64,000 nucleotides of DNA from a bacterium (GTDB lineage Bacteria; UBA8248). The notes under the pieces are model-generated. The model ran no database searches and was not told the origin of the DNA. It saw only the letters and a program-made list of their open reading frames with translations. Positions 1-64,000 of the stretch are shown in pieces. The first letter of the stretch is position 1, and the number at the start of each line of letters is the position of its first letter. The DNA is taken from positions 1,184,001 to 1,248,000 of the forward strand of contig OZ241326.1 in assembly GCA_965199855.1 (NCBI GenBank). Direction: 5' to 3'. A program made the position numbers and the translations under genes.

Positions 1-1875
1 CGCGGTCTGCTGACCGTGCGCCCTCTCCAGCGCGCGGCCAATGTGGGCGAGGGGCGCGCGCGTCGGGGCTTCGGGGCTCGTGAACGTCCCCGTCCAGACG
101 ATGTCGATCGCGCGGGCCGGGCCGGCGCCGCCGCTCCACGCCACCCCGGCGCTGACGCCGTCTTTCGCCGCGCTGATCGTCCCCGCCTGGGTGATGGAGA
201 TCGTCCCGGTCTTGTTGCCCGCGTCGCGCAGGGTGGCCTCGATGCCGTGGTCATGCGTGGAGGTGAGCTCGACGTCCTCCGAGACGCTGATCTCGACCCC
301 GCCGGCCTCGTAGTTCGCCGCCTCGATGGCGACTCCCTTCGCGTGGACCGACCCGCCGGTGACGGCGACCTTGGCGAGGCCGATGTTCTTGGGCGCGACG
401 TAGGCGGCGCGGTCGGTCTCGGTCTCCGCCCTGTGGCTGCCGACCCGCGCCACGATGGCCTCTTTGACGCCCTGCGAGCCGTCGTCGACGGGCTCGTCCG
501 AGGCGACGACGATGGCGCCCGCCGAATGGGTGATGGAGACGCCCGTGTTCGCGCCGTCGGCGTCTTTGCCGGTCGTCTGGGCCAGGATGCCGTGGTCCGT
601 CGCCGTGATGTCGCCGCTGTTGGCGACTGTCACGCCGCCGCTGTCGCCCGCGCCGTCGAGCGCGGCGAAAATGCCGCGGGCCACCGCCGCGTCCGCCCTG
701 CCGATGGCGCCGCTGTTGGTGACGGAGACGGCGCCGCCGGCGCCCTTGGCCGTGACGTAGATGCCGTCGCCGCCCGCCTCGATGTCACCTCTGTTGGTGA
801 CGGAGACGGCGCCCGATCCCCCCAGGCGGTTGGCGACGATGCCCCATCCCGCCGCGACGATCTTTCCCGCCTGGGTGACGGTGATCGTCCCGCTCTCGTT
901 GCCCACGTCGGTCAGATTGGCACGGAGGGCGTCGCCCTCCGTGGAGGTCAGCGTGACGCCCTCGGCGACGTCGACCTCCACCGATCCGGCCTCGTAGTTG
1001 AGCGCCGAGATGGCGAACAGCCTCGAGCTGATCGACCCGCCCGTGACGGAGACCTTGGCCAGCCCCGCGTTCATGGGCGCGACGTAGTCGTCGTGGCCGG
1101 CGTCGGTCTCCTGCCTGGCTTCGCCCACGTGCGCCTTGACGCCCGTGGCGTTCGGCGTCGTGATGTCGCCCGCCGAATGGGTGATGGAGACGCCCGCGTC
1201 GTCGCCGTCGGCGTCCTTGCCGGTCGTTTTGGCGTGGATGCCCGCGGCGTCCGACGTGACGGCGCCGCGGTTCCTGACCGTGATGTCGCCGGCGCCGGGG
1301 TTGCTGACGTAGATGCCGTCGTCCTCGGAGTGGATCGCCGCCGCCGTGGTGACCGAAATGTCGCCGGCGTCGCTCTCGTAGGTCGTGACCTGGATGCCAT
1401 GGCTCTCCATCTTCGCGGTCGCCGTCCCGATCGTCGTCCCGCTCCTGACGTCCAGCGTCGTCGTGGAGCCGTTCCCGGCACGCTGGAAGACGACGATGCC
1501 GCGGTTGTTGTACCAACTGCTCGCCCGCGTGCCGCTCTGCTCGATGGCGACGGCGCCCCCGCTTCCGACCGTGAGGCTGATGTTGTGGGCGTTGGTCGCG
1601 TGGTCGTCCGTTCTGATGGTGACGCCGTTGTGCACGCCGTTGTTCGCCCCGGCCGTGATCGTCGTCGCCGCCCCGCCCGTGACGGTGAGCGTGACGGCGT
1701 TCGCCAGATCCCAATAGACGATGCCGGTATACGCCGCGTCCGGGCAGGTCTGGGTGAACGAGTTGCCCGCATTGAGCGCCCCGCAGTCATCCCGCGCCCG
1801 CGCCTCGCCCGGCGCCAAGAGAAGCGCGAGAAGGGTCGCCAGGGCGATCGCTGCAATCGGTTTCTTCCGGTTCAT
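1..1875 (-). CDS. Large secreted autotransporter/adhesin-like beta-helical protein, 5' part (runs off the window start)
   Basis: Not in the ORF track; read manually: AAGGAG RBS, ATG at 1875, MNRKKPIAAIALATLLALLLAPGEARA signal peptide, then G/A/T/V-rich passenger-like sequence (GIYV..GAGDITV.N.G) with an internal duplication; no stop seen down to position 1. Confidence 0.8.
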   Translation of the reverse strand, partial: MNRKKPIAAIALATLLALLLAPGEARARDDCGALNAGNSFTQTCPDAAYTGIVYWDLANAVTLTVTGGAATTITAGANNGVHNGVTIRTDDHATNAHNISLTVGSGGAVAIEQSGTRASSWYNNRGIVVFQRAGNGSTTTLDVRSGTTIGTATAKMESHGIQVTTYESDAGDISVTTAAAIHSEDDGIYVSNPGAGDITVRNRGAVTSDAAGIHAKTTGKDADGDDAGVSITHSAGDITTPNATGVKAHVGEARQETDAGHDDYVAPMNAGLAKVSVTGGSISSRLFAISALNYEAGSVEVDVAEGVTLTSTEGDALRANLTDVGNESGTITVTQAGKIVAAGWGIVANRLGGSGAVSVTNRGDIEAGGDGIYVTAKGAGGAVSVTNSGAIGRADAAVARGIFAALDGAGDSGGVTVANSGDITATDHGILAQTTGKDADGANTGVSITHSAGAIVVASDEPVDDGSQGVKEAIVARVGSHRAETETDRAAYVAPKNIGLAKVAVTGGSVHAKGVAIEAANYEAGGVEISVSEDVELTSTHDHGIEATLRDAGNKTGTISITQAGTISAAKDGVSAGVAWSGGAGPARAIDIVWTGTFTSPEAPTRAPLAHIGRALERAHGQQTA

Positions 1876-1892
1876 GGATGGCTCCTTTTCAT

Positions 1893-2193
1893 GTCGGTGA
1901 GTCGGTGAGTCGGTGAGTCGGTGAGTCGGTGAGTCGGTGAGTCGGTGAGTCGGTGAGTCGGTGAGTCGGTGAGTCGGTGAGTCGGTGAGTCGGTGAGTCG
2001 GTGAGTCGGTGAGTCGGTGAGTCGGTGAGTCGGTGAGTCGGTGAGTCGGTGAGTCGGTGAGTCGGTGAGTCGGTGAGTCGGTGAGTCGGTGAGTCGGTGA
2101 GTCGGTGAGTCGGTGAGTCGGTGAGTCGGTGAGTCGGTGAGTCGGTGAGTCGGTGAGTCGGTGAGTCGGTCGGTGAGTCGGGGCGGTGAGTCG
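1893..2193. repeat. Octamer tandem repeat (GTCGGTGA)n, about 34.75 perfect units (1893-2170) plus a degenerate tail
   Basis: Directly visible; ends just upstream of the RBS of the 1..1875 gene. Confidence 0.98.
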
Positions 2194-2308
2194 GGCGTAG
2201 TATAGCGCATTCCTGCCAGCGGCGGCGAACTGGTCAATGAAAAACCCTCCCGGCAGAGCCGAATCGGGCGGAATCCGGCTTCCGTCAAGATTCCAATGCC
2301 TTATTATA

Positions 2309-2337
2309 ATTATATGAAAATCAAAGTGAAAAGACAA
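2309..2337 (-). promoter_or_regulatory. Putative sigma70 promoter for the autotransporter-like gene
   Basis: Minus strand TTGTCT-N17-TATAAT in an AT-rich patch; a second -10-like TATACT at 2199-2204. Confidence 0.6.
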
Positions 2338-2513
2338 ACGCGGCGGCGGACGCGCGCCGCGTTCCGCAGGGGCGGCCCTCCGTCGGGATGATCGCCCGCC
2401 GCGAGGGTTCCGTCATGAACCAAAAACCGGATTCCGCAATTCCTCCGCCTTGTCGGTATTGATGACGGGAATGGCGGCGGCGGGGGCCGCCGGGGCGGGC
2501 CTTGCGGCTTCGA

Positions 2514-2578
2514 GGGGGAGGTTCCCGAACCGCCCACGCCGCCGAAGAGAACGCGGGCGGTTCCCGAACCGCCCCTAC
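2514..2578. repeat. GTAG-type REP palindromes (GGGCGGTTCCCGAACCGCCCCTAC)
   Basis: Palindrome with terminal GTAG/CTAC, recurring across the window. Confidence 0.8.
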
Positions 2579-2985
2579 GTCTGCGGTCTGCGGTCTGCGG
2601 TCTGCGGTCTGCGGTCTGCGGTCTGCGGTCTGCGGTCTGCGGTCTGCGGTCTGCGGTCTGCGGTCTGCGGTCTGCGGTCTGCGGTCTGCGGTCTGCGGTC
2701 TGCGGTCTGCGGTCTGCGGTCTGCGGTCTGCGGTCTGCGGTCTGCGGTCTGCGGTCTGCGGTCTGCGGTCTGCGGTCTGCGGTCTGCGGTCTGCGGTCTG
2801 CGGTCTGCGGTCTGCGGTCTGCGGTCTGCGGTCTGCGGTCTGCGGTCTGCGGTCTGCGGTCTGCGGTCTGCGGTCTGCGGTCTGCGGTCTGCGGTCTGCG
2901 GTCTGCGGTCTGCGGTCTGCGGTCTGCGGTCTGCGGTCTGCGGTCTGCGGTCTGCGGTCTGCGGTCTGCGGTCTGCGGTCTGCGG
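2579..2985. repeat. Heptamer tandem repeat (GTCTGCG)n, about 58 units
   Basis: Directly visible, perfect array abutting a REP palindrome that ends in CTAC at 2578. Confidence 0.98.
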
Positions 2986-3197
2986 CATCATATCACGTTT
3001 TCCGGCCGGAGTCTTGGGGCGGCCGGGCTTTCGCGCCGACGCCGCCCGTCAATTCGCAATGAAGGAAATCATACGCAACCGCGAGCGCGTCCGCAAGCGC
3101 GGGAAGGCGCTCTCCCGCAGGCGGCGGGATATTTATGCGGCGCGGACGGCCACGGGGGCTGCTCCTGCGGGTGATTGCCCATGATCGATGATGTTTC

Positions 3198-3290
3198 CGC
3201 AGGGGCGGCCCCTCCCCGGGTCCGCCCCGCAATTCGGGAACCGCCCGTTTCGGGGTTTCGCCTTCGTAGGGGCGGTTCGGGAACCGCCCA
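3198..3290. repeat. REP cluster (composite element)
   Basis: GTAGGGGCGGTTCGGGAACCGCCC plus a segment matching the reverse complement of 38185-38232. Confidence 0.75.
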
Positions 3291-3301
3291 TATTGGGGAA
3301 G

Positions 3302-3670
3302 CTAGAAGAAGAACTTGAGGAGGCCGAAGGTGAGGGTGACGTTCAGCCCCACGATGCCCAGCGCCATGCCGAACATGAACCTTTGCGTCCGCGCCTCGAG
3401 CCGCGCGATGGAGGTCTCCACCTCGCCCCGAAGCCCCGCGATGGACGCCTCCAGCCCCGTTCTCACCTCCTGAATCTCGGCCTGGAGGCCCGTCCTCACC
3501 TCCTGCATCTCGGCCTGGAGCTCGGCCTTGACCTCTTGGAGGTCGGCTTTCGTGGCGACGCTGCCGGCGACGGCGTCCTTGAAGGTATCCACGACCGCGC
3601 GCGCCTGGGACTCCTCGAAGCCCGAATCCCGGAGCGACTCCATTGCCCGGAGCGTGTCGAAGCCGATCAT
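3302..3670 (-). CDS. DUF1640/CCDC90-like coiled-coil protein with C-terminal membrane anchor
   Basis: FDTL....L..SGF.E.QA.A....ATKADL motif, 11-residue coiled-coil repeats (ELQAEMQEVRTGLQAEIQEVRTG), hydrophobic C-terminus. Confidence 0.8.
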   Translation of the reverse strand: MIGFDTLRAMESLRDSGFEESQARAVVDTFKDAVAGSVATKADLQEVKAELQAEMQEVRTGLQAEIQEVRTGLEASIAGLRGEVETSIARLEARTQRFMFGMALGIVGLNVTLTFGLLKFFF

Positions 3671-3799
3671 CGCCCGCCTCCTCTCCGAAGCTTTCACGCG
3701 AGGAAAGCATACCACGCCCCGCGCCGGACGCGAAAGCGAAAAACGAACGCCTCCCCGCTGCGGTTTCGCCTTCGCAGGTGAAACGCGAGAGCGTTTCCA

Positions 3800-3966
3800 T
3801 TCATGCGTCCCGCGTCTTTTCCGTCAATGGAATGCGGGGCGGGTCGTTCCCGAACGATCCCAACGGCGAGGGCGGCGACGGTTTCGTAGGGGCGGTTCGT
3901 GAACCGCCCGTTTCGGAGAAGGGTTCGCATCGTAGGCGGCGGAGCGTTCCCGAACCGCCCCTGCGG
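3800..3966. repeat. REP cluster / REP doublet
   Basis: GTAGGGGCGGTTCGTGAACCGCCC and partner copy; segments shared with 25060-25150 and with the reverse complement of 38129-38197. Confidence 0.75.
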
Positions 3967-3997
3967 GATTATCGCGCCCCGGCGGGATTCCCGCCCT

Positions 3998-6280
3998 TCA
4001 AGGGGCTTCGGGCTTCCCGGCTTCCACGCGGTAGCTGTTGAAGGCGGCGTTCTCGTATTCGGAGAGGTCATCGCCCGTGAGGAGGTTCGCCGCGCCGTCG
4101 GCGGGCAGGCCGCCCGCCGGGACGTGAACGACCCCGGGGCGGACGTCCGCGCTCACCCGGGCCTCGAAGGCGGTTTCGCCGAAATCGTTTCCGAGGCGCA
4201 CCCGGTCTCCGCTCTCGATGCCGCGCTCGGCGGCGTCCGAGGGATGGAGGGTGGCTACGTTCCACCCGTGGCGGAGCAGGCTCGCCGCGTTGTTGAAGGT
4301 GGAGCTCGCCCGGAAGTAGGTCTTGGGCGTGATGAGGCGCAGGGGATGGCGCGCCTCCCCATCCGCCGCTTCCTCCGGCGGGAAATGCGCGGGAACGCGG
4401 GCTTCGAGCTCCTCGAAGTAGAGCTGCGCCCGCCCGTGCGGGGTGGCGAGCTCCCAGTCGGGCGCGGGATCGGGAACATCGAGGGGGAGCCAGCCCTCGG
4501 CCTCGAGCTTCTCGATCGTGACGCCGCCGAACCAGGGAAAGCGCGCGTCCGCCCGCGCGGCGTCCAGAAGCTCCTCGATCCACTCCCGGGACGTTTTCCA
4601 GGGGAAATGCGCGCCATAGCCCATCTTCTCCGCGAGGCGGCGGACGATCTCGAAGTCGTCCAGCGACTCCCCGCGCGGGGGCATGACGCCCGGCGTGTAG
4701 AGGAGGACGTGGCGGGGCTTCATGTCGGGAATCAGGTGGGCGAAGGTCGCGCCCGTATCGAGGCCCTCGGCGATGGCGCAGCGCTCGAGCCAGGTGGAGG
4801 CGGGCAGGACGACGTCCGCGCGCCGCGCCGTCGGCGTCATGAACACGTCCGCCACCGCGCAGAAGTCGAGCGACTGGAGGGCGCGCTCCGTCTTGCGGGC
4901 GTTTCCGGCCTGCCCGACCGGGTTGCCCCACATGACGAGGGCGGCGTTCACCGGCCCGCCGTAGGAGGCGGGGTCGAGGATGGCCTCGGCGACCCGCCCG
5001 ACGGGAATCGAGCGCGCGACCGGGTTGGGGACGGCCCAGCGCTCCGTCATCACCTCGGCGAGGCCGGTTCCGTGCGCCCGCGCCGAGGGGAAGCCCTCCG
5101 CCCCGTGCCGCAGCGCGCCGCCGAAGCCGCCCGTCACCAGGTTCAGGACGTGCAGCGCCCGCACGGCCTGCTCCCCGCGCAGGGCGCGCTGGTAGGAGCC
5201 GTAATAGACGATCACCTTTCCTCTCGCCAGAGCGCGCGCCAGGGCGCGCACGTGCCCTTCGGAGACGCCGCACTCCCTCGCCGCGCGCGCGGGCGTCCAG
5301 CGCGCCGCCGCCTCGCGCAGGTGGTCGAACGCCGTCCGGCACCTCTTCCCCTCCACCCGGAAGGAGCCGCCGAGGGCGGGGCTTCCGCTCGCCGTGAAGG
5401 GCTCCGCCTGGGCGCCGGCCTCATCCCAGACGAGGGGGGCGCCGTCCGCCGCCCTGGCGAAGCGGCCCGTGTCCTCCTCGACCAGGAAGGCGGCGTTCGT
5501 CCTCTCCTTCAGAAAGTCCTCATCCACGGCGCCTTCGGCGATCATGAGCCTGAGGACGGCGAGGGCGAGCGCGGTGTCCGTCGAGGGGCGAACCGGCACG
5601 TGGACGCCGCCGAAGCGCGCCGCGCTCCGGGTGCGGAGCGGATCGACCGTGATGAAGCGCGTCCCCCTCCGCTTCGCCGCCTGGAGGGACTGGAGGAGGC
5701 CGCGGTAGCCCGTCTCCACCGGGTTGTTGCCCCACAGGACGATCCACTCGCACTCCTCGTTCGGGCGGCCCAGCGTCTGCCAGTGGCCGAAGACGTCCGC
5801 GCTCCCCCCCAGAAAGGCCTTCCAGCAGAGGCTTCCGCGCAAGTAGGGCTGGACGGCGCCCCCCCACAGGCCGAGAAGGCGCATGATGGTGGCGGGCTCG
5901 GCGTCTCGTCCCCCGGGCAGGGTGTGCTGGGCGGAGTAGTGATACATCATCACGGATTCGTTGCCGCCCTTCTCCTTCGCCGCCTCCAGCCCCCGGGCGA
6001 CGAGGTCGAGCGCCTCGTCCCAGCTCGCGCGCTCGAAGCGGTTCGCCCCGTCCGCGCCCGACCCCTTCTTTCCCGCGCGCTTCAGGGGATGAAGGAGCCG
6101 GTCGGGGTGATGGTATCTGTCGGGCATCTGAAACCCCTTGATGCAGGGCTTGACGCGCATCCGGGGATTCGCGCGGAACGAGGCGATCTCCTCCCCGCGC
6201 GCCTCGACCTCGAAGCTGCACGGATTGTTCCCGCAGTGGGGGGAGCAGAGCGTGAAGGCTTTCCGGGGCGCCGCGGCCAT
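3998..6280 (-). CDS. Molybdopterin-dependent oxidoreductase (DMSO reductase family), catalytic subunit
   Basis: N-terminal CSPHCGNNPC...CIKG Fe-S motif, PDRLLHPLKR, FERASWDEALD, VLWGNNP, ADVVLPASTWLE, C-terminal LHPSDAAERGI..GD.V dinucleotide-binding domain. Confidence 0.9.
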   Translation of the reverse strand: MAAAPRKAFTLCSPHCGNNPCSFEVEARGEEIASFRANPRMRVKPCIKGFQMPDRYHHPDRLLHPLKRAGKKGSGADGANRFERASWDEALDLVARGLEAAKEKGGNESVMMYHYSAQHTLPGGRDAEPATIMRLLGLWGGAVQPYLRGSLCWKAFLGGSADVFGHWQTLGRPNEECEWIVLWGNNPVETGYRGLLQSLQAAKRRGTRFITVDPLRTRSAARFGGVHVPVRPSTDTALALAVLRLMIAEGAVDEDFLKERTNAAFLVEEDTGRFARAADGAPLVWDEAGAQAEPFTASGSPALGGSFRVEGKRCRTAFDHLREAAARWTPARAARECGVSEGHVRALARALARGKVIVYYGSYQRALRGEQAVRALHVLNLVTGGFGGALRHGAEGFPSARAHGTGLAEVMTERWAVPNPVARSIPVGRVAEAILDPASYGGPVNAALVMWGNPVGQAGNARKTERALQSLDFCAVADVFMTPTARRADVVLPASTWLERCAIAEGLDTGATFAHLIPDMKPRHVLLYTPGVMPPRGESLDDFEIVRRLAEKMGYGAHFPWKTSREWIEELLDAARADARFPWFGGVTIEKLEAEGWLPLDVPDPAPDWELATPHGRAQLYFEELEARVPAHFPPEEAADGEARHPLRLITPKTYFRASSTFNNAASLLRHGWNVATLHPSDAAERGIESGDRVRLGNDFGETAFEARVSADVRPGVVHVPAGGLPADGAANLLTGDDLSEYENAAFNSYRVEAGKPEAP

Positions 6281-6437
6281 GTTCTCCCTTTCGGCTATCG
6301 AGGGCGCTTTACAGGATTTTCGCGGCATTCTAACATAGGGCTTCTTCTGTTTCCGGGCAAACGCCGTTTGCCGCAGCATACCGGAAGGCGGGGAGGCCGC
6401 CTCCGTCCACGTCGAACCCTTCGGGAGGTGAGAGAGA

Positions 6438-7625
6438 ATGGCCACGCGCGCGAAAGCGGGAAAGAAGGCGGCACGAGCCGCGGCGGAGAAGTTCGTCCCC
6501 CCCACCTGGGATACGAAGATGCCCCTGCCCTCGAACCCGGAGACGGGCGAGGACGCGAACGACTACTACATCATCGACTGCGAAACCCACGTCATGCCGG
6601 AGGACTACCGGCGCTTCATCAAGTATTTCGAGGGCACCAGCACCTTTGAATACGCCCACAAGATGTGCAACCAGTGGCAGTGGATCGACCACAGGAACAA
6701 CAGGCCGGCGGCCGTCCACCCGGGCATGGACTGGCACATCGACAAGATCATCGCCGACATGAACCGCTCGGGCGTGGACCAGATCGCCCTGATGCGCGAG
6801 TCCTTCATCGACACGGCGGGCGACAGCGCGCCCTTCTCCACGAACCAGCACGTCATCGACGCGATCGAGAAATACCCCGACCGCGTCATCGGCGTCTCCA
6901 ACGTGGGGCCCTTCTCGAAGCGCAAGCCGAAGGACTTCCTCTGGGAGCTCGAATACCTGCACGACAACTACAACTTCAAGTTCACCAAGTTCTATCAGCC
7001 CGAGGACTGCCCCATCAACGACCGCAGGCTCTGGCCCGCCTACGAGATGTGCCAGGACAAGGGCGTCGTCGCCTTCTTCCACACCGGCATCACCATCCGG
7101 ATGGGCCCGACGCGCTACACGCTGCCGATCCTGCTGGACGAGGTGGCGTCCGACTTCCCGGACCTCAAGATCGTCGCCTACCACGGCGGCTATCCCTACT
7201 GGGAAGACCTCGTCATGCTGCTCTGGAAGCACCCGAACGTCTACGTGAGCTACTCGATTCTCCTGCCCTGGCTCATGCGCGCCCCGCACCGCTTCGCCCA
7301 CATGGTCGGCACGACCCTGCAAATCGCCGGGCCCGGCCGCTTCGTCTGGGGCAGCGACTGGCCCGCCTCGGACCCCTACCAGTCGGTCGAGGCGGTGCTC
7401 AAGCTCCACATCGACGAGGAGCTCCAGGAGAAGTGGGGCTACCCCTCCGTCACGAAGCGGGACAAGGCGGACTTCCTGGGCGGGACGCTCGCCAGGCTCG
7501 CCGGGATAGACGCGAAGAAGAACCACCTGAAATTCCCCGGCATGAACGGCGCCCCCCGGGGCAGGACGCCCGAGGGCGACATCACCCGCGCCATCATGGC
7601 GAAGCAGAAGAAGGCGGCGAAATAG
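6438..7625 (+). CDS. Amidohydrolase_2 family metal-dependent hydrolase
   Basis: IIDCETH, FHTG, FPDLKIVAYHGG, WGSDWP motifs; strong codon bias. Confidence 0.88.
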   Translation: MATRAKAGKKAARAAAEKFVPPTWDTKMPLPSNPETGEDANDYYIIDCETHVMPEDYRRFIKYFEGTSTFEYAHKMCNQWQWIDHRNNRPAAVHPGMDWHIDKIIADMNRSGVDQIALMRESFIDTAGDSAPFSTNQHVIDAIEKYPDRVIGVSNVGPFSKRKPKDFLWELEYLHDNYNFKFTKFYQPEDCPINDRRLWPAYEMCQDKGVVAFFHTGITIRMGPTRYTLPILLDEVASDFPDLKIVAYHGGYPYWEDLVMLLWKHPNVYVSYSILLPWLMRAPHRFAHMVGTTLQIAGPGRFVWGSDWPASDPYQSVEAVLKLHIDEELQEKWGYPSVTKRDKADFLGGTLARLAGIDAKKNHLKFPGMNGAPRGRTPEGDITRAIMAKQKKAAK

Positions 7626-7670
7626 CCTGGAAAACCCGCGCCGAGGGAACCAGGAAGGACGAGGACATGA

Positions 7671-7709
7671 AAAACCCCCGCCCGGACGACGAACCCGGGC
7701 GGGGGTTTT
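7671..7709. terminator. Bidirectional intrinsic terminator
   Basis: AAAACCCCCGCCCGG-N9-CCGGGCGGGGGTTTT. Confidence 0.8.
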
Positions 7710-7953
7710 CTGATGCGGAATTTTCCCGATTCAGGGACTGATGGACTGGACGCTGAATGCGGGCGATCAGGTTTCAGCCCGGCGTACCGCCTCCCGCAAG
7801 GCGAGGCTTTTGTTTTGAACCGCCGGCGCGGCGGCGCAGAAACGCGAACATCCGGGCGGAAAGCAGGTCCGGGCGTCCATTCGGACGCGCGGACGGTTAA
7901 GGTTCGTCCGAGAACGAAAAACACCGTGGAGAGGCGGAGAAAGGAGGCGACAG

Positions 7954-8247
7954 ATGAAAAAGTTTGCTTTTGCGGTTGCGGTGGTGGTGTCCCTCGGTCT
8001 CGCCGGCCCCGCTTGGGGAAGCGGTGAGGCTGTCCTCCAGCAGATGGAGCGGCGAGTAAAGCAGAGGTGGAAGAAGGTTTGCGGCGAAATTGTAGAATTA
8101 TACGAGTCCACGAAAAAAGCCGCTCGTGGTGATGTGGCCAAGGCCATAAATCTTTATGTCGATATCTTCGAGGCACTGGGGCGCAAACGCGCCGATATAG
8201 AAAATGGCGTCATCATTTGCAAACACCTGGGCCACTTCAAAAAATGA
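7954..8247 (+). CDS. Small secreted protein A1 (signal peptide, 2 Cys)
   Basis: AAGGAGG RBS; MKKFAFAVAVVVSLGLAGPAWG signal. Confidence 0.75.
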   Translation: MKKFAFAVAVVVSLGLAGPAWGSGEAVLQQMERRVKQRWKKVCGEIVELYESTKKAARGDVAKAINLYVDIFEALGRKRADIENGVIICKHLGHFKK

Positions 8248-8438
8248 TTCGCCTGTCCGCCTTCTTCCTTTTTGGGGCGAAGGCGGGGGAGAGGGCGGAG
8301 CCGCGCCTGATGACGCAGTGCGAGTTCCTGTACTCGAGCATGCGTGACGCAGAACACGGCTATGCGCTCGGCAGGGCATCCTACTATCGTGAGCGGTGGA
8401 CGCAGGCCAAGAGAAACTTCAAGAAGCATCGCGGTTAA
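8244..8438 (+). CDS. Small protein B1 (signal peptide shortened; possibly decayed)
   Basis: ATGA overlap with A1; paralog of 8815-9006. Confidence 0.5.
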   Translation: MIRLSAFFLFGAKAGERAEPRLMTQCEFLYSSMRDAEHGYALGRASYYRERWTQAKRNFKKHRG

Positions 8439-8572
8439 AACCGCCGGCGCGGCGGCGCAGAAACGCGAAAATCCGGGCGGAAAGCAGGTCCGGGCGTCCA
8501 TTCGGACGCGCGGACGTTAAGGTCGTCCGAGAACGAAAAACACCGTGGAGGGGCGGAAAAAGGAGACGCCAG

Positions 8573-8818
8573 ATGAAAAAGTTTGCTTTTGCGGTCGTTG
8601 TTGCGCTGTCCATTGGCGGGGTGGCTTGGGGTCAAGGCGCCCGGGCTGATCTCGCCAAGAGGTGCCGCGAGACAAAACAGAACTTCGACAGCATGTTGGA
8701 CATTATGAAGGGCGACGAGGCGAAAGTATGGGCGTTTTACGCCGCCGTCGCCCCGAAGAAACATGAGGACATGAAGTTCTTTGTCGAGGTGTGCAGGTGC
8801 ACGGGTCTCTTCAAATGA
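8573..8818 (+). CDS. Small secreted protein A2 (signal peptide, Cys-containing)
   Basis: AAGGAG RBS; MKKFAFAVVVALSIGGVAWG signal; ends C..G.FK like A1. Confidence 0.75.
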   Translation: MKKFAFAVVVALSIGGVAWGQGARADLAKRCRETKQNFDSMLDIMKGDEAKVWAFYAAVAPKKHEDMKFFVEVCRCTGLFK

Positions 8819-9006
8819 TTCGTCTGGTCGCCGTATTCGGGCTTCTCGCGTCCGCCTTGGTGCTTTTCGGGGCGAGGGCGGGGGAGAGAACGGAGCCGCG
8901 CCTGATGACGCAGTGCGAGTTCCTGCGGTCAGTCATGCGTGACGCGGAACACGTCTATGCGCTCGGCAGGTCGTCCTACTATCGGGAGCGGTGGAATTGC
9001 AGTTAA
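8815..9006 (+). CDS. Small secreted protein B2 (2 Cys)
   Basis: ATGA overlap with A2; MIRLVAVFGLLASALVLFGARA signal-like N-terminus. Confidence 0.55.
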   Translation: MIRLVAVFGLLASALVLFGARAGERTEPRLMTQCEFLRSVMRDAEHVYALGRSSYYRERWNCS

Positions 9007-9133
9007 ACCCGCCGGAATCGGCTGAAAACGCCCGATCGCCGGAAAAACGGGGCGCAGGGAAGCCCTGTAACGAACGATCTCGACCCTCCATGAGGGACGG
9101 GTCGGGGGAAATCGGGCATGATGCGGAGCGCAC

Positions 9134-9215
9134 GGCATGGCGTGGCCCGGCTGGGCAAGGCAAGGCAGGGCAGGGCGTGGCGCGGCAAGGCCAGGCTTGG
9201 CGTGGCACGGCATGG
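9134..9215. repeat. Degenerate pentamer array (GGCNN)x16
   Basis: GGCAT GGCGT GGCCC GGCTG GGCAA GGCAA GGCAG GGCAG GGCGT GGCGC GGCAA GGCCA GGCTT GGCGT GGCAC GGCAT GG. Confidence 0.9.
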
Positions 9216-9292
9216 AAGGGGAGCGGCGGCCCAAGTATGAGACCGCCGCAAAGGCTGACGGGGGCGGCTTCCGGTGAAACGGGAGCCGCCCT

Positions 9293-10456
9293 CTACCGCG
9301 CGGGCTTGATCCTGTAGACCGCTCCCCTCCCCTCGGAGAGGAACCAGATGGCGCCGTCGGGCGCTTCCCGAACGTCGCGGACGCGGGCGGTCTCGGGGAA
9401 GGCGAGCCGCTCCGCTTCCCGGAAGCCGTCCGCCGGGTCCAGCCGGGAGATGTGGTCGAATTTCAGGGAGCCGACGAAGAACTGCCCGCGCCACGCCGGC
9501 CGGAGCCGTCCCGAATAGATCGCCAGCCCCGAGGGGGCGATGGAGGGGTCCCAGTAGAAATCCGGCTGCTCCATGCCCTCTTTCGCGGCGCCGACGCCGA
9601 TTCTGGCGCCCGAATAGTGGCGGCCGTAGGCGATGACCGGCCACCCGTAGTTCTGGCCCCTCCTCACCCGGTTGATCTCGTCTCCGCCCCGCGCGCCGTG
9701 CTCGACGGCCCAGAGCGCGCCGGCCGCGTCGAGCGCCGCGCCCTGCGGGTTCCTGTGCCCCCAGGACCAGATTTCCGGGCGCGCCCCCGCCCGCCCGACG
9801 AGCGGATTGTCCCGGGGGACGCTCCCGTCGCGCCGGATGCGGATGATCTTGCCGTGGTGGAGGGAGAGGTCCTGCGCCGCGTCGCGGTCGCCCCTCTCTC
9901 CAACCGTCAGAAACAGGGTTCCGTCCGGCGCCTCCACGACCCGCGAGCCGAAATGCAGGCCCCCTGCGGACGGAGAGGCCATCTCGAAGATGACGCGCGG
10001 ATTCTCCAGCGCGCGGCCGTCGGATGAAAGCGCGGCGACGGCGAGCGCGGCGCCCGCGCCGCGGCGGGAGGGCTTCGAGAAGGTGAGGAAAATCTCGCGG
10101 CTTTCGGGAAAATCCCGCGCCGCGGCGACGTCGAGCAGTCCGCCCTGTCCCACCGTATAGACTTCCGGGACGCCCGAAACCTCCGTCTTCCCGCCCGCGG
10201 AATCGAAGTGGAGCAGCGAGCCGCCGCGCTCGGTGACCAGGAACGCTCCGCCCGGAAGGAACGCCAGCCCCCAGGGCGTATCCAGGCCCTCCGCCATCGC
10301 GTCGACCGAGACCGGGCCGGACGCCGTTCTCCGCTCCGCCGCCCATCCCGGCGCCGCGCAAAGCGCCAGGAGCAGCAAGGCGAGGAGGCGGCGGAGGGCC
10401 GCGGCGCGGTTCCCGGCCCGGGGGGCGGGGGCCGCATTCCTCGATGAGGCTTTCAT
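9293..10456 (-). CDS. PQQ-dependent sugar dehydrogenase (GSDH/YliI family), secreted
   Basis: GLDTPWGLAFLP, GQGGLLDV, HFGSR, GHRNPQG, EHGARGGDEIN, NYGWP. Confidence 0.92.
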   Translation of the reverse strand: MKASSRNAAPAPRAGNRAAALRRLLALLLLALCAAPGWAAERRTASGPVSVDAMAEGLDTPWGLAFLPGGAFLVTERGGSLLHFDSAGGKTEVSGVPEVYTVGQGGLLDVAAARDFPESREIFLTFSKPSRRGAGAALAVAALSSDGRALENPRVIFEMASPSAGGLHFGSRVVEAPDGTLFLTVGERGDRDAAQDLSLHHGKIIRIRRDGSVPRDNPLVGRAGARPEIWSWGHRNPQGAALDAAGALWAVEHGARGGDEINRVRRGQNYGWPVIAYGRHYSGARIGVGAAKEGMEQPDFYWDPSIAPSGLAIYSGRLRPAWRGQFFVGSLKFDHISRLDPADGFREAERLAFPETARVRDVREAPDGAIWFLSEGRGAVYRIKPAR

Positions 10457-10551
10457 GATCTCCACGACCTCCCCGGCGGCGTGAGCGCCCTCGCGTCCTC
10501 GGGCTGATTATATCGCGGCCGGGAAGCTTGACCAGGCGCTCCGCCCGGAGG

Positions 10552-11301
10552 CTACAGCGTCAGGACGAAGCGCGCCACCAGGCTCGTGGCGGTGAGGAGC
10601 AGGACGACCCGGATGATGCGGTAGAAGAGGGCGCGGTCGATGCGCTCGCGGATTCTGACGCCCGCCCAGTAGCCGAGATAGACGGGGACGATCGCCAGAA
10701 GCGCCTCGATGAGGCGCGGCCTCGAGTAGAAGCCGCCGAGCGAGAGGGTGAGGAGCATGACGGCCATGCCCGACGTGTTGAAGGCGTTCATCAGGAAGAT
10801 GAAGGGGCTTTTCGGCAGACGGAGCATGGTGAAGTAGATGGTGTTGACGACGCCGCTGATGGTCGTCGCCCCATAGACGAAGCCGAGAGCCGCGCCCATG
10901 CCGGCGCCCAGCGCCCGCCGGAGGCCCGCGCCCGGCTCCCCGAGGGAGTCCAGCCGCCGCTCGACGATGAGATAGGCGTACGCCATGAGGCCCATCATCA
11001 GGCGGATCAGGTCGGGGTCGCCGAAGCCCAGAAACCAGACCCCGACCGGGATGGACGCCAGGGCGCACAGCAGATAGGGCGCGATTCGCGCCAGGACGCG
11101 CCGCTCCTCCCGCAGCCGCCAGACGTCGGTTAGGTTCGAGAGGAGGAGCGCGGGTACGAGCAGGGTGACGACCCTTTCGGGGGCGAGCGGAAGGGCGAGG
11201 AGCGGGGCGGCGACCATGGGCATCCCGAAGCCGATGGAGCCCTTGACGAAGCCCCCCAGAAAGAGGACGCCCGCGACGAAGAGAATTTCCGGCTCGCTCA
11301 T
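10552..11301 (-). CDS. TauE/SafE family membrane exporter
   Basis: GGFVKGSIGFG motif, about 8 hydrophobic segments. Confidence 0.85.
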   Translation of the reverse strand: MSEPEILFVAGVLFLGGFVKGSIGFGMPMVAAPLLALPLAPERVVTLLVPALLLSNLTDVWRLREERRVLARIAPYLLCALASIPVGVWFLGFGDPDLIRLMMGLMAYAYLIVERRLDSLGEPGAGLRRALGAGMGAALGFVYGATTISGVVNTIYFTMLRLPKSPFIFLMNAFNTSGMAVMLLTLSLGGFYSRPRLIEALLAIVPVYLGYWAGVRIRERIDRALFYRIIRVVLLLTATSLVARFVLTL

Positions 11302-11452
11302 GTCAAGCCCGAGAAGGGGGGAGAGGCTTTGTTGCTCCGAAAGGAGGCGGGAGGGGCGGGCGCCCGGCCGAAGGCGGGGAGGCCGGCGGAGCGCGCTCCC
11401 TCTCTCGCGGCGCGGCCGCGCTCTCCCGGCGGGAGGCTTTCGCCCGCGCGCC

Positions 11453-12259
11453 TCAGCCGGCGATGTCCTCGCCGCCGTCCACGCGAATCACGTCTCCCGT
11501 CATCCACCGCGTGCCGGAGACGGCCAGCGCCGCGATGGCGTCGGCGACCTTCCGCGGCGTCGTGAGCTCCCCGTGGGGGTTCAAGCTCATCGTGTGGGCG
11601 ATCATCTCCTCGCTTCCGGGAATTTTCCTGAGCGCGGGGGTGTCGGTCACGCCCGCCTGGATGCTGTTCGCCGTGATGCCCTTCGGCGCGAGCTCCACGG
11701 CGAGCTGGCGGACGTGGCTCTCGAGCGCGGCCTTGGCCGCCGAGACGGCGCCGTAGGTCTTCCAGATGCGGTGCCCGCCCGCGCTCGTCATGGCGTAGAT
11801 GCGCCCGCCCGCGCCCATCAGCCCGCGCCGCACGAGCGCCTGCGTCCAATAGACGAGGCTGTTCGCCATGACGTCGAGCGTCATCTCGAGCTGCCTGGGC
11901 GCGATGGCGTCCTTCTCCTCCTCGGCGATGAAGGGCTTGAGCGTCCCGAAGGCCAGGCTGTGCAGGAGAATCCGCACCGCGCCGCCGGCGCCCTCTCCCA
12001 GCCGGCCCTCCATCTCCCCCAGCACGCGCTCGCGCTCCTCGTGGCCCGCCGCGTTCACGTTGAAGTAGAGGGATTCGGCCCCGTTCCCCTTGATTTCCTC
12101 GCGGATGCGCTCCACGTTCGCCAGCCCGGCCCTGCGGTCGAGGTGAACGCCGAAGACGTTCACGCCCAGGCGCGAGAGCGCGAGGGCGTTCGCCTCGCCG
12201 AAGCCGCTGCTCGCCCCCAGGATGAGCGCCCAGCTTCCTTCCAGTTCCGTCTTCCCCAC
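11453..12259 (-). CDS. SDR family oxidoreductase, enoyl-ACP reductase (FabL-like)
   Basis: LILGASSGFG, YGAVSAAKAALE, ELAPKGITAN, TGDVIRVDGG; GTG start inferred. Confidence 0.85.
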   Translation of the reverse strand: MGKTELEGSWALILGASSGFGEANALALSRLGVNVFGVHLDRRAGLANVERIREEIKGNGAESLYFNVNAAGHEERERVLGEMEGRLGEGAGGAVRILLHSLAFGTLKPFIAEEEKDAIAPRQLEMTLDVMANSLVYWTQALVRRGLMGAGGRIYAMTSAGGHRIWKTYGAVSAAKAALESHVRQLAVELAPKGITANSIQAGVTDTPALRKIPGSEEMIAHTMSLNPHGELTTPRKVADAIAALAVSGTRWMTGDVIRVDGGEDIAG

Positions 12260-12546
12260 GCCGTTTTTCTCCTTCTTCGAGCGATGCGGTTCGCCGCGTC
12301 CGCCCCGGTTATAGCACATCCGCGCGCCCGCCCGCTTCATCCGCGCGAACTCAAAGCCCCGCGCCCCCGCGGCCGTCATTTTGGGGCGGATGAGGCTCGA
12401 CTTTCCCGGGGCGGGGTGCTAAGGTGCGGGCCGCTGGGGGCGGACATGGTTTCCGGCTTTCCGGGACAGGCTTTATGAGCGGGCGTCTCGCTCCCCCGAA
12501 TTCGGGGCGCGCGGGGCGCTGATTCTATCAGGGGGGAATGCGACTC

Positions 12547-12798
12547 ATGCGGAAAACGACGGGTATGGTTCTGGCTCTCGGGGCGGCGCTGGCGCTGGCG
12601 GGGTGCGGGGGCTCCCAGACGGTCTGGGTGAAGCAGGGCGTGGACATGGCGCAGGCCGCGAGCGAGCTCAGGGGCTGCGCGGAGCGGGAGGGCTTCATCT
12701 TCAAGGAGAAGGAGGTCCAGGCGGTCAGCTCCGAGGTGACCTACGCGGCGAGCAAATTCGACTCGTGCATGACGGGCAAGAAGTTCAGGAAGAAATAG
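12547..12798 (+). CDS. Small lipoprotein
   Basis: Lipobox LAGC after a hydrophobic signal; two further Cys. Confidence 0.75.
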   Translation: MRKTTGMVLALGAALALAGCGGSQTVWVKQGVDMAQAASELRGCAEREGFIFKEKEVQAVSSEVTYAASKFDSCMTGKKFRKK

Positions 12799-12807
12799 GG
12801 CGTTTTC

Positions 12808-13368
12808 ATGGAGCGGGGCGAGGCGCCCTCCCGCCGGGAAGCCGAGCGGGCGGCCGAGCGCAAAACCTTCGAGGAGCACCGCGCCGAGGGGCCGCAGGCC
12901 GTCGCCTGCGGCGTCCTCACCGTGAGCGACACGCGCGAGGCGGCGACCGACACCAGCGGCGCGCTCATCCGCAACATGCTGGAGGAGGCGGGCCACCGGG
13001 TGTCGTTCTACCGCATCGTGAAGGACGAGCCCGCGCGGATTCGGGAGGCGCTGCTCGAGGCCTGCGGCGACCCCTCGGTTCAGGTGGTGATATCGAACGG
13101 CGGCACCGGCATCGCGAAGCGCGACACGACCTACGACGTCGTCGTCTCCCTCCTGGAGAAGGAGATGCCCGGCTTCGGCGAGCTGTTCCGGAGCGTGAGC
13201 TTCCAGGAGATCGGAACGGCGGCCATGCTCACCCGCGCGACGGCGGGAACCTGCCGCGACACCATCATCATGACCCTTCCGGGCTCGGGAAACGCCTGCC
13301 GCTCGGGCATGGAGAAAATCATCCTGCCCGAGATCAGCCACATGGTGCGCGAAGTCCTGAAGGCGTGA
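12808..13368 (+). CDS. moaB: Molybdenum cofactor biosynthesis protein B (MoaB/Mog family)
   Basis: LTVSD, GGTGIAKRDTT, KEMPGFGELFR, LPGS. Confidence 0.9.
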   Translation: MERGEAPSRREAERAAERKTFEEHRAEGPQAVACGVLTVSDTREAATDTSGALIRNMLEEAGHRVSFYRIVKDEPARIREALLEACGDPSVQVVISNGGTGIAKRDTTYDVVVSLLEKEMPGFGELFRSVSFQEIGTAAMLTRATAGTCRDTIIMTLPGSGNACRSGMEKIILPEISHMVREVLKA

Positions 13369-13519
13369 GAGCCGGGCGCTTTCCCGCGTTCGGGTTGACC
13401 CGGGGCCTTCAAAGCGGCTAGGTTTGACGCGGATTCCGCGCCGGAGGCGCTCCCGTGCGGAACGAGAGCGGCCCGCCCCGAAAGGGGCGCTTCCTTCGCC
13501 CCCGACGAGGTTCGCCGCA

Positions 13520-14005
13520 GTGGAAAGCCACGCGGTCTATCCGGGAACGTTCGATCCCCCGACGAAGGGGCACTTCGACGTCGTCCGCAGGAGCCGGAAG
13601 CTCTTCTCGCGGGTCACCGTGGCGATTTCCGCGCACCCCTTGAAGGCGCCCCTGTTCAGCTTCGAGGAGCGCAGGGATTTTTTCCTGCGCGAGTTCGAGG
13701 GGGCGGAGCGGCTCGACGTGGCGGGCTTCGAGCGGGAGCTGCTGGTGGACTTCGCCCGGAAGCTGGACGCCCAGGCCGTCATTCGCGGCCTTCGCGCCGT
13801 GAGCGACTTCGACTATGAGCTGCAGATGACGCTCATGAACCGAAGGCTGAACGAGGAGATCGAGACGATTTTTCTCATGCCCAGCGAGCAATACAGCTTT
13901 TTGAGTTCGAGCCTCGTCAAGGAGGTCGCCTCGCTCGGCGGAGACGTGAGCGAGCACGTCTCTCCCGCCGTGCGCGAGGCGCTCGGCGAGCGCTTCCGCC
14001 GCTGA
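13520..14005 (+). CDS. coaD: Phosphopantetheine adenylyltransferase
   Basis: AVYPGTFDPPTKGH, IRGLRAVSDFDYE, SFLSSSLVKEVA. Confidence 0.95.
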   Translation: MESHAVYPGTFDPPTKGHFDVVRRSRKLFSRVTVAISAHPLKAPLFSFEERRDFFLREFEGAERLDVAGFERELLVDFARKLDAQAVIRGLRAVSDFDYELQMTLMNRRLNEEIETIFLMPSEQYSFLSSSLVKEVASLGGDVSEHVSPAVREALGERFRR

Positions 14006-14033
14006 CGTTCATTCCCCGACACTGGAGTCTCCC

Positions 14034-15230
14034 ATGCGCCTCGCGTCCCGGATGAGCAAGCTGCCCCCCATTCCCACCCTGGCGATGAACACCCGGGCGG
14101 CCGAGATGAAGGCGCGGGGCGCGGACGTCATCTCCTTCGCCGCGGGCGAGCCCGACTTCGACACGCCGGAGCACGTCAAGGAGGGCGCCGTTCGGGGGCT
14201 GCGCGACGGCGCGACGAAATACACGGCGGTGCGGGGGACGCCCGCCCTGCGGGAGGCGATTTGCGATTGGGTCGAGGAGCACAAGGGCCTCCGGTATGAC
14301 CCGAAAACGGAAGCCATCGTCACCGTGGGCGGGAAGCAGTCGGTGTTCAACGCCCTGCACGTTCTCGTCGAGGAGGGCGACGAGGTCGTCATCCCGGCGC
14401 CGATATGGGTGGCGTATGAGCCCGTCGCCGCCCTGACGGGGGCGAAGCCGGTTCTCGTTCAGACGAGCGAGGAGAACGGCCACAAGATGACGGCCGAGGA
14501 ATTGCGCGAGGCCCTCTCGCCGCGCTCGAGAATCGTGGTGATCAACAGCCCGTGCAACCCGACGGGCTGCGTGTATGATCGCCGGGAGCTGGAGGCGATC
14601 GCCGAGGTCGTCCTCTCCACGGACGCCCTGGTCATGTCCGATGAGATTTACGGCAAAATCACCTACGACGGCGAGGCGCACGTCTCGATAGCGAGCCTCT
14701 CTCCCGAAATGAAGGCGCGCACCCTCGTTCTGGACGGGTTCTCGAAAACCTACGCCATGACGGGCTGGCGGGTGGGCTATACCCTCGCCGCCCCCGAAAT
14801 CGTCGAGGCCATGGACACCCTGCAGGGGCAAAGCACGAGCAACGCCACCTCCTTCGCCCAATACGGGGGCGTCGCCGCCCTCAAGGGCTCCCACGCCTTC
14901 CTGAACGAGTGGATCGCGCAATACGACGCGAGGAGAAAGGCGATTGTCGAGGGGTTCGGGGGCATAGAGGGGCTGAGCGTCGTGAACCCCAAGGGCGCGT
15001 TTTACGCCTTTCCCCGGGTGAGCGGCCTCTTCGGGCGCCGGGGGCCGGACGGGGCGCTGCGAACCTCCATGGACGTGGGGCTGTATCTGCTCGAACATGC
15101 GCGGTGCGCGGGCGTGCCGGGGGCGGGATTCGGAAACGACGACTACGTCCGCTTCTCCTACGCGACCTCCCTGGAGAACGTGAAGGAGGGCGTCGAGCGC
15201 ATCCGGGCGGCGGTGGAGCGGCTCGACTGA
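14034..15230 (+). CDS. Class I PLP-dependent (aspartate) aminotransferase
   Basis: GEPDFDTP, NSPCNPTG, SDEIY, GFSKTYAMTGWRVGY. Confidence 0.93.
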   Translation: MRLASRMSKLPPIPTLAMNTRAAEMKARGADVISFAAGEPDFDTPEHVKEGAVRGLRDGATKYTAVRGTPALREAICDWVEEHKGLRYDPKTEAIVTVGGKQSVFNALHVLVEEGDEVVIPAPIWVAYEPVAALTGAKPVLVQTSEENGHKMTAEELREALSPRSRIVVINSPCNPTGCVYDRRELEAIAEVVLSTDALVMSDEIYGKITYDGEAHVSIASLSPEMKARTLVLDGFSKTYAMTGWRVGYTLAAPEIVEAMDTLQGQSTSNATSFAQYGGVAALKGSHAFLNEWIAQYDARRKAIVEGFGGIEGLSVVNPKGAFYAFPRVSGLFGRRGPDGALRTSMDVGLYLLEHARCAGVPGAGFGNDDYVRFSYATSLENVKEGVERIRAAVERLD

Positions 15231-15445
15231 TGCGCAGCCTGGGACGCGCCCTTCAGATTCTCGCCATGGTGGACTGCGGGGTCGCCCTGCTCATCGGCGC
15301 GCTGAATCCCTCGGCCTACGCCGTCCAGCTCGTCGTCCTGGCCTCGGCGGTCGCTCTGTTCGCCGCCGGGCGCCTGCTTCAGAAAAAGGCGGGTGCGCCC
15401 TCCCTCGGCGAGCGCCATCGCCCACCCGTTTCCGGGGGTGAGTGA
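15230..15445 (+). CDS. Small two-TM membrane protein
   Basis: TGATG overlap with the upstream stop; two hydrophobic segments. Confidence 0.6.
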   Translation: MRSLGRALQILAMVDCGVALLIGALNPSAYAVQLVVLASAVALFAAGRLLQKKAGAPSLGERHRPPVSGGE

Positions 15446-16829
15446 GGGCGTCCCCGAACGGGCGCGAGGCTCGCTTCGCGCCTGGTGGGAATCTTCCTCC
15501 GGCCGCTATCTCTCCGACAGCTTCGGGGAGGCGGGCGCAGAAATCGAAAAACACTTCACGGAAACGCTCTTTCCTCCCGGGGCGAGGCCCGCCCCGCCTG
15601 ATCGCGCGCTCCCGATCGCCTTCCTCCATCTGAGGCTGCTGGCCGGCGAGGAGCTGGGCTTCGCGCTCGGGCGTCTGGAGAGGCTGGCGGCGCGCTGGGG
15701 CGTTCAGGGAGCGAAGCCCTCCATCGGCGTCCCGTATCTGATGCTGGCGGCGCTCACCTCCAGGCCGGGGAAACTCTCGTCCATGGCGAGGGCGCAGTCC
15801 GCGTTCTTCAGCCTGCTGCTCCGCCGCCTGGCGAACATGCTCGACGAGGGCGCGGACGAGGGCGTCCTGCGCGAGGAGCTCTCGGAGGTCTGGGAGATCC
15901 GGAGCGAAGCGGCGGCGGACGCCGCTCTGGAGGGCGCGCGCGGCCTCTGGCGGCGTTCGGGGGATTCCCGCCTCGGGCTCGCGCCCCTGCCGGTGAACCT
16001 GGAGGCATGGCTCGGGGAGAACGGCCTGGCCGAAAGCGCCGCGGAGGCGAGGCGGACGTATCGGGACGCGAGCGAAACCCCCCATCTCTCCGAAATGCCG
16101 CGTCGGCTGGCGGCGATAGAGGCGCTGGGCGACGCCCTGGAGTCCGCGGAAGAGGCGGGCCGCAGGACGGTTTTGGGGGAGATGCGGACGGCGCTGCGGG
16201 AGAGCCTCGAGGGCGCCATGGAGGGCATGACGCCCTGGGAGTCGGAAATCCTGCGTCCCGCCCCGCCGCTGCTGCGCTCCCTGCTCTCCTGGGCGGACAG
16301 GCTCCGGCTGCTGGACGAGGGCGAGACGCCCACGGCGCATCCCGGCCGGGAGAGGCTGCCCGACTGGCTCGAAAATTTTCCGGGCGAGCGGGAGGGGGGG
16401 GCGGGCGTTCTCGCGGCGCGCCGGTTCATCGTGGGCGGGGAGACCTACATCGCGGCCGGCGTCAGTGCGTCGGCGCCCTCCGAAGCGCTCTCGGTCGCCC
16501 TGGCGCCGCCGACGATGGAAGCGGGCGCGCTGCGCCTGAACGTCCGCTTCGGGAGGGAGGCGGAAAAATCCTTCCCGTTCCGGCTGGAGAACGGACGAGA
16601 CCTTCTGGCGGCGCTCTATCTGGCGGCGCAGGACGACCTTCGGCTGGATTTCCTCGTTCGGGGGGCGGATGGAATCCGGCGCTTCGGCGCCTCCGCGTAT
16701 CCGGCGGTGCCGCAGGAGCACAGGGCGGCCTGGCTCGGGCGGCTGCTTTCCTTTCTGGAGGAAAAATTCGGAGGGGAGGAGGGCCGGATTCGCCTGGAGA
16801 TACTCAAGGGCGTGAAGGGCGAAGCATGA
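15438..16829 (+). CDS. Hypothetical protein
   Basis: Long ORF with host codon usage, GTG start overlapping the upstream gene. Confidence 0.65.
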   Translation: MSEGVPERARGSLRAWWESSSGRYLSDSFGEAGAEIEKHFTETLFPPGARPAPPDRALPIAFLHLRLLAGEELGFALGRLERLAARWGVQGAKPSIGVPYLMLAALTSRPGKLSSMARAQSAFFSLLLRRLANMLDEGADEGVLREELSEVWEIRSEAAADAALEGARGLWRRSGDSRLGLAPLPVNLEAWLGENGLAESAAEARRTYRDASETPHLSEMPRRLAAIEALGDALESAEEAGRRTVLGEMRTALRESLEGAMEGMTPWESEILRPAPPLLRSLLSWADRLRLLDEGETPTAHPGRERLPDWLENFPGEREGGAGVLAARRFIVGGETYIAAGVSASAPSEALSVALAPPTMEAGALRLNVRFGREAEKSFPFRLENGRDLLAALYLAAQDDLRLDFLVRGADGIRRFGASAYPAVPQEHRAAWLGRLLSFLEEKFGGEEGRIRLEILKGVKGEA

Positions 16830-16856
16830 GACGGAGCGCGCGCCGGCGGGCGGTCT

Positions 16857-18134
16857 TTAAGCCCGCACCCGCCAGACGAGGGCCACGGCGATGAGCCGAC
16901 TGGCCGCCATGGCGGTGAACACCCAGAACCACCCGTTCGGGACGGCCAGGGAGAGCCACCCGAAGAACATGGCCTGGAGCGCGCCGTAGATGTAGCCGTG
17001 AGCGTCGAGGACGCCCGCCGCGGTTCCGGCCAGCCGCCTGCCGGCCAGGTCCACCCCCAGCGCCTGGACGGTGGACATGTTGACGCAGAATCCGCCCGTG
17101 ATGAGCAGAGCGACGGCGAGGGGAACGCTGTCGGCGGGCGCGTAGGCGATCCCCATCATCGCGGCGGCGCTCAGAAAGGCGGCGAGCATGATGACGATGG
17201 AGCGGTTGCTCCTGAAGAAGCGATCCGAAATGACGCCGCCGAATATGGGGCCGAACAGATACCCCAGGGGATAGGCGAAGGTGAGCAGGCCCATCTGCCG
17301 GAGGTCGAACCCGCCCGCCTGGGCGTAATACAGGGGCGCCCAGGAGACGACGCCGTAGCGCACCACGTTGTCCAGCCCCTTCACGTGGCAGGCCAGGAAG
17401 AAGCGCAGGTTGGTCATCAGGTGAACGTAGGCTTTCAGGCCGCGCTCGCTCCCGCTGCCCGCCGCCTCGGCTTCGCGCGATACGTCGTCCGCCTCCCTGT
17501 ATTCCGGAAGGCTCAGATCCGCGGGCCTGTCCCTGGTGATGAGGTAGAAGACGATTCCCATGGCGGCGATGATCAGGGGGGGGTAGCGAATCGCGGCCCG
17601 CCAGCCGTATTGCGCCGCCGTCCAGGGCACGATCGCCCAGACGATGAGGAGCGCGATTCCGGCGGAGGTTCCGACGAGGCCGATCGCCTGCCCCCGCTCG
17701 CGCCTGGGCCACCATTGCGCCACGAGGCCCAGCCCCGGCCCCCACGTCGCCGCGTTCACGAAGCCGACCATCGCCCAGGGGACGGCGAGGGAGGCGATGG
17801 AGCTCCCGAAGCTGGCGAGGAAGTTGAACAGGGAGGTGGAGACGGCGGCGAAGAGGATGGTGTTTCTGTAGCCGACCTTCTCCGCGATGCGCCCGAAAAC
17901 CAGGTCGCCGAAGGCGAAGCCCCAGAACATCCACGAGTTGATCCATCCGGTGTCGAGGCGCGTCATGCCGAGGTCCTGGATGACGGCGTATTGCACCAGG
18001 CTGAAGTTGAACCTGCCCAGATAGTTGAAGGCGTAGAAGACGCAAAAGGCGATGAGGACGCGCCATTTCCACCGGTGGAACGCGGGCGGCAGGTCGTGAT
18101 AATCGACCTGGGCGGGGTTTCCCCGAGAAGTCAT
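16857..18134 (-). CDS. MFS transporter (GlpT/UhpC-like organophosphate antiporter family)
   Basis: YAFNYLGRFNFS, WWPRRERG, SDRFFRSNR, AGTAAGVLD; about 12 TM. Confidence 0.88.
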   Translation of the reverse strand: MTSRGNPAQVDYHDLPPAFHRWKWRVLIAFCVFYAFNYLGRFNFSLVQYAVIQDLGMTRLDTGWINSWMFWGFAFGDLVFGRIAEKVGYRNTILFAAVSTSLFNFLASFGSSIASLAVPWAMVGFVNAATWGPGLGLVAQWWPRRERGQAIGLVGTSAGIALLIVWAIVPWTAAQYGWRAAIRYPPLIIAAMGIVFYLITRDRPADLSLPEYREADDVSREAEAAGSGSERGLKAYVHLMTNLRFFLACHVKGLDNVVRYGVVSWAPLYYAQAGGFDLRQMGLLTFAYPLGYLFGPIFGGVISDRFFRSNRSIVIMLAAFLSAAAMMGIAYAPADSVPLAVALLITGGFCVNMSTVQALGVDLAGRRLAGTAAGVLDAHGYIYGALQAMFFGWLSLAVPNGWFWVFTAMAASRLIAVALVWRVRA

Positions 18135-18277
18135 GCCCGATGCGCCGCTTCAGCCGACGGGCGCCGCCGGCCGGGGGGCGGAGTCGCCCCGGCCTGCTTC
18201 GGGCGTTTCGGGATTGTCGGGAAGGCTCGCGCACTTCCGCCCGCGGCGTCGGCTGAAGGGGCGGCTTTCGCGTCCGC

Positions 18278-19540
18278 TCATCGGTTCCATTCCAGCAGAT
18301 GGTGGTTCTTCTTTCCCTTTCGGAGCAGGACGTAGCGGCCGAACAGGAGGTCGTCAGCGGTCAGGACGCTTTGCTCACCGGCGACCTGATTGTTCGCGGA
18401 AATGCCGCCGCCTCGCAGGTCGTTTCGCGCCATGGACTTCGACCTGGAGAGACCGGTCGCCACGAGCGCCTCCACGAGCGGATAGGGCAGCCGCTCCGAC
18501 GTCCGGGTCGCCGGCATTTCCGCCGCCGCCGCGAGCAGGTCGCTTTCCTCGATGCCGTCCAGCCCGGCGCCGAAGAGAATCCCGGCGGCGCGCTCCGCGC
18601 TCCGCGCCGCGCTTTCGCCGTGGACGAGCGTCGTCAGCTCCCTTGCGAGGCGCCGCTGCCCTTCCCGCTTCTCCGGGGAGGCGAGGTGATCCTTCTCTAT
18701 CGCCTCAATCTCCTCGAGCGGCAGAAAGGTGAAGTATCTCAGAAATCGGCCGACGTCCCGGTCGTCCGTCTGAATCCAGTATTGCGAGAACCGGTAGGGG
18801 CTGGTTCGCTTCGGGTCGAGCCAGACGCTTCCTTCCTGCGTTTTGCCGAATTTTCTGCCGTCGGAAGCCGTGATGAGCGGAAAGGTCAGCCCATGGGCGG
18901 GCTTTCCGTGAACCCGCCGGATCAGCTCGATGCCCGCCGTGATGTTGCCCCACTGGTCGGAGCCGCCGATTTGCAGGGCGCAGCTCTCCTTCTCGAACAG
19001 GTGGAGAAAGTCGTATGCCTGAAGCGCCATGTAGCTGAACTCGGTGTAGGAGATGCCCGCGCCGGCGACGCGGGACTTCACGGATTCCTTCGCCATCATG
19101 TAGCCGATGGAGAAGTGCTTGCCCACGTCGCGGAAGAAGTCGATGAGGCGAATCCCGTTCAGCCATTCCGCGTTGTTCGCCATGAGCGCGGCGTTCGACC
19201 CCCCCCGGAAATCCAGGAACCGCCCGAGCTGGCGCCTGATTCCCGCGAGGTTGCGCTCCAGCGCCTCCGCGCCCAGCAGGCTCCTTTCTTCGGATTTGCC
19301 CGAGGGGTCGCCTATCATTCCCGTCCCGCCGCCGACGAGGGCGATGGGCCGGTGCCCCGCGCGCTGGAAGCGCATGAGTCCCGTTATCGGAATCAGGCTT
19401 CCGACGTGCAGGCTGTCGGACGTGGGGTCGAAGCCGCAATAGACGCTCGCGCCTCCCTTCCCGAGGGCGCGCGAGATTTCGGCCCGATCCGTGTGGTCGT
19501 GGACGAGGCCCCGGGCTTTCAGTTCATCGAACAGGTTCAC
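18278..19540 (-). CDS. tyrS: Tyrosine--tRNA ligase
   Basis: YCGFDPTSDSLHVG, QIGGSDQWGNI, KFGKT, C-terminal S4-like RKGKK. Confidence 0.97.
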   Translation of the reverse strand: MNLFDELKARGLVHDHTDRAEISRALGKGGASVYCGFDPTSDSLHVGSLIPITGLMRFQRAGHRPIALVGGGTGMIGDPSGKSEERSLLGAEALERNLAGIRRQLGRFLDFRGGSNAALMANNAEWLNGIRLIDFFRDVGKHFSIGYMMAKESVKSRVAGAGISYTEFSYMALQAYDFLHLFEKESCALQIGGSDQWGNITAGIELIRRVHGKPAHGLTFPLITASDGRKFGKTQEGSVWLDPKRTSPYRFSQYWIQTDDRDVGRFLRYFTFLPLEEIEAIEKDHLASPEKREGQRRLARELTTLVHGESAARSAERAAGILFGAGLDGIEESDLLAAAAEMPATRTSERLPYPLVEALVATGLSRSKSMARNDLRGGGISANNQVAGEQSVLTADDLLFGRYVLLRKGKKNHHLLEWNR

Positions 19541-19698
19541 GGACGCTCTCCGCGGCGCTTCCCTTGCGGCGCGAGACGGCCGGGGGATGATTCCCCGCGG
19601 GCGAATGCCGCCTCGCGGCCGATATTGTATCGTATCCGTCCATATCAGGGCAGGGGGGGGCGCCGAAAGCGGGCTCCCCCGTTTTCGGGAAAGGCGGG

Positions 19699-20445
19699 AT
19701 GGGGATTCGCTTCGATTTCCGGGGGAGGAAGGTGATTCTGACCGGGGCCGCTGGGGACGCGGGCCGCGCCCTCGTCCGCGCGTTTCTGAACGCCGGGGCG
19801 CGGATCGCCGCCACGGGCCGCAGCCCGGAAAAACTGCGCCTCCTCGAAGGCCCCGCGGAGAGGATGAAGAGAATCCCCTGCGATCTGGAGAATCCCGACG
19901 CGGCGAGAGCCATGACGGGAGAGGCGATCGCCTGGCTGGGCGGATGCGACGTTTTCGTTCACGCGGCGGCGGACATGCTGGTGAAGGACCCTCTCGCGCT
20001 CGATGCGTCCGACTGGCGGCGCGCGCTTCGCGTGAACCTGCTGGCGCCTTATTTCTGCATCCGGGAGGCGGCGCCGGCCCTGAAGCGTTCCGCGGCGGGG
20101 CGAATCATCCTGTATGGCTCGGGCGCCGGAAAATCGGGAGGGCTGGGGCGCAACCTCGCCTACGGGGCGGCGAAGGGCGGCGTTCTCGCCATGACCTTCA
20201 GCCTCGCCCGCGAACTGGCGAGGACGAGGGTGACGGTCAACTGCCTGGTTCCCGGCCCGATGGAGGGTCGCCTGATGCGGGAGTTCGGCCCGGAGCTGTA
20301 TGCGAAGGCGCTGGCGAAGCACCCGATGGGGAGGTTCGCCAGCGCCCGTGAACTGGCGCAGGCCGCCCTGTTTCTGGCGAGCGAGGAGGCCGCGCACATC
20401 ACGGGAGAGGCGCTCGACGTGAACGGCGGGTATTTTACCGACTAG
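19699..20445 (+). CDS. SDR family oxidoreductase
   Basis: TGAAGDAG, YGAAKGG, ITGEALDVNGG. Confidence 0.88.
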   Translation: MGIRFDFRGRKVILTGAAGDAGRALVRAFLNAGARIAATGRSPEKLRLLEGPAERMKRIPCDLENPDAARAMTGEAIAWLGGCDVFVHAAADMLVKDPLALDASDWRRALRVNLLAPYFCIREAAPALKRSAAGRIILYGSGAGKSGGLGRNLAYGAAKGGVLAMTFSLARELARTRVTVNCLVPGPMEGRLMREFGPELYAKALAKHPMGRFASARELAQAALFLASEEAAHITGEALDVNGGYFTD

Positions 20446-20549
20446 GGAGCGCCCGCCCGCCGGAGGCGGGGAGCGCGGGGCCGCGCGATTCGTGATACGC
20501 TTCGCGGGTCGTTCCGACGGGAAGCCGTCCCGAGGAAGGAGTTGCGCCG

Positions 20550-20885
20550 ATGAACGTCCCGGAACTCGCGGCCCGATTTCCCGAAATACCCGAGGATTTG
20601 CGCGGCGAGGAGGCGCTGGCGCGCTTCGCCGCGGCTTTCGACGGGCCTCTCTCCATCGCCCGAAAGCCCTCCGCGTGCTCCGTGGAGTATGACGCCGGAA
20701 ACCACTACTACATGAAGCTCGTCAATCCGATGGGCATCTATCGCCTGGGGTTGATGAAGCGCGAGGCGCTGCTCTCGCAAATCGCCGACCTGGCGGAGAA
20801 GCAGGAGGCGGACGCGAACTTCGCCGAAACGCTCATCCCCGCCGACGCCGCGGCGCGAGAAGCGAGAGGCCCCGGCTGCGGATAG
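20550..20885 (+). CDS. Hypothetical protein
   Basis: AAGGAG RBS, host-like codon usage. Confidence 0.7.
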   Translation: MNVPELAARFPEIPEDLRGEEALARFAAAFDGPLSIARKPSACSVEYDAGNHYYMKLVNPMGIYRLGLMKREALLSQIADLAEKQEADANFAETLIPADAAAREARGPGCG

Positions 20886-20976
20886 GCGCCTCGCGCGGGA
20901 AATCCCCTCGCCCTTTGGGAGGCGGGGAAGGTTTTCCCGGGCGGCCGGCACCGCTTCCCGATGCGGATTCGCTTTT

Positions 20977-21900
20977 ATGAAGAATGCTCTCCGGGTGGTT
21001 CTCCTCGGCGCGTTCGCCCGAAAATTCCTCGCCGCGCCGGGCGAGGCGAGGGTGATCGCCTCGTTTCGCAGATGCCTGTATCTGGAGAACGCGCGCGGGC
21101 GCGTCGCGTGCGCGGGAGAGGCGTCCATCGGGCCGGGGCCCCTGAACGCGCTTTGCGAACGCGCGGGCGATGCGGATTTCAGGGAAACGGCGCCGGGGAG
21201 CCGCGCGATCATCGGGGACGGCCTCATCCGGCTGGAGACGGGCGCGGATATCGACGCCTCCCGGGCCGAGGCGTGGCGCCCCCCGCCCCTGCCCGGGGGC
21301 TGGAGCCCCGCGCGCCTGGGGCGCAGTCTCGCGCTTCTCGCCGAATGGACGGGAGAGGGCGGCCGCCGCGAGGGTCTGGCCCCGCTCGTTCCGCGCATCG
21401 CGGGCGGCGCGGAGGCTTCGGGCGGGGGCGCTTTGGCTGAAATGGCCCGCAGGGGCGTAGATGAACTGGGAGCCTGGCTGTCGGACGCCCTGAGCGGGGA
21501 GCGGACGCCCGCGTATTCCCTCGCCGGGGGTTCGCTCATCGGCCTGGGCCCCGGCCTCACGCCCTCCGGGGATGACTTCTGGTGCGGCGCGATGCTCGCG
21601 CTTCGCGCTCTGGGGCGTCTCGACGTTCTGGCGAAAATTTCGGCTCCCCTTCTGGGCGCGGCGAAGGCGCGGACGAACGCGATCAGCCGCGCGCATCTGG
21701 CCTGCGCGGCCGCGGGGCAGGGGGCGGAGGCGCTGCGCGAGGCGATTTCGGCGATGGGGATGGCGGACGCGGCGCGTCTGCGCTCCGCCCTGCGCGCCCT
21801 GGAGGACGTAGGGAGCTCGTCGGGCCTGGACGCCCTGGCCGGCGCGGCCTGCGTTTTCGCGAGAGCGGCGGCGCGGGAGGCGCGCCCTGTCCGCGCGTGA
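20977..21900 (+). CDS. DUF2877 family protein (YahE/YlbF-like)
   Basis: LIGLGPGLTPSGDDF and VGSSSG.D motifs. Confidence 0.8.
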   Translation: MKNALRVVLLGAFARKFLAAPGEARVIASFRRCLYLENARGRVACAGEASIGPGPLNALCERAGDADFRETAPGSRAIIGDGLIRLETGADIDASRAEAWRPPPLPGGWSPARLGRSLALLAEWTGEGGRREGLAPLVPRIAGGAEASGGGALAEMARRGVDELGAWLSDALSGERTPAYSLAGGSLIGLGPGLTPSGDDFWCGAMLALRALGRLDVLAKISAPLLGAAKARTNAISRAHLACAAAGQGAEALREAISAMGMADAARLRSALRALEDVGSSSGLDALAGAACVFARAAAREARPVRA

Positions 21901-21919
21901 ATTTCCGGGAGGACGGCGA

Positions 21920-22798
21920 ATGAGCAGGGTGGCGGTGGTGGGCGTCGGCGCCATCGGCGGCGTCTTCGGAGTCCGGCTGTGCCGCTCGGCGGCGCACGAG
22001 GTGACGCTCTGCGCGCGCGAGCCCATCGAGAGGCTCGTCGTGGAGACGCCGGCGGGCGTCCTCGAGGCGGACGTCAGGTGCGCGACCGACCCCGGCGAGG
22101 TGGATCCCGTCGACTGCGTCCTGCTGGCGGTGAAGGCGCACCAGACGAAGGACGCGGCGCCCTGGCTCGCGGCGCTCGTCGGGGCCGATACCGTCGTCGC
22201 CGTCCTGCAGAACGGCGTGGAGCACAGGGAGCGCGCGGCGCCCTGGGCGCGCGGGGCGGAGATCGCGCCGGTCGTGGTGAACTGCCCGGCGGACAGGCTC
22301 GCGCCCGGGCGGGTGGCGCAGCAGGCGGGGGCGCAGCTCGTTCCCGAGGAGGGGCGGGGCGGGCGGCTCCTGGCCTCTCTCTTCGAGGGGACGGACGTGC
22401 CCGTCCTGCCGACTTCCGACTTCACGACCGCCGCCTGGGGAAAGCTGTGCCTCAACGTAGGGGCGGGCCCCGCCACCGCGCTCGCGGACAGGGGCCGGGG
22501 CGTCCTGCGCGCGCCGGAGGTGGCGGAGCTTTGCCGCGTCCTCGTGAGCGAATGCGCCGCGGTGGGCCGGGCGGAGGGGGCGCGGCTGGCGGAGGACGTC
22601 GCCGAGCGCGCCATCGAGCGCCTTCAGGACGCCGAGCCGGACGCGACTACCTCCATGCTCGCCGACAGGAGGGCGGGCCGCCCGCTCGAGGCGGACGCCA
22701 TGACGGGCGCGGTCGTCCGCATCGGCGCGAGGCGCGGCGTCCCCACGCCCGTGACCCGCGCGATTCACGCCCTGCTTCGCGCCCTCAACGCGGGGTGA
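21920..22798 (+). CDS. panE: 2-dehydropantoate 2-reductase family protein
   Basis: GVGAIGG, LAVKAHQ, LQNGVEH, WGKL..N, TSMLAD..AGRPLE. Confidence 0.85.
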   Translation: MSRVAVVGVGAIGGVFGVRLCRSAAHEVTLCAREPIERLVVETPAGVLEADVRCATDPGEVDPVDCVLLAVKAHQTKDAAPWLAALVGADTVVAVLQNGVEHRERAAPWARGAEIAPVVVNCPADRLAPGRVAQQAGAQLVPEEGRGGRLLASLFEGTDVPVLPTSDFTTAAWGKLCLNVGAGPATALADRGRGVLRAPEVAELCRVLVSECAAVGRAEGARLAEDVAERAIERLQDAEPDATTSMLADRRAGRPLEADAMTGAVVRIGARRGVPTPVTRAIHALLRALNAG

Positions 22799-22854
22799 GC
22801 CCGCGTCCGCCGAGCGGGGTTTGCGAGAGGCGCGAATGCGCGATCGAACCCGGC

Positions 22855-23400
22855 GGGGAGGATTTTGTTTTTCGCAGGGGCGGTTCCCGAACCGCCCCTA
22901 CGGAATTATCGCGCCTCGCCGGCGCGCGAACCCGGCGCGGGGACAACCCCCTGCGGTTGTCCTTTGTCAAAAAACAAAATCCTGGATTGCGGCCTTCGCC
23001 GCAGTGCCGGCTATAAGGCCCCCGGATTTCGCAATTCCTCATCTTCGTCGGGATTGACGCCGGGAATGACGGCGAAAGGCCAACCTCTCATCTGATTGAA
23101 GATGCCGCTCGAACGGCGGCGAGGATTTCCCCTCCGACGGGCGCCGCCTCAAAGCCCGTCATTCCGGCGAAGGCCGGAATCCAGAACGGGGGCGGGCGGC
23201 GGGGATCCGCAGGGGCGGCCCCCTGTGGCCGCCCGTTTTCAAGAGGCATTCTCGCCGGGGGCGGCGGGTCGTTCCCGAACCGCCCTTACGGGATGGTCGC
23301 GCGTCGGCGGGAAGTGAACCCGGCGCGGGGACAACCCCCTGCGGTTGTCCCCGCAATCCGGCCCGCGTCATCGCCGACCCGCAATGGGGCGCGCCGCTTC
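22855..23400. repeat. Mosaic of intergenic palindromic repeats (GTAG-type REP, GTCATTCC..GGAATCCAG-type, GGGACAACC..GGTTGTCC-type)
   Basis: CAGGGGCGGTTCCCGAACCGCCCCTAC near 22875; GTCATTCCGGCGAAGGCCGGAATCCAG near 23158; GAACCCGGCGCGGGGACAACCCCCTGCGGTTGTCC twice (near 22928 and 23316). Confidence 0.75.
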
Positions 23401-23431
23401 TTTCAGGCGATGGGTCTCTCGCCCGGGCTCG

Positions 23432-24025
23432 TCATCGGTCGCACCCGTTATGGCGGCGCCACATATTCGCGTCGTAACCTTCGGGGACGGCGGCGCAGGG
23501 GTCGGCGTCGGCGTAGCCCCGGAGCGTGTTGTAGGCTCGTATCTGCCTCTCGGAGAGAATTTTCAGGGTTTCGAGGTGCGCGGACAGATGGACGTAGCGC
23601 AATGCGCTTCTCGCCTTGGCGATGTCGTCCAGAGACGCGCGCAACAGCGCGTCGGTGATGGTTCGACTGCGAAAGCCGCTCTCGAGGCGCCGCTCCAGCT
23701 CGATAAGCCGTTCGCCCCGGAGAACGGCCCGGCTCTTCATTCGCCGATATATCGCCTTGACGGCCGAGCGCTGGGGCTCGTCCAGGCCGACTTCCTCCTT
23801 CATCGCGAGCAGATGCAGGGGTCCCGGCGCGCCGTTCAGCTCCGCCGTCTTCGCCAGCCCCCAGCCGCCTCCGCGCCGCAATTCGTCGATGTCGTCCGCC
23901 GAGAGGCTCTTGATCGCTCGGCTCTGCTGGCCGGCGTATGGGGAGCGGTGGGGCGACGCGCCCTCGCTCGCCCGGGCCGTGAGTCCGGACAGCAGCAGGG
24001 CGAGGATCAGCAAGGCTCTCGTCAT
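23432..24025 (-). CDS. Secreted helical protein, Spy/CpxP-like uncharacterised family
   Basis: Signal peptide; SPYAGQQSR.IKSLS, GWGLAK.AELNG.PGP.H, L...Q...Y..LRGY. Confidence 0.7.
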   Translation of the reverse strand: MTRALLILALLLSGLTARASEGASPHRSPYAGQQSRAIKSLSADDIDELRRGGGWGLAKTAELNGAPGPLHLLAMKEEVGLDEPQRSAVKAIYRRMKSRAVLRGERLIELERRLESGFRSRTITDALLRASLDDIAKARSALRYVHLSAHLETLKILSERQIRAYNTLRGYADADPCAAVPEGYDANMWRRHNGCDR

Positions 24026-24194
24026 GGCGAATCTCTCCTTGATCTTGGAGGAGGGACAATCCGCTCGCGCCCGCGGGTTCCGGCTTCCGCCGGAACGGCG
24101 CGCGCGAAATTCACATCGCAGGTTTGAAGCCTGCTCGCGCTCCGAGAAGGCAAAGGGGCTCGCCCGCGCGGCGGGAGTCGGACCAAGGCTTTTC

Positions 24195-24845
24195 TCACTC
24201 CCATTTTCTTCGCATCATCTTCACGAGCTCGGCGCCCGATTCGCCCGCCTCGAACCTGCGGGTGAACTCCTCCTCGACCTCCATGACGATTCGCGTTCGC
24301 TCGCGGACGGCTTCGGCCTTCTCCTTCGGAACGACGGCCACGCCGTCCGCGTCGGCGACCACGATGTCCCCCGGCGCGACGCGCGCGCCGCCGCACCGGA
24401 CGGCGACGCCGCGCTCGGCGAGAACGAGGCGCTTCGAGTAGGGCAGGGGCCTGACGCCGCCGCACCACACGGGCAGCCCGAGCGCGCGGATTTCCAGGGC
24501 GTCGCGCGCCTTCGCGTCCGTGACGACGCCCGCCGCCCCGCGCCGATGGATGACGCGCGCCCCGTTCGCCCCGAGGACGGCCATTTCGCTCCCCTGGGCG
24601 GCCAGCACGACGAACCTGCCCGGAGGCGTCTCCTCGTGCGCTCCGTAGAGGCTCACGCGGGAGGAGTCCGCCTCGCCGCGCGCGGGGGCGAAGAGCATGG
24701 TGGCCGCCGGCGCCGCGACCCGACCCTCCGGGAAGGGCGCGAGGGGGGCTACGTCCCGCATGATCAGGTCGAGGCCCAAATGGACGGCCGCGTCCGCGAT
24801 GGCGGTCGTCGGCGCGCGCGAGAAGAAGGACAACTCGTCTTCCAT
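24195..24845 (-). CDS. RraA/HMG aldolase family protein
   Basis: GAAGVVTDAKARD, V.PGDIVVADADGVAVVP. Confidence 0.88.
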   Translation of the reverse strand: MEDELSFFSRAPTTAIADAAVHLGLDLIMRDVAPLAPFPEGRVAAPAATMLFAPARGEADSSRVSLYGAHEETPPGRFVVLAAQGSEMAVLGANGARVIHRRGAAGVVTDAKARDALEIRALGLPVWCGGVRPLPYSKRLVLAERGVAVRCGGARVAPGDIVVADADGVAVVPKEKAEAVRERTRIVMEVEEEFTRRFEAGESGAELVKMMRRKWE

Positions 24846-24974
24846 CGTCTTCTCCGTCGAACGGGTGCCGGGGCGGACGCCTCCGTGGAAAGCGCGGATT
24901 TTCTTGCCCTGTGTCCTTCCTTGTCAACGAGAAAAACCGACCCCGGAACCGGGGGTCGCCATTCATCGGTTTCT

Positions 24975-25150
24975 GAAGGGGACGACCACGGGGGTTGTCC
25001 CTGCAATCCGCCCCGCGTCATCGCCAACCCGCAAACGGGGCGCAAGAATGCGCCCCCTGCGGGCGAGGCGGCAACGGTTTCGTAGGGGACGCATTCATGG
25101 CCCCGCGTTTTCCCGTCAATGGAACGCGGGCGGTTCGGAAATTGCCCGCC
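24975..25150. repeat. REP-like composite repeat
   Basis: Matches the segments at 23328-23392 and 3800-3895. Confidence 0.65.
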
Positions 25151-25174
25151 GGCGCCTTCCTGCCCCCGCGGTCG

Positions 25175-25759
25175 TCAGGGCTTCCAGGCTTCGGGCGGAT
25201 CAGCGGCGTCGCGGGCGTGGCCGTCCCGCGCGAGGCGATCCCGGAACCAGGCCTCGTTCACCCGGTTCGTCCAGGGGTCCATGACGGCGAGGTCGCAGAA
25301 AATCTCGATGCAGTTGCCGGACGGATCCGCCACGTAGAGGGCGTTGTTCTCCCCCCAGAAGCCGTCGCCCTCGGGATGGGTGGGGCTGTGGATGGAGGGT
25401 CCCCAGAAGATTTCGACTCCCTCCGCCTCGAACCAGGCGGCCCACGCTTCGAGCCGCGTCCTGTCCTCCACCTGGAGCGCGACGTGGTGCAGGCCCGTTC
25501 GCAGGGTGTCGAAGGAGCGGCCCTCGGGCGGGGGCGGGCCCTCCCCTTCCGGCCAGAAGACGAGGTTCAGGTCGTGGTGCAGCTCCGTGCAGCGCATGAA
25601 GCACAGGCCGAAGGGGAAGTCCCCCACCGTGCCCGGCGGGTAGATTTCCGAGATGGTGAAGCCCAGCTTGTTCACGTAAAAATCCTTCGCCGCCTCGATG
25701 TCGTGGACTTTCAGGGCGGCGTGCTGGAGCCGCATGGCGCCTTCGGGTGGCTTCGGCAT
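25175..25759 (-). CDS. VOC/glyoxalase family protein (extradiol dioxygenase-like domain)
   Basis: LQHAALKV, HHDL, GLHHVAL, YVADPSGNCIE; ATG at 25759. Confidence 0.85.
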   Translation of the reverse strand: MPKPPEGAMRLQHAALKVHDIEAAKDFYVNKLGFTISEIYPPGTVGDFPFGLCFMRCTELHHDLNLVFWPEGEGPPPPEGRSFDTLRTGLHHVALQVEDRTRLEAWAAWFEAEGVEIFWGPSIHSPTHPEGDGFWGENNALYVADPSGNCIEIFCDLAVMDPWTNRVNEAWFRDRLARDGHARDAADPPEAWKP

Positions 25760-25842
25760 GGGAGTTCTCCTTCCGTGCTGTGGAATTTTCGCTGAAATCC
25801 GGCGAATCGCCCGCGGCTTCTCGCCTTCGCGCGCCTGAAATT

Positions 25843-26982
25843 TTATGGCTCGACGATCGTCCAGCCCTCGCGCCCCAGATCGCCCAGACCCTCGCAGCCC
25901 TCCTCCGTGACGGCGACGGCGTCCTCTATCTTCACGTGGCCCGCCTCCGGGCGGCGGACGTCGCACTCCACGGAAACCACCATGCCCGCCTCGAGGGCGC
26001 GCTCCTCCCCGGGGCCGAAGCGCGGCAGCTCCTGCTGCACCATGCCGATGCCGTGAACCTCGAAGACGCCCGAATCGGCGAAGCCCGTCTCCCGGAACGC
26101 CTCGATCCCCCGCTCGCGGACGGCGGCGCAGCGCGCCCCGGCGCGGATGGCGCCCCGGCAGGCGTCCACGGCGCGCAGGCACGCCCCTCTCATCTCCTCG
26201 GCCAGAGGGGAAGGCTCGCCCCGCGCGCCCATGCGGCAGATGTCCGCCACGTAGCCCGCCTCGGAGCCGCCCGCGTCGATGTGGAGGATTTCGCCCCGCT
26301 CCCAGACCTTCGCGGAGGGCTCGCGCCTCATGCCCGGCCCGGCGGCCGTGAAGGCGTAGTGGAAATGAAGCCCGCGGCGGGCCATCTCCTCCTCGACCTT
26401 GCGGGCGATCTCGCGGGTCGAGGCGCCTCCCGCCCCGGCCCGAAAGCCCGCCTGGATGGCCTCGGCGTCCGCGCGGGCGGCGCGGCGGAAGACGGCCAGC
26501 TCCTCCTCGCGCTTCACGGCGCGCAGCTCCTCGAGAATTTCGAGGGAATCGACGAAGCGCGCCCCGGGCAGCGCGGCCGCGAGCGCCTCCATGGCGTCCA
26601 CGGGCAAAAACGCGCGCTCGACGGCGATGACGCCCCGCTCCAGCCCCCGCTTCCTGATCGCGCGGGCCGCCTCCCGCGCCGCGCCGACCGTCCCCCGCGC
26701 CTTCGCGTAGATGACCTCCGGCACCCAGGCGTCCACTTCGTTGCGGGGAGGCGCCTCGACGCGCCACGCCACCTGAAAGGCGTCCTCGGCGCGCCTTCGG
26801 GGGACGCCGACGAAGGGGAGATACTGGCTCGGCCCGATGGCGGCGACGCGCTCGCGGAAGTGAAAGTAGTAGCCTCCCGTCAGATAGCGGACGTTGTGGG
26901 GGGTGTGCGCGAGCGCGAGATCGACGCCCGCCTCCTCCATGAGACGGTCGAGCTTCTCCTCATCGTAGGGGGGACGCCTCAT
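25843..26982 (-). CDS. M24 (Xaa-Pro) peptidase family protein, paralog 2
   Basis: LRAVKREEE, HIDAGG, ADICR, HGIG, VECD, KIEDAV. Confidence 0.88.
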   Translation of the reverse strand: MRRPPYDEEKLDRLMEEAGVDLALAHTPHNVRYLTGGYYFHFRERVAAIGPSQYLPFVGVPRRRAEDAFQVAWRVEAPPRNEVDAWVPEVIYAKARGTVGAAREAARAIRKRGLERGVIAVERAFLPVDAMEALAAALPGARFVDSLEILEELRAVKREEELAVFRRAARADAEAIQAGFRAGAGGASTREIARKVEEEMARRGLHFHYAFTAAGPGMRREPSAKVWERGEILHIDAGGSEAGYVADICRMGARGEPSPLAEEMRGACLRAVDACRGAIRAGARCAAVRERGIEAFRETGFADSGVFEVHGIGMVQQELPRFGPGEERALEAGMVVSVECDVRRPEAGHVKIEDAVAVTEEGCEGLGDLGREGWTIVEP

Positions 26983-28115
26983 TATTCCGGGGCCGCCGCC
27001 CAGCCCTCGCGCCCCAGATCGCCCAGCCCCTCGCAGCCCTCCGCCGTCACCGCCACGGCGTCCTCCACCTTGACGTAGCCGACCTCGGGATGGCGGATGT
27101 CGGTCTCGATCGAGACCACCATGCCCTCTTCGAGCCTGCGCGCCGCGCCCGGGCCGAAGCGGGGCTGCTCGTGCGAGACCATGCCGATGCCGTGGATGAT
27201 GAAGTTGCCGCGCTCCCCGTGCCCGGAGCCCTTGAGGCAGCGCCAGCCCGCCTCGTAGACGTCGCCGCAGACGGTGCCGGGGCGTATCGCGCTCCGCACG
27301 CGATCCTGGGTTTCGAGGCAGGCGCGGTAGAGCTCGTCCGCGAGGGCGGAGGGTTCGCCCCGCGAGCCCATCCGGCAGATGTCGGTCACGTAGTCCGCCT
27401 CGGCGCCGCCCGCGTCGAGGTGCAGCACCTCGCCCTTCTCCCATACCTTCTCAGAGGGGGCGCGGAGCATCCCCGGGCCCGCGGCCGCGAACGCCCACAG
27501 GAAGTGCAGCCCCCTCTCCGTCATGCCCCGCTCGACGGCGCGGGCCACCTCCCGCGTGGTCGCTCCGGGCCGCGCCGTCTCGAACGCCTCGCGGATGGCC
27601 TCGGCGTCCGCCCGCGAGATGCGGCGGTAGCGCTCGATCTCGGCGGGCGTCTTGACGGCGCGCAGCTCCTCCAGGATGGGGAGCGCCTCGGCGAGCCTCG
27701 CGTTCGGGAGCTCGCGCGCGAGCGCGTCGCGCGCCGCGGCGGGCAGGAAGTTGTTCTCGATGGCGATGACGCCGCCGCCCAGCCCCCGCGCCGCGATGGC
27801 GCGCGCGGCGTCCGCCGCCGCCTCCGCCGGATGCCTGCCCGAGGGGATGAGCTCGGGAATCCAGAGGTTCTCCTCCCGCGCCTGGCCGACCTCTCCGCTC
27901 CCGCCGACGAGGAAGGATTCTTCCGCCTTCCCGCGCGGGACGCCCGCCAGCGCCATGTAGCGGCCCTCTCCCATGGCCGTGAATCTTTCGTGAAAATGAA
28001 AATAGTAGCCGCCGCAGAGGTAGCGGACGTTCTCGCGCGCGCTGGCGAGAACGACGTCCACGCCCGCTTCCTCCATGAGGCGGTCGAGCTTCTCGCCGTC
28101 GTAGGGTGGCTTCAT
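26982..28115 (-). CDS. M24 (Xaa-Pro) peptidase family protein, paralog 1
   Basis: LRAVKTPAE, HLDAGG, TDICR, HGIGMVSHEQP, KVEDAV. Confidence 0.88.
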   Translation of the reverse strand: MKPPYDGEKLDRLMEEAGVDVVLASARENVRYLCGGYYFHFHERFTAMGEGRYMALAGVPRGKAEESFLVGGSGEVGQAREENLWIPELIPSGRHPAEAAADAARAIAARGLGGGVIAIENNFLPAAARDALARELPNARLAEALPILEELRAVKTPAEIERYRRISRADAEAIREAFETARPGATTREVARAVERGMTERGLHFLWAFAAAGPGMLRAPSEKVWEKGEVLHLDAGGAEADYVTDICRMGSRGEPSALADELYRACLETQDRVRSAIRPGTVCGDVYEAGWRCLKGSGHGERGNFIIHGIGMVSHEQPRFGPGAARRLEEGMVVSIETDIRHPEVGYVKVEDAVAVTAEGCEGLGDLGREGWAAAPE

Positions 28116-28276
28116 GGATGAATCCTCCATCTTGACTTTTCAGAGGGCGTTGTCCGCGGCGGCGCGTCGCCGTCTTCGGTTCTCGCGATCCTCGCTCAGG
28201 AAGCGCGCGGCGGCAAACCCGCGGCGAGCGCCGCCCCTCGCCGGAATTCGGAGGGGGCGACGCGCCGCATTCGCCG

Positions 28277-29296
28277 TCAAGCCGCGGCGAATTCCTTTTT
28301 CTTCGCCTCCGCGTCCACGCCGAAGAGCCGCGCCTGGTTCTCGCCCAGGATTTTCCGTTTGTCCTCCTCCGTGATGGGAGGATACCCGTAGCGCTCCTGG
28401 AGCTCCTCGTCGATCTCCATTTCCCAGAACCATTCGAGCATGGGCTGCGGGTTGCCCAGCAGGGGGGCTTCCGAGCCCCAGAGGATTCTCTCCGCGCCCA
28501 CGTCGCGCAGGAGCCTGCCCATGTATTCCTTGAACTGCCAGGGGGCGATGAGGGGCAGGTGCATCGTGCCCGAGAGGACGAGCGCGACGTTCTCGAAGCG
28601 CGCGGCGATATAGACGCACTCCTCGAAATAGGGGAGCGCCAGATGGTGGATGGCGAAAGTCAGATCCGGAAAATCCATGGCCGCCTGCTGGATGTCGAGC
28701 GGCGTCAGATCCTCCAGCCGCGCCCGGGTGATGGGAAAGCCCTTGTGGTATTGAAGCACCCGGAGCCCCAGCTCGCGCCCCTTCTCGTAGAGCGGATACG
28801 CGAGCTCGGGGTCGTCGCAGCGCCAGGAGTTGCCGTCGACGTGGGCGTTGTAGAACTTGACGGAGCGCGCGCCCATTTCAACGACCTGGCGCTCGAGCTC
28901 CTCGAGCGCGCCCTGAACGCTCGGATATTTCGGGTCCACACCGCCGCAGAAGAGAACGCGATCGGGATGCGCAGCGGCGAATTCGCGCTGCGCCCGAACG
29001 GGGGAGAAGCCCTCCTTGTAGACGTCGTAGAGGACGACGGCCTGGGCCATCGCCATGTCGGTCTGTGAATGCTCGAAGAGCAGCTCGCCCAGCTCCCGCG
29101 CCGTCCACTTCCGGGCGAAGCCGCCAAGAGGGTCTCCGCCGCCGTAGGCGTCCTCCTGGCCCCGGGGCCGCCGGCCCTTGCCGACGCGCAGATGCCAGAG
29201 GCGATCCAGATGGCTGTCCGGGCGGGCGAGGTTCTCGTCCGACAGATCATACATGTGGACCACGTTGTCGAACACGAAAACGTCGCCGTTGAGCAT
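28277..29296 (-). CDS. Amidohydrolase_2 family protein
   Basis: DNVVH, HKG, DFPDL...IHH, WGSE, KILGENQARL. Confidence 0.85.
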   Translation of the reverse strand: MLNGDVFVFDNVVHMYDLSDENLARPDSHLDRLWHLRVGKGRRPRGQEDAYGGGDPLGGFARKWTARELGELLFEHSQTDMAMAQAVVLYDVYKEGFSPVRAQREFAAAHPDRVLFCGGVDPKYPSVQGALEELERQVVEMGARSVKFYNAHVDGNSWRCDDPELAYPLYEKGRELGLRVLQYHKGFPITRARLEDLTPLDIQQAAMDFPDLTFAIHHLALPYFEECVYIAARFENVALVLSGTMHLPLIAPWQFKEYMGRLLRDVGAERILWGSEAPLLGNPQPMLEWFWEMEIDEELQERYGYPPITEEDKRKILGENQARLFGVDAEAKKKEFAAA

Positions 29297-29502
29297 CGGC
29301 GTCTCCCCGTCGGGGTCCGGCGTCGGAAATGGCGATGCCCCCAGAATAGCGCAAATCGCGCGCCGGGGCTACGCGCCGGGGCGCGGGCGGCGGATTTCGC
29401 CGGAGCCGGTTGACCGCGCCCGCGCGAAGCGATACATTGCGGAGCCGATTGAGCGGAATGACCCCGCAGACCGTGGGACGCCCCGTTTTCGGAGAGCGAC
29501 GA

Positions 29503-30180
29503 ATGGGCCGCTTCGCAGCGATTCTGCAGTCATCCGTCGGCGCGAAAATCGTCATGGCGGCGACGGGCGTCCTGCTGGTTCTGTTCATCATCGCCCACCT
29601 CGCCGGCAATCTCCTGGTGTTCGCCGGCCCCGAGGCGACGAACGCCTACGCGCAGGGTCTCAAGGACCTGGGCGTCCTGCTGTGGCTGGCGAGGGCCGGC
29701 CTGCTGGCCGTCCTTCTCGTCCACGTCGGCTCGGCGCTTCGCCTCTGGCGGCTGAACCGCGCGGCGCGGCCCGAAGCCTACGCCGTGTCCGCGTCCAGCG
29801 CGGTCACCTACGCGGGCCGCTCCATCGTCCTCACGGGCGCCCTCGTGCTGGCCTTCGCCGTCTATCACCTGCTGCACTTCACGCTGTTCGCCGTGAATCC
29901 CGAGTTCGCGCGGCTGCTCGACGCGCAGGGCCGCCACGACGTCTACCGGATGGTGGTGCTGGGGTTCGGGAACGCGGCGGTGTCGGGCGTCTATCTCGCT
30001 TCGATGGTTCTTCTCGGCCTGCACCTGAGCCATGGCGTGACGAGCCTGTTCCAGTCCCTGGGGCTGAGCGGCTCCTCCGGTGATTCCTTCATCAAGCGGC
30101 TCGGCCCCTGGAGCGGCGTTCTCATCGCCCTGGGCTTCATGTCGATTCCGCTGGCCGTCCTCGCGGGCGTCGTGAAATAG
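29503..30180 (+). CDS. sdhC: Succinate dehydrogenase/fumarate reductase cytochrome b subunit (5-TM type)
   Basis: SSVG.K.VMA.TG...FI..HL.GNL, four His ligands, HLSHG.SLFQSLG; precedes sdhAB. Confidence 0.92.
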
Positions 30181-30205
30181 TTCTCCTTATCGCGGGAGGA
30201 GAGGC

Positions 30206-32130
<1,925 letters not shown>

Positions 32131-32131
<1 letters not shown>

Positions 32132-32880
32132 TGAACCTCACCCTCAGGGTCTGGCGTCAGAAGGACGCGCGGGCGGCGGGCAGGCTGGAAACCTACGAGG
32201 CGAGGGACGTCATCCCCGACATGTCCTTCCTGGAGATGCTCGACGTGACGAACGAGCGGCTGATCCTCGAAGGGAAGGAGCCCATCGCCTTCGACCACGA
32301 CTGCCGCGAGGGCATCTGCGGCACGTGCTCCCTGGTGATCAACGGCAAGGCGCACGGGGGCTTCAAGGGCACGACGACCTGCCAGCTCCACATGCGGAAG
32401 TTCAGGGACGGCGACGCCATCACCATCGAGCCCTGGCGCGCGCGGGGCTTTCCCGTCGTCCGGGACCTGGTGGTGGATCGCTCCTCGTTCGACCGCGTCA
32501 TCCAGGCGGGCGGGTTCATCTCCGCGAACGCGGGCGGGGCGCCGGACGGCAACGCCCTCCCCGTGCCGAAGCCCGACGCGGACGCCGCCATGGACGCGGC
32601 GGCCTGCATCGGCTGCGGCGCCTGCGCGGCGTCGTGCCCGAACGGCTCGGCCATGCTCTTCGTGGCGGCGAAGGTCTCCCACCTCGCGCACCTGCCCCAG
32701 GGCCTGCCCGAGCGCGGCCGGCGGGTGCGCCGCATGGTGGCGCGGATGGACGCGGAGGGCTTCGGCAACTGCGCGAACCACGCGGAATGCGAGGCGATGT
32801 GCCCCAAGGAGATCAGCGTGAGCCACATCGCCAAAATGAACCGCGAGTTCATCCGCGCGGCCGCGCGCGGGGAGGAGTAG
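32131..32880 (+). CDS. sdhB: Succinate dehydrogenase/fumarate reductase iron-sulfur subunit
   Basis: [33 protein letters not shown]; TAATG overlap. Confidence 0.96.
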
Positions 32881-32994
32881 AGGGAGGCTCCTCCCGCCGC
32901 CGCTTTCAGACGCTTTTCTCAGCTCGTTTTTCCGGTGAATCCGCGGGGAGCGACTTTCACCTTCAGCGCGCTCGGGGTGAGACGGACATTCGGC

Positions 32995-33639
32995 TCAGGC
33001 TCCGCCGTTTCGGGGTTTATTGCGCGCGGCCTTGATGAGTTTTTCAAGGCAGCAAATCGCCCGGAATAGGCTTTCCGAGCGGTTGACCGCGACTTCGGGC
33101 CGCCATTTGTTCCGGACATACTCGATGAGCCGCGATGCATAGGCGGCTCCCACGCGGCGACCGCTTCCTTCACGAGGCGCCATATCCCGCTTGATGGCTG
33201 GCCGACGGGAACGCCGAGCCAGATTCACCATATCGTCCTTTGGTTTTTCAAGGTTCTCAGGGTTTTCGGATATCCGATTCGCCGACACGCTTAAATAAAC
33301 TGAGAGGGCTTTGGCGTCCGCCATCAGCCATGCCTCGACTTCTCGGACGGCGATCCGAAAGCAAAGGTTGGGCGCGGGATGAGGCAGCCACTTATCGCGC
33401 AAGGCCGGCGCGCAATCCGCGTCGCGATCGAGATCGATCAATACGAGCCATGGTCCATGAATGGAACGAGCTGCATTGTTGAAGCAGTCGATCTGCTTGA
33501 ATAGGTAAGGTTTTCCGGTTCTTCCATATACTTCGCCCGTCGCGCCGCCGACATGCGCGATGAGCTTCTGCGCGACCGCCTCGTCCAAGTATCCTTCAAC
33601 GGCGACGGTTATGCGCGGAACCACTTCCGGCTCACGCAT
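32995..33639 (-). CDS. TOPRIM-like protein (DUF4276-like), partner of the adjacent ATPase
   Basis: VAVEG..D, LIDLD.D, REVEAWLMAD motifs; overlaps the ATPase stop. Confidence 0.7.
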   Translation of the reverse strand: MREPEVVPRITVAVEGYLDEAVAQKLIAHVGGATGEVYGRTGKPYLFKQIDCFNNAARSIHGPWLVLIDLDRDADCAPALRDKWLPHPAPNLCFRIAVREVEAWLMADAKALSVYLSVSANRISENPENLEKPKDDMVNLARRSRRPAIKRDMAPREGSGRRVGAAYASRLIEYVRNKWRPEVAVNRSESLFRAICCLEKLIKAARNKPRNGGA

Positions 33640-34780
33640 CCGCGAACAGGGGCAATTGGTCGGCGGCCTCCGGCCGCGTTTTGGGCAGTATGATGTCGCC
33701 GAGCGGAAGCCCGCCCTCCAGCAACGGGGAGATAGCGGCGTCCGATGCCGCTGGCCTTACTTCTGTTCTTTCCTTTCTGGGAAGCAAAAGCAACGTTTCA
33801 TCGAGTCCGATTCCCTCGTCGCGCAGAATATCCTGCGAATGCGTGCTCATGAATATCTGCTTTCCGGTGTTGCGCTGAACGCGCGCCAGCATCTGCGGGA
33901 GCCACCGCACGATCTCCGGGTGGAGCGAGAGTTCCGGCTCTTCAAGCAGTAGCGACTCGCCTTTTTCCATAGCCGCCCAGAGAAGCCCGAACAGGCGCAG
34001 CGTCCCATCCGAGAACTGCTCCTCGGTCTGCCATGCGCCTCGAGGCCGCCAATGCCGATACTTGCCGCGCAGGTGGGGCGTTCCCCGTTCGTCGTGCGTC
34101 AAAGCGATCTCTTGAAATTGCGGCACCGCCACGCGAAGCGCCTCCTGAATCCGTCTCATGCGGGCATCCCGCGTCCGCTTCTGCGTCTTCGCTATCTGCT
34201 CCAAGAAATCGCCGCCGAAAGGATCGTTCGAGCGGCCTTTCGATCTGTCTGGATCGCGGATGAGCTGCGGCACGATATGCAGGTAGCGGATGGACGCGAA
34301 GAACGCGGCCACGTCGCGGAACCGCTGGTTCATGTTCACCTGCTCGAGGTGGGTCTGGGTCAACCGCTCAGCATCGGCGCGATCTTCCTTGTCGGGTCGG
34401 TTGATGATGGTCTTGTCGTCTCGCAAAACGCGCTCCTGGCGGACCAGCGGCCGGCGGCGGCTGTCCTGGTGAAAGACGAGCTCGTATTGCCAGCGACGAT
34501 CCCCGCCTTCCTGGAGCTCGACGCCAATTTCGACGTCCGGCTTTCTTCGCGCCGCAAGGCAGCGGATGGCGTTCACTCCGCCCCGCCGTCGGGCCGCTTC
34601 TCCGAAGCCGCCGCCCTGCGAGGCGAGATCGCGCAGGAACCGGAAGGCGTCCAGCAAGTTGGATTTCCCCGATGCGTTGGGGCCGACGAGGAACATGCGA
34701 TCCCGGAGGTCGATTTCCGCGTCTATGAAATTCTTCCAGTTTTTGAGGCGCAGTTTGCGGAACTTCAGCACGGCACCCAT
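33632..34780 (-). CDS. ABC-type AAA ATPase (AAA_21-like)
   Basis: LKNWKNF, Walker A GPNASGKS, signature FSDGTLR, Walker B LLLEEPE.SLHP, STHS. Confidence 0.9.
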   Translation of the reverse strand: MGAVLKFRKLRLKNWKNFIDAEIDLRDRMFLVGPNASGKSNLLDAFRFLRDLASQGGGFGEAARRRGGVNAIRCLAARRKPDVEIGVELQEGGDRRWQYELVFHQDSRRRPLVRQERVLRDDKTIINRPDKEDRADAERLTQTHLEQVNMNQRFRDVAAFFASIRYLHIVPQLIRDPDRSKGRSNDPFGGDFLEQIAKTQKRTRDARMRRIQEALRVAVPQFQEIALTHDERGTPHLRGKYRHWRPRGAWQTEEQFSDGTLRLFGLLWAAMEKGESLLLEEPELSLHPEIVRWLPQMLARVQRNTGKQIFMSTHSQDILRDEGIGLDETLLLLPRKERTEVRPAASDAAISPLLEGGLPLGDIILPKTRPEAADQLPLFADA

Positions 34781-35097
34781 CCTTTGATTTTTTTCGTCGG
34801 GCGATTCGGACTCCCTCAAGCTCTCCCGGCCGCCGGGCGGAATCGCCCGCGCCGGGGCCGGCTTCGGCAAGGCGGCGTTCCGCAACACCGGCATTGATGA
34901 TACTGCTTGCCGGAAGAGATGCCAAACCGGGCCGCCGTTGCCAAAGCACCCCCCGTGCTTTCATAAACGCTCTTTGAAATTCGCTGTTTTGAGGAAGCGA
35001 GGTGATGTCCCCCCTTCCCCATCCCCGCGAATATGTGGTATGCTGGGCGCTCCCTGGAGAAGCCGCCGCGTCCGCGCCCAGCAGAGGAGGAAGGCCC

Positions 35098-35829
35098 GTG
35101 TCCACGCGCGTAGAGATTCTGGATCGCTCGGAGATGACGGAGCAGCTCAAGGAGATGGCGACGCTCGACCCGAAGGAGACCGTCATCGTCACCATCGACA
35201 TGCACCGGGGGCATCTGGACCCGGAGATCGCCACGATGCCGGCGAGCCCCGAGGACTGCGAGAGCGTCATCCGCCATTCGGAGGAGCTGCTCGGCTTCGC
35301 CAGAAGCCACGGGATTCCGATCGTCCACGTGAAGCTGGTGTTCCGCAAGATTCCCGGCCTCGGAAGCGAGGGGATGAAGGTCGTCTTCTGGAAGGCGCTC
35401 CACGACATCCAGGACGAGAAGAACCGCCTCACCCTGGGACGCAAGAGCACGGTGAACGATCACAACATCATGGGCGAGCCGACCACCGAGATGATCCCCT
35501 CCCTCGTGGAGGAGGGCGACTACGTCATCGACAACAAGAAGCGCCTCGACTGCTTCATGGGAACGGATCTCAAGGCGCTCCTCGATTCCCTGAACGCGAG
35601 GAACGTCTGCCTCATGGGCATCAACACGAACACCTGCGTCCTGAACACGGCCTTCACCGCCTTCAACTACGACTATCGGGTGGTGATGCTCTCCGACTGC
35701 GTGGCGAGCATGTATGGGCCCGACCTGCACGTCTTCGGGATGCAGAACGTCATGCGGTGCCTCGGCTGGGTGTTCGACAACGAGGAGTTCATGGAGAAGG
35801 TGGCCGAGGGCGCCGAGGCGAAGGCGTAG
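35098..35829 (+). CDS. Isochorismatase-like cysteine hydrolase
   Basis: TIDMH, KKRLDCF.GTDL, GINTNTCV, SDCVAS; GAGGAGG RBS before GTG. Confidence 0.88.
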   Translation: MSTRVEILDRSEMTEQLKEMATLDPKETVIVTIDMHRGHLDPEIATMPASPEDCESVIRHSEELLGFARSHGIPIVHVKLVFRKIPGLGSEGMKVVFWKALHDIQDEKNRLTLGRKSTVNDHNIMGEPTTEMIPSLVEEGDYVIDNKKRLDCFMGTDLKALLDSLNARNVCLMGINTNTCVLNTAFTAFNYDYRVVMLSDCVASMYGPDLHVFGMQNVMRCLGWVFDNEEFMEKVAEGAEAKA

Positions 35830-35918
35830 CCCGCCGTCCTTCGGGACGGAGACCTTGAGGAGCGCGCGCGGCCGGGACGTCATTCTTGACGCTTTGCTTT
35901 CAGGAGGGGATTGTCGGG

Positions 35919-36713
35919 ATGCCGAAAGTTCAGGTGGGAGACGTGGAGCTCTACTACGAGGAATACGGGTCGGGGACGCCCGTGGTTCTCATTCACGGCC
36001 TCGCGGGCGACTGCGGCGCGTGGAAGGCGCAGATCGAGAGTCTCGAGAAGAACTACCGCGTGCTCGCCTTCGACAACCGGGGGGCGGGGAGGAGCTCCGC
36101 TCCCGACTATCCCTATACGTCGAAGCACTTCGCGGACGACGCCATCGGCCTCATGGACGCGGTGGGCATCGCGGAGCCCGCCCACGTCATCGGCCGCTCG
36201 ATGGGGGGCGCCATCGCCCAGATCATGGCGCTCGACTATCCCGACCGCGTGCGCAGCCTCCTCATCACCGCCTCGTTCGGCAAGCTGGACAGATACGGCT
36301 ACCAGATTCTCTACAACATCAACGAGGTGGTGAAGGCCCAGGGCTACGGCCCGGCGGCGAAGCACCAGTCGCTCTTCTTCTTCCCGCCGCGCTACTTCAA
36401 CGAGAACAAGGAGCAGCTCGACGCCTTCGAGGCGGGGCTGGCGGACACGGATCGCCCGGTGCGCGGCTACGTTCACTCCACGCACGCCTGCCTCGCGCAC
36501 GACGCCCTGGATCGCCTCCGCGAGGTGCGGTGCCCGACCCTGGTGCTCGCCGGCGGGCGGGACGTGCTGTGCGCGGCCTCCGCCTCGCGGGAGATCGCCG
36601 ACCGCGTGCCGAACTGCGAGATCAAGATCTACGAGGAGGCGAGCCACTTCTTCCTCATCCAGTGCTTCGAGGAATCCCTGCGGGACATCGAGGCGTTTCT
36701 GGCGAAGAACTAG
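35919..36713 (+). CDS. Alpha/beta hydrolase
   Basis: LIHG, FDNRGAGRS, GRSMGG, catalytic Asp/His positions. Confidence 0.9.
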   Translation: MPKVQVGDVELYYEEYGSGTPVVLIHGLAGDCGAWKAQIESLEKNYRVLAFDNRGAGRSSAPDYPYTSKHFADDAIGLMDAVGIAEPAHVIGRSMGGAIAQIMALDYPDRVRSLLITASFGKLDRYGYQILYNINEVVKAQGYGPAAKHQSLFFFPPRYFNENKEQLDAFEAGLADTDRPVRGYVHSTHACLAHDALDRLREVRCPTLVLAGGRDVLCAASASREIADRVPNCEIKIYEEASHFFLIQCFEESLRDIEAFLAKN

Positions 36714-36893
36714 GCGCGGCGGGCGGGAGCGGGTGCGCCTCCGCCGGGGGCGATCCCGACGGGGCGGAGGGATTGCGGAATCCATCGCTTTCCCGCCGGC
36801 TCGCGGCTTCCGCCGCGATGGCGATGGAGAGCGAAACATCCTTCGACGCGCGTCGAACGCGCCGTCCAAAATGTTCGCGGGGGCGTTTTCCGA

Positions 36894-38087
36894 ATGGCGA
36901 AATTCACCGATCCCATCGAAGTGCGCGGCCTGCGCGTGAAGAACCGCATTCTCATGTCCGCGATGACGACCTCGCGCGCGGAGGAGGACGGCGCGCCCTC
37001 CGCGTGGAGCCGCGCCCACTACGAGGCGCGCGCCCGGGGGGGAGCGGCGGTCTGCTTCACCGAGGCGACCTACGTCAACCAGGAGGGCAAGGGGTTCCCG
37101 AACCAGCTGGGAACCCACGAGGACGCGCTCATCGAGCCTCTGGGCGCGCTCATCCGGGCGGTGGAGGCGGCGGGCGCGCCCCTGGCGGTTCAGCTCTATC
37201 ACGCCGGCAGGACGGCGCTCGGCGCCATCACGGGCATGGAGCCCGTGGGGCCCTCCCCCATCCCGCACCCCACGGAGGATGAGGTTCCCCGCGAGATGAG
37301 CGAGGCGGAGATAGGCGCCGCCGTCCGCGCCTACGGCGAGGCGGCGCGGCGGGCGCGCGCGGCGGGCGCGCGGTTTCTGGAGATTCACGGCGCCACCTGG
37401 TATCTGTGCCAGCAGTTCTTCTCCCCCGCCTCGAACCGGCGGACGGACGGCTACGGCGGAACGCTTGAGGGCAGAATGCGCTTTCCCCTCGAAGTCGCGC
37501 GGGCGGTGCGCGAGGCGGCGGGAGACGAGGTGGTCCTGAGCTACCGCCTGGGGCTTCTCGAACCCTTCGAGAACGGCTTCACGGTGGAGGACACCCTCGC
37601 CCTCGCCCCCGCGCTCGTGGAGGCGGGGGTGGACGTCCTGCACTGCTCTCGGAACGCGCGCGTGGGGCTTCCCGTCGGGCCCGATCTGTACAACCCCGCC
37701 TTCGCCCGGCTGCGCGCGGCGGTGGACGTTCCCCTCGTCGCCAACGGGGCGGCCTTCGAGCCTGAGCGGGCGCAGGCGTATCTCGACGCGGGCGCGGATT
37801 TCGTGGGCGTGGGGCGCGCCATGCTCACCGACCCCGACTACGCGAGCAAGGCGATCGCGGGGCGCGGCGCGGAGATTCTCCGGTGCGTCGAGTGCAAGCC
37901 GTGCGCCTACATGACGCAGAGCCGGTGTCCCGACGAGGCGTATCCCGGGGGCGTTCCCGCCTCCATGCGCGAGATTCTGAATATCGCCTCGAGCATGGCG
38001 GGCGGCGGCTACGCGCCCACGGCGAAGAAGCGCCTCACGAAGGACGCGCCCGTGGAGGCCCAGCCCGGGGAATCCTCCATCTCCTGA
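36894..38087 (+). CDS. NADH:flavin oxidoreductase (old yellow enzyme family)
   Basis: KNRILMSAM, QLYHAGR, QFFSP.SNRRTDGYGG, GRAMLTDPD, C-terminal CVECKPC..C. Confidence 0.88.
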   Translation: MAKFTDPIEVRGLRVKNRILMSAMTTSRAEEDGAPSAWSRAHYEARARGGAAVCFTEATYVNQEGKGFPNQLGTHEDALIEPLGALIRAVEAAGAPLAVQLYHAGRTALGAITGMEPVGPSPIPHPTEDEVPREMSEAEIGAAVRAYGEAARRARAAGARFLEIHGATWYLCQQFFSPASNRRTDGYGGTLEGRMRFPLEVARAVREAAGDEVVLSYRLGLLEPFENGFTVEDTLALAPALVEAGVDVLHCSRNARVGLPVGPDLYNPAFARLRAAVDVPLVANGAAFEPERAQAYLDAGADFVGVGRAMLTDPDYASKAIAGRGAEILRCVECKPCAYMTQSRCPDEAYPGGVPASMREILNIASSMAGGGYAPTAKKRLTKDAPVEAQPGESSIS

Positions 38088-38128
38088 GGCCGGCGAGGCG
38101 AACCCCGCCTCTCGTGATCGCCCTCGCC

Positions 38129-38232
38129 GTAGGGGGCGCTCCTGAACGCCCCCGCCGCCTCCGATGCGAATCCCTCCCCGAAACGGGCGGTTCACGAATT
38201 GTAGGGCGGGCCCGAGGAGGGGCCGCCCCTAC
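38129..38232. repeat. REP composite element bounded by GTAG...CTAC
   Basis: Reverse complement matches 3198-3256 and 3896-3964. Confidence 0.75.
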
Positions 38233-38273
38233 GGAATCACGAAATCCCCACCTCCGCCGAACGAACGGCGCGG

Positions 38274-38741
38274 CTATTGCCCGGCCGGTCGGCCGCCCAT
38301 CCGCCGGCCGCTCTCATACCACTCGGCGCCGGGCTGTTCGGGGGGATCGTCGTAGCGCTTGATCTCGATTTCGACGTTGTCGGGGTCGTGGAAATAGGTG
38401 GCGTAGCCCACGCCGAAGGCGCCGAGATTCTTCTCCTCGCCCCGGTGGGGCTCGCGTCCGCTCGCGCGCAGGCGGGCGAGGACGGCGCGGTATTCGGCGT
38501 CGTCGAAGGAGATGGCGAGGTGATCCATCCCGCTCCTCGCCCCGACCTCCCCGGGGACGAACCCCTCGGAATGGAACAGGACGAGGACGTCCTCGCCTAC
38601 CCGGAAGACGACCTGCTCCACCTCGCCGCCGCGGATGGCGCGGCGGCCGACGGGCGCGAGGCCCATCACGTCGCGGTAGAAGGCGATGGAGCGGTCGAGG
38701 TTCGAGACGCGCAGGGCTACGTGCTCGATCATGCGCTTCAT
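38274..38741 (-). CDS. VOC/glyoxalase family protein
   Basis: IEHVALRV.NLDRS..FY, MDHLA, YFHDPDNVEIE. Confidence 0.87.
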   Translation of the reverse strand: MKRMIEHVALRVSNLDRSIAFYRDVMGLAPVGRRAIRGGEVEQVVFRVGEDVLVLFHSEGFVPGEVGARSGMDHLAISFDDAEYRAVLARLRASGREPHRGEEKNLGAFGVGYATYFHDPDNVEIEIKRYDDPPEQPGAEWYESGRRMGGRPAGQ

Positions 38742-38766
38742 GGGGCGGCCTCGAACCCGGCGGGGG

Positions 38767-39291
38767 CTAGTCCTCGTAGGCCTTCACGGTGGGCACCGTG
38801 ACGGGGGCTTCGGGCTCCGTCCTGCCCTCGGCCGCGGCGCGAATCGCCTCGATGATCTGGCGATACCCCGTGCAGCGGCAGAGGCTGCCGGTGAGCCAGT
38901 GCCGGATTTCCTCCTCGGAGGGGTCGGGATTCTCCTCGAGCAGCTTCTTCGCCGAGATGATCATGCCCGGCGTGCAGTAGCCGCACTGGGTCGCGCCGTA
39001 GGAGGCGAAGGCGGCCTGGAGGGGATGCAGATCGGCCACCCCGCCGCCGACGCCCTCTATCGTCTCGACGCGCGCGCCCTCGGCGCGAACCGCCAGCACG
39101 AGGCAGGAGCTGATGAGGGCGTCGTCCATGATGACGGCGCAGGAGCCGCACGCGCCCTGGTCGCAGGCGCGCTTGGTGCCCATCATGCCCAGATCCTCGC
39201 GGATGACGTCCACCAGATAGCGGTTGACGGGAACCAGCGCCTCGACGGGCTCCCCGTTCAGAACGAAAGATACCATCTTCTTCTCGGACAT
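38767..39291 (-). CDS. [2Fe-2S] small subunit of xanthine/CO dehydrogenase family (CoxS/CutS-like)
   Basis: [32 protein letters not shown]. Confidence 0.93.
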
Positions 39292-39587
39292 GGGCGTCCT
39301 CCCGTTTCGCGGACGCGGCGGCCTGCGGCGCGCGCCCTCGCGTTTCTCCCGACGTCGTTTCCCTGAATATACCACGCTCCGGCGCCGGACGCGAGGGGGA
39401 ATTTCCGCCCGGGCCCGCGCCGGGGTTCTTCGTTCGGGAGCGCGCCCCCGGCTTCTCCGCCCACGCCACGGGCGTTCCGGGCGCGTGTCTTCGCATGACG
39501 CTGAAATTCCTCTCGGAGGCGACCAGGAAGGGAAGGCGACCCCCTCATATGCAAGGAGAATTTATCTTTCTATATCGAGACAACCCC

Positions 39588-39601
39588 TTGACAAAAGTCA
39601 A
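39588..39601. promoter_or_regulatory. Palindromic operator TTGAC-N4-GTCAA (FNR/CRP-family-like box)
   Basis: Perfect palindrome in an AT-richer divergent intergenic region. Confidence 0.4.
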
Positions 39602-39861
39602 GAGGTTGTGTGAATTGCTTTTGGTTGCCAAGGGGGAGGCGAGAAATGGGCCGAGTTCACCCTGGAAAACACCATCATCAAGGTGCCGCGATTGTCAGAT
39701 TTTGCCCAGACGGCTGTTCAGGTGCCGCCAAACGGATCGCTGGCATGGCGGGCCTATAGTGTTCGATACCCGAAACTTCCAGCCAGAATGAAGCATCTGC
39801 GTTGCGTCCGTTCGCTCTATCACGGAGCGCCCGCCCTCATCGCAAACAAAAGGGAGAAAAC

Positions 39862-40104
39862 ATGGAGACCTTGGCTTCTTTCTACTGCGAGACATATGAC
39901 GAGGCCGTTGAGGAGGCTCAACGCCGCAAGTCGTCTCCGGAAGAACGGAGCATGATTCATTGCATCATGGATTCGCCCTACGGGAACGGATATGTCGTCC
40001 GGTCGGTCGATGCCGAGCTCTTTTGTGAGATTATTGCCGACAGCCCGGCCCCAACCCCTAGGCTCGGCCTCAGTTCTTGGCCGAAAAGCGCTCTCGGACG
40101 ATGA
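39862..40104 (+). CDS. Small hypothetical protein
   Basis: AGGGAG RBS, ATGA coupling to the next ORF, lower GC. Confidence 0.6.
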   Translation: METLASFYCETYDEAVEEAQRRKSSPEERSMIHCIMDSPYGNGYVVRSVDAELFCEIIADSPAPTPRLGLSSWPKSALGR

Positions 40105-40526
40105 CGGAAAACCCTGAAAACAGAGATTTGCCAGCTCCGGTTGGACCTGAGCAGGAACAACTGGAGCTTTTCTTCGCTATCGAGCGTCAGCGCATAGAAA
40201 GCAATGATCGGCGAACGGAAGTCGTGCGCGAGGCTATTCACGCGAGCAGCGCCGCGGATGAGCGGCAGTACAAATACCACATGGCGCGATTGGAGAACGA
40301 AAAGAAGATAGCTCAGAACAAGCATCTTTTCGCCAAGCAGGCGCTCTCTTTTGCCAGCATCATTTTTACGGTGCCGATGGCTTTGTTGTTTTGGATGCTT
40401 TTCTTCGGCGATGCGGGCCAGACCGCGTTGGCCAAAGACCTGCTCGGCGCAATCGGAACCGCAGTAGGCGGAGGCGGCGTGTTGTTCCTGCTGGCGCGCG
40501 CCATGCGGCGACTGTTGAATTATTGA
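40101..40526 (+). CDS. Two-TM membrane protein with N-terminal helical region (DUF2335-like architecture)
   Basis: Charged helical N-terminus, two C-terminal hydrophobic segments; lower GC. Confidence 0.65.
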   Translation: MTENPENRDLPAPVGPEQEQLELFFAIERQRIESNDRRTEVVREAIHASSAADERQYKYHMARLENEKKIAQNKHLFAKQALSFASIIFTVPMALLFWMLFFGDAGQTALAKDLLGAIGTAVGGGGVLFLLARAMRRLLNY

Positions 40527-40579
40527 TCGCCGCCCGCTATGGTGAGCGACCCTCGCCTTCAGCGCCCCCCGCGCCGGAA

Positions 40580-43500
40580 TCATCTCCCCTTCGCCAGGAG
40601 GAGAATCGCGGCGATGCGCCGCGCGGCCTCGGAGAAATGCCGAACCTCCGCGGGCTTCAGGGGACGGCCGAGGACGGCGCGCTCCCGGTAGGAGAGCCAC
40701 TTCTTCAATACCTGATACCCGCCGAGCCGATAGCCCCAGACGGCGGCGGGAACCCCGCGCCAGAAGGCGCGCTCGTTGAGGCGCACGTCAAAGGCGCTCC
40801 CCCCGAGCGCGGGAAGGGCGTCCCCCAGGGCGGCGCGCTCCTCCTCCGTCCAGGCGCGCTCGACGGCGCGGCCCGCCCCGGGCATGACGGCGCCGCCCGA
40901 ACCCAAGCGGCCCCAGCCCGCCGCCGCGATGAAGTCCGCCCCGCGCATCTGCCCGCCCCGCGCGGCGGCGGGGACGGCGATGGCCGCCGTCTCCGGCTTC
41001 AAGGCGCCCGCCGTCACGCCGGGGACGGGCCGCTCCGCGTCCAGCAGGCGGGCGAGCTCGCGCCCCCGCGCGGCGGATTCGGCGAGGAGCCTCGCGGCGT
41101 CCTCCCCCCCGCCTTCCGGCCAGCCGGGCAGGGGGATTCTCGGCCATTCCATGCGCAGCGCGCCGGCGTTCGCCTCCCGATACGCGGGGTCGTGCAGCGC
41201 GGCGAGGGCGTGATGAAACAAATCCTCCGCGTCCGCGCCCGCCCGCTTCAAATATCTTTGCGCCGCCTCCGTGAGATTCGGGCGGCGTCCATCCTCGCCC
41301 GCTTTCAGGGCATCCCCTCGGAGATATGCGGGGAACATATTGGTTCCACGTTCAATCAGATGCATCGAAGCGATATGCCGCGTGAAACATGCTTGTGGTT
41401 CTTCCCCGCCCTTCCTTAAATGCTGAGCAGAGGAGAACCAAAGGTTTTTCTCGAATACGTGCGGTTTGTATTCGGCGCGCTTCTCGTCAAGCAACTTCGT
41501 CTCTCCCTCCCAATAGAGCCATCGGGTATCGAAGGGGCGATAGGCGAAGCGAACGAAGCCGCTATCGTCCGGGCCGCCGCGGGCGAGAAGCGTTTCCCGA
41601 GTCTTGCGAGGGTCGAAACGCCCGGTCGTTCGCATCACGACCGGATAACGTCGGGCGATCTCTTCATTGTCCAGATCCGGATTGAAGTAATCGGCGACGC
41701 GGGCTTTCAGGCGGTCGAGATCGATATCCACGAGAAACGAATCGCGGCCAGTATTGACGCCGGGGAAGGAGACCGGAAACAGGTCGGGCAGGGCGGGCAA
41801 GCCGAACCAGTCCGCGCTCGTCTTCACCGGCGCGAAGGGAAGGCCGAGGGGCAAAACCGGCTCGACCCGCTCATAGAGGGCGTCCGGCGGCGCCTCGGCC
41901 GTGGCCAGCAGCTCCTCCCGCTTCGCCTCGCCCCACAGGTGGCGGAAGGCGACCTCGCCGGCGGGGGCGTGGTTCTCCTTCCGGACGAGGGTGGCGACCG
42001 CCGTTCCCACCTGGATGCCCACCGGGTCGCCCTCGGTGGAGAACACGCTGGGGTCGGGGGCGCCGTCCGGCGTCGTCTTGCCCGTCCGGTATCTGTCCCC
42101 GTTCAGGCAGTCGATGCGAATCGCGTCGAAGGCCTCCAGATACCGCTCGCGCATTCCGGGGAAGGAAAGCCCGTCCAGCCAGGAGTAGTTCGAGATGAAG
42201 CACACCACCCCCCGGCCCGTCTTCTCGGCGATGCGCCGCTCCGCCATGCGGAAGAAGCGGACGTAGAGGTCGTTCAGCCCCTGCCCCTCCGGCTTCCTCG
42301 CGCGCCTCGTCGTCCGGTAGGCTTCGCTCAGCCCGCGCTCCTCCTCGACGGCCACGCCCGCGAAGCCGTTGTAGGGCGGGTTGCCGAGGATGACGAGGAT
42401 GGGCGTCTCCCGCTTCACCCGCTCGGCGCGCTCGCGCTCCTCCTCCAGTTCGGGAAAGGGCAGGGGCTTGTTCGTCTTCGGCTCCCAGCCCGTGAGCGCG
42501 TTGGTGAGGAACACGCCCGCGCGCTCCTCCCCGCCCAGCGGCGCGCCGAGCGCGCGCAGGGCGAGCGCCACCTGCAGGTGCGCGACGACGAAGGGGGCGG
42601 GCATGATCTCGAAGCCGAACACGCGCCCGAGCGCCGCCTCCTTCACCCGCGCCCCCGCCAGCGCGCCCAGCCCCCGGCCCTCGAGGTTGGCGGCGATTCT
42701 CCTGAGAACCTCGGCCAGATAGGCGCCCGTGCCGCAGCAGGGGTCGAGCACATAGACGTTCTCCGCCGCCAGTCCCTCGGCGACGCCGAGGTCGTCCTTG
42801 AGCGCCCGGTCCACGCGGGCGACCATGTAGCGCACGACCTCGGGCGGGGTGTACCAGACGCCGAGCTGCTTTCTCAGGCCGGGGTCGAAGGCTTCCAGAA
42901 ACGGCTCGTAGAAGTAGGGAACCGCCTCGCCCTCGTGGAAGCGGGCGAAGAAGGCGGGCCCGTCCACGCGGTCAAGCGCCGCGGCCGTCCAGTCCAGCGC
43001 CTCCACCAGATCGAACAGCCTGAGGCGCCCCGGGGCGGCGACCTCCTGAAACAGGGCGGCAAGCGCGGGGACGCGCAGATGCCAGACCGTCTTTCGCCAG
43101 TCGAACTTCCCGCCCGGCGCGTCTCGCGCCCAGAGCGCCCACGCGGAGAAAATTCCGTAGAAAAGCGTCTGCACGATTGTTGAATGGAAAAAGCGCGTTC
43201 CGCGCGCCCCCTCGAAGCGGACGCCCAGGGCTTCCTCCAGCGCGCCCCGCAGGGCGGCGAGGGCGCCGCCGCCCGCGTCGATCGCCTGCGCGCGGGCGAG
43301 GCCGTCCCGCGCGTAGGAGGCCAGCAGCCAGGCCAGATCCTTCGGCTCGGAGATCGCCGCCTGATGCGCGAGGGCGCGGGCGAGGTATTCGACCAGCCCC
43401 GGGCCGGCGCTCCGGGCGAAGGCGCGCGGCTTTCGCAATTTGCGCTCGAAGTCCTCCGCGCTCTCCGCCAGCCGGAAGCTTTCGAGCTTCGCCGGCTCGC

Positions 43501-43927
43501 CCGCCCGCTCGCCCACGAGGAGGAAATCGCGCGTGTTCGTCACCAGAACGAGGCGGTAGCGCCTCCAGTAGCGGCTCACCTGCGCGCCCTCCGCCGTGAG
43601 CCAGGCGTCATCGGCGGCGGGCTTCACCTCCACCACGCCGCGCTCGGGGGTCTGCCCCTCTCTCGGCGCGCCCTTCTGCAGCTGCCGCTTCGCGTAGAGG
43701 CCGAAGTCGGGATGGCCCGCGCCCTGCTCCGCCAGCTGCGGGACGCAGAACACCCGCTCGCCGCGCGGGGCGAGCGCGCCGCCCACCGCGTTCAGCAGGT
43801 TCGCCAGCGCGGGATAGCGGGAGGACTCCGCCGTCGCCCCGCCCGAGGCGCGGACGGCTTCGAGTTCCGTGAAATAAGCCTCCGCCGCCGCCGTGAGTTT
43901 CGGGTTCGCTCCGCTCATGCGCCCCAT
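40580..43927 (-). CDS. Single-chain restriction-modification protein: PD-(D/E)XK-like N-terminus + N6-adenine MTase + type ISP-like C-terminal specificity domain
   Basis: HPDFGL...VEVK, GVWYTPPEVV, VLDPCCGTG, GNPPY, YRPFD.RW.Y, GGYQVLKKWL.YR; alternative start at 43918. Confidence 0.85.
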   Translation of the reverse strand: MGRMSGANPKLTAAAEAYFTELEAVRASGGATAESSRYPALANLLNAVGGALAPRGERVFCVPQLAEQGAGHPDFGLYAKRQLQKGAPREGQTPERGVVEVKPAADDAWLTAEGAQVSRYWRRYRLVLVTNTRDFLLVGERAGEPAKLESFRLAESAEDFERKLRKPRAFARSAGPGLVEYLARALAHQAAISEPKDLAWLLASYARDGLARAQAIDAGGGALAALRGALEEALGVRFEGARGTRFFHSTIVQTLFYGIFSAWALWARDAPGGKFDWRKTVWHLRVPALAALFQEVAAPGRLRLFDLVEALDWTAAALDRVDGPAFFARFHEGEAVPYFYEPFLEAFDPGLRKQLGVWYTPPEVVRYMVARVDRALKDDLGVAEGLAAENVYVLDPCCGTGAYLAEVLRRIAANLEGRGLGALAGARVKEAALGRVFGFEIMPAPFVVAHLQVALALRALGAPLGGEERAGVFLTNALTGWEPKTNKPLPFPELEEERERAERVKRETPILVILGNPPYNGFAGVAVEEERGLSEAYRTTRRARKPEGQGLNDLYVRFFRMAERRIAEKTGRGVVCFISNYSWLDGLSFPGMRERYLEAFDAIRIDCLNGDRYRTGKTTPDGAPDPSVFSTEGDPVGIQVGTAVATLVRKENHAPAGEVAFRHLWGEAKREELLATAEAPPDALYERVEPVLPLGLPFAPVKTSADWFGLPALPDLFPVSFPGVNTGRDSFLVDIDLDRLKARVADYFNPDLDNEEIARRYPVVMRTTGRFDPRKTRETLLARGGPDDSGFVRFAYRPFDTRWLYWEGETKLLDEKRAEYKPHVFEKNLWFSSAQHLRKGGEEPQACFTRHIASMHLIERGTNMFPAYLRGDALKAGEDGRRPNLTEAAQRYLKRAGADAEDLFHHALAALHDPAYREANAGALRMEWPRIPLPGWPEGGGEDAARLLAESAARGRELARLLDAERPVPGVTAGALKPETAAIAVPAAARGGQMRGADFIAAAGWGRLGSGGAVMPGAGRAVERAWTEEERAALGDALPALGGSAFDVRLNERAFWRGVPAAVWGYRLGGYQVLKKWLSYRERAVLGRPLKPAEVRHFSEAARRIAAILLLAKGR

Positions 43928-44012
43928 TCTGGCCCATTCGGAGAGGAGAAGCGAGGGGGGAGGATGTCTGTTTCCAGGGAAAACGCCTCCACAAGAGAGC
44001 CGTTCCCCCTGC

Positions 44013-45425
44013 CTAATTCAAAGACGACATCCCCAAGGCGCCGAAAATCCAAGTCGTTTCTTTCAGTAACGTCAAGGCATCGTCGCGGTCAAGGGGTCGG
44101 CTGTGCGCAATAGCTTTCCGCACCGGATGAAGCCTGCGAAGCGACGCTATGAAGTCGTCTCGTTTTCGGAAAACCGGTTTGAACGCATCATCCCAGTTGT
44201 CTTTTCGGCTGATTACGTCAGCCAAGTCCATGAAATTCGCATACTGCACAAGGGCATAAACCGGCCTGCCATAAGCGCGATCTTCTCCCTGACGCTCTTC
44301 CCAACATTTGCGCACCGACTCGGGAACCCGACGTTTAACCCAGTTCTCGCCATCCAAGGTGCGCAAATGCTCTTGCACCAAATGCCGGAGTCGTTGCTCC
44401 AGATCAGTCAGCACCCGCCAATGTTGCGAATCGAAAACGGCCTCCGAACCAGCTGATTCAATGGCTTGCGGTGCGGGCATCGGCGAGAATCGCAACTCGA
44501 ATTTGTGCGCGACCACCACTTCAGCCGCGGTCGCCTGATCATGTTCGATCTCCGTATCGGCTGGATGAGTTCTGACGCTGGAAGCAATGTCGTCGACGAC
44601 TATCTTCCCGATCTGCTTGGGAAAATGTCTCGGCAACTGGACTGCATCCCCACGGCGTGTTGGGAGAGCAGACCCGATTCTGGATTGTTCAAGCCGGTGC
44701 TTCGCCGCCGTGGCCGCCGCGAGCATGCGCATGGTTGCGTCCAGCCCGATTCTGGATTGTTCAAGTGCGCGTGTCCTCTCCCACGCCGCGCTCAGCATTG
44801 AGAGAGCAGACTCGATTCTGGATTGTTCAAGCTTCGCCTTCGCGGCGAAGCGCGCTACGCCGGTTGGGAGAGCAGACCCGATTTTGGATTGTTCAAGCCG
44901 GTGCTTCGCCGCCGTGGCCGCCGCGAGCATGCGCATGGTTGCGTCCAGCCCGATTCTGGATTGTTCAAGTGCGCGTGTCCTCTCCCACGCCGCGCTCAGC
45001 ATTGAGAGAGCAGACTCGATTCTGGATTGTTCAAGCTTCGCCTTCGCGGCGAAGCGCGCTACGCCGGTTGGGAGAGCAGACCCGATTTTGGATTGTTCAA
45101 GCCGGTGCTTCGCCGCCGTGGCCGCCGCGAGCATGCGCATGGTTGCGTCCAGCCCGATTTTGGATTGTTCAAGCCGGTGCTTCGCCGCCGTGGCCGCCGC
45201 GAGCATGCGCATGGTTGCGTCCAGCCCGGTTGCGGCTTGGTCAAATGCGGGCATGAGGAGGTCGCCCCTCACGCCGGAGCGGAGAGCCATGCGCAGGGTC
45301 TCGGCGATGGCGCAGCGCTGTTTTGTTGGAATTTTTAAGGCCGCCATTTGAATGGCTGACACCGAACCAAGAGCGGCCTTGAAGCCTTTTAATGTTCCCG
45401 CCGCTGAACTATTAACCGATGCCAT
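44013..45425 (-). CDS. Swt1-like HEPN domain protein with N-terminal modular tandem repeats
   Basis: C-terminal LEQRLR...W...VP...YANFMDL..VI...NW...F...F...RKAIAH (RxxxxH); GAGGAGG RBS; lower-GC scaffold. Confidence 0.75.
   Translation of the reverse strand: MASVNSSAAGTLKGFKAALGSVSAIQMAALKIPTKQRCAIAETLRMALRSGVRGDLLMPAFDQAATGLDATMRMLAAATAAKHRLEQSKIGLDATMRMLAAATAAKHRLEQSKIGSALPTGVARFAAKAKLEQSRIESALSMLSAAWERTRALEQSRIGLDATMRMLAAATAAKHRLEQSKIGSALPTGVARFAAKAKLEQSRIESALSMLSAAWERTRALEQSRIGLDATMRMLAAATAAKHRLEQSRIGSALPTRRGDAVQLPRHFPKQIGKIVVDDIASSVRTHPADTEIEHDQATAAEVVVAHKFELRFSPMPAPQAIESAGSEAVFDSQHWRVLTDLEQRLRHLVQEHLRTLDGENWVKRRVPESVRKCWEERQGEDRAYGRPVYALVQYANFMDLADVISRKDNWDDAFKPVFRKRDDFIASLRRLHPVRKAIAHSRPLDRDDALTLLKETTWIFGALGMSSLN
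44660..45245. repeat. Intragenic modular array: 21-bp anchor CYCGATTYTGGATTGTTCAAG x8 (+1 degenerate) separated by three module types
   Basis: Anchors at 44673, 44745, 44811, 44877, 44949, 45015, 45081, 45153 and (degenerate) 45225; spacings 72,66,66,72,66,66,72,72. Confidence 0.92.
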
Positions 45426-45894
45426 CTTTTGGCCTCCTCAATGTTGGGCGGAACCACACACCTACCACATTTTCGATGGAAAAACCAATCGAACGCCTAA
45501 CGGGCGGTTCCCGAACCGCCCCTACGGAATCGTCTCTTGCGCTCCCCCCTCAGCCCTCCGCCTTCTCCCGCGCCTCGAACACCTTATAGACCGCCGCGCT
45601 GTCGAGATGCCCGTAGCCCAGCTCCTGCCCCTCGGCGAAGACGGGGAGGCAGACGTCGCCCACGGGGGTGAGGGCGCTCGCGCTCCTCGCGAGGGAGAGG
45701 CCGAGCCGGATGTCCTTCGCCAGCACGTCGAGGGCGCTCGCGGGCTTCGAGAACCTGCGGCGAATCATCCGGGGGCCGCGGTTTCTGAGCTGGCGGCTGT
45801 CGGCGGCGCTTCGCGTGAGCGCGTCCAGGAGGAGGTCGCCCCTCACGCCGGAGCGGAGACCCATGCGCAGGGTCTCGGCGATGGCGCAGCGCTG
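45255..45894. repeat. 66-bp direct repeat (45255-45320 and 45829-45894), 65/66 identical
   Basis: Encodes QRCAIAETLRM[A/G]LRSGVRGDLL in both adjacent genes. Confidence 0.95.
45502..45525. repeat. GTAG-type REP
   Basis: GGGCGGTTCCCGAACCGCCCCTAC, identical to the copy at 2555-2578. Confidence 0.85.
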
Positions 45895-46467
45895 GAGGCA
45901 GGTGAGGTAGTTGATGAGCACCTTCATGGTCGCGCCCGCCCCCGCCGGCCCGCAGTGAATCTGATCGGAGAGCAGGCGGCGCAGCAGCCCCTTCACGCGG
46001 CGATGCGTCCGCTCCGACCCGCCCAGCAGGAAGAGCCCGGAGCGGCGCGCCACGTTCTCGCTGTTGCCGCTCACGCACGCCTCCATGAACGAGAAGCCGC
46101 GCGCCGCGCACAGGCGGGCGATCTCTCTCGCGTCGTCCGGGTCGGAGGTCGTGGCGTCGAGGACGGCCCCGGGCTTTCGCGCGGGCGCGGCGGCGAGGTA
46201 GCCGCTTTCCCCCGCCGCGCATTCGAGGGAGATTTTCGAGTCGGGCACCGAGACGAAGAGAACGTCCGCCGCCTCCGCCGTCTCCCGGGGGGAGGGCAGC
46301 GTCTCCCCGCCCAGCCGCTTGAACTTTCTCCGCGCCGCAGGGTCGGGGTCGGCGCCCACCACCCGGTGGCCGTCCTCGATCAGGTTTTTGGAAAACGCCC
46401 GGCCCATGAGGCCCAGGCCGATGAAGCCGATTGTCTCCTTTCGCCTCGCGCCCGCTTTTCTCGCCAT
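45550..46467 (-). CDS. NAD(P)-dependent oxidoreductase, 3-hydroxyisobutyrate dehydrogenase family
   Basis: IGFIGLGLMG, EACVSG, GAGATMK.L.N, KDIRL, G..DSAAV. Confidence 0.9.
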   Translation of the reverse strand: MARKAGARRKETIGFIGLGLMGRAFSKNLIEDGHRVVGADPDPAARRKFKRLGGETLPSPRETAEAADVLFVSVPDSKISLECAAGESGYLAAAPARKPGAVLDATTSDPDDAREIARLCAARGFSFMEACVSGNSENVARRSGLFLLGGSERTHRRVKGLLRRLLSDQIHCGPAGAGATMKVLINYLTCLQRCAIAETLRMGLRSGVRGDLLLDALTRSAADSRQLRNRGPRMIRRRFSKPASALDVLAKDIRLGLSLARSASALTPVGDVCLPVFAEGQELGYGHLDSAAVYKVFEAREKAEG

Positions 46468-46564
46468 GCGCCCGTCCTCTCCTTGAGAATGGTGGTGGAT
46501 GATGCGTCGGTTCGCTGATGAAAGCGCCCGTAGATGAGGGCGGACGGCGGAAGAAGCGGGACGC

Positions 46565-47611
46565 TCAGCCCTCGCGCGGCATGAGCGCCACCTTGACGGC
46601 GCCGTCCCTGCGCCCGCGCATCATGTCGATCCCCTCGTGAACCATCGAGAGGGGAATCCGGTGGGTGATCATGGGGCGGACGTCCAGCGCGCCGCGCGCC
46701 GCCAGGTCGATGCAGACCTCGAAGGCGTCGGGGTGTCCGCGCGAGCCGATGATCTCCTTCTCCAGGTGCTGGATGCGCTCGAGGGGCAGGGGCGCGTCCA
46801 CCGAGAACGCGCCCACGACGACGACGCGCCCGCCCTTGCGCGCCATCTCGACGGCCTGCTCCATCGTCTTCGTCTGCGCCCCGCCCACGACTTCGAGCGC
46901 GGCGTCCGCCCCGCGTCCGCCGGTAAGGCCGCGGACGGCGGCGACGGGGTCGTCCCGGGAGGCGTCTATCGTCTCGTCCGCCCCCATCTCCCGCGCGATT
47001 TCGAGCCTCTCCGCCGCGGCGTCGACGGCGAGGACGCGGGCGCCCGCGTATTTCGCGGCGGCGAGCGCGCACAGCCCCACGGGCCCCATGCCGAGAATGG
47101 CGGCGCTCTCGCCCGCCTCCAGGCGCGCGCGCTTCATCACGACGTGGTAGCCCGTTCCCAGCGTCTGCATGACGGCGGCCGAGGCGTCGTCGAGCGCGTC
47201 CGGCAGGGGGAGCAGGCACCGCGCCGGGACGAGGACGTGCCGGCTGTAGCCGCCGTCGGCGTTCATGCCGATGGAGCGCGAATCGTCGCACAGGTTCACC
47301 CGGCCCATCCGGCAGAAATGGCATTTTCCGCAGTGGACGTGGTTCTCGACGCAGACGCGCGCGCCGACCTCCGCGCCGGAGACGCCCTCGCCCAGCGCGG
47401 CGACCAGGCCCATGATCTCGTGCCCCGGCACGACGGGATACCTCGCGCGCTTCACGTGGCCGTCCATCAGGTGGAAGTCGCTGCCGCATATCGCGCAGGC
47501 GCCGACCTCGATGAGCGCCTCGCCCGGCCCCGGCTCCGGCACGGGACGCTCCTCGAGCTCCAGGCGTCCGGGCTCACGCAGCACGGCGGCGAGGGAGCTT
47601 CGCGCGGACAA
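46565..47611 (-). CDS. Zn-dependent alcohol dehydrogenase (MDR family)
   Basis: ICGSD, GHE, CGKCHFC..G..NLC, GMGPVG. Confidence 0.93.
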   Translation of the reverse strand: MSARSSLAAVLREPGRLELEERPVPEPGPGEALIEVGACAICGSDFHLMDGHVKRARYPVVPGHEIMGLVAALGEGVSGAEVGARVCVENHVHCGKCHFCRMGRVNLCDDSRSIGMNADGGYSRHVLVPARCLLPLPDALDDASAAVMQTLGTGYHVVMKRARLEAGESAAILGMGPVGLCALAAAKYAGARVLAVDAAAERLEIAREMGADETIDASRDDPVAAVRGLTGGRGADAALEVVGGAQTKTMEQAVEMARKGGRVVVVGAFSVDAPLPLERIQHLEKEIIGSRGHPDAFEVCIDLAARGALDVRPMITHRIPLSMVHEGIDMMRGRRDGAVKVALMPREG

Positions 47612-47828
47612 GGAGAATCCTCCGGGCGTTCATGCGGGGAGACGTGGCGATGCGGACGCCATCATAGGAGCTTCCGGCGCGCTTCGCCAGGGCGCGGGGC
47701 GCTTTCCGCCTTTCTCGGCGTCCCGTTTGGCCTTTGCGCTCGCCCGCGCTCTCCGTCAATGAGCGCGCGCGCCTTGCGGAGTCCGCCGCCGCGCTGGTAG
47801 GATTCGCCCGTCCCCGGGGGAGAAAGCG

Positions 47829-48920
47829 ATGGTCATTCAGAAGAGGGAGGTCGGCGTCGGCCTCATCGGCGCGGGCAAGATCGGCTCGCTCCGCGCGCAT
47901 CTGGCGGCGACCTCGCCGGTGGTCAACTTCTTCGCCGTCGCCGACGTCGACCCCGAGCGCGCCCGCGCCGTCGCCCAGCAGAACGAGGCGGCGCTTCACA
48001 CCTCTGACAACCGCGAAGTCATCGAGCACCCCCAGGTGGACGCCCTCATCGTCTCGACGCCCGAGGGCGAGCACGCCGAGGCCATCTGCATGGCGCTCGA
48101 GGCGGGCAAGCCCGTGCTGGTGGAGAAGCCCATCGCGCTCACCCTGCCCGACGCCGACCGGATTCTGGAGGCGCGGGCGCGGGGCGGGGCGGAGCTCTAC
48201 ATCGGCTACACGCAGCGGCTGCGCCGGAAATTCCTGGCCGTGAAGGAGCACATCGACGCGGGGCGCCTGGGCGAGGTGATGACCGCCCGCATGACCATCT
48301 ACAACACGCGCCCCACGGCGCGGCAGGTCTATCTGCGCGCCCCCCGCGCCAACCCCTTCACGGACGAGATCACCTACATGGCGGACATGGCGCTGTGGTT
48401 CTTCGCCCCGAGAAGGCCGGTTCGCGTCTATGCGCAGGCGGGCAGCGAGGTGTTTCACGAGCATCCCGACCAGATGGGCGACTACGGCTGGGCCATCGTC
48501 ACCTTCGAGGACGGGGCGGCGGCGTGCCTGGGCGGAAACTGGGCGCTGCCGGAACACTGGCCGGCGACGGTGGCGACCATCAGCATGGACGTATTCGGGA
48601 GCGAGGGAGCGATACGCATCGACGACGGCCACAAGGACGTGATGATGGTGGGCAACGAGCGCCTCCCCTCGCCCTACGCGCCGGACTCCTCGGTGGAGGT
48701 CGCCTTTCTGGGCTCCGCCATGCCGGGCGACTGGGCGGTGGGGGACTTCGTGGGGCCGATGCGCGACGAGACGAGGCTCTTCCTCGAGCGCGTGACGACC
48801 GGAAAGGAAGTGCCGCTCTGCGACGCGGAGACCGCGCGCGCGGTGCTGGAGCTCACCCTGGCGATGGAGGAGAGCGCGCGCCGCGGCGGCGAGGTCGTCG
48901 CGCTGCCGCTCGGGGGATGA
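47829..48920 (+). CDS. Gfo/Idh/MocA family oxidoreductase, paralog 1
   Basis: GLIGAGKIG, VSTP..H, GKPVLVEKP. Confidence 0.9.
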   Translation: MVIQKREVGVGLIGAGKIGSLRAHLAATSPVVNFFAVADVDPERARAVAQQNEAALHTSDNREVIEHPQVDALIVSTPEGEHAEAICMALEAGKPVLVEKPIALTLPDADRILEARARGGAELYIGYTQRLRRKFLAVKEHIDAGRLGEVMTARMTIYNTRPTARQVYLRAPRANPFTDEITYMADMALWFFAPRRPVRVYAQAGSEVFHEHPDQMGDYGWAIVTFEDGAAACLGGNWALPEHWPATVATISMDVFGSEGAIRIDDGHKDVMMVGNERLPSPYAPDSSVEVAFLGSAMPGDWAVGDFVGPMRDETRLFLERVTTGKEVPLCDAETARAVLELTLAMEESARRGGEVVALPLGG

Positions 48921-48924
48921 GGCG

Positions 48925-50007
48925 GTGAGGCGAATCGGACTGGGAATCATCGGCTCGGGGCGCATGGGCAGACTCCGCGCGCATCTGGCCTCGGGCGCGC
49001 CGGAGGTGGGCTTCCTCGCCCTCTCGGACAGGGACCCGGAGCGCGCCGCGCGCCTGGCGGAGGAGACGCGGGCGGACTTCCATTCGGGCGACAACGAGGC
49101 CGTGCTCTCCCGCCCGGAGGTGGACGCCGTCATCGTCTCGACCCCCGAGTTCGACCACGCCGACGCCGTCTGCCGCGCGCTCGAACTGGGAAAGCCGGTG
49201 CTTTGCGAGAAGCCCATCTCCCTGTCCCTGGAGGACGCGGACAGGATCGTGGCGGCGCATGAGGAATCGGGGACGGAGCTCTTCATCGGCTACACGCAGA
49301 GGCAGAGGCGCCGCTTCCTGAACGCGAAGGAGCAGATTCAGCGCGGGCGGCTGGGGCGTCTGCAAACCGCGCGCGCCACGCTCTACAACGCGGTGACGAA
49401 CGGGGCGGAAATCTACAAACGCGCCGCCCACGCGGGGCCCGTCACCGACACGCTCACCTACATGGTGGACATCTGCCTGTGGTATTTCGAGGGCAGAAAG
49501 CCCGCGCGCGTCTATGCCCAGGGGGGGAGCAAGGTGTTTCCCCACCACCCCATGGGCTGCGGGGACTGGGCCTGGGCCATTCTCACCTTCGAGGACGGCG
49601 GCACGGTGAACTTCGGCTGCTCCTGGATTCTGCCGGACAACTGGCCGGCGAACATCACCTCCATCGACCTCGAGGTCATGGGCGAGGAGGGCGCCATCGC
49701 CATCGACGATTCCCACAAGAACGCCGTCATGGCGACCAGCAGGGGCGTGCCCTCGCCCTACGTGGAGGGCGCCTCCTCGAACGTGGTCTTCCTGGAGACC
49801 ATGATGGCGGGCGACTGGCTGGTGGGCGACTTCTGGGGCCCCATGCGCGATGAGACGAGGCTTTTCCTCGAGCGGGTGACGATGGGACGGAGCGTCTCGC
49901 TCGCCCTGCCGCGTCACGCCCGCGCGGTGCTGGAGGTGACGCTGGCGATCGAGAAGAGCGCGAAGGAGAACCGCCCCGTGGATTTTCCGCTCGAAAACGG
50001 CCATTAG
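48925..50007 (+). CDS. Gfo/Idh/MocA family oxidoreductase, paralog 2
   Basis: GIIGSGRMG, GKPVLCEKP; shares GPMRDETRLFLERVT with paralog 1. Confidence 0.9.
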   Translation: MRRIGLGIIGSGRMGRLRAHLASGAPEVGFLALSDRDPERAARLAEETRADFHSGDNEAVLSRPEVDAVIVSTPEFDHADAVCRALELGKPVLCEKPISLSLEDADRIVAAHEESGTELFIGYTQRQRRRFLNAKEQIQRGRLGRLQTARATLYNAVTNGAEIYKRAAHAGPVTDTLTYMVDICLWYFEGRKPARVYAQGGSKVFPHHPMGCGDWAWAILTFEDGGTVNFGCSWILPDNWPANITSIDLEVMGEEGAIAIDDSHKNAVMATSRGVPSPYVEGASSNVVFLETMMAGDWLVGDFWGPMRDETRLFLERVTMGRSVSLALPRHARAVLEVTLAIEKSAKENRPVDFPLENGH

Positions 50008-50040
50008 CCCGCCGATGACGGCGAAGCGGCTCCGCTCCGC

Positions 50041-50424
50041 GTGACTTCCTGGCGCGTCCTGCTCGCGCATCCCCGTTACGAGCTGAAAAGGCGCGCCGGG
50101 CGCGAGGGGGCGCGCTTCGTCCTCGCGGGCGACGTGGACGGGGCGGCCGCCGCGCGGGCGCTCGACGCCGTGGAGCGGGAAGTCGCCGGGAAGCCGGAGG
50201 AGAGCCTCGCGCGCCTGGACCTGGAGGAGCTGGAGCTCGCCGACGGCGTCGCCGCCGCGCGCATGGTGGATCTCATTCGCCTTCTGCTGGACGCGGCGCG
50301 GCGGGTGGAGGTGCTCCGCTCCCCGCAGACGCTGGCGCACGCCCTCTATCGGACGGGAATGCTGGAGGGGGCCTCGAGGCTCGCGCTGGTCGAGCCGCGC
50401 CGGGAGGAAGGCGCCGCGAGCTGA
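50041..50424 (+). CDS. STAS-like domain protein
   Basis: LAGDVD...LDLEELELADG pattern; start uncertain. Confidence 0.55.
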   Translation: MTSWRVLLAHPRYELKRRAGREGARFVLAGDVDGAAAARALDAVEREVAGKPEESLARLDLEELELADGVAAARMVDLIRLLLDAARRVEVLRSPQTLAHALYRTGMLEGASRLALVEPRREEGAAS

Positions 50425-50481
50425 GCGTGAGCGCGCGGCCCGCGCCCTTCCGAATCGCCCTTGAAGCGCAGGGAGTCCCGC

Positions 50482-51366
50482 ATGAGTCCCGTATCCGCGA
50501 AAGACCCCTGGCCGAGAAAGCGCGCGCGCGTTCTCGACGCGGAGATGTCCTACCTGGAGGCGGGCGCGGGCGACCCCATCGTGCTCCTGCACGGGAACCC
50601 GACCACCTCCTATCTCTGGCGGAACGTGATTCCCCGACTGGAGCCCCTGGGGCGGTGCCTCGCCCCCGACCTGATGAACAGCGGCGCCTCGGACAACGTT
50701 CCGGGCGGGGGCTGCCGCTTCGGCGATCACGTTCCCTATCTGGATGCGTGGCTCGAGGCGGCGGGCGCCGTGGAGAACGTCTTTTTCATACTGCACGACT
50801 GGGGAGCGGCGCTGGGGTTCCACCGCGTCTCCCGGTATCCGGAGCAGGCCGCCGGCCTCGCCTACATGGAGGCGATGGTGCGGCCGCGCCTGTGGTCGGA
50901 CATGCCGGAGGATCGCGTCGCGCAATTCAAAAAAATGCGCGGGGCGGACGGCCTCTCGATGATCATGGAGACCAATTTTTTCGTGGAGACCATGCTGTTC
51001 GAGCGCGGCATCGTCCGCGAACTCGGCGAGGAGGAGAAGCGCGCCTACCGCGAACCCACTCTCGATCCGCAGAAGAGAAGGCAGACCCACCGGTGGGCCT
51101 GCGAGATTCCCTTCGAGGGCGAGCCCGCGGACAATTATGAAATCGTGAGGCGCTACGGCGATTTTCTTCGCGCGAGCGCGGATTTGCCCAAGCTCTTCAT
51201 CAACTGCGAGGAGGGCCACGCCCTGGCGGGGGCGGCGCGGGCGTTCTGCCGCGAATGGCCGAACCAGGAGGAGGTCTCCGTCCCCGCGCGCCACTACGCG
51301 CAGGAGGACTGCCCGGACGAGATCGGCCGCGCCCTCGCCCGCTTCATCCGCAAGACGAGGGGGTGA
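50482..51366 (+). CDS. Haloalkane dehalogenase (DhaA/LinB-like)
   Basis: LLHGNPTTSYLWRNVIP, RCLAPDL, HDWG nucleophile, AYME, HYAQED.PDEIG. Confidence 0.9.
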   Translation: MSPVSAKDPWPRKRARVLDAEMSYLEAGAGDPIVLLHGNPTTSYLWRNVIPRLEPLGRCLAPDLMNSGASDNVPGGGCRFGDHVPYLDAWLEAAGAVENVFFILHDWGAALGFHRVSRYPEQAAGLAYMEAMVRPRLWSDMPEDRVAQFKKMRGADGLSMIMETNFFVETMLFERGIVRELGEEEKRAYREPTLDPQKRRQTHRWACEIPFEGEPADNYEIVRRYGDFLRASADLPKLFINCEEGHALAGAARAFCREWPNQEEVSVPARHYAQEDCPDEIGRALARFIRKTRG

Positions 51367-51379
51367 GGGGGAAGCATCA

Positions 51380-52441
51380 GTGAGGCGTTCGCGGAGGGGG
51401 GGCAGTTTCCGGCGGCTTCCCCGTCTTGTCCTTGTTGTTGCTTTTTGCGCTTTCCTGCCGAGCGGCGCCGTCTCCGGGGAGGACGATTCGGAGCGGGGCG
51501 GCGTCGCCGAGCCGCTGCGCATCGTCAACCTCCATCCGTTTCATCTCCTGTATGGGACGCCCGCCTCTTTCGGCGCCCGGATACTGGCGCCGGGCGCGTC
51601 GGAGCTGATCGTCTCTGCGGATATGGCTTCCTACCTGATTGAAGAGAGCGCCGGCATGGAGCGCGTCCTGCTTGACGGCGAGACCTACAGGCTGGCGCTC
51701 GCCCTGCGAAGCGGATTCCGAGATCGCTGGGAGTGGTTCGTCGAAGCGCCCCTCATCGCGCATCGCGCAGGCGCGTTCGACGGGTTCATCGAGAGCTGGC
51801 ATGGCTTTTTCGGCTTGCCGCAGGGCGGCAGGGACAAGGCGCCGCGCGACCGGCTGGCGCTCTTCTACGGGGATGAAGCCGGCGCCCGCGTCGATATCCG
51901 CGGAAGCGTCCTCTCGTTCGGGGACGTCAGCTTCGGAGTGGGCCATGCGCCGCCGCAGCGGCGCTCGTCGAATGATGGCGTGGCGATTCGGGCGAGCGTA
52001 AAGTTGCCGACTGGCGCGAAAGACGCCCTGGCCGGCTCCGGCGGCTTTTCGGTCTCGGTCTGGGCGGAAGCCTCGGGCGCGCTGCCCGGCGCGGCCGACT
52101 CGCGCAGGTGGCTCTACGCGGCGACTTTGGGAGCGCTCGCCGCCGAGGGGCCGCGGAATCTTCCGGGATTCGGCGGCGGACTCATCGCCTTCGGACGCTT
52201 CGGGGTGACCTGGAGACCCTTGGCGCGCCTCGCCCTGACGGCGCAGATGGACGTTAACTCCTCCCCCTACGGATCTTCCGGCGCGTCTTCGCTTTCCGAT
52301 CCGATCGTCATGCTGGGCATCGGCGGCGCGCTGCGGCTTTCCGCGCATACGACGCTTGAAGCCGCTCTCACGGAAGACGACGGCTCGAGGCTCGCCGCGC
52401 CCGACGTCGGCTTCCACTTCGCCCTGCGCCGGAGACTGTGA
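51380..52441 (+). CDS. Outer-membrane beta-barrel protein (DUF3187-like)
   Basis: Signal-like segment, LDGET, G.FDGFIESWHGFFGLPQGGR, VKLPTG, ED...APD. Confidence 0.75.
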   Translation: MRRSRRGGSFRRLPRLVLVVAFCAFLPSGAVSGEDDSERGGVAEPLRIVNLHPFHLLYGTPASFGARILAPGASELIVSADMASYLIEESAGMERVLLDGETYRLALALRSGFRDRWEWFVEAPLIAHRAGAFDGFIESWHGFFGLPQGGRDKAPRDRLALFYGDEAGARVDIRGSVLSFGDVSFGVGHAPPQRRSSNDGVAIRASVKLPTGAKDALAGSGGFSVSVWAEASGALPGAADSRRWLYAATLGALAAEGPRNLPGFGGGLIAFGRFGVTWRPLARLALTAQMDVNSSPYGSSGASSLSDPIVMLGIGGALRLSAHTTLEAALTEDDGSRLAAPDVGFHFALRRRL

Positions 52442-52616
52442 AAGCGGGCCGGAATGAAAATCGCGGCGGGGAGTCCGGGCGCCGAGCCTTGCGCTCCCGC
52501 CGGCTTCGGCGCCGCGAGAAGGTTGTTTTCCGCTCTTCCGGGGACATCGATCGCCGTTCAACCCGGGCGCCGTCTCCCGTATAATGCCGGCGCCTCCGCC
52601 CACGAGGAGAGAGCCC

Positions 52617-53795
52617 ATGGTCGTCAAGGCGGTGCGGAAGGTTCCCTGGTTCGCCCGGTTTCCCGACAACTATCGCTGGTCGTTCATCGCCTCCATCGCG
52701 CTGATGCGCGTGGCGGGCGGGGGGGCGGACGTCGCCGAGATTTTCGAGGTCTGCCGCCGCCTGGAGGGAAGCGCGGGCGACGACGCCCGCTGGTTCGAGG
52801 AGTGGCGCCGCATGGGGGCGCGCGTCCGCGCGATGGGGATGGCGGCGGCGCGGCGCGGCCGCGGCCTCACGGCGGCGGGGTGCTTCTGCCGCTCGGCCGC
52901 CTATTACCAGACGGCCGACAGGTTCCGCTTCCCGAAGGACGCGGCCTCGCGGGCCGCCTACCGCAAGTCCATCGACGGCTTTCAGCGCTACGTCCGCCTG
53001 AACGACAGCCCCCGGGCGGAGATCGTGGAGATTCCCTTCGAGGGCGGCAAGAGCCTGCCCGCCTATTTCGTCCACGCGGAGCGCGCGCGCCGCTCGAAGC
53101 CGCCCGTGGTCGCGCTCTACACGGGCTTCGACGGCACGAAGGAGACGCCCATGATTCTCGCCGCGCGCGAGCTCGCCCGGCGCGGGATGAGCGTGGTGGT
53201 TCCCGACACGCCGGGGGTGGGCGAGGCCATCCGCTTCCGCAAGATCTATCTGCGGCACGACTACGAGGTCGCCGGCGCCGCGATTCTCGACTGGCTGGAG
53301 AAGCGCGGCGACGTGAACGCCCGGCGCGCGGGGATAATGGCATCGAGCCTGGGCGGATACTACGCCCCCCGAACCGCCGCCATGGAGCCGCGCTTCAGGG
53401 CGTGCGTCGCATGGGGCGCGGTGTGGGACTACCACGCCGTGTGGAAAAGGCGCATCGAGGCGGCCTTCCGGATTCAGCTGCCCTCGCCGGGGAATCATCT
53501 GGCGTGGAGCTTCAACGTGAAGACGCCGGAGGAGGGTCTGAAGCGGCTGGAGGGCTTCCGGCTGGACGGCGTGGCGCAGCGGATGCGCTGCCCCTTCCTG
53601 CTGGCGCACGGGGCGGACGACCAGCAGATTCCCGTGGAGGACGCGCGAAGGCTCTTCCGCGCGGCGGGCGCCAGGGACAAGACGCTCAAAATCTTCAGCG
53701 GGCGGGACGGCGGCGCCCAGCACTGCCACATGGACTACGCGGGCCCCGCCGTGGCCTTCATGGCCGACTGGATGGCCGAGAAGCTGGGCGCGTGA
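52617..53795 (+). CDS. Alpha/beta hydrolase (2,6-dihydroxypseudooxynicotine hydrolase/FrsA-like)
   Basis: EIPFEG..LPAY, GFDGTKE, D.PG.GE, SLGGYYAPR.AA.EPR, GGAQHC. Confidence 0.85.
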   Translation: MVVKAVRKVPWFARFPDNYRWSFIASIALMRVAGGGADVAEIFEVCRRLEGSAGDDARWFEEWRRMGARVRAMGMAAARRGRGLTAAGCFCRSAAYYQTADRFRFPKDAASRAAYRKSIDGFQRYVRLNDSPRAEIVEIPFEGGKSLPAYFVHAERARRSKPPVVALYTGFDGTKETPMILAARELARRGMSVVVPDTPGVGEAIRFRKIYLRHDYEVAGAAILDWLEKRGDVNARRAGIMASSLGGYYAPRTAAMEPRFRACVAWGAVWDYHAVWKRRIEAAFRIQLPSPGNHLAWSFNVKTPEEGLKRLEGFRLDGVAQRMRCPFLLAHGADDQQIPVEDARRLFRAAGARDKTLKIFSGRDGGAQHCHMDYAGPAVAFMADWMAEKLGA

Positions 53796-53907
53796 GGGGC
53801 GCGGCGCGAAAGAGATTGACTTGTCCGGGGATGGCTGATTATCCTTCAGGAGGCCATCGCTGCGGCATCGGGAACGGCATGGAAATTCTGGGGTGAGAGG
53901 GGGCAGG

Positions 53908-54081
53908 ATGGACAGCGCCTGGATCGGCTTCCTGGTCGTGGCGCTGACGGTTCTCGGATCGAACGTATGGCTTCACAGGGACATAGCCTCTCTTCGGGAG
54001 CGCATAGCGACTCTCGAAGCGCGCATGTCGAGGCTGGAGGGAATCATCGAAGGGTTCATGGCGGGCCAGAAAACGGGATGA
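53908..54081 (+). CDS. Small membrane-anchored coiled-coil protein
   Basis: N-terminal TM, then LRERIATLEARMSRLEGIIEG. Confidence 0.65.
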   Translation: MDSAWIGFLVVALTVLGSNVWLHRDIASLRERIATLEARMSRLEGIIEGFMAGQKTG

Positions 54082-54326
54082 GCCCGGTTGCGTAGGGACA
54101 TGGATCGCAAGCGAAGCGGGCGGGGCGGACGACGCCCTCCGCTTCCGTTCCCGACAGCCTGAAAGCGCGGCCTTGGCCGTCATGCGCCCCCATCCGCGCG
54201 GAAGCGCCTCGCGCGAAAGAAAGCCAAGGTCGGGGCGCGCCTCCGCTCCCTGAAAGCGCCCGGGCGTCGTTCCCCTTCCGCAACGTGATGGTCGGCCTTC
54301 TCGCGCCCGCCCGCGAGGGTTCTCGC

Positions 54327-55787
54327 ATGAAGCCCAACTTCAGAAACCGCACCCTGTGGACGGGGGACAACCTCGACATTATGCGGGGGATGAACTCGGG
54401 CGCGGCGGATTTGATCTACCTCGACCCTCCCTTCAACTCGAACCGGGACTACGCCGCCCCCATCGGCTCCGAAGCCGCGGGCGCCGCCTTCAAGGACACC
54501 TGGACGCTGAGCGACGTGGACGAGGCGTGGCACGGCGAGGTCGCCGAGCAGGACCCCGCGCTCTACCGCATCCTCGACGCCGCCGGCCACGCCCACGGCA
54601 GGGGCATGAAATCCTACCTCATCATGATGGCCGTGCGCCTGCTGGAAATGCGGCGGCTCCTGAAGCCCTCAGGCTCCATCTACCTGCACTGCGACCCCAC
54701 GGCGAGCCACTATCTCAAGACGCTGATGGACGCCGTGTTCGGGGCGAGGAACTTCCGAAGCGAGATTGTCTGGAAGCGCACTTCGAGCCATAACCGCGCC
54801 AAGCGGTGGGGGCCGATCCACGATACGATTCTGTTCTATTCGGCGGCGGGGAAATCCACCTGGAACCGCGTTTTGCAACCATTGGACGAGGGCTACGTCG
54901 AAAGATTCTATCGCTACGAAGACGACAGAGGGCGCTACCGGGTCGGCGATTTGACCGGGCCGGGATTGCGCGACGGCGACACCGGCCGGCCCTGGCGGGG
55001 AATCGACCCCTCGACCCGCAGCCGCCACTGGGAATTGCCGCCGGATCGCGCGTTGCCCGGCTGGTTCGTCTTCCCGGAAGGCTACTCGAAGTTGAGCGTA
55101 GGGGATCGCCTGGACGCGCTGGACGGACAGGGCTTGATCTACTGGCCGAAGAAGAAAGGCGGAATGCCCACCTTCAAGCGCTATCTGGGCGAGAACAGCG
55201 GCGCGCCCGTCCAGGACATGATCCTCGACATCAAGCCGCTTTCAGCCGCCGCCATGGAAAATGTGAGCTACCCCACCCAGAAGCCGCTCGCTTTGCTGGA
55301 GCGCGTCATCCGCGCGAGCTCGAACGAGGGCGACGTGGTGCTGGATCCGTTCTGCGGGTGCGCCACCGCCCTGGTCGCCGCCGAGCGGCTGGGCAGGGAG
55401 TGGGTCGGCATCGACCTCTCTCCGCTCGCCGCGAAGCTGGTGAAGTCGCGCCTGGAGAAGGAGATGCGCCTTTTCTACGACGTGCATCACCGGACGGACA
55501 TTCCGAGAAGGACGGACCTGGGCGAGCTGCCCAGCTACAAGACCCACAGGCACACGCTCTACGGCAGGCAGGAGGGCCTGTGCGCGGGCTGCCGCGTGAT
55601 GTTCCCCTTCCGCAACATGACGGTCGACCACGTCGTGCCGCGCGCGAGGGGCGGGAGCGACCACCTGGAGAACCTGCAGCTGCTCTGCGGCGCCTGCAAC
55701 GCCAAGAAGGGAACGCGCCCGCACGAGGCGCTCATCGCCGACCTGGAGCGGGAGGGGCTGCGCCAGCCCCCGCCCCCCCGCGCATGA
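54327..55787 (+). CDS. Beta-class N6/N4 DNA methyltransferase fused to a C-terminal HNH endonuclease
   Basis: DLIYLDPPF (motif IV), YPTQKP, VLDPFCGCAT (motif I), then CAGC...DHVVPRARGG.DH..NLQLLC..CN..K. Confidence 0.92.
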   Translation: MKPNFRNRTLWTGDNLDIMRGMNSGAADLIYLDPPFNSNRDYAAPIGSEAAGAAFKDTWTLSDVDEAWHGEVAEQDPALYRILDAAGHAHGRGMKSYLIMMAVRLLEMRRLLKPSGSIYLHCDPTASHYLKTLMDAVFGARNFRSEIVWKRTSSHNRAKRWGPIHDTILFYSAAGKSTWNRVLQPLDEGYVERFYRYEDDRGRYRVGDLTGPGLRDGDTGRPWRGIDPSTRSRHWELPPDRALPGWFVFPEGYSKLSVGDRLDALDGQGLIYWPKKKGGMPTFKRYLGENSGAPVQDMILDIKPLSAAAMENVSYPTQKPLALLERVIRASSNEGDVVLDPFCGCATALVAAERLGREWVGIDLSPLAAKLVKSRLEKEMRLFYDVHHRTDIPRRTDLGELPSYKTHRHTLYGRQEGLCAGCRVMFPFRNMTVDHVVPRARGGSDHLENLQLLCGACNAKKGTRPHEALIADLEREGLRQPPPPRA

Positions 55788-56611
55788 GCGCGCCCGCCTT
55801 CGAGACGTTGCTGTTCGAGACGCGCGGGCGGGTGGCCGTTCTGCGGCTGAACCGCCCGGAGCGGCTGAACGCCATGAACCGCGTCATGCTCCGGGAGCTG
55901 GGCGAGGCGTGCGACCGGGTGGAGGCGGACGACGCCGTATCCGTCCTCGTGCTCACGGGGGAGGGGACTTCCTTCTCCTCGGGCTTCGACCTGAAGGAGC
56001 AGGCGGAGGAGACGCCCGAGGGCTTCGCCGCGTGGCGGCGCGCGCTCAGGCAGGACTTCGACGCGGTGATGCGCTTCTGGAATCTCGCCAAGCCCACCGT
56101 CGCCGCCGTGCGGGGGCACGCCCTGGCGGGCGGCTGCGAGCTGGCGCTCGCCTGCGACCTCACCATCGCGGCGGAGGGCGCCGCGTTCGGCGAGCCCGAG
56201 CTCAAATTCGGGGCGGGCATCGTCGTGATGCTCCTGCCCTGGCTCACGAACCCCAAGGCGGCGAAGGAGATTCTCCTCACGGGGGAGGACGGCATCTCCG
56301 CGCGCGAGGCCCGGCGCCTGGGGCTGGTGAACCGGGTCGTCCCCGACGCGGAGCTGATGGAGGCGGCCATGTCCACGGCGCGGAGGATGGCGCGAATGGA
56401 CTTGAGCCTTCTCAGGGCGACCAAGGCGGCCGCCAACCGCGCCTTCGAGATCATGGGCATGGGGCGCGCGCTGGAGGCGGCCCTCGACATCGACCTCGCC
56501 ATCGAGGGGCGCGGCACGCCGGACAAGGCCCGCTTCCTCGAAATCGCCGGAAGCGAGGGCCTGCGCGCCGCCGTCGCCTGGCGCGACGCGAGGTTTCGGG
56601 ATTCGGAGTGA
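55784..56611 (+). CDS. Enoyl-CoA hydratase/isomerase family protein
   Basis: LNRPERLNAM, FSSGFDL, GHALAGGCELALACD, FGEPE; ATGA overlap. Confidence 0.92.
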   Translation: MSAPAFETLLFETRGRVAVLRLNRPERLNAMNRVMLRELGEACDRVEADDAVSVLVLTGEGTSFSSGFDLKEQAEETPEGFAAWRRALRQDFDAVMRFWNLAKPTVAAVRGHALAGGCELALACDLTIAAEGAAFGEPELKFGAGIVVMLLPWLTNPKAAKEILLTGEDGISAREARRLGLVNRVVPDAELMEAAMSTARRMARMDLSLLRATKAAANRAFEIMGMGRALEAALDIDLAIEGRGTPDKARFLEIAGSEGLRAAVAWRDARFRDSE

Positions 56612-56685
56612 TCCTTGTTGTCTCTACGCATCTCGTAAGGTGCGCTGATTGCTGATACGGGCTTCTTTGGTTTAGGCTCCATTGT

Positions 56686-57285
56686 ATGGGGACTAATGAA
56701 TTAAGAAAGAGAGATGTATGGCAGGATATTGGTGGGGCAAGAGCGACTGCGGCCGCACGCTCTTTTTTTAGCGTATTTCAAAACAGTTTTCAGGGAACAA
56801 ACTTTAGAATTAGGGCGAATCCACAAGAATTCAGAACTGTTTATGTGAATTACCCTCTTTCAGATGAAACGCTATCCGAAATATACACCCCATCTGCTCC
56901 AATCAAAAGACATGGCATAGCGCCGGACTATGCAATCGAGCATATAGAGTCAGGGAAGGCTCTATATGTGGAAGTAAAAAGACAGGATGGTTGGGTAGAA
57001 GGCAAACCCAGAAGTGCGGGCAGAGGAAATGTTCACGAAAGGTGTTGTAGATACTTCACTCCGGGATTGCTAAAGATTTTACGCGAAAAAGGTAAGATAC
57101 ATGAAAGCGCCTTGCCTTTTTGGGCAGTCTTTCAGGGCGACATAACCAGAGACCCGTGCAGGGTAAGGGAAATTACTTGTTGGTTTGACATATACGCTAA
57201 TCATTGCTTCTTTTGGCGCGATATTAAAGACCCGACTCAGTTGATAGAGCATTTCGATCAAAACCTGAAACATCTTCTTTGTTAG
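56686..57285 (+). CDS. MunI-family type II restriction endonuclease
   Basis: PDYAIE...EVKRQDGWVEGK..SAGRGNVHER.C..FTPGLLK, LPFW.VF.GDITRDP.RVREI matches R.MunI as I recall it. Confidence 0.9.
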   Translation: MGTNELRKRDVWQDIGGARATAAARSFFSVFQNSFQGTNFRIRANPQEFRTVYVNYPLSDETLSEIYTPSAPIKRHGIAPDYAIEHIESGKALYVEVKRQDGWVEGKPRSAGRGNVHERCCRYFTPGLLKILREKGKIHESALPFWAVFQGDITRDPCRVREITCWFDIYANHCFFWRDIKDPTQLIEHFDQNLKHLLC

Positions 57286-57967
57286 CAATAGCGTTGTCGT
57301 GAAACGTCTCTAAACCCCAAGACTCCCAGCCGTTTCTTTTTGCTCTGGCAAACAGTTCGATTTTTTTCTGAGCGGGAAACATTTTTTCTATGTTTTCGGC
57401 TACTTGGATTGGTTTTTCGCTATGTCTTGCTCTTGGCGAGCTTATCAGCTGTTTGATGTTTCTAGCTCCCCTTGGCTTGGGTATTCGCCCTTTCTTGAAC
57501 AGGAGACACAATTCACAATAAGAAAGGGTGTATTGCCCCGGATTGTGCATCATTTTGTTCCATACGAACGCCACGGTTTTATATTCAAAACCCCAAGCAT
57601 TGCCAAGTTCCATGGCTTGTTGCAAATGCGGATTAGTTGTCCACAAAAATAAAAGGCTGTCATCTTCGGCTATCGAGGCTATGTTAAGTTTTTTCAATTC
57701 CGATGTTTTTATAGTTGGGTATTTGAACGAGGCGGCACTGACAAAAACATCTTTTCGCCACCCATCATTTTCTGCGATGGTTCCCGACTTATCAAATTGC
57801 AATTTCCCGTTATAGTGCCAAGGTGGATCGGCGTATAGAATTGAAAACTTTGAATCTGGCAATGGGGGGTAAATTTCCCCAAGAGTGTTTGTCTTCGTTT
57901 TTTTAATGACTTTTTCACCGTAGATGGCGTAACCAGACCTCACTTGTTTTGTGCTCGAACCTTTCAT
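57224..57967 (-). CDS. MT-A70 family N6-adenine DNA methyltransferase (M.MunI-like)
   Basis: ILYADPPW, LFLWTT.P.L, WGFEYKT.AFVW.K, HSEKP, KIELFAR; AGAGGTG RBS. Confidence 0.92.
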   Translation of the reverse strand: MKGSSTKQVRSGYAIYGEKVIKKTKTNTLGEIYPPLPDSKFSILYADPPWHYNGKLQFDKSGTIAENDGWRKDVFVSAASFKYPTIKTSELKKLNIASIAEDDSLLFLWTTNPHLQQAMELGNAWGFEYKTVAFVWNKMMHNPGQYTLSYCELCLLFKKGRIPKPRGARNIKQLISSPRARHSEKPIQVAENIEKMFPAQKKIELFARAKRNGWESWGLETFHDNAIANKEDVSGFDRNALSTESGL

Positions 57968-58115
57968 AATTCACCTCTTGTTGAAGGTTCAATGCTATGG
58001 CATCAGCTTATTCACATGCCCAATTTGCCAAACACCTTTGGCCTTAATTCGATAATATGTTTTATTGTATTTTTCTCCAACCCGATTTGTGCTAGCATAT
58101 TAGATGTCGGGGGAT

Positions 58116-58185
58116 TGGTGGAGCGCCGGGGAATCGAACCCCGCGAGCGTGGGCTCTAAAACCTGCCCGGGAACCTCCGCGCCCC
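58116..58185 (-). ncRNA. Non-canonical 70-nt tRNA-like RNA with alanine acceptor identity
   Basis: GGGGCGC/GCGCTCC 7-bp acceptor with G3:U70, discriminator A, encoded CCA; T arm CGGGG-TTCGATT-CCCCG; only 35 nt between acceptor and T arm, no normal D arm or anticodon arm. Confidence 0.7.
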
Positions 58186-58289
58186 ATAAATCCCGCTTTG
58201 TCGCTTGCCGGCTCAGGGACGAACTGAAACCGGCTAGCGATTCGGCCCTACCCAGGAACGTTCTGGGTAGGGCTTCAAATCCCCGCCCA
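58186..58289 (-). ncRNA. Structured 5' domain/leader of the tRNA-like RNA (two long hairpins)
   Basis: GCCCTACCCAG..CTGGGTAGGGC and TCGCTAGCCGGTTTCAG..CTGAGCCGGCAAGCGA hairpins between the promoter and the tRNA-like domain. Confidence 0.55.
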
Positions 58290-58294
58290 CGCAA

Positions 58295-58323
58295 AACATA
58301 GCCCCTTGCGGGCTCCCTGTCAA
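58295..58323 (-). promoter_or_regulatory. Sigma70 promoter driving the structured RNA
   Basis: TTGACA-N17-TATGTT on the minus strand. Confidence 0.7.
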
Positions 58324-58402
58324 GGCGCTAACGCTCATGTTGTCGATATTGTTGTTAAATTTTACCCACCAAATCAGTTAAGTTTTATTTTGTTGGCAGG
58401 GG

Positions 58403-58431
58403 TTGACAGGGGGAATGAAAACCCGTATCGT
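58403..58431 (+). promoter_or_regulatory. Sigma70 promoter for 58456..59265
   Basis: TTGACA-N17-TATCGT followed by GGAGGTG RBS. Confidence 0.7.
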
Positions 58432-58455
58432 GGTGGAAGGGTGGGAGGTGTCGCT

Positions 58456-59265
58456 ATGAATAATGATGCAACAGAAGGTCCTAAAAAGAAGCGTGCTGGC
58501 CGGAGCCCGAGTTATCCTGTAATAGATATTCAAACAGCCTTGAAGCGCGCCCAAGAACTTTACGATCAAGCTCAGCATCACTATTCCCCGGTGGATATCG
58601 TGGCAAAACATTGGGGATATAATCCTGGAAGCGGATTGGCGGCTAGCACTATCGCGGCCCTGATAAGGTATGGGTTTCTGGTAGCTGAAGGTGCGGCGAA
58701 AGAGCGCAAAGTCCGCCTTACGGATTTTTCCCTCGATATAATCAGGGATAAAAGAAGGGCCTCTGCGGAGCGAGATCGGAGGATCATGGAGGCTGCATTA
58801 AGGCCGAAGATTCATGCTGAAATATATGAAATGTATGGATATGATTTGGTGTCAGATGCAGATCTCTTATATGAATTGGAGAGGAATAAGAACTTCACGC
58901 CTAGCGGAGCAAAAGAGTTTATCTCTCAATATAAACGGACATTGGAGTTCATAAAGGGCTTGGGGGTTGAAGAGACCTTCTCTGGCGAAGGCGCTGATGA
59001 ACAGCCAGTAAGCGCACTGCCAACAGAGCATCAAACCGATGAAACGGGTGGGGACATTCCTTCTCCTCCAAAAGGGGGGAATGTGCAAACAATAAAGATT
59101 CCCATGCTGGAAGGCGTGTGGCCCACTTTAACCGCACAATTCCCGATGAACAAAGAGGACTGGGATTATATGATAAAAGTCTTAACAACAATGGAACCAA
59201 AGTTGGTTAAAGCAGAACCCCAATTTCAAGAGGTTGCAACAGAAGGAGAGGCGGAGAATCCCTAG
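58456..59265 (+). CDS. Uncharacterised protein, probable winged-helix nucleic-acid-binding N-domain, acidic linker, small C-domain
   Basis: RSPSYP.I.I..A, A..WGY...SG....IAAL..YGFL...V.LT wing-like pattern; strong RBS. Confidence 0.75.
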   Translation: MNNDATEGPKKKRAGRSPSYPVIDIQTALKRAQELYDQAQHHYSPVDIVAKHWGYNPGSGLAASTIAALIRYGFLVAEGAAKERKVRLTDFSLDIIRDKRRASAERDRRIMEAALRPKIHAEIYEMYGYDLVSDADLLYELERNKNFTPSGAKEFISQYKRTLEFIKGLGVEETFSGEGADEQPVSALPTEHQTDETGGDIPSPPKGGNVQTIKIPMLEGVWPTLTAQFPMNKEDWDYMIKVLTTMEPKLVKAEPQFQEVATEGEAENP

Positions 59266-59342
59266 AGTAAAACGAAAAATTTTTTGAGGGTTGGATGGCA
59301 TTGAAGAAGAGCTTTCGTGCCCGTGTGTGAGCTGTGTGAGAA

Positions 59343-59371
59343 GGCGCCGCCATAAGCGAGGCGCCGTTTTT
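59343..59371 (+). terminator. Possible intrinsic terminator
   Basis: GGCGCC...GGCGCC stem followed by GTTTTT. Confidence 0.4.
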
Positions 59372-59415
59372 GCTTCTCCTTTATTTTTCTATTCCTACGG
59401 AGGAACGACAAGGAA

Positions 59416-59979
59416 ATGCACCCCCTCATCAAGAACCGCAGAAGCCGGCGCGACTTCAACGGCGAGCCGCCGGAGCCGGAGAAGCTCGAAGCCATGCTCG
59501 AGGCGTTCCGCTGGGCGCCCTCCTCGAACAACCGCCAGCCCTGGCGCGTCATCGTCGTACGCTCGAAGGAGGCGCACGAGAAGTTCGACGCCTGCCTGAA
59601 CGAGGGAAACCGTCAGTGGGCGACCGCCGCCCCGATCAAGATGGTCATCCTCGGAAATCCCGAGGAGCAGCCCGCGCGCTTCGAGCAGGATCGCTGGCTG
59701 CTCGACGTAGGGATGGCGCTCGAAAACCTCCTGCTCCAGGGCAGCGACCTGGGTCTCACCGTGCACGCCATGGCGGGGTGGGACGAGGCGAAGGCGCTCG
59801 AGAATTTCAGCGTCCCCGAGCCGTTTCGCGTCGCGGCGCTCTTCGCCGTGGGCTATCCGGGTAAGACGGAGGATTTGCATCCCGAAGTCCGGGCGAAGGA
59901 GAACAAGCCGCCCGCGCGGAAAGACCCCGCCGAGATTTTCTTCCAGGATTCGTTCGGCCAGGGGGCGAAGCCCGAATAA
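59416..59979 (+). CDS. Nitroreductase family protein
   Basis: RRSRRDF, EAFRWAPSSNNRQPWR, D.GMA.ENL.LQ, H.MAGWD, VGYP. Confidence 0.92.
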   Translation: MHPLIKNRRSRRDFNGEPPEPEKLEAMLEAFRWAPSSNNRQPWRVIVVRSKEAHEKFDACLNEGNRQWATAAPIKMVILGNPEEQPARFEQDRWLLDVGMALENLLLQGSDLGLTVHAMAGWDEAKALENFSVPEPFRVAALFAVGYPGKTEDLHPEVRAKENKPPARKDPAEIFFQDSFGQGAKPE

Positions 59980-60025
59980 GGGCGGCGTTCGCCCGGCTCG
60001 CCCGCGCGAAGCGTAAGGAACTCTC

Positions 60026-60697
60026 TTGTTCTCCTCCGACTTCATCCAGCAGCTGCTGATAGCGATTCCCGCCATTCTGCTCGCGCTCACCTTCCACGAG
60101 GTGGCGCACGGCTGGATGGCCGAGAAGCTGGGCGACGGCACCGCCCGCGCCCTCGGCCGCCTGAACCTCAACCCCTTCGTCCATCTCGATCCGCTCGGAA
60201 CGCTGGCCTTCGTCGTCTCCATGCTGAGCGGCGTGGGCTTCGGCTGGGCGAAGCCGGTGCCGGTGGACCCGGGCAATTTCCGCCGTCCCCGGCGCGCGAT
60301 GATGTGGGTGGCGCTCGCCGGGCCGGCGGCGAACGTCGTCCTCGCCGTCGCCAGCGGCTTCGCCCTTCACGCCATGCGGCGCCTCGGGCTGGAATTCAGC
60401 TGGGCGGGCGAGCCGCTCGCGCTCATGCTGCGGGCGAGCTTCGTCATCAACACCGCGCTGGCGGCGTTCAACCTCATCCCCATCCTGCCCTTCGACGGGG
60501 GGAGAATCCTCATGGGGCTTCTGCCGAGGCGGTGGGCGTGGGGCTACTCCAAGAGCGAGCCGTTCGGCTTCTTCATCGTGCTGGGTCTGCTGATGCTGGG
60601 GCTTCTGCACGAGATCATGATGCCGATTTTCATCGCCCTGGCCGCCGCGGAGCAGGTTTTTGTGGTAAATCTTCTCAGAATCGTCGGGCTGGCCTAG
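60026..60697 (+). CDS. Site-2 protease (peptidase M50)
   Basis: [34 protein letters not shown]. Confidence 0.93.
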
Positions 60698-60721
60698 GCG
60701 GCGCTCTTCGTGGGGAGGAAG

Positions 60722-61765
60722 ATGGCGGACAAGCGGAAAAAAGAGGGGCCGACGCGGATTCTCTCGGGCGTCCAGCCCTCGGGACAGCTGCATCTGGGCA
60801 ACTATTTCGGCGCGCTCCGGCAGCACGTCGCCCTTCAGGAAGAAGCCGAGGCCTTCTACTTCATCGCCAACTACCACGCGATGACGACGGTGCGCGACGC
60901 GGAAGCCCTCGCCCGCCGGACGCTGGACGCGGCGATGGACTATCTCGCCCTGGGTCTCGACCCCGAAAAGGCGGTGTTCTTCCGGCAGTCCGACGTGCCG
61001 GAGGTGAACGAGCTCGCCTGGATTCTCGCCACGGTCACGGGCAAGGGGCTGCTGGATCGCGCCACCTCCTTCAAGGACAAGACGGCGCGGGGCGTCACGC
61101 CCTCGATGGGGCTGTATTGCTATCCGATGCTCATGGCGGCCGACATTCTCATCTATCGCTCCACCCTCGTGCCGGTGGGGGAGGATCAGGCGCAGCACGT
61201 CGAGATGACGCGGGACATGGCGCAGGCGTTCAACGCCGCCTACGGGGAGGTTTTCCCCCTTCCCGAGGCGCGGCTCGACGAGGGGGCGAAGGCGCCCGGC
61301 ACGGACGGCAGGAAGATGAGCAAGAGCTACGACAACGCGATCGGGATTTTCGAGGAGGGGGGAAGCCTCAAGAAGCGCGTGATGTCGATCGTCACCGACT
61401 CCACGCCGATCGACGAGCCCAAGGACCCCGACGCCTGCAACGTGTTCGCCCTGTTCAAACTCTTCGCCGACGAGAGCGAGCAGGAGGCGCTGCGGGCGCG
61501 ATACCGCGCGCCCGGGTTCGGCTACGGCCACGCGAAGCGGATGCTGCTGGAGAGGATCGACGCGCGCTTCTCGCCCTACCGGGAGGAGAGGAAGCGCCTG
61601 GAGAAGGACCCCGCCTACGTCGAGAGCGTTCTGGCCGAGGGCGGCGCCAGGGCCAGGGCGGAGGCGCAGGCCACGATGCGCCTGGCGCGGGAGGCGGCGG
61701 GCATTCCCGCCGCGCCCGTTCGGGCGGCCGATTGGACGCGGAGAAGGGATCGGACGGAAAAATGA
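60722..61765 (+). CDS. trpS: Tryptophan--tRNA ligase
   Basis: [38 protein letters not shown]. Confidence 0.97.
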
Positions 61766-64000
61766 CGACGAACTACAAGGAGCTGCTGAACCTGCCGAAG
61801 ACCTCGTTCCCGATGAAGGGGAACCTCCCGCGGCGCGAGCCCGAGATGCTCGAGGCCTGGGAGAAGCGGGACATCTACGCGCGGATACGCGAGCAGTCTC
61901 GGGGGCGCGAGAAATACGTTCTGCACGACGGCCCCCCCTACGCGAACGGACACATCCACCTGGGGACGGTGCTGAACAAGATTTTGAAGGACATCGTGGT
62001 GAAGTCGAAGCAGATGGCGGGCTTCGACGCCGTCTTCGTGCCCGGCTGGGACTGCCACGGCCTGCCCATCGAGCATCAGGTCGATAAGGAGCTCGGCGCG
62101 AGGCGCTTCGAGGTCGCGCCCGTCGAGAAGCGCAGGCTGTGCCGGGAATACGCCGAGAAGTTCATCGACATCCAGCGCGAGGAGTTCAAGCGGCTGGGCG
62201 TCTTCGGGGACTGGGAGCGGCCCTATCTCACCATGAGCTTCGACTACGAGGCGGCCACCGTGCGCGAGCTGGCGCGCTTCATGGAGCGCGGCGGCGTGTA
62301 TCTGGGCTTGAAGCCCGTGCACTGGGCGCCGGGGCTGAGAACCGCGCTCGCCGAGGCGGAGGTGGAGTATGAGGAAATCACCACCCCGAGCGTCTATGTG
62401 AAGTTTCCCGTCCCGGAAGATCATCTGGCCGGGTGGGCGGAGAAGATTCCCGGGCTCGCCGAAGCCGTCGGAGAGGCGCCGCTGAGCGTCCTCATCTGGA
62501 CGACCACGCCCTGGACGCTGCCCGCCAACCTCGCCCTCGCCTTCGGCGCGTCCCTGGAATACGGCGTGTTTCGCCACGGGGAGGAGTTTCTCGTCTTCCA
62601 CGAGCATTTCCTGCCGCGTCTCGGGCGGCTGGCGGAGAAGGAGGGCGCGGGCGTCCCGTTCGAGAAGGCGGCCGTCTTCCGGGGGGCGCAGGTCGAGGGG
62701 CTGCGCGCGCGGCATCCCTGGATAGCGCGGGACTCCCTGGCCGTGCTGGCCGACTACGTGACCCTGGAGCAGGGAACGGGCGTAGTCCACACCGCCCCCG
62801 GCCACGGGCGCGAGGACTACGAGACCGGCCTGGAATACGGCCTTGACGTGTATAGCCCGGTGGACGACGACGGGAAATTCGCGCCGGAGGTCGAGCATTT
62901 CGCCGGCCAGTTCGTCTTCGACGCGGACCCGAACATCATCGCGCATCTGCGGGAGGCGGGCCGCCTCTTCGCCGTGGAGGACTACGCCCACCCCTATCCG
63001 CACGACTGGCGCAGCCACAGGCCGACCATCTTCCGCGCGACGCCCCAGTGGTTCATCTCGATGGAGCGCGGCGGCCTGCGCGAGCGTGCCCTGGCGGAGA
63101 TTCGCAAGGTGGCGTGGATTCCCCCCTGGGGCGAGGAGCGCATCTACGGCATGGTGGAGAACAGGCCGGACTGGTGCATCTCGCGCCAGCGCGCGTGGGG
63201 GGTGCCCATCGCCGCCTTCCACTGCGAGGGCGAGGGCTGCGCCCGCCCCGTCGTGGACGCCGAAATCGCCCGCCGGGTGGCCGACCTGATGGAGGAGGGC
63301 GGCGCGGACGTGTGGTTCGAGCGGGAGGCCGCCGCGCTTCTGCCCCCCGGCTACAGGTGCCCCGAATGCGGGGGGGCGTCCTTCCGAAAAGAGACCGACA
63401 TCCTCGACGTGTGGTTCGACTCGGGCGTGAGTCAGGCGGCCGTCCTGGAGAGGCGCGAGGAGCTCGCCTGGCCCGCCGACATGTATCTCGAGGGCAGCGA
63501 TCAGCACCGGGGCTGGTTCCACAGCTCCCTGCTCGCCGCCGTGGGCGCGCGCGGCGCGGCGCCCTACCGAGAGGTGCTCACCCACGGCTACGTGGTGGAC
63601 GGCCGGGGCAAGAAGATGAGCAAGTCGCTCGGCAACACCATCGCGCCCGAGGAGATCATCAAGAAATACGGGGCGGAGATTCTCAGGCTCTGGGTGGCGG
63701 GGGAGAACTACAGGGAGGACATCCGCATCTCCCCGCAGATTCTGGATCGCATGGCCGAGGCGTATCGCCGCATCCGCAACACCTGCCGCTTCCTGCTCGG
63801 CAACCTGCGCGACTATGAGGATTTCGACCCCCGCAGGGACGCGGTTCCCCCGCCCGATCGCATGGAGATCGACCGCCTGATCATGAGCCGCCTGGACAGG
63901 CTCGTCGGGCGCGCGCGCGAGGCGTACGCCGCCTACGAGTTCCACGCGGTCTATCACGCGCTCAACAACTTCTGCGCGGTCGATCTCTCCTCGTTCTATC
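61762..64000 (+). CDS. ileS: Isoleucine--tRNA ligase (partial, runs off the window end)
   Basis: Read manually: [86 protein letters not shown]. Confidence 0.97.

Follow-up and report, generated by a model that had tools for sequence, protein, structure and literature searches.

A reduced tRNA-like RNA with alanine identity and its winged-helix neighbour: a candidate mobile regulator-effector cassette in bacteria

The bacterial DNA analysed here, a stretch of 64,000 nucleotides (the window), contains a gene for a reduced tRNA-like RNA. This RNA gene is real, is selected for its fold and its identity bases, and is linked to the protein family of its divergent neighbour, P0001. Together, the RNA gene and the P0001 gene form a conserved cassette of two genes, hitherto undescribed, that is located on mobile or hot-spot DNA and in which the two usually lie back to back. 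Our main reading, to which we give a probability of about 45%, is that a tRNA-like RNA with alanine identity and a winged-helix protein together form a mobile regulator-effector cassette.

The RNA is encoded on the minus strand behind a sigma-70-like promoter, TTGACA-17-TATGTT (58295..58323), which was read directly and recovered by a consensus scan (3 promoter-like sites found, where shuffles lead one to expect 0.9). It is preceded by a leader of about 109 nt (58186..58294) with two hairpins, the first with 11-bp arms (58273-58245) and the second at 58234-58207. The RNA proper spans 70 nt (58116..58185, read from 58185 to 58116) and has the layout of a 7-bp acceptor stem, a 5-bp T stem and a 7-nt T loop, without a variable arm. 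Its acceptor 5' strand GGGGCGC (58185-58179) is followed by a mini D hairpin (58178-58170; GGA-GGT-TCC, 3 bp with a 3-nt loop), an irregular middle arm with TTTTAGA in its loop (58169-58144; in the window copy, 5 bp and 2 bp separated by an internal loop, with a loop of 8 nt), the T arm CGGGG-TTCGATT-CCCCG (58143-58127), the acceptor 3' strand GCGCTCC, which supplies the T of G3:T70 (58126-58120), A73 (58119) and an encoded CCA (58118-58116). By eye, the trailer (58050..58115) looks conserved in this genus, whose three copies are alike in the stretches AATCCC..., ATATTAG.ACAA... and ATACAAT. Folding 58292-58105 to minimum free energy reproduces the two leader hairpins, the cloverleaf and a stem between leader and trailer (z = -3.72; 0/200 shuffles equally good). 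GCGGG(G)ATTT occurs twice in the leader (58286-58277 and 58196-58188), and it is the second of these that the fold pairs with the trailer AATCCCC 3' of CCA.

Most of these elements had been named in a sequence-only reading of the locus, which listed the promoter at 58323-58295, the two leader hairpins, the intact T arm and acceptor stem with G3:U70, A73 and CCA, and the two GCGGG(G)AUUU copies with their AAUCCCC trailer; all of them are present, the hairpins both in the sequence and in the computed fold. Its account of the D region requires revision. This region, described as 9 nt without a stem, forms instead the 3-bp mini-hairpin, and a crude rule finds a mini D hairpin with GG and a stem of 3-4 bp at the same place in 24/30 homologs, with stem letters that differ among them (GGGT/ACCC, GGTG/CACC, GGAT/ATCC). 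As for the strand, the reverse complement is almost as stable a fold (z = -3.66). The strand is therefore fixed by the promoter, by the T-loop motif and by the G:T at 3:70, which is kept in 29/30 homologs and would be an A-C mismatch on the other strand. The two-hairpin leader is common only to the window, a second genome (G008) and a Nitrospinota metagenome-assembled genome, and in the latter two the pairing of hairpin 1 is preserved through changes on both sides.

Selection on the fold is evident from 30 homologs, drawn from several phyla and from viral contigs. Because a MAFFT alignment placed the 5' strands wrongly, the RNA models were developed step by step, starting with two aligned sequences. 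In the alignment used for counting pairs, which was fitted to the model and hence is biased towards the structure, 91.8% of cells are paired; shuffles give 69.4%, and sliding the partners gives 49-61%. Changes on both sides are seen in 12/17 pairs, and the covariation score is reached by 0/500 shuffles. Covariation concerns acceptor pairs 4-7, each represented by 4-5 pair types, and the outer pairs of the T stem; the Nitrospinota genome, which has the same RNA-protein pair, provides an example in its compensated acceptor stem GGGACGC/GCGTTCC. The acceptor is fully paired (7/7) in 25/30 homologs and the T stem (5/5) in 28/30, with a T loop of the form TTCRANY likewise in 28/30. The end of the acceptor stem is nearly frozen: G1:C72 and A73 are kept in all 30 homologs, G2:C71 and G3:U70 in 29 each. 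The alanine determinants G3:U70, A73 and G2:C71 are all present in the window copy, and the earlier proposal of alanine identity thus coincides with the conserved part of the molecule. The middle arm is variable in its central triplet, and only 16/30 homologs have TTA within the arm.

The association with the protein family was assessed in 65 metagenome loci of the P0001 family with at least 350 nt of upstream sequence, at an RNA threshold of E <= 1e-3. The RNA is found in 22 of them, an ARAGORN tRNA lies within 400 nt in 14 more, 6 have a weak RNA match and 23 have no tRNA-like gene, and the protein therefore does not need the RNA. In the 22 positive loci the RNA lies 39-307 nt from the protein start (117-195 nt in most loci outside the long-leader copies) and is divergent in 20. 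Among 51 reference genomes of the phylum the P0001 family occurs in six, and the RNA adjoins it in four, one of which belongs to another family of the class. These counts confirm that the RNA goes with the adjacent protein family, as had been suggested for this locus alone. In G008 and a further genome (G015) the cassette, about 1.3-1.6 kb in size, consists of RNA and protein only, at the same chromosomal site, and no gene stands downstream of the RNA. The host genome has no second copy of either the RNA or P0001. The RNA also occurs beside a DUF5343-like gene instead of P0001 in three loci (L012, L020, L021), and in 4 viral loci neither a P0001-family nor a DUF5343-like protein is encoded within 2.5 kb of it. 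DUF5343 was rejected as a general partner: of 51 genomes from the phylum 5 have it, and only one of these five loci has the RNA alongside.

P0001 itself (58456..59265, plus strand; 269 aa) looks like a DNA-binding type of protein and is a candidate regulator. Its N-terminal half is of winged-helix type and is joined by a linker of low confidence (residues 176-207) to a C-terminal domain that is small and of beta/alpha type. Residues 23-105 form the winged helix, with a MarR match at Z 8.5 (rmsd 2.4, 72 aligned), and residues 15-177 resemble both the recognition domain of FokI (Z 8.1, 166 aligned) and BrxA (PDB 7zge; Z 7.8, 144 aligned), Z values of 7-8 being the range usual for common winged-helix arrangements. 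The protein has no sequence match among the models of Pfam, NCBIfam, PHROGs or PADLOC and no PDB match by Foldseek at E <= 0.001. Its family comprises 5977 cluster representatives at 50% identity and is covered neither by a Pfam model nor by any literature. The nearest named cluster in the ESM Atlas is DUF5343 (0.90), which we treat as a lead only. A relationship in sequence between P0001 and three DUF5343-like proteins (PF17278) encoded next to the RNA is unsupported, with no Pfam match and a profile-profile probability of 0.8% in hhalign; we found no literature on DUF5343 either.

The P0001 gene has its own sigma-70-like promoter, TTGACA-17-TATCGT (58403..58431, plus strand), found by the consensus scan. 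The sequence-only reading had described it as a mirror promoter sharing a sequence with that of the RNA, and indeed TTGACAGGG is read in both, on the plus strand and on the minus strand. The spacer between the back-to-back promoters (58324..58402) is a candidate operator with TAAAATTTAAC. By eye, this motif is seen again in the corresponding spacers of G008, where it is part of a 21-nt tandem repeat, and of G015, where it is nearly identical.

How might such a cassette operate? In our main reading, P0001 would bind the promoter spacer and thereby control, most likely repress, both its own gene and the RNA gene. The transcript would be trimmed by RNase P at G1 and by further processing at its 3' end; CCA is encoded in the window copy but in only 12/30 relatives, and the usual tRNA maturation is therefore needed. 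The host alanyl-tRNA synthetase (AlaRS) would then charge the RNA with alanine by way of G3:U70, G2:C71 and A73. Recognition of G3:U70 is the established identity rule of AlaRS and is independent of the anticodon. Once charged, the RNA, with its retained elbow of T loop and GG and its irregular arm bearing an anticodon-loop-like motif (TTA here), would act in trans on the translation apparatus. Its role could be that of an alanine-inserting decoder of nonsense or near-cognate codons, or of a non-productive ligand of the ribosome or its factors, and it may be the effector of a pair similar to toxin/antitoxin or abortive-infection systems. The most explicit form of this proposal, which we put forward only tentatively, is that a tRNA is the active part of a widespread conflict cassette: an alanine-charged RNA toxin, its identity bases uncoupled from its anticodon-like loop, which the winged-helix partner would silence and, under a threat to the cell or to the mobile element, release to corrupt or stall translation via AlaRS.

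Comparison with the empty site in the closest relative (G001) delimits a low-GC insert of 2.8 kb (56612..59396; 43-49% GC against about 68-70% around it), whose neighbours on the two sides are the genes of an enoyl-CoA hydratase and of a nitroreductase-like protein. Within the insert, an MT-A70-type DNA methylase gene (57224..57967, minus strand) lies 149 nt downstream of the RNA and shares its strand, and further on there is a MunI-like type II restriction endonuclease gene (56686..57285, plus strand); the description of the locus as a defence islet is borne out by this insert with its MunI-like enzyme and methylase. Cargo downstream of the RNA is variable. Here it is the MunI-like restriction-modification pair; most commonly it is an IS1-type transposase-like gene, found in 23/82 analysed loci and in 13/22 strict RNA-positive metagenome loci, and in most other loci this gene takes the position that the methylase has in the window. 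Family members without the RNA have NYN nuclease or DUF3800 genes in the divergent slot, and in others Fic or PrsW genes follow a tRNA; such neighbours are typical conflict or toxin cargo. Testing for an IS1-family insertion sequence revealed neither a transposase gene nor a bracketing repeat in the window, and terminal inverted repeats are absent from the window, G008 and G015. A bracketing inverted repeat (28 nt, 82% complementary) occurs only in L061 and in none of the other 20 transposase-bearing loci with adequate flank; L044 is a marginal case.

The frequency of the transposase-like gene raises a bolder variant, in which the RNA may be a cofactor of this protein. As an obligate partner the transposase-like gene was rejected: the RNA is present in only 6 of its 79 viral loci, the P0001 family in 3/79 and a DUF5343-like gene in 2/79. 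The same arrangement is the starting point of the strongest rival explanation, according to which the RNA has no role in trans and the tRNA-like fold is a 5' processing or stabilizing module of the downstream mRNA, RNase P and 3' trimming removing the fold and so setting the 5' end or the half-life of that mRNA. In most loci the next gene after the RNA shares its strand, with a start codon 40-50 nt past the RNA in L019 and L020, and in the window the consensus scan finds no terminator-like site between the RNA and the methylase gene; a role in cis would therefore also fit. We nevertheless consider it rather unlikely, as G3:U70 and A73 are unneeded for processing and yet are kept in 29-30 of the 30 homologs, G008 and G015 retain RNA and protein although the RNA has no gene downstream, and the viral transposase-side loci so seldom have the RNA.

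A second alternative takes the RNA for useful tRNA cargo, namely a tRNA that really decodes (a suppressor, ochre or other, or an extra alanine donor) and which the mobile element carries for its own genes or against tRNA-cleaving defences of the host, with the protein as its mere regulator. ARAGORN reports neither tRNA nor tmRNA in the window. It does predict cloverleafs in homologs, as tRNA-Stop(tta) in three of them (L028, L050, L033), Asp(gtc) in L078 and Ser(gga) in L202, one copy of the RNA is next to an amber-type tRNA (cta), another is between tRNA genes, and copies are present on viral contigs. These predictions also qualify the earlier statement that the decoding arm is lost: the middle arm is irregular, as stated, but it keeps an anticodon-loop-like motif. 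In the window this arm is not a standard anticodon arm, and ARAGORN rejects it, so ordinary decoding is doubtful here. Measured against canonical tRNAs (RF00005/ARAGORN), the window RNA has the acceptor and the T arm, and departs from them in its D arm (canonically a stem of 3-4 bp with a loop of 7-11 nt), in its anticodon arm (canonically a 5-bp stem with a 7-nt loop) and in escaping both ARAGORN and, at its gathering score, the Rfam tRNA model. The neighbouring winged-helix and transposase-like reading frames are open over 273-290 aa in most loci, a non-systematic inspection noticed no in-frame stop in them that would need a suppressor, and G3:U70 combined with a non-alanine anticodon means miscoding rather than help. 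A helpful decoding tRNA is on these grounds unlikely.

Could the RNA instead imitate the tRNA-like domain of tmRNA, binding SmpB and either entering stalled ribosomes or titrating SmpB, and so modulate ribosome rescue? G3:U70, A73-CCA, the standard T arm, the shrunken D region and the helix that replaces a normal anticodon arm all recall that domain, and the layout had been equated with it in the sequence-only reading. The Rfam tmRNA model RF00023 aligns end to end over both termini of the 70-nt RNA, skipping 316 inner positions of the model, with 23.5 bits and an E of 1.9e-07 (801-nt search). This score is half of the threshold of 47, and the same model gives 22-41 bits to ordinary host tRNAs, tRNA-Ala genes among them. 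Unlike that of tmRNA, the D region forms a covarying stem, no tag reading frame is present, and the host has its own separate and complete tmRNA with a different 3' end. In these respects the equation with tmRNA is not supported, and we find mimicry of it quite improbable. Other Rfam 15 models fare no better: no family reaches its gathering score on the RNA, with mascRNA (RF01684) at 25 bits against 42.5, permuted tmRNA (RF04321) at 13 against 47 and no Y RNA (YrlA) row at E <= 10, and on 20 homolog loci only ordinary tRNA and TPP riboswitch matches were obtained, none covering the RNA. This agrees with the initial impression that the locus belongs to no described system, there being no Rfam match for the RNA and no Pfam match for the protein. 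Finally, that the RNA is a functionless, decaying remnant of a tRNA or tmRNA, or the att scar of an integrative element, is hardly credible: the horizontally acquired low-GC insert does lie at a variable intergenic hot spot, and the T arm does resemble that of the nearest host 3' end, tRNA-Lys(ctt), with 26/28 bases matching, but no host tRNA-Ala or tmRNA 3' end copies the RNA exactly, the acceptor stem has both its strands and these covary between phyla, the RNA has its own promoter, its position next to one protein family is conserved, and identities of 56-78% for protein and 75-79% for RNA argue against recent copies of one another, all of which upholds the original view of a functional mimic rather than decay.

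Whatever its exact role, the linkage joins two unknowns, an RNA without an Rfam family and a protein without a Pfam model, into one testable unit, which is small enough to be cloned whole. The combination of a frozen G3:U70 with a free anticodon-like loop offers a clean experimental handle in the form of a G3:C70 mutant. If the regulator-effector reading is right and the RNA is charged and acts on the ribosome, the cassette would represent natural, deliberate and regulated miscoding or readthrough on mobile DNA, and it would also account for the irregular G3:U70 tRNAs found earlier, and left unexplained, near toxin-antitoxin genes. If the RNA serves the transposase-like gene, it would be a tRNA-shaped addition to the RNAs that accompany transposases. 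In addition, the RNA might serve genetic-code work as a compact scaffold that accepts alanine.

A precedent for the main reading is the set of irregular tRNAs from soil and sediment metagenomes, or allo-tRNAs, described by Mukai et al. (NAR, 2017; PMC5389517). According to the main-text passages of that paper, some of them combine G3:U70 with a UUA anticodon, and they are located near toxin-antitoxin systems and transposable elements; those with G3:U70 insert alanine, some are inactive, and some cause growth arrest or death when induced in E. coli, and the authors proposed missense or nonsense suppressors, or regulatory RNAs (PMC5389517). Allo-tRNAs share with the RNA described here the non-canonical structure, in some cases G3:U70, and the mobile or toxin-antitoxin neighbourhood (PMC5389517). 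The shapes differ: the same passages give allo-tRNAs acceptor/T stems of 8/4 or 9/3 bp and a long variable arm, in contrast to 7/5 and no such arm here, where a mini D arm of 3-4 bp and a long irregular middle arm are found instead, and they name no partner protein family (PMC5389517). Mitochondrial tRNAs with reduced D arms, as presented in parts of a 2020 review of non-canonical tRNAs, are functional, other parts of the molecule compensating for the shortened elbow; they are organellar, have a normal anticodon arm and rely on dedicated factors, and no class like the present one is described in those parts (PMC7609411). The RNA here is bacterial or phage-borne, with a perfect T arm and an abnormal middle arm. 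In the literature on suppressor tRNAs, anti-phage defence, mistranslation and toxins, titles and the beginnings of abstracts disclose nothing on such an RNA.

Among bacterial systems, the tRNA-like domain of tmRNA shares with our RNA G3:U70, A73-CCA, a canonical T arm and a reduced D region; it also lacks an ordinary anticodon arm and is charged with alanine independently of any anticodon. Unlike tmRNA, the RNA has no mRNA-like part, no tag reading frame and no pseudoknots, and it does possess a D stem. The reduced tmRNAs of jakobid mitochondria consist of little beyond the tRNA-like domain. In type VIII toxin-antitoxin systems (CreT) toxicity resides in the RNA itself, whose target is translation. 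The cassette is similar to type VIII CreT and to type III ToxI in combining a small structured RNA with one adjacent gene on mobile DNA; unlike ToxI, the RNA locus has no tandem repeats, and the partner here is like a DNA-binding regulator, as opposed to the nuclease or Cascade complex of RNA toxin-antitoxin systems. Regulators with a winged helix-turn-helix of the BrxR/CapW type head variable defence or conflict cargo. P0001 is set apart from BrxR/CapW and BrxA by its want of a sequence match to the models searched, while its locus follows the BrxR/CapW pattern of a DNA-binding gene divergent from interchangeable cargo, be it NYN, DUF3800, Fic, transposase-like or restriction-modification genes.

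On the minus strand, direct reading and a consensus scan place the promoter of the tRNA-like RNA (TTGACA-17-TATGTT) at 58323-58295, followed by two strong leader hairpins (58273-58245 and 58234-58207, by direct reading and MFE folding) and a 70-nt tRNA-like unit at 58185-58116, read directly, which bears out every element listed in the sequence-only reading. The mirror promoter proposed for the protein gene was likewise found by consensus scan, at 58403-58431 (+). As read, the unit comprises a 7-bp acceptor stem including G3:T70, then A73 and an encoded CCA, a textbook T arm, a 9-nt stretch with GG, and a 26-nt middle hairpin set directly against the T stem. MFE folding of the whole transcript returns the cloverleaf together with the two leader hairpins (z = -3.72); the opposite strand folds almost equally well, and the strand was therefore assigned from the promoter, the T-loop motif and the G:T pair at 3:70. 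In agreement with the view that this is neither a standard tRNA nor a known family, ARAGORN reports no tRNA and no tmRNA in the 64-kb window, and every Rfam 15 family stays below its gathering score there; the top rows at permissive thresholds are tmRNA (23.5 bits vs 47) and mascRNA (25 vs 42.5).

We observe that this is a real RNA gene selected for the tRNA L-shape, with acceptor, T arm and a GG-bearing mini D arm. In a DNA search of 40 other genomes, four of the same genus gave extended matches, the other matches being 28-31-nt T-arm matches to ordinary tRNAs. The same shape, spelled in different letters, recurs in a Nitrospinota MAG and on two viral contigs (one acceptor is GGGACGC/GCGTTCC). 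A covariance model was built stepwise and 30 matches were aligned; standard pairs fill 91.8% of cells, against 69.4% after shuffling and 49-61% with partners slid by 1-3 columns, pair counts that lean towards the structure since the alignment was fitted to the model. Both sides change in 12 of 17 pairs, and none of 500 shuffles matches the covariation score. Acceptor pairs 4-7 each show four or five pair types, while G1:C72 (30/30), G2:C71 (29/30) and G3:U70 (29/30) are frozen and the discriminator is A in all 30 homologs: the exact bases read by AlaRS do not change, and the alanine determinants noted in the window are kept. The T loop reads TTCRANY in 28 of 30. CCA is encoded in only 12 of 30, a common state of affairs among real tRNA genes of many bacteria. 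The D region, initially taken for a stemless loop, is actually a mini-hairpin of 3-4 bp with GG inside or next to its loop in 24 of 30 homologs (by a crude rule), and its stem letters vary among them.

The RNA is also tied to one winged-helix protein family, on mobile DNA. Upstream of genes for relatives of P0001, the 269-aa product of the divergent gene at 58456-59265 (+), a metagenome scan found the tRNA-like RNA at E <= 1e-3 in 22 of 65 loci, an ARAGORN tRNA within 400 nt in 14 (anticodons tgc, ggc, ggt, cgt, ctg, tga, gga, tgg, tta), no more than a weak match to the model in 6 and nothing in 23, independent counts being somewhat lower owing to near-duplicate loci (L025/26, L051/53, L055/58, L065/66, L070/71, L079/81, L089-91). 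The 65 are those of 77 encoding loci with at least 350 nt upstream of the gene, and these neighbour statistics come from short metagenome contigs, some duplicated. In the 22 loci that have the RNA, 39-307 nt separate it from the start codon, and in 20 of them it is encoded on the opposite strand. Among 51 reference genomes of the phylum, six have the protein family and the RNA adjoins it in four, including one genome from a different family of the class. One locus (L076:177-247 and 260-329, minus strand) carries two tandem RNAs of this class upstream of one winged-helix gene, with different acceptor stems and different middle-arm triplets.

P0001 has no match in Pfam, NCBIfam, PADLOC or PHROGs. 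A word-indexed search gave 24 relatives, the window's own protein counted, and an exhaustive profile search gave 5977 cluster representatives at E <= 0.001, 2140 of them at E <= 1e-30. The AlphaFold model (mean pLDDT 80.6) predicts a winged helix at residues 23-105 (MarR, Z 8.5, rmsd 2.4, 72 aligned), a helical second half, with residues 15-177 superposing on the FokI recognition domain (Z 8.1, 166 aligned) as well as on BrxA (Z 7.8, 144 aligned), then a disordered linker and a small beta/alpha C-terminal domain; the Z values given here fall within the range of common arrangements. Because of that range, and because Foldseek returned nothing for the model at E <= 0.001, we claim for P0001 a predicted fold of DNA-binding type and no more. 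Our search for literature on the P0001 family or DUF5343 found none.

Comparison with the closest relative (G001) shows 56612-59396 to be an insert separating the enoyl-CoA hydratase and nitroreductase-like genes, with 43-49% GC against ~68-70% for the genome. Two genomes of the same genus (G008 and G015) carry RNA and protein only at this site, in inserts of ~1.6 and ~1.3 kb; in the window, the cargo position of the islet is additionally filled by MunI-like endonuclease and MT-A70 methylase genes. Among the three, cassette proteins are 56-57% and RNAs 75-77% identical, against 78-86% for the flanks, and this far greater divergence suggests that cassettes were exchanged at a hot spot and did not simply descend along with the flanks. 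The gap between the hydratase and nitroreductase-like genes is such a hot spot; across species of the genus it measures ~110 nt (G001), ~320 nt (G005), ~880 nt (G019) and ~1360 nt (G002) at the site of L100-L104. In G015 (L101), a 29-nt direct repeat (203-231 and 269-297, 93% identical) just outside the RNA end of the cassette includes the hydratase stop codon and may be a trace of insertion. Just upstream of the window's hydratase gene, outside the islet and with host-like GC, an ORF at 54285-55787 (+) encodes an N6_N4 DNA methylase domain and an HNH endonuclease domain. Between the two promoters, the spacer (58324-58402) contains TAAAATTTAAC, which recurs in the G008 spacer inside a 21-nt tandem repeat and near-identically in G015; conservation of this candidate operator, like that of the trailer, was judged by eye.

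Other genes travel with the RNA. An IS1-family transposase-like ORF (PF03400 matches at E 9.5e-09 and 2.6e-08) lies directly downstream on the RNA's strand in 23 of 82 analysed loci. It occurs in 13 of the 22 loci that are RNA-positive by the strict threshold; of the nine without it, several offer < 400 nt on that side. From the transposase side the link is weak: 79 viral loci with the transposase-like gene include six with the RNA, three with a winged-helix gene and two with a DUF5343-like gene. Relatives of the IS1-type transposase-like protein, which is without the N-terminal zinc finger found in L082, L085 and L092, occur on 241 viral contigs (see L120-L198), most having no tRNA-like RNA upstream. 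At L061 a 28-nt inverted repeat (72-99 and 2495-2522, 82% complementary) encloses the transposase-like gene, the RNA, the winged-helix gene and a small gene, and resembles the termini of a transposable unit of 2.45 kb; the other loci tested showed no comparable bracketing. Elsewhere Fic or PrsW genes follow the tRNA, and loci without any RNA have NYN or DUF3800 genes in the divergent position. In 12 loci the winged-helix gene is followed by a protein of ~100-125 aa that matches nothing in Pfam; it has a conserved W.G.V.VFE-like motif (L030:2804-3181, L022:1286-1642, L021:2592-3014, L123:1476-1853) and also occurs beside the RNA with a different partner. In L012, L020 and L021 the RNA is preceded by a DUF5343-like protein instead of P0001. 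Both order and partner differ from the window in L012 (G004, 671-2048, plus strand): a DUF5343-like gene (231 aa), a ggc tRNA without G3:U70, the RNA (1501-1571) and a normal tRNA-Ala(cgc). In L013 (G003, minus strand; 1406-1493 and 1504-1574) the RNA is followed, after 10 nt, by a tRNA of 88 nt whose anticodon is cta (amber) and whose variable arm is long, labelled tRNA-Pyl by ARAGORN.

What could such a pair do? In the reading we favour, with a probability of roughly 45%, P0001 would repress both back-to-back promoters, and the RNA would mature as a tRNA, be charged with alanine and, being the effector in a regulator-effector pair, act on translation in trans. It is suggested by the G:U at 3:70, which stays unrepaired while its neighbours covary, by the nucleases and other toxin-type genes that hold the RNA's slot in RNA-less relatives, and by the findings of Mukai et al. 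2017 (PMC5389517) that irregular G3:U70 tRNAs from similar metagenomes insert alanine and that irregular tRNAs, when induced, can arrest or kill E. coli. That the RNA is instead a cis leader for the downstream gene seems unlikely; genes do follow it on its strand, and the G008 and G015 inserts hold only RNA and protein.

The decoding arm, described as lost, is degraded but not erased. It is irregular, with loops of 8-10 nt and 3'-side bulges, yet retains an anticodon-loop-like motif (pyrimidine, T, three variable bases, purine or C, A). TTA lies inside it in 16 of 30 homologs, and ARAGORN, which rejects the window copy, calls some homologs as cloverleafs: Stop(tta) for L028, L050 and L033, Asp(gtc) for L078 and Ser(gga) for L202. 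Such calls would suit a useful suppressor or spare tRNA carried as cargo, which we hold to be somewhat less likely still. AlaRS does not read the anticodon, so any such RNA, if charged, would carry alanine whatever its loop. Ordinary-looking tRNAs in the RNA's position at L023, L040, L077 and L088 have alanine anticodons without G3:U70, so that identity and anticodon seem to be uncoupled both ways. At L032, L051, L072 and L077, four tRNAs lying upstream of the winged-helix gene share a near-common body (GCCC..GTAGCT.A..GGATA.AGC, acceptor and D arm) with anticodons ggt, cgt, ctg and tgc, as if one body had been given several anticodons.

We know of no reason besides AlaRS, or a tmRNA-like function, for a 3:70 G:U to stay unrepaired; the latter, as a tmRNA mimic binding SmpB, we consider improbable. 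A dead remnant is scarcely credible, the covarying stems marking a functional RNA rather than random decay, as had been argued from the window. An att scar was rejected: the host tmRNA occupies a separate locus 185 kb away and its 3' end differs, none of the three host tRNA-Ala genes matches, and the closest host 3' match, over 26 of 28 bases, is to tRNA-Lys(ctt).

The RNA resembles a tRNA-Ala acceptor/T minihelix with an elbow. Its closest likenesses are the tRNA-like domain of tmRNA and the irregular tRNAs of Mukai et al., but it departs from the defining features of each: unlike tmRNA it is below the Rfam threshold, without a tag domain and stemmed in the D region, and unlike allo-tRNAs it has a 7/5 arrangement in place of 8/4 or 9/3 and lacks a variable arm. 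From canonical tRNAs it differs in its abnormal D and middle arms and in the silence of the detectors on the window copy. In the literature that we searched, no such class of RNA is described. Among known kinds it belongs with the non-canonical tRNAs, uncoupled in identity, that are carried by mobile DNA; the partner protein is new, and testable.
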